A DNA stretch of 18,288 nt, taken from contig JANPLU010000098.1 in assembly GCA_031422435.1 (NCBI GenBank), positions 1-18,288 of the forward strand, read 5' to 3'. Shown here piece by piece: positions 1 to 18,288 of this stretch (within the stretch, counting starts at the first letter, position 1; each line of letters starts with the position of its first letter). The notes beneath the pieces were generated by a model. That model did not search any database and was not told the origin of the DNA. It saw only the letters and a program-made list of their open reading frames with translations. The stretch comes from Acaryochloridaceae cyanobacterium VAR_48_metabat_390 (GTDB lineage Bacteria; Cyanobacteriota; Cyanobacteriia; Thermosynechococcales; Thermosynechococcaceae). The translations under genes were made by a program, and so were the position numbers.

Positions 1-2006
1 GTTCTTTGGCGACCCATGCACGAGTTAATTCCTACGGCTTTATTGAAACCCCGTCTTACCGTGTAGAAAATGGACGAGTTCTGAAAGAATTTGCCCCTCT
101 CTACATGACTGCCGACCAAGAGGATGACAAACGGGTTGCACCAGGCGACATCCCGATGGATGAACACGGCTACATTCTTGGGGATGTAGTGCCCGTTCGC
201 TATCGTCAAGATTTCACTACAACATCCCCTACTGAGGTGGATTTTGTAGCGGTGTCTCCGGTGCAGATCATCTCGGTTGCGACCTCTTTGATTCCGTTCT
301 TGGAACATGATGATGCCAACCGCGCCCTCATGGGGTCTAACATGCAGCGGCAGGCAGTGCCCTTGCTACGTCCTGAGCGCCCGCTTGTGGGCACAGGTCT
401 AGAAGGTCAGGCCGCGCGTGACTCTGGGATGGTGATTATTAGCCGCACCGATGGAGAAGTGACCTATGTTGCTGCTGATAAAATTCGCGTGCGGGATGAT
501 GACGGCAACGAAATTACCTATCCCGTCCAGAAATACCAGCGCTCTAACCAAGACACGTGTCTAAATCAGCGACCTATTGTATTTGTGGGCGATCGCGTTC
601 TATCAGGTCAAATCATTGCGGATGGTTCTGCCACCGAAGGCGGCGAACTGGCGCTGGGTCAAAACATCTTGGCAGTCTACATGCCTTGGGAAGGCTACAA
701 CTACGAAGATGCCATCCTGATTAGTGAGCGGCTGGTAAAAGACGAGGTTTATACTTCGATTCACATTGAGAAGTATGAAATTGAAGCCCGTCAAACCAAG
801 CTAGGCCCCGAAGAAATTACGCGAGAAATCCCCAACGTGGGCGAAGACGCACTGCGTCAGCTCGATGAGAACGGCGTGATTCGTGCCGGAGCCTGGGTTT
901 CATCCGGTGACATCTTGGTTGGCAAGGTAACGCCTAAAGGTGAATCCGATCAGCCCCCTGAAGAGAAGCTGCTGCGGGCTATTTTTGGCGAAAAAGCCAG
1001 AGACGTGCGCGATAACTCGCTGCGTGTCCCCAATGGGGAAAAAGGCCGCGTCGTAGACGTGCGAATCTTTACCCGTGAACAGGGTGACGAGCTTCCCCCT
1101 GGAGCCAACATGGTGGTGCGGGTATACGTTGCCCAAAAGCGCAAAATCCAGGTGGGTGACAAAATGGCGGGTCGCCACGGCAACAAGGGCATTATTTCCA
1201 GAATTTTGCCCATTGAGGACATGCCCTACCTCGAAGACGGTACCCCCGTTGATATTGTCCTAAACCCCCTTGGCGTTCCCTCTCGGATGAACGTGGGTCA
1301 GGTGTTTGAGTGTCTTCTCGGCTGGGCGGCTGAAAACCTCGACCAGCGCTTTAAGCTCACCCCCTTTGACGAAATGCACGGCGAAGAGGCTTCGCGGCTT
1401 ACCGTCCACGGCAAACTTGAAGAAGCCAGTGAGCAGCGTGGCAAGCACTGGATCTTTGATCCAGGCGAACCTGGCAAGCTGAAGCTTTACGACGGTAGAA
1501 CGGGTGAACTGTTTGACCAGCCCGTTACCGTCGGTAAAGCCTACATGCTGAAGCTGGTTCACTTGGTTGATGATAAGATTCACGCTCGGTCTACGGGTCC
1601 CTACTCTTTGGTGACGCAGCAGCCCCTCGGCGGTAAAGCACAGCAGGGTGGTCAGCGCTTTGGAGAAATGGAGGTGTGGGCGCTAGAGGCGTTTGGCGCA
1701 GCCTATATCCTTCAGGAACTGCTGACGGTGAAGTCTGATGACATGCAGGGACGAAACGAGGCATTGAATGCGATCGTGAAGGGTCAGGCCATTCCTCGGC
1801 CTGGTACGCCGGAGTCCTTTAAGGTGCTGATGCGTGAGCTTCAGTCCCTCTGTTTAGACATTGCGGTTCATAAGGTTGAACCCGATGAAGACGGAGGTAG
1901 CCGCGACGTTGAAGTGGATCTGATGGCAGATGTAAGCCAGCGACGAACCCCTTCCCGACCGACCTACGAGTCTCTGTCTCGGATGGATCTAGACGAGCCT
2001 GAGTAA
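1..2006 (+). CDS. rpoB: DNA-directed RNA polymerase subunit beta (5'-truncated by window edge)
   Basis: Frame is open from the window edge (tct ttg gcg acc cat = SLATH). Hallmark motifs: [84 protein letters not shown]. Confidence 0.99.
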
Positions 2007-2030
2007 AGGGGCACAAGCCCCAGCAAAATT

Positions 2031-2090
2031 GACTGCTGCTTGAAATGGATGCGAGAACTGTTATGTTTTCCGTTCTCTCAAGCGGCAGTT
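2031..2090 (+). promoter_or_regulatory. Long imperfect stem-loop in the rpoB-rpoC1 spacer
   Basis: GACTGCTGCTTGA (2031-2043) pairs with TCAAGCGGCAGTT (2078-2090) using G-U pairs. Inner arms are GAGAAC (2053-2058) and GTTCTC (2072-2077). No U-tract follows. Confidence 0.45.
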
Positions 2091-2145
2091 GCCCCAGTTT
2101 TTACGACTACTTCAGTTTGAGATACACAAAAGGAAACGCGAAGCG

Positions 2146-4017
2146 ATGCAGAAGCTAGAACAGCGATTTGACTACGTCAAGATTGGTCTGGCCTCTCCAG
2201 AACGAATCCGTCAGTGGGGGGAACGTACCCTGCCGAACGGTCAAGTAGTGGGTGAAGTTACCAAGCCTGAAACCATCAACTACCGGACTCTGAAGCCGGA
2301 GATGGACGGTCTGTTCTGTGAGCGCATTTTTGGCCCTGCAAAAGACTGGGAATGCCACTGCGGTAAGTACAAGCGGGTACGGCATCGCGGTATCGTTTGC
2401 GAACGTTGTGGCGTTGAGGTCACAGAGTCTCGCGTGCGTCGGCATCGCATGGGCTACATCAAATTGGCAGCGCCTGTGACCCACGTTTGGTATCTCAAGG
2501 GGATTCCGAGCTACATGGCAACGCTGCTTGATATGCCCCTGCGGGATGTGGAGCAGATTGTTTACTTCAATGCCTATGTCGTCCTCGACGCAGGTAATGC
2601 TGACAACTTGGTCTATAAGCAGCTCTTGAGCGAAGACCAGTGGATGGAAATTGAAGATCAAATCTACAGCGAAGATTCTCAGCTTTCCGGCATTGAAGTG
2701 GGCATTGGGGCTGAAGCCGTCCAGCGGCTGCTTCAGGATCTTAATCTTGAAACAGAGGCAGAGAGTCTGCGCGAAGAAATTGCGACCTCTAAGGGTCAAA
2801 AACGCGCAAAGCTGATTAAGCGGCTGCGAGTGGTGGATAATTTTGTAGGCACGGGTTCTAGCCCAGACTGGATGGTGCTGTCCTATATCCCTGTGATTCC
2901 CCCAGATTTACGCCCGATGGTGCAGTTAGACGGGGGACGTTTTGCGACCTCTGACCTGAACGATCTTTATCGCCGCGTCATTAACCGCAATAACCGACTG
3001 GCTCGGCTTCAGGAAATTCTTGCGCCCGAGATTATTGTCCGTAATGAAAAGCGGATGCTGCAAGAAGCGGTCGATGCCCTGATTGATAACGGTCGACGAG
3101 GCCGAACGGTGGTGGGAGCCAACAATCGCCCCCTCAAGTCCCTGTCCGACATTATTGAGGGGAAGCAGGGTCGTTTCCGGCAAAACTTGCTCGGTAAACG
3201 GGTGGACTACTCCGGTCGTTCTGTGATTGTGGTGGGACCTAAGCTGAAAATTCATCAGTGTGGGTTGCCGAGAGAAATGGCGATCGAGCTATTTCAGCCC
3301 TTTGTGATTCATCGCCTGATTCGTCAGGGCTTGGTGAACAATATTAAGGCCGCGAAACGCCTGATTCAGCGCAATGATCCGCTTATTTGGGATGTGCTAG
3401 AGGAGGTCATTAAAGGCCACCCTGTCATGCTCAACCGAGCGCCGACCCTTCACCGTCTGGGGATTCAGGCATTTGAGCCTTTACTGGTAGAAGGCCGCGC
3501 CATTCAACTTCATCCTTTGGTCTGCCCTGCGTTTAACGCTGACTTTGACGGTGACCAAATGGCAGTTCACGTCCCGCTGTCAATTGAGGCACAGGCTGAA
3601 GCAAGGTTGTTAATGTTGGCATCTAACAACATTTTGTCGCCAGCAACGGGTCGCCCCATTGTGACACCGAGCCAAGATATGGTGTTGGGCTGCTACTATC
3701 TGACCGCAGAAAACCCCAAGGTGCAGACGGGGGCAGGTCGATATTTTTCTGGTCTGGATGACGTCATTCTGGCCTATGAGCAGCATGAAGTTGCACTCCA
3801 TGCCTATGTCTGGGTTCGATTTGATGGCTTAGTCGATGATACCGATGGAGATGCACAGCCGACGGTTGAAACCTCCGCAGATGGTAGCGTGACGCAAACG
3901 TATCCTTCTAAGCGAATTCGCACAGACGCAGCGGGCAACTTGATCTCTCAATACATCCGCACAACTCCAGGTCGCTCGATCTATAACAAGACCATTCAAG
4001 ATTCTTTGGCAAGCTAG
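2146..4017 (+). CDS. rpoC1: DNA-directed RNA polymerase subunit gamma (N-terminal half of the split beta')
   Basis: Start taken at ATG 2146 ([21 protein letters not shown]), not the upstream TTG. Zn-finger CHCGKYK...CERC, catalytic NADFDGD motif, [22 protein letters not shown]. Confidence 0.98.
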
Positions 4018-4043
4018 ACCACAGCAGCAGCGGAAGGAACACT

Positions 4044-7000
4044 ATGACGAAAGGTGATATGACTCAGGAACAGCAACGCGAACTGCCCGTTTTTTCAAAT
4101 CGAGTGGTGAATAAAGGCGAACTTAAAACCCTAATGGGCTGGGCGTTTACCCACTACGGCACGGCTCGCAGTGCCGAAATGGCGGATAACCTCAAGGATA
4201 TGGGGTTTCGCTACGCCACTAAGGCCGGGGTGTCAATCAGTATCGAAGATCTTCAGGTTCCACCAGGAAAGAAAGATCTTCTCGAAATCGCTGAAGAAGA
4301 AATTCGAGTCACAGAAGATCGCTACACTCGCGGTGAAATCACTGAGGTGGAGCGGTTCCAGAAGGTGATTGACACCTGGAACGGAGCCAGCGAAGAGTTA
4401 AAAGATGAGGTGGTGCGGAACTTCCGTGCCAATGACCCCCTGAACTCGGTTTATATGATGGCCTTCTCTGGTGCGCGGGGGAATCTATCCCAGGTGCGTC
4501 AGTTGGTGGGAATGCGGGGTCTGATGGCAAACCCTCAAGGGGAAATCATTGACTTACCTATCAAAACCAATTTCCGTGAAGGGTTGACCGTTACTGAGTA
4601 CATTATTTCTTCCTACGGAGCCCGTAAAGGGTTGGTGGATACGGCGCTACGAACGGCGGATTCGGGCTATCTGACCCGTCGTTTGGTGGATGTGTCTCAA
4701 GACGTGATTATTCGTGAAAATGACTGCGGCACCCAGCGTGGGGTTGCAGTGCGCAGCATGACGGATGGCGATAAGGTGCTCATTAAGCTCAGAGATCGCC
4801 TTTTGGGTCGCGTGCTTTTACATGATGTGGTTCATCCTGAAACGGGTGAGGTAATTCTCGCCAAAAATGAGGCGATCTCTGAAGTTTTGGCTCAGGCGAT
4901 CTGTGATGCAGGAGTGGATGAAGTGGTGGTGCGATCGCCCCTCACTTGCGAAGCCGCACGCTCCGTCTGCCAACACTGCTATGGCTGGAGCTTGGCTCAT
5001 GCCTACCTCGTAGACATTGGTGAGGCCGTGGGCATTATTGCGGCGCAGTCCATTGGCGAACCTGGGACACAGCTCACCATGCGAACTTTCCACACGGGTG
5101 GGGTGTTTACCGCAGAAATGGCGCAGCAGGTGCGCGCACCCTTCCCTGGCAAAGTGAAGTATCCCAAAAACGTGCGGATGCGGGCATTCCGTACCCGTCA
5201 CGGTGAAGATGCCTATACGGCTGAAACCAACACGCAGCTTACCCTAGAAGGCGGCGGTAAAAAAGAGGTTTTTGAAATTACCCAGGGTTCTACGCTGCTG
5301 TTTGCCGATGGGCAGCAGGTCAAGCAAGGGCAGCAGTTGGGTGAGGTGGTTAACAACAGCCGCAACATGCGTAAAAGCACAGAGAAAGTCACTAAAGACG
5401 TGGCCTCTGATATGGCGGGTGAAGTGCAGTTTTCTAACCTGGTGCCAGAAGAAAAACGCGATCGCCAAGGCAACACCACTCGCATTGCGCCTAGAGGTGG
5501 CCTGATCTGGATTCTGTCTGGAGAAGTGTACAACCTTCCGCCTGGGGCAGAGCCGACGGTGAGTAACGGCGATCGCATTGAACCCCAATCGGTCTTAGCT
5601 GAAACCAAGCTCATGACCGAGCATGGTGGCGTGGTGCGTCTGCCAGACTTCGTAGACGGCAAAGGCAGTCGTGAAGTCGAAATTATCACGGCCTCCGTGA
5701 TGCTCGACACTGCGAAAGTTCACCTTGAGAGCCATCAAGGGCGTGAGCAGTACATTATTGAAGCGCAAAACAACCAGCAGTTCTTACTCAAAGCTGCTCC
5801 AGGTACCAAGGTGCTTAACGGACAGGTTGTGGCTGAACTGGTAGACGATAGCTATCGCACTTCCTCCGGCGGCATTATCAAATACTCTGGCGTGGATGTT
5901 GCGAAGCGCGGTAAGGCCAAGCAGGGATACGAAGTGATCCAGGGCGGTACGCTGCTGTGGATTCCAGAGGAAGCCCATGAGGTTAATAAAGATATCTCAC
6001 TGCTCATGGTCGAAGACGGTCAATACGTCGAAGCCGGAACGGAAGTTGTCAAAGACATCTTTTGTCAGAGCAGCGGCGTGGTTGAAGTCACGCAGAAAAA
6101 CGACATTCTGCGGGAGATTGTGATTAAGCCCGGCGATCTTCACCTTGTGGACGATCCCGAAGCAGTTTTGGCGAAAAACGAAACCTTAGGCAATCCAGGT
6201 GACGAAGTAATTCCAGGACTGACGCTAAAGGAACTTCGCTACTTGGAATGTGTAGAAACCCCTGAGGGTTATGCGCTCCTCCTACGGCCTGTGATGGAGT
6301 ATGCCGTCCCAGACCAGCCCTCTGTTCCCTCTCAAGAGTCGATTAATGAGGCAGGTCGAGCCATTCAGCTTCGCGCTGTTCAACGCCTGCCCTATAAAGA
6401 CGGAGAGCGGGTTAAGGCTATAGACGGACTGGACTTGCTGAGAACTCAGCTTGTGTTAGAAATTGATACCGATGCGCCCCAAATTGCGGCGGACATTGAA
6501 GTCATTCCTGACGAGAAAGAAGCGGGTGTATCTCGCCTACAGCTTGTGATTCTAGAATCCCTTGTGCTGCGTCGAGATGTGTCTGCCGACCAAACTCAAG
6601 GCAGTACCCATACTCGCTTATTGGTGGAGGATGGGCAGCAGATTGATCCAGGTGCAGTGGTTGCGAGGACTGAAATCCGATCCAAGCAGGGCGGCATAAT
6701 ACGCGGCATTCGCAAAGATGGGGAGATTATTCGTCGGCTTTTGGTTGTAACCGAGAACGATCTCACCAAGATTGAGCTCAAGGGTGCATCTCCAACGGCA
6801 ACAGTGGGAGACCTCGTTCGAGCCGGAGACGAGCTTGCGGCAGGAATCACGGCACCGGAATCATCTCAAGTATCGAGCATTGACGGCGATCAGTTGACGC
6901 TCCGAGTCGCTCGCCCCTACCTCGTCTCACCTGGTGCAATGCTTCAGATTGATGATGGTGATTTGGTTCAGCGAGGAGATAATCTAGCGCTGCTCGTTTT

Positions 7001-8054
7001 TGAGCGAGCCAAAACGGGGGACATCATTCAGGGTCTACCTCGGATTGAAGAACTGCTTGAAGCCCGCAAACCGAAGGAAATGTGTACATTGGCACATCGC
7101 CCTGGCACTGTGCAGCTTCAGTATGGTGATGATGACTCTATCGACATCAAAGTGGTCGAGTATGACGGCACCGTCACCGACTACCCCATTGGCCCTGGAC
7201 AAAATCCGATGGCCTCGGATGCACAGAAAGTTGAGGCCGGTGAACCGCTGACGGATGGCCCCATTAACCCCCACGATATCCTAGAGATCCATTTTCGACT
7301 GAATCGTGAGTCTAGCGGTCTCTACGAGGCGGCGCTCATCAGCCTTCAGAAGGTTCAGAGCTTCTTGGTTAACGAAGTGCAGTCGGTGTATCAATCTCAA
7401 GGGATTGATATTTCAGATAAGCATATTGAAGTGGTCGTGCGGCAAATGACCTCTAAGGTACGGATTGACGATGGCGGCGACACGACGCTTCTGCCCGGAG
7501 AGTTAATTGACCTGTATCAGGCAGAGCAGGTGAACGAGGCCATGTCTATTACCGGTGGTGCGCCAGCGGAATACACTCCCGTACTGCTGGGGATTACGAA
7601 AGCTTCGCTCAATACCGACAGCTTTATCTCGGCCGCAAGTTTCCAAGAAACAACGCGGGTCTTGACGGAAGCGGCGATCGAAGGGAAGTCTGACTGGCTG
7701 CGGGGTCTTAAAGAAAACGTCATCATTGGTCGTCTGATTCCGGCAGGGACAGGCTTTAATACCTATGAGGAGTCTCCTGGTGGTCTCTCTGATTTAGAAT
7801 CTGCCTATGACAGTGGCGGCTATCGGGATGATGATGATGTCATTGACGATCACAGTGCCCGTACCTATGGTCTAGAACATGCTGTTGATGATGCCTTGAC
7901 CATCATTAGTGCTGACGATGAGCTGTTAGGAGGAGATTCGACCTCCAAGCGAGCAGGGGGGCGCGGCGTTTATGGCGCAGAGCCTGTAGATGACTATGCG
8001 CTGATCGATGATTCGGTGGCGGAACAGTTTGACCCTGAAGGCGATGATTTTTAG
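4044..8054 (+). CDS. rpoC2: DNA-directed RNA polymerase subunit beta' (C-terminal half) with cyanobacterial SI3 insertion and acidic tail
   Basis: Bridge helix [26 protein letters not shown]. Trigger loop [18 protein letters not shown], interrupted by a long insertion before [30 protein letters not shown] and [17 protein letters not shown] present. The start could alternatively be ATG 4059. Confidence 0.98.
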
Positions 8055-8086
8055 AAATAGCGCTTTGCTATCTCTGTAAAAGCAAC

Positions 8087-8118
8087 AAAAAGGGCAGTCT
8101 TATAAGACTGCCCTTTTT
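8087..8118. terminator. Bidirectional intrinsic terminator between the convergent rpoC2 and fasciclin genes
   Basis: Perfect 32-bp palindrome AAAAAGGGCAGTCTTA|TAAGACTGCCCTTTTT, giving a stem plus a U5 tract on both strands. Confidence 0.85.
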
Positions 8119-8159
8119 ATTGGCTTTGGTTTGTACGGATGAAGCGTTTTAACTCAGAA

Positions 8160-8888
8160 TCAGCCGGAAGGTAAAATGACCTTATCAATTAGGTGAATAA
8201 CACCATTAGATGCCGGAACATCTGCCTTTGTGACAGTGGCTTCGTTAACCATGATCTTTTCACCCTCTACTTTAACCGTAATGGGCTTGCCCAATAGGCT
8301 TGGGACATCACCTGACTTTAGGGTTGTAGACTCAACCTTACCGCTCACAACATGATAGGTCAGCAGTTGAGCCAGTTTCTCCTTATTTTCTGGCTTCAGT
8401 AATGCATCTAAGGTCCCAGGGGGTAAGGCGGCAAATGCTTCATCAGTAGGGGCAAAGACCGTAAATGGTCCTTCGCCCGAAAGCGTTTCTTCAAGTCCAG
8501 CCGCTTTAATAGCAGCCGTTAGCGTTTTAAGCTTTTTGTTGCTGCTGGCGATGCTCACAATGGTTTTACCCGTTGCGGCTGCGGATGGAACAGAAGGCGT
8601 TTCGGAAGTGGGCATGGTACCACCACCCTCTGAAGCAGAAGGAATTTTCATGTCGCCGCCGTCAACTGACGGTGGAGGAGTGGTAGATTCTACAGGTGCA
8701 GAGGGGGTTGATGGTGCAGCAGGTGCTTGCGTCAGAATTTTTTTCTGCAAAGGTGCTGCTATTGGCATAGAGGATGCCAATACAGCAGCAGGTTTACCCC
8801 AAATCTGATAGCTAATGACAAACAGCATAGAGCCTGCCGCGACTAAATTGAAGATCGTCTTGGAAGTTGTCTTTGAAGTCGTCTTCAT
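8160..8888 (-). CDS. Secreted fasciclin (FAS1) domain protein with a Pro/Ser/Thr-rich linker
   Basis: Basic plus hydrophobic N-terminal signal or anchor, then a low-complexity linker. FAS1 motifs H1 GPFTVFAPTDEAF, LLTYHVV, and H2 DVPASNGVIHLIDKVILP. Confidence 0.93.
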   Translation of the reverse strand: MKTTSKTTSKTIFNLVAAGSMLFVISYQIWGKPAAVLASSMPIAAPLQKKILTQAPAAPSTPSAPVESTTPPPSVDGGDMKIPSASEGGGTMPTSETPSVPSAAATGKTIVSIASSNKKLKTLTAAIKAAGLEETLSGEGPFTVFAPTDEAFAALPPGTLDALLKPENKEKLAQLLTYHVVSGKVESTTLKSGDVPSLLGKPITVKVEGEKIMVNEATVTKADVPASNGVIHLIDKVILPSG

Positions 8889-9138
8889 GAAAAAATACCA
8901 AACTCTTTATTTAAGATCTCGCGTATGATCGCTCATTTCATCCTGAAAGATGATCGATTAATCAAGTCGTGAGACATTCAAGCAATCCAGAAAATCTGGG
9001 ACTTGAACCATGTTGACCTCTGACCCACTGATCAATTAAAGGTTCCTCAGAAGGTCAGGAGAATTGGTTATTTAGGAAGAAAAAAGCGCTTCAGTCTTAC
9101 ATATTAAGGATGAGATAAAGGCAGAAGTGCAGGCCAAG

Positions 9139-11838
9139 TTAGGCTTTGATGCCTTTGACTGTAACTTTATTTAGGGAAATCTCTGATTCAATTTTTTCTT
9201 TTGCTAGTGGGGAACTTTTTTGCTTTTGAAAGATAAGCTGATTTTCTTGCCAGTCCACCTGGATTGTGTCCCCTTCGGTAAAGGCTTGCTCTAGGAGCTT
9301 GGTGGCGATCGCATTTTCTAACTCCCGCTGAATCGCCCGTTTAATCGGTCGTGCGCCATACACAGGGTCATAGCCTGCTTCGACTAGGTGATCGAGGGCG
9401 GCTTCAGAGAGATGCAGCTTAACTTTTTGCTCAGAGAGCAATCGCTCTACTCGCTTGAGCTGGATGCCGACAATCTGGCGCAGGTCTTCACGTTTCAGGG
9501 AATGGAACAGGATGACGTCATCGACGCGGTTGAGGAATTCGGGACGGAAGTGCGATCGCAGTACGCCCATGACCCGCTTCTCCATTTCGTCGTAGCGGCT
9601 GTCATCTCCGCCAAACTCGAGGATGTGGTCGCTGCCGATGTTGCTGGTCATAATAATGACGGTATTGCAGAAATCGACGGTACGACCTTGAGAATCGGTG
9701 ATGCGCCCATCGTCTAAGACCTGGAGCAGAACATTGAAAATATCGGGGTGGGCTTTTTCGACCTCATCAAACAAAATGACGGAGTAGGGGCGGCGGCGGA
9801 TGGCCTCAGAAAGCTGACCGCCTTCGTCGTAGCCCACGTAGCCAGGGGGTGCGCCGATAAGCCGAGAGATGGCGTGTTTTTCCATGTACTCAGACATGTC
9901 AATCCGTACGATCGCATCTTCTGCGTCAAACAACAGCTCGGCAAGGGCGCGAGCGAGTTCCGTTTTGCCCACTCCAGTGGGGCCAAGGAAGAGGAAGGAG
10001 CCAATGGGTCGTCCCAAATCTTTCATGCCCGCTCTAGCGCGTCGGATGGCGGCAGACACTGAGGCGACGGCCTCTTCTTGACCAATCACCCGCTGGTGCA
10101 GATAAGACTCTAGGGCAAGGAGCTTGTGGCGTTCGGTTTCGAGCAGGCGTGTTACGGGGATGCCCACCCATTTAGCGACGACTTCAGCAATGTCAGCTTC
10201 TGTGACCTGCTCCCGCAGAAGGGTAGAGCCTTTTTCTTGCAGCTCTTGGAGCTGGATTTCCTGTTCTTCGAGTTCCCGCTGGAGTGCCTCCATGCGACCG
10301 TACTTGAGCTGAGCTGCTTTGTTGAGGTTGTACTCGCGCTCGGCTTGGTCAATCTGGACACGGAGCTGAGACTCTTCTTCCTTGAGGTGATTAATGCAGT
10401 CTAAAACCTGTTTTTCGCCCTGCCACTGCGCTTCAAGGGACTGCTTTTTAGGGTTTAGCTCGTCAATTTCTTGTACGACCCGCTCTAAGCGCTCTAAAGA
10501 AGACTGAAACGGTGCGCCAGTTCTTGCGCGGGGTGCCTCTTGTTCTAGAGACAGCTTTTCCATCTCTAGCTGCATGAGGCGACGCTCAATCACCTCCAAC
10601 TCCCCAGGTTTTGAGGTCATTTCCATCTTGAGCTTTGCAGCAGCTTCGTCTACAAGATCGATCGCCTTATCGGGCAGAAAGCGATCGGTAATGTAGCGAT
10701 TGGAGAGTACCGCAGCGGCAACCAACGCCGAGTCAGTGATTTTGACATTGTGGTGAATCTCGTAGCGATCTTTTAGCCCCCGCAAAATGGAGATGGTGTC
10801 TTCTACATTGGGCTGGGCAATGAGCACCTGCTGGAAGCGACGCTCTAGGGCGGCATCTTTTTCAATGTATTTGCGGAATTCATCTAGGGTGGTGGCTCCA
10901 ATACAGCGCAGTTCTCCCCGTGCCAGCATGGGCTTAAGCAGGTTGCCTGCATCCATATTGCCCTGGGTGGCTCCGGTACCCACGACGGTGTGCAGCTCAT
11001 CAATGAACAATACAATCTGCCCGTCGGAGTCCATCACTTCTTTAAGTACGGACTTGAGACGGTCTTCAAATTCGCCCCTGTACTTAGCTCCGGCAATGAG
11101 GCTACCCAAGTCAAGGGAAATGAGCTGACGGTTTTTGAGTGATTCCGGCACGTCGCCTTTGACGATGCGCTGGGCGAGTCCTTCGGCGATCGCCGTTTTA
11201 CCCACCCCTGGCTCTCCAATTAGCACCGGATTGTTTTTGGTTCGTCGAGACAGCACCTGAATGACGCGACGCACTTCTTCATCGCGCCCAATCACAGGGT
11301 CAAGTTTGCCTTCTTCGGCTTGGGCGGTCAAATCGCGCCCGTACTTTTCGAGGGCGTTATAGCGAGACTCAGAATCTTGATCGACGACCTTTTGAGTGCC
11401 GCGCATTTTTTGGATGGTTTCTTCGAGCAGGCCACCGTCTAAGCCTACGCTTCGCAGCAGGTTTTTGCCGACGCGCTTGTCTTCTGCAAAGGCCAGCAAG
11501 AAATGATCGACGGAAATAAAGCGATCACCCCGTTCTTCGCGTTCTGCATCGGCGCGGTCTAGGAGCTGGTCGAGTCCACGGCCTAGGTAAATATTGGTGC
11601 CGTCAGTGGTGACGCTGGGCTGGCGCCGCACAAAGTCGATGAGGCGCTTGAGGAGGGCGGCAGGATCTGCGCCTGCTCGCTCTAGCAATAGGGTGGTGGT
11701 TTCATCTTCTTCGAGGAGGGCGATCGCCAGATGTTCTGACTCTAGCTGCTGGTTGCGGTACTTACGGGCTACGTCTTGTGATTTAACAATGGCTTCCCAA
11801 GCCTTATCGGTAAACTTGCCTGGGTCGGTCGGCTGCAT
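9139..11838 (-). CDS. clpB: ATP-dependent chaperone ClpB (cyanobacterial MQPTDP-type, 899 aa)
   Basis: Two AAA+ modules: Walker A GEPGVGKT and GPTGVGKT; Walker B IVLFIDE and [11 protein letters not shown]. Pore loops GAKYRGEFE and GYVG. Long coiled-coil middle domain ([10 protein letters not shown]) typical of ClpB. Confidence 0.97.
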
Positions 11839-11861
11839 GGGGCGTTAGGCTCTGGATAGAC

Positions 11862-11894
11862 CATAGATTGTAGGGTCTAGTATAACAATCTATG
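11862..11894. promoter_or_regulatory. Perfect 10-bp inverted repeat (CATAGATTGT-N13-ACAATCTATG) overlapping candidate clpB -10 boxes
   Basis: Arms are 11862-11871 and 11885-11894. The minus strand contains TATACT and TACAAT hexamers within it, 24-56 bp upstream of the clpB ATG. Confidence 0.45.
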
Positions 11895-12001
11895 CTTAAC
11901 CATTTGAGGGGCATGACGATTTATCGCACTGTATCAACAAAGCCTGTACGAATGGGTTTCTTGCTAAGATTTAGGCAGATGCTGCTACACGAATTCTTGC
12001 C

Positions 12002-12595
12002 ATGACAACGACGCTTAGGCATGTTTCTGATGCTCTCACGCTTGACCTTAGCGGAGTCCCTATTCGTCTGACTCCTTTAGAATTTGAACAGGTCTGTCAG
12101 GGCAATCCAGATTGTCGTTTAGAGCTGACCCGCACAGGAGAACTTATCGCAATGCCCCCGACGGGTTGGATTACTTCTGCGCGGAATTCTGATTTGACAA
12201 CCCAAGTCAGTATTTGGAATCGGGAAACACAGCTCGGTGTTGTGTTTGATTCTTCTGGTGGGTTTATTTTACCGAATGGGGCAATTTACTCTCCAGATGT
12301 TTCTTGGGTTGAAAAATCTAGGCTGGAGGGCGTGACAACGACAGGCTTTTTACCCCTCGCCCCTGATTTTGTGATTGAGCTACGGTCTGCTTCGGACAGT
12401 TTGCCTCAGCTTCAAAATAAAATGCTGGAATACCTTGAGAATGGGGTTCGGCTTGGTTTTCTGATTAACCCATAGGCTAAACAGGTGGGGATTTATCGAC
12501 TAGGGCAACCCGTAGAGTGGCTGGAAGCGATTGCACATGTAAATGGAGAAGAAGTATTGCCAGGGCTAACGCTTGATTTGAAAACGTTTTGGTAG
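12002..12595 (+). pseudogene. Uma2 family (DUF820) PD-(D/E)xK endonuclease with a premature TAG
   Basis: Motifs RLELTRTGELIAMPP, VFDSSGGFILPNGAIYSPDVSW, APDFVIELRS, KMLEYLENGVRLGFLINP. TAG at 12473-12475, after which the same frame continues with the typical Uma2 C-terminus AKQVGIYRLGQPVEWL...EEVLPGLTLDLKTFW* to 12595. Confidence 0.88.
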
Positions 12596-12613
12596 ACGTT
12601 GATCGCTAATACT

Positions 12614-12873
12614 ATGACTCAGATAATCGTTAATCAAATTCTTAGGCAGCTTAAAACGCTTGGGACAGACGAGTTACAGCAGCTCCAACAGTCATTCAAT
12701 CCAGACTGGCTCAGTACCAAACGGCTCAACAAGCTGACTTTCTTCAGACGCTTTTGGCTTCTGGCCTGACTCAGCAGATTAAGCATCCTACGTCTCACCA
12801 GTCTATAGAGCGACGATTGGTTGAAATTCAAGGTAAGCCTCTCTCTGAGACCATCCTTGAGGAACGTCGCTAA
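12614..12873 (+). pseudogene. Small putative antitoxin upstream of vapC, frameshifted by a 1-bp deletion
   Basis: ATG 12614 reads MTQIIVNQILRQLKTLGTDELQQLQQ. Shifting frame near 12690 gives IQSRLAQYQ...LLASGLTQQIK...VEIQGKPLSETILEERR*, ending TAA 12873 directly before the vapC ATG. Span is 260 nt (3n-1). The KPLSETIxEER ending is typical of antitoxins preceding this PIN family. Confidence 0.7.
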
Positions 12874-13339
12874 ATGGCAGTCTATTTTGTCGATAGTAGT
12901 GCTCTTGTTAAGCGATACATCAACGAAACAGGCTCTCAGTGAATATTGAATTTATGTAATCCTGCCTCGAATCACGACATTGTTATTGCCGCGATCGCAG
13001 GGGTTGAAATTACTGCTGCCATAACGCGACGTGCAAAAGGCGGCAGTATTGCCTTAGAAGATGCTGTTGCCCTATGTCATCAATTCAGGATTGATCTAGA
13101 AACTGACTACCAAGTCATTAAAATTTAGTGATCGCATTATTACTGCTGTCATGAACCTAGCTCAAGCCCAAGGATTGCGAGGCTACGATGTAGTTCAACT
13201 TGCGGCGGCATGTGCTGTCAATAGTCTGTGTATTGAGAACAGCTTACCCCTCGTAACGTTTGTTTCCGCAGATAATGAGCTAAACGAAGCAGCGATGAGA
13301 GAAAGATTGAAGGTTGAAAATCCTAATCATTATTTGTGA
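12874..13339 (+). pseudogene. vapC: VapC/PIN-domain toxin with a nonsense codon and a +1 frameshift
   Basis: MAVYFVDSSALVKRYINETGSQ then TGA at 12940-12942 (likely from TGG). Continues ...GVEITAAITRR..., with an extra T at 13124-13126, then ...GLRGYDVVQLAAA...FVSADNELNEAA...ENPNHYL*. PIN acidic residues (DSSA, E, D, SAD) are recognisable. Span is 466 nt (3n+1). Confidence 0.88.
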
Positions 13340-13425
13340 TTGAAGGCGATCGCCGAAATGCAAAGGTATTCACATTAATTGCAAGAGAAGTCGTCGAAAA
13401 CGCCAGCCGAAAAACACTGAAACCA

Positions 13426-13684
13426 TCTGCATACATAACCTAGGCAGCAATAAATATATGCGGAAGCGTATCTGTCTACATGCTAAGAATGAGGATATGA
13501 GCGGATATATCTGCCTATATGACCAAATAAGCTATACGGGTGGATACAATCTACCTATATAGTTAAAACAGAGATCATAGATAGACAACTACCCGTCCAT
13601 ATGCCAAATTGGATGATACAAGTGAGCTGTTATCTATACTAAACAGCATAAAGAGTGATATGAACGGATACTGTCCCCCTAATT
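13426..13684. repeat. Phased array of about 6 degenerate palindromes with ~41-bp period
   Basis: Left half-sites: 13454 ATATATGCGGA, 13495 ATATGAGCGGA, 13534 ATACGGGTGGA, 13575 TCATAGATAGA, 13616 ATACAAGTGAG, 13658 ATATGAACGGA. Right half-sites: 13426 TCTGCATACAT, 13471 TCTGTCTACAT, 13510 TCTGCCTATAT, 13550 TCTACCTATAT, 13592 CCCGTCCATAT, plus weak ones at 13633 and 13674. Confidence 0.7.
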
Positions 13685-13702
13685 CCTAATGAAGAGTTAG
13701 GC
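13685..13702 (+). mobile_element. attI-like integron simple site (core GTTAGGC at 13696-13702)
   Basis: CCTAA-TGAAGAG-TTAGG(C) has the same arms and 7-nt spacing as class 1 attI1 (CCTAA-AACAAAG-TTAGGC). It contains a GTTRRRY core ending 45 bp before the cassette ORF. No attC-type hairpin is seen upstream of it. Confidence 0.65.
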
Positions 13703-13747
13703 TTTACAATTTAACCCACACCAAAGCTGCACATTTCTAATCACTCT

Positions 13748-14503
13748 ATGACCAAGCCCATAGTCTTCGTAAGCCACGCTGCAATTGACTCGGAAATCGC
13801 ATCGGCCTTTAAAGACGATGCTGAAGGAAGCTTCCTTGGATTGTGTGATCTATTTGTTTCTTCAAATCTCGACAGCATTGCGGGCGGCACCGAGTGGATC
13901 AAAGAAATCAAGAGCAATCTTGAGCGTGCTACAATATTTGTTGGTCTTCTTTCCCCAATAGCTATCCAAAGACCTTGGATCTACGTTGAGTTTGGTGCTG
14001 GCTGGATTCGATCAATACCAACAATCGCGGTATGCCACTCAGGCCTTGCTCGCGATCAACTGCCAGTACCCTTATCCAATTTTCAAGCGCTGAATCTTCT
14101 TGACGAGTTGCACCTTCGACATCTGTATGAGCAGATCAGTACAGCCATAGGTTGCAAACTCCCTCTTTCGGACTTCACTGGGTTCGTTGGTAAATACCGA
14201 TTAATTACCGAGGAGCATCGCATTTCCAGGGTCGTTCGCGAGTGGTGGGCGCGCCTGCTTTCATGGAATCCTGAGCTTCCTCGGCTCACCACCGAAGAAC
14301 AGCTTGAAATACTCATACCTGCCGATGCCGATGTAGCATTCCGGCAAATACAAAATTTGTTTTCAAGTGAAAAACTCTTGGATTTTGAATCAAGAGGAAT
14401 AGCAATGGGAACCCCTGTAGGTATGCAAGCGTCAGTCTGGATTGTTCGTAAAGGACAGGAGTATTCGAGACTTCTAATCCCTCCTGCCCCTGGCAAGGCA
14501 TAG
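13748..14503 (+). CDS. TIR-domain protein (TIR_2-like, 251 aa) in an integron gene cassette; probable anti-phage NADase or signalling protein
   Basis: N-terminal VFVSHAAID (TIR FxSY/H box 1), SIAGGTEWIKEIKSNLERATIFVGLLSP, and WIYVE with Glu81 at the catalytic WxxxE position. The C-terminal ~110 aa is not recognised. Confidence 0.85.
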   Translation: MTKPIVFVSHAAIDSEIASAFKDDAEGSFLGLCDLFVSSNLDSIAGGTEWIKEIKSNLERATIFVGLLSPIAIQRPWIYVEFGAGWIRSIPTIAVCHSGLARDQLPVPLSNFQALNLLDELHLRHLYEQISTAIGCKLPLSDFTGFVGKYRLITEEHRISRVVREWWARLLSWNPELPRLTTEEQLEILIPADADVAFRQIQNLFSSEKLLDFESRGIAMGTPVGMQASVWIVRKGQEYSRLLIPPAPGKA

Positions 14504-14526
14504 CCTGTGCAGCAAGGTGCGGTACG

Positions 14527-14584
14527 GTCTAACACCTCGTTGCAGCCAACTGCCTTCGGCGGCGGCTGAACTCAAACATTAGAC
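14527..14584 (+). mobile_element. Integron attC site (58 bp)
   Basis: R'' GTCTAAC (14527-14533, RYYYAAC), 5-nt spacer, L'' GTTGCAGC (14539-14546, with extra-helical base), short terminal hairpin CTGCC-TTC-GGCGG, L' GCTGAAC (14565-14571), 6-nt spacer, R' ATTAGAC (14578-14584, GTTRRRY with G>A). Lies 23 bp after the TIR stop codon. Confidence 0.85.
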
Positions 14585-14794
14585 AGAACAAAATTTTGAG
14601 TAAACTAACTCAATGAAAAAATTGTTTCAAAACCAGCGATCGCATTTGTTTTTGCGACAGCAAGCGATCAATCTACGGTGCCCTAGGGGGAAGGTGATCG
14701 TTTTTACATGAATTGGTAGAAATGCGCTGAGGGTAATCGTATCTGTTTGTGCTGGAGTAGGCGATCGCTTTGGCGCTTATGCCGATGAATGCGA

Positions 14795-15058
14795 TTAGGC
14801 GATGGTGTTATCTTGCGATCTCAACCAATCATTCAAATCGGATAATGTAGAGAAATCTAGTAGTGCCTCGCCCAAAGAATCAAGCTCAGTAAATGATAGT
14901 GCCAGAACCTGCGATCGCGCTTTTTGGGAAACTTTGCCAACCTGACGTTCAAGCATTCGGAGGATCAGCAATCGCTCGTGATCTAAACCCTCCTGTTTGC
15001 CCTCCTGTAGTGCCTCCTGATAGACCTTTGTTTTTTTAAGTTCACTTAAGCCAAACAT
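14795..15058 (-). CDS. Putative nested in-frame small protein (RpnS-like, 87 aa) from an internal start
   Basis: Minus strand reads GAGGAG-attgagcgt-ATG (SD 15073-15068, 9-nt spacer, ATG 15058) at the boundary between the nuclease domain and the C-terminal domain. Confidence 0.5.
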   Translation of the reverse strand: MFGLSELKKTKVYQEALQEGKQEGLDHERLLILRMLERQVGKVSQKARSQVLALSFTELDSLGEALLDFSTLSDLNDWLRSQDNTIA

Positions 15059-15652
15059 ACGCTCAATCTCCTCTCGACTTAGTGCTGGAAACTTATAAAC
15101 AACAATCGTCTCTATCAACTTTATTATCGCTGTAGTCTTAGGATTTGTCTGGCCCTGGGCATCTGTCCTACATAAAAGCAATTGAACTTGAGCGACCGCT
15201 TTCTTGGGGCTTGCCAGAATCAACTGGACTAAGCCAATCCCCAAAGCCCCACTATCCTTAAGCTCATTCAGATAAACGCGATGAACTTGGTCACTGTTCA
15301 ACTGCGCCCGATGTAGATGTTGTTCATCTGTTTCAACCTTACGATTCGGAAATATTACAGCAGCCTTCCAATCCACGGTTTTAGGATGCTGAGCCAAATA
15401 CAGTCCAATTTCGGCAAAAAAACGATGATAAAAATGTTCATCCTTTTGAAACTGAACCTCTACAAACCAAACCGTTTGATCAGGTGCATCCGGCTTAGGT
15501 AGCAATACGCCATCAATCCGAAAAGCCAATTGCTTAATCTCAACCGAACGAAACTCATACCCTTGTGCCCGGTCGGAAGATTGCTCCAATAACTCAAAAA
15601 GGATGCCAGGGTCGGTTTGAAATATGCGATAGAAAATGGAATCTGTTTTCAA
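14795..15652 (-). CDS. Rpn family recombination-promoting nuclease/putative transposase (DUF2887-type) with C-terminal DUF4351
   Basis: Start taken at TTG 15652 (MKTDSIFYRIFQ, the usual N-terminus of this family). Nuclease motifs FRSVEIKQLAFRIDGV and FVEVQFQKD; IETIVVYKFP; DUF4351-like end LSFTELDSLGEALLDFSTLSDLNDWL. Confidence 0.9.
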   Translation of the reverse strand: MKTDSIFYRIFQTDPGILFELLEQSSDRAQGYEFRSVEIKQLAFRIDGVLLPKPDAPDQTVWFVEVQFQKDEHFYHRFFAEIGLYLAQHPKTVDWKAAVIFPNRKVETDEQHLHRAQLNSDQVHRVYLNELKDSGALGIGLVQLILASPKKAVAQVQLLLCRTDAQGQTNPKTTAIIKLIETIVVYKFPALSREEIERMFGLSELKKTKVYQEALQEGKQEGLDHERLLILRMLERQVGKVSQKARSQVLALSFTELDSLGEALLDFSTLSDLNDWLRSQDNTIA

Positions 15653-16079
15653 ACGGTGCAAAGATCCAGAAAAGCTTCTGCTATTTTACTGGGCAACGGT
15701 CGACCAATCCATGGCTTGGAGACATTGTCAATACGACATTCAATCATTCAGATGATCGATGATTGTTGGAATATTTATGGTCGAAAAGGCGATTGTTTTG
15801 TCTTAGATTGGGCCTATCCGTCACCTTTACATGATTTGGTAGAGATATGAACGCCCTGTGGTTTATTGCGGTGAGAGTAATCGTATCTGCTTTTGCTGAA
15901 GAAGGCGATCGCTCTTTAACCTCTGAAGAACAGCCCAATCACCTGTTGCATCCCATTCATCAGTTAAGAAGCCACAGCTTGCTTTTGTAAAGCACCATCA
16001 GACGTTCCCTACAAACTATCGGGAAGTTTTGCCATGAGTTTTGCTGTGTCTGGATTCAGAGTTAGGTAAAGAACCGAAT

Positions 16080-16176
16080 ATATAGCAGTTGCCAACTTCG
16101 TTAGGACATTTTCCTGTTGTGAGAGCTGTAGTCTTATTCCATCTGAATGTCTTAAGCGCTCTGTCTACTGCTATAT
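16080..16176. mobile_element. MITE-like or short dispersed element with bipartite 31-bp terminal inverted repeats
   Basis: Left end ATATAGCAGT-N11-TTAGGACATT (16080-16110). Right end read inward ATATAGCAGT-N11-TTAAGACATT (16176-16146). TA-rich ends are compatible with an IS630-type TA target. Confidence 0.65.
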
Positions 16177-16304
16177 CGGCTTTGGCGATCGTGTCTTACC
16201 CAGTTCGCTCAGTACCATTAACCTTAATACTCGCATCTCAATCAACCAATTTTTAATCGGACTATTGACCAAGCTGAAGTCCCAGAATCCTGATGACAAG
16301 ATAG

Positions 16305-16340
16305 AAAAAGCCGTCGATGGCATCCCCCATTGACGGCTTT
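16305..16340 (-). terminator. Intrinsic terminator of alaS
   Basis: Minus strand hairpin with arms AAAGCCGTCAATGG and CCATCGACGGC followed by TTTTT, about 50 bp downstream of the alaS stop. Confidence 0.75.
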
Positions 16341-16390
16341 GCTCGGGAGATAAACCCTAATTTGTGTGGATTGCCCTGACGTTTCGCTTG

Positions 16391-18288
16391 TTACTTACTT
16401 AAATCATTCATAAGCTGCTGCTTTGCTTGAGCGAATGCCTCTGGCAGCTTGTCAGGGTCACGTCCCCCCGCTTGGGCTAAATTGGGTCGCCCGCCGCCGC
16501 CACCGCCACAGATTTTGGCAATACCGCCAATAAACTTTCCTGCCTGTAATCCTTTTTTAATCACGCTAGGGCTAAACGCCGCCACTAAGCTAACCTTCTG
16601 CGCTTCAGGAGCCGACCCTAGCACCACTGCACCTTCACCGAGTTTTTGCAGCAGTCGTTCAGCCGCTGCTTGTAGAGAAACCGGATCGACTCCCTCCAGT
16701 TCCGCCACCACCAGCTTAAAGTCGCCAATGGTTTCAGCCTGGTCTAAAAGCTGGGTAGATTTTACTAAAGCCAGTTCTGACTTAAGCGCTTCAAGCTGTT
16801 TCTGCGTGGTTTTGAGTTCGGTTTGAAGGTTGGTGACACGCTCTGTGAGTTCTTCGGGCTTGGCCTTAAAGCGATCGCCCAGTTCTCGCACCACGGCATC
16901 CCGTACATTCAGGTACTCCAGTACCGCTGGCCCTGCCACCGCCTCAATCCGACGCACACCAGAGGCAACACCTGTCTCAGACACAATCTTAAAGAGGCCT
17001 ATTTCGGCGGTATTGCGGACGTGGGTACCGCCACATAGCTCCATTGACACCCCAGGTACATCAATCACACGCACCTCGGCACCATATTTTTCGCCAAACA
17101 TAGCGACAGCGCCTTTTGCTTTGGCTTCCGCAATGGGCATTTCATCTGTGTGGGTGTCGTGGGCTTCAGCAATCCAGGTGTTGATTTGGTCTTCGATGCG
17201 CTGAAGTTCTTCGGCGGTTAAACCACGGGTGAAGTTATAGTCGAACCGCAGTTTGTCAAAACCAACTAAAGAACCTGCCTGACCGATGGATTCATCAATC
17301 AGCTTTTTGAGCGCCGCCTGCAATAGATGGGTTGCGGTGTGGTTGGCCTGAGCACGACGACGACAGGCACGGTCAATCTGAGCCGTGACGGTATCCCCAA
17401 CATTGATGGTAGCGCGCTCAATCCGACCGGAGTGAATGAATAACCCCGACTCTTTTTTAACGTCTTCAATACGAACCAGCATGTCACCGCCAGACAGATA
17501 GCCGCGATCGCCCACCTGTCCGCCAGACTCCGCATAAAACGGCGTTTGGTCTAAGGCAATCTGCACGAGGTTTCCGGCTTCAGCTACCGCGACAGATTTT
17601 CCATCCACTAAAATTGCAGTTACTTTTGCCACAGTGGAAGGTTCTGTGTAACCTAAAAATTCCGTTGGGGTAAGCTGTTCTGCCAGTTGACTGAGGGCAC
17701 CCTGTGCGGTTAGGTCAATGATTGCATGGGCACCACGAGCGCGAATCCGCTGCTGCTCCATCTCGTACTCAAACCCTTCTACGTCAACGCTCAGGCCCTC
17801 CTCTTCGGCAATTTCTTGAGTCAGCTCTAGGGGAAAGCCGTGGGTATCGTATAAAAGAAATGCATCATAACCAGAGACCTGTAGGGTTGGTAATAACTCA
17901 TCAGCCAAAAGTCTGCGAGGCTCATTTAGTAAACTACTTTGTGCTAGCCCTTCTTTCTCAAGATCAGTGGTTGGAAGAGGAGGATTTATGCCTTCTTTTT
18001 GAAGAAAAGCTTTTTGTCGCTCTTTTAGTCCTAGTAATTTATCTTTCAAAGCTTGTGAAGATAATGTCTTTGAAGAACTCTCAGAGATGATCTTTTGAAG
18101 AGTTTTCAAGCGCTCATCTTCATTAGGAGCATCTTCCCATTTCTGAAAAAGACTGAGAATCATTCTCCTTTTCATGTCTCTTTCATTATCTTCCTTCAGC
18201 GTTTCAAAAATGTCATAAAGGAGCTGTTCCCCTCTATCAAGAGTTTTCAAGAACTGTGCTTCTTCTCGCTCCAGTTCGGCCTTGATCG
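16391..18288 (-). CDS. alaS: Alanine--tRNA ligase (5'-truncated by window edge), with ~100-aa insertion
   Basis: Frame is open to the window edge ([20 protein letters not shown]). Motifs: [28 protein letters not shown], editing-site NHTATHLL and [16 protein letters not shown]-Ala [14 protein letters not shown]. Confidence 0.98.

Follow-up and report, generated by a model that had tools for sequence, protein, structure and literature searches.

How does a lone gene cassette come to lie behind an attI-like site in a cyanobacterial chromosome, with no integron integrase gene (intI) beside it? The question is raised by the window studied here, that is, the whole stretch of 18,288 nucleotides that was analyzed, which forms contig C98, one of 136 contigs in an assembly of 3.7 Mb. 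Long RNA-polymerase-like ORFs, which we take to be rpoB, rpoC1, and rpoC2, are followed by a fasciclin gene, clpB, a Uma2 gene, a broken two-gene module, the orphan unit itself (an attI platform, a TIR cassette, and an attC site), a DUF2887 gene, and alaS. A split rpoC and frequent HIP1 sites are marks of cyanobacteria; HIP1 occurs here once per 960 bp, and once per 2.7 kb in low-GC DNA. The answer that we favor, and consider reasonably probable, is that the unit is an integron dock without intI which holds one foreign TIR cassette, likely inserted by an IntI at G|TT and by now probably locked in place. The evidence consists of the homology of the platform to intI-linked sites, the geometry of attC, a foreign cassette-borne gene, the absence of intI, and sequence decay. 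The features of the unit and its left border are the following.

12616..13339, plus strand: broken two-gene module at the usual intI position, with an in-frame stop and a frameshift
13345..13354, no strand: left junction, marked by a HIP1 10-mer; the sequence homologous to intI-bearing platforms begins directly after it, and the same junction is present in the relative G001
13355..13425, plus strand: platform leader, beginning ~14 bp from the position of the intI start codon in homologs
13426..13684, no strand: phased half-site array, 13 half-sites, periodicity reached by 0 of 200 shuffles
13673..13702, plus strand: attI core with family L box, insertion, R box, and crossover 13696|13697
13748..14503, plus strand: TIR cassette gene, 251 aa, with a TIR domain at residues ~1-137 and a C-terminal domain without assigned family
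14527..14584, plus strand: attC of 58 bp with R''-L''-L'-R' geometry, matched by a covariance model
14585..14643, plus strand: short stub after attC, ending in a HIP1 8-mer (14636-14643)

A search with positions 13355-13702 and their flanks gave matches in 12 of 61 genomes, and a more typical platform copy matched all ten of the ten genomes of the genus. Of the 31 platform copies, one (L122) neighbors an intact intI and 12 have intI fragments next to them. Upstream of 16 copies, no match to intI was detected at the protein level, and the remaining two are at contig ends. The sequences after the core differ in all 31 copies, with the variable part beginning at G|TT. Most copies are followed within ~110 bp by a co-oriented, often low-GC ORF, and attC matches were found downstream of several of them (e.g., L111, L117, and L125). 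By this homology, 13355-13702 corresponds to the intergenic region between intI and attI in a family of cyanobacterial integrons. The original prediction had asked for upstream homologs linked to intI and variable after G|TT, and the platform copies pass this test. Its proposal that an integron platform was orphaned but kept attI and its first cassette is borne out by the platform homology and by the fact that the TIR gene is cassette-borne elsewhere. A shared sequence of ~100 bp, often near a contig end, was also observed after the attI of several integrons (G000:C129:2420-2582, L022, L124, L138, and L151) and may be a multicopy element.

At the right end of the platform, the motif CCTAA-N7-TTAGGC occupies 13685-13702, and the ATG lies 45 nt further on. 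This motif had been read as an attI1-like simple site, with a 251-aa ORF starting 45 bp behind it. The ORF is confirmed at 13748-14503, and the coordinates of the site are correct; however, it really forms the last part of a platform of 350 bp that carries a phased array. The family L box is found in altered form at 13673-13681, displaced by 7-8 nt through an insertion of that length at the L box, which carries a duplicated CCTAA (13685-13689). Thus, the CCTAA previously assigned as an attI box is a local duplication, and because the insertion duplicates it, the likeness to attI1 spacing has the same origin. The R box is GTTAGGC (13696-13702). The resulting N7 is itself a spacing found in cyanobacteria: in 38 intI upstream regions with an identified core, the L and R boxes are separated by 6 nt in 20, by 7 nt in 17, and by 8 nt in one.

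Neither nucleotide nor protein comparison detected intI or a remnant of it in the window, in agreement with the absence of an integrase upstream of attI that had been noted before. The broken module stands in its place. An earlier label of this module as a decayed vapC is right in that the gene is broken, but the name is not confirmed, Pfam giving 0 families for 12616..13339; from a PIN motif we assume it to be toxin-antitoxin-like. In the complete genome G009, a homolog of the module adjoins clpB and has the same HIP1 at its end; the DNA beyond is unrelated and contains no platform. In G001, the platform follows the module at a junction identical to that of the window. The region beside clpB varies among relatives, which fits the chromosomal hotspot first proposed. 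Separately, a decayed clpB 5' end was observed directly beside a partial platform in four genomes (G000:C57:10487-10764, G001:C540:1315-1601, G003:C331:49931-50214, and G005:C374:1658-1854), which suggests that the region upstream of clpB and the platform were already linked at an earlier time.

The integrase complement of these genomes is mostly defective. The source genome (G000) has four platform matches (C98, C61, C57, and C11), two broken intI genes, and one intact intI, located on C129 (484.5 bits); the array-type intI copies in the assembly are broken. G009 has six platform places, two partial intI matches, and no intact intI.

In the history that we propose, the common ancestor of the source genome and G001 would have lost intI by a deletion at the HIP1 junction. 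The platforms of the two are sisters (support 0.93) with eight unique shared states, and they differ from the L box onward, in the core spacer and in the first ORF. This pair is weakened by the damaged R box of G001 and by the end of its contig ~400 bp later, and the first ORF of G001 is a candidate cassette only. Two more orthologous pairs with a common intI defect (G003_C181/G007_C462 and G002_C150/G009_5419k) also differ in spacer and first gene. The first gene may then have changed in at least one lineage through IntI acting in trans, either by attI x attC recombination or by attI x attI exchange at the L box; the latter is considered in view of the altered core spacer. In attI x attI reactions, top-strand exchange by IntI1 can take place at the L box (PMC4792948). 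An exchange of this kind would carry spacer and cargo together.

It is also conceivable, if rather unlikely, that the platform has been inert since intI was lost, and that the orphans came to differ by RecA-type recombination or transformation between the ~300-bp arrays, together with rearrangements. Exchange between platforms is seen in G003_C181, whose 5' half resembles its G007 ortholog and whose 3' half resembles a G003 paralog (maximum chi-square 31.6, 0 of 5000 permutations); because this copy is mosaic, homologous recombination can also swap downstream DNA without IntI. Platform copies partly cluster by genome, and the sequence that follows the window unit lacks synteny with clpB of G009. 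On the other hand, the window and G001 share derived states as far as the last palindrome and begin to differ only with the L box, which leaves a narrow target for homologous exchange and coincides with the top-strand exchange point known for IntI1. The IntI route and the homologous-exchange route are inseparable on present data. Under the history with an integrase acting in trans, IntI likely inserted the TIR cassette at G|TT.

The array in front of the core (13426-13684) comprises seven direct and six inverted half-sites, which form six palindromic units with a period of ~41 bp. Each half-site copies the attI L box, and the last direct one is the family L box itself. The periodicity of the window array beat 200 of 200 shuffles. 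When an array was called present at no more than 2 of 200 shuffles, 33 of 49 cyanobacterial intI upstream regions contained one, a count that includes related and therefore not independent sequences; five further regions were too short. In a control set of 150 random low-GC windows, a lag identity of 0.5 was attained once. In the 38 regions with an identified core (cores were chosen by hand), copies of the integron's own L box cluster at about +40, 81, 122, 162, 202, and 243 and at -53, 94, 135, 175, and 214. A quick tree of 41 intact IntIs required three changes of the array label, versus 10.1 for shuffled labels.

We infer that the half-sites are putative accessory IntI boxes on one helical face, that is, an expanded form of the DR1/DR2 repeats of attI1, arranged as a ladder at a spacing of four helical turns. 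Alternatively, though this seems unlikely to us, a host regulator or DNA-bending protein rather than IntI might bind the array and control the promoters of intI and the cassettes, which would be compatible with the other readings. The promoter region that separates intI from attI does contain the array, which is missing from one clade of IntIs. However, the half-sites vary between integron types and track each type's own L box, the last half-site is the L box, and in some types the half-sites read TTRRRY, as the R box does. A promoter scan returned one site versus 2.8 expected and so gives no evidence for a promoter; the TTGACA hexamer of the platform family is TTCACA here (13369-13374).

The number of array units varies from ~2 to 7 between copies (L113, L126, L067, and L019), apparently via internal deletion between repeats, and a ~190-bp insertion interrupts the array of one platform copy (L119:7530-8049 in G004:C20). 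Outside the class, a clear array was absent from four non-cyanobacterial genome loci (L235 being borderline), two metagenome loci that share the same upstream sequence, and four loci from another class of the phylum; viral-contig loci were mostly not comparable, and three were too short. Because this sample is too small, confinement of the array to cyanobacteria cannot be claimed. One viral contig (L257) has a strong 21/42-bp tandem repeat array of another kind upstream of its integron integrase. Among the titles returned by literature searches on attI repeats or cyanobacterial integrons, none describes a phased attI array or dispersed cyanobacterial orphan attI sites, although figures, supplements, or subscription journals could contain an earlier description.

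The cassette carried by this dock is an intact ORF whose stop codon is 23 nt from attC. Its protein has 84 homologs and matches PF13676 (TIR_2) at 28.1 bits, with a cut-off of 28. The predicted structure contains a TIR fold (pLDDT 91.5, Z up to 13.7), with fold matches spanning residues 1-137 (Foldseek, VIA-align), and Glu81, presumably the catalytic glutamate of the domain, is invariant in 35 of 35 aligned sequences. The C-terminal domain predicted alone had a pLDDT of 44, and an Atlas feature match of 0.78 was uninformative. The gene is foreign to this host, being found in 0 of 300 other genomes of the class; its GC3 is 0.44 versus 0.54 for rpoC2.

Among 13 homolog loci with 44-61% identity, seven have attC-like sites at the gene edges (L029, L032, L168-L171, and L173) and six do not. 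In L168-L171, the same cassette occurs amid changing neighbors, and two of these loci are near an intI. A plasmid-borne homolog adjoins a helicase gene. Given these attC-like borders, the TIR gene is a true cassette in other bacteria. A metagenome scan with the single TIR protein found nothing; the alignment used instead gave matches.

Comparison of the protein with known defense families gave no good match: PADLOC gave E values of 0.0063 and 0.034, and NCBIfam had none for the window protein and weak ones for 5, 2, and 1 of 35 members. No partner gene was found at the locus. Like ThsB, SpbK, and SPARTA TIR-APAZ, the protein has a predicted TIR fold with a conserved glutamate; it shows no strong match to the described systems Thoeris, SPARTA, SpbK, or retron TIR, has a C-terminal domain without family, and lacks a partner gene. 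We predict an NAD-cleaving protein that serves as an anti-phage effector or as a signal enzyme. A putative role in defense is likely from fold and context, since integron cassettes do encode phage defense (10.1101/2024.07.02.601719, in part).

The attC site at 14527-14584 consists of R'' GTCTAAC (7 nt), a 5-nt spacer, an 8-nt L'', an 18-nt loop, a 7-nt L', a 6-nt spacer, and R' ATTAGAC (7 nt). The L arms pair at 7 of 7 positions with one extrahelical base and the R arms at 6 of 7. A geometry search found it as the sole match in the window; at the same stringency there were three matches in the 3.7-Mb genome and none in 60 shuffled windows. A covariance model built from 15 other attC sites (11 from TIR-homolog loci, one more of the same set, and three cyanobacterial) and trained without the window site scored it at 26.2 bits (E 1.2e-4) on the bottom strand. 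The earlier call of a 58-bp attC 23 bp after the stop codon is therefore sound in geometry and gap and passes the attC model check that had been proposed for it, but its R' is ATTAGAC and not GTTRRRY. The folding energy is weak (z -1.05, bottom strand) and was not used as support. Other cyanobacterial attC matches in this genus measure 81-98 bp, so this short site looks imported. The source genome has six attC model matches at E up to 1; elsewhere in it are a cluster of three attC sites (C95:3334-5286) and single sites at C124:873-958 and C105:277-363, none of which adjoins intI.

The stub behind attC is possibly a leftover of an older cassette, with no homolog among the loci compared. It was observed that HIP1 sits exactly at the left junction (13345-13354) and 52 bp beyond attC (14636-14643). 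Further to the right, a HIP1-containing repeat of ~47-67 bp flanks the DUF2887 gene in two copies (14703-14769 and 15826-15913), with similar copies in relatives. An Rfam search of 11800-16400 returned no match. At 8078-8127, between rpoC2 and the convergent fasciclin gene, lies an inverted repeat with 25-bp arms that is probably a bidirectional terminator.

The crossover triplet of attC (14578-14580) is ATT instead of the conserved GTT. A contig from a second sample of the same study covers 14425-16028 and is identical, including the A at 14578, which is therefore not an assembly error. For IntI1, a first-base mismatch between partner sites cuts recombination 1,000-10,000-fold according to part of PMC2811028, a figure obtained with both paired positions changed and for an enzyme that is not a cyanobacterial IntI. 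From the A at the start of R' and this effect, the cassette would be expected to be poorly excisable. The platform is also eroded: it differs from its family at 46 of 246 conserved columns, and that of G001 at 34 of 237; ten congeneric copies analyzed by leave-one-out have 6-23 differing columns. Small insertions, the changed TTGACA, the altered L box, and the 7-8-nt insertion are among its changes. Later decay of the array, the L-box insertion, and a G-to-A change at the attC crossover may together have frozen the unit.

We regard it as doubtful that the unit is still live, in the sense that the duplicated CCTAA restores a working N7 simple site which the C129 IntI serves in trans. The same genome does encode this intact enzyme, which shares 69% identity with an IntI of the array type; in addition, many cyanobacterial attI sites have N7 spacing, and the TIR ORF is intact. 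However, the C129 IntI belongs to a clade of 11 with no array-positive member (all eight examined were negative, on the quick tree), and its integron has an L box different from that of the window family; cross-reactions between non-cognate attI and IntI are described as generally inefficient (PMC8946536). Platform decay and the ATT crossover speak against activity as well, and no excision joint was present in contigs of three DNA runs, a weak test given that contigs drop rare variants. The service by IntI in trans that the original prediction had considered is thus doubtful for the present unit, although an assembly of 136 contigs may lack a cognate intI. Given the decayed platform, the ATT crossover of attC, and an assembly that contains no intact IntI of the array type, the orphan unit is probably locked in place now.

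Several known systems resemble this locus in part. Like the 65-bp attI1 of class 1 integrons, as far as it is covered in PMC12901181 and PMC8946536, the site has an inverted L-R simple site, a G|TT crossover, accessory repeats upstream, a position beside the intI start (in homologs), and a cassette downstream. In place of the two direct repeats DR1 and DR2 of attI1, it has 12 accessory half-sites, alternating in orientation and repeating every ~41 bp, over a length of ~350 bp, and the window copy has no adjoining intI. Most of 30 marine attI families lacked direct repeats, according to a section of PMC3146285. A complete integron has intI next to attI, which is not the case in the window.

The combination of a single attC and gene with no integrase nearby and an intI elsewhere in the genome is that of a SALIN or CALIN, as these are outlined in parts of 10.1101/030866 and 10.1101/2022.09.11.507474. 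In contrast to a SALIN as an isolated cassette (10.1101/2022.09.11.507474, in part), another att site, the attI platform, lies directly upstream. That a lone cassette inserted at a secondary site of the genome (attG) which resembles attI1 by chance is practically excluded: SALINs are common and cassettes do insert at attG sites (10.1101/2022.09.11.507474), but homology to intI-linked regions of the same genome and its relatives covers the 350 bp upstream. Because the attI platform is retained, the unit would have originated by loss of intI rather than by attG insertion, even though no intI pseudogene is left. In the portions of 10.1101/030866 and 10.1101/2022.09.11.507474 that deal with CALINs, 95% have no recognizable intI pseudogene nearby, and attI could not be searched for.

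The sedentary integrons of Xanthomonas, in the part of 10.1101/2025.06.18.660453 consulted, are similar in that intI is truncated or deleted and the cassettes are frozen; they occupy essentially one ancestral locus beside ilvD, whereas several dispersed platforms per genome are found here. BRiCs (10.1101/2024.07.02.601719, in part) are likewise single-gene cassettes, and the word TIR is absent from that preprint.

Neither the phased multi-box attI array of cyanobacteria nor the orphan attI turned up in the papers searched; SALIN and attI biology itself is already known, and the unit would be a variant of it. This locus and its relatives define, at the sequence level, a recognizable attI type of cyanobacteria, whose long phased array probably consists of IntI boxes. 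Its integrase-less copies are common (16 of 31), and the three orthologous integrase-defective pairs with different first genes are matched cases of cargo change after intI loss, so that one can test directly where integrase-less cassettes come from and what accessory IntI sites do.

More tentatively, cyanobacterial integrons could form a distributed system, in which the array ladder loads IntI cooperatively and platforms stay usable after intI loss, multiply across the chromosome, take up cassettes, and exchange cores and cargo, the cassettes coming via an IntI encoded elsewhere or arriving transiently. Excision of a platform as a circle that reinserts elsewhere is a conceivable way of dispersal. 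If this is true, many integrase-less cassettes would be former or current first-position cassettes at unrecognized attI sites. The attI site is defined for few integron classes and current tools cannot find others; for this reason, integrase-less cassettes are classed as CALIN or SALIN without knowledge of a remaining dock.

The TIR cassette is a candidate single-gene defense system moving between phyla. The ORFs that follow other platforms (26 examined) included one strong defense match, an AbiO/Nhi-like gene in second position behind a platform without integrase in G009 (L108:8028-9563, PADLOC E 4e-170). They also included a kinase with generic PADLOC matches, a restriction-like protein, and a CHAT-TPR protein.
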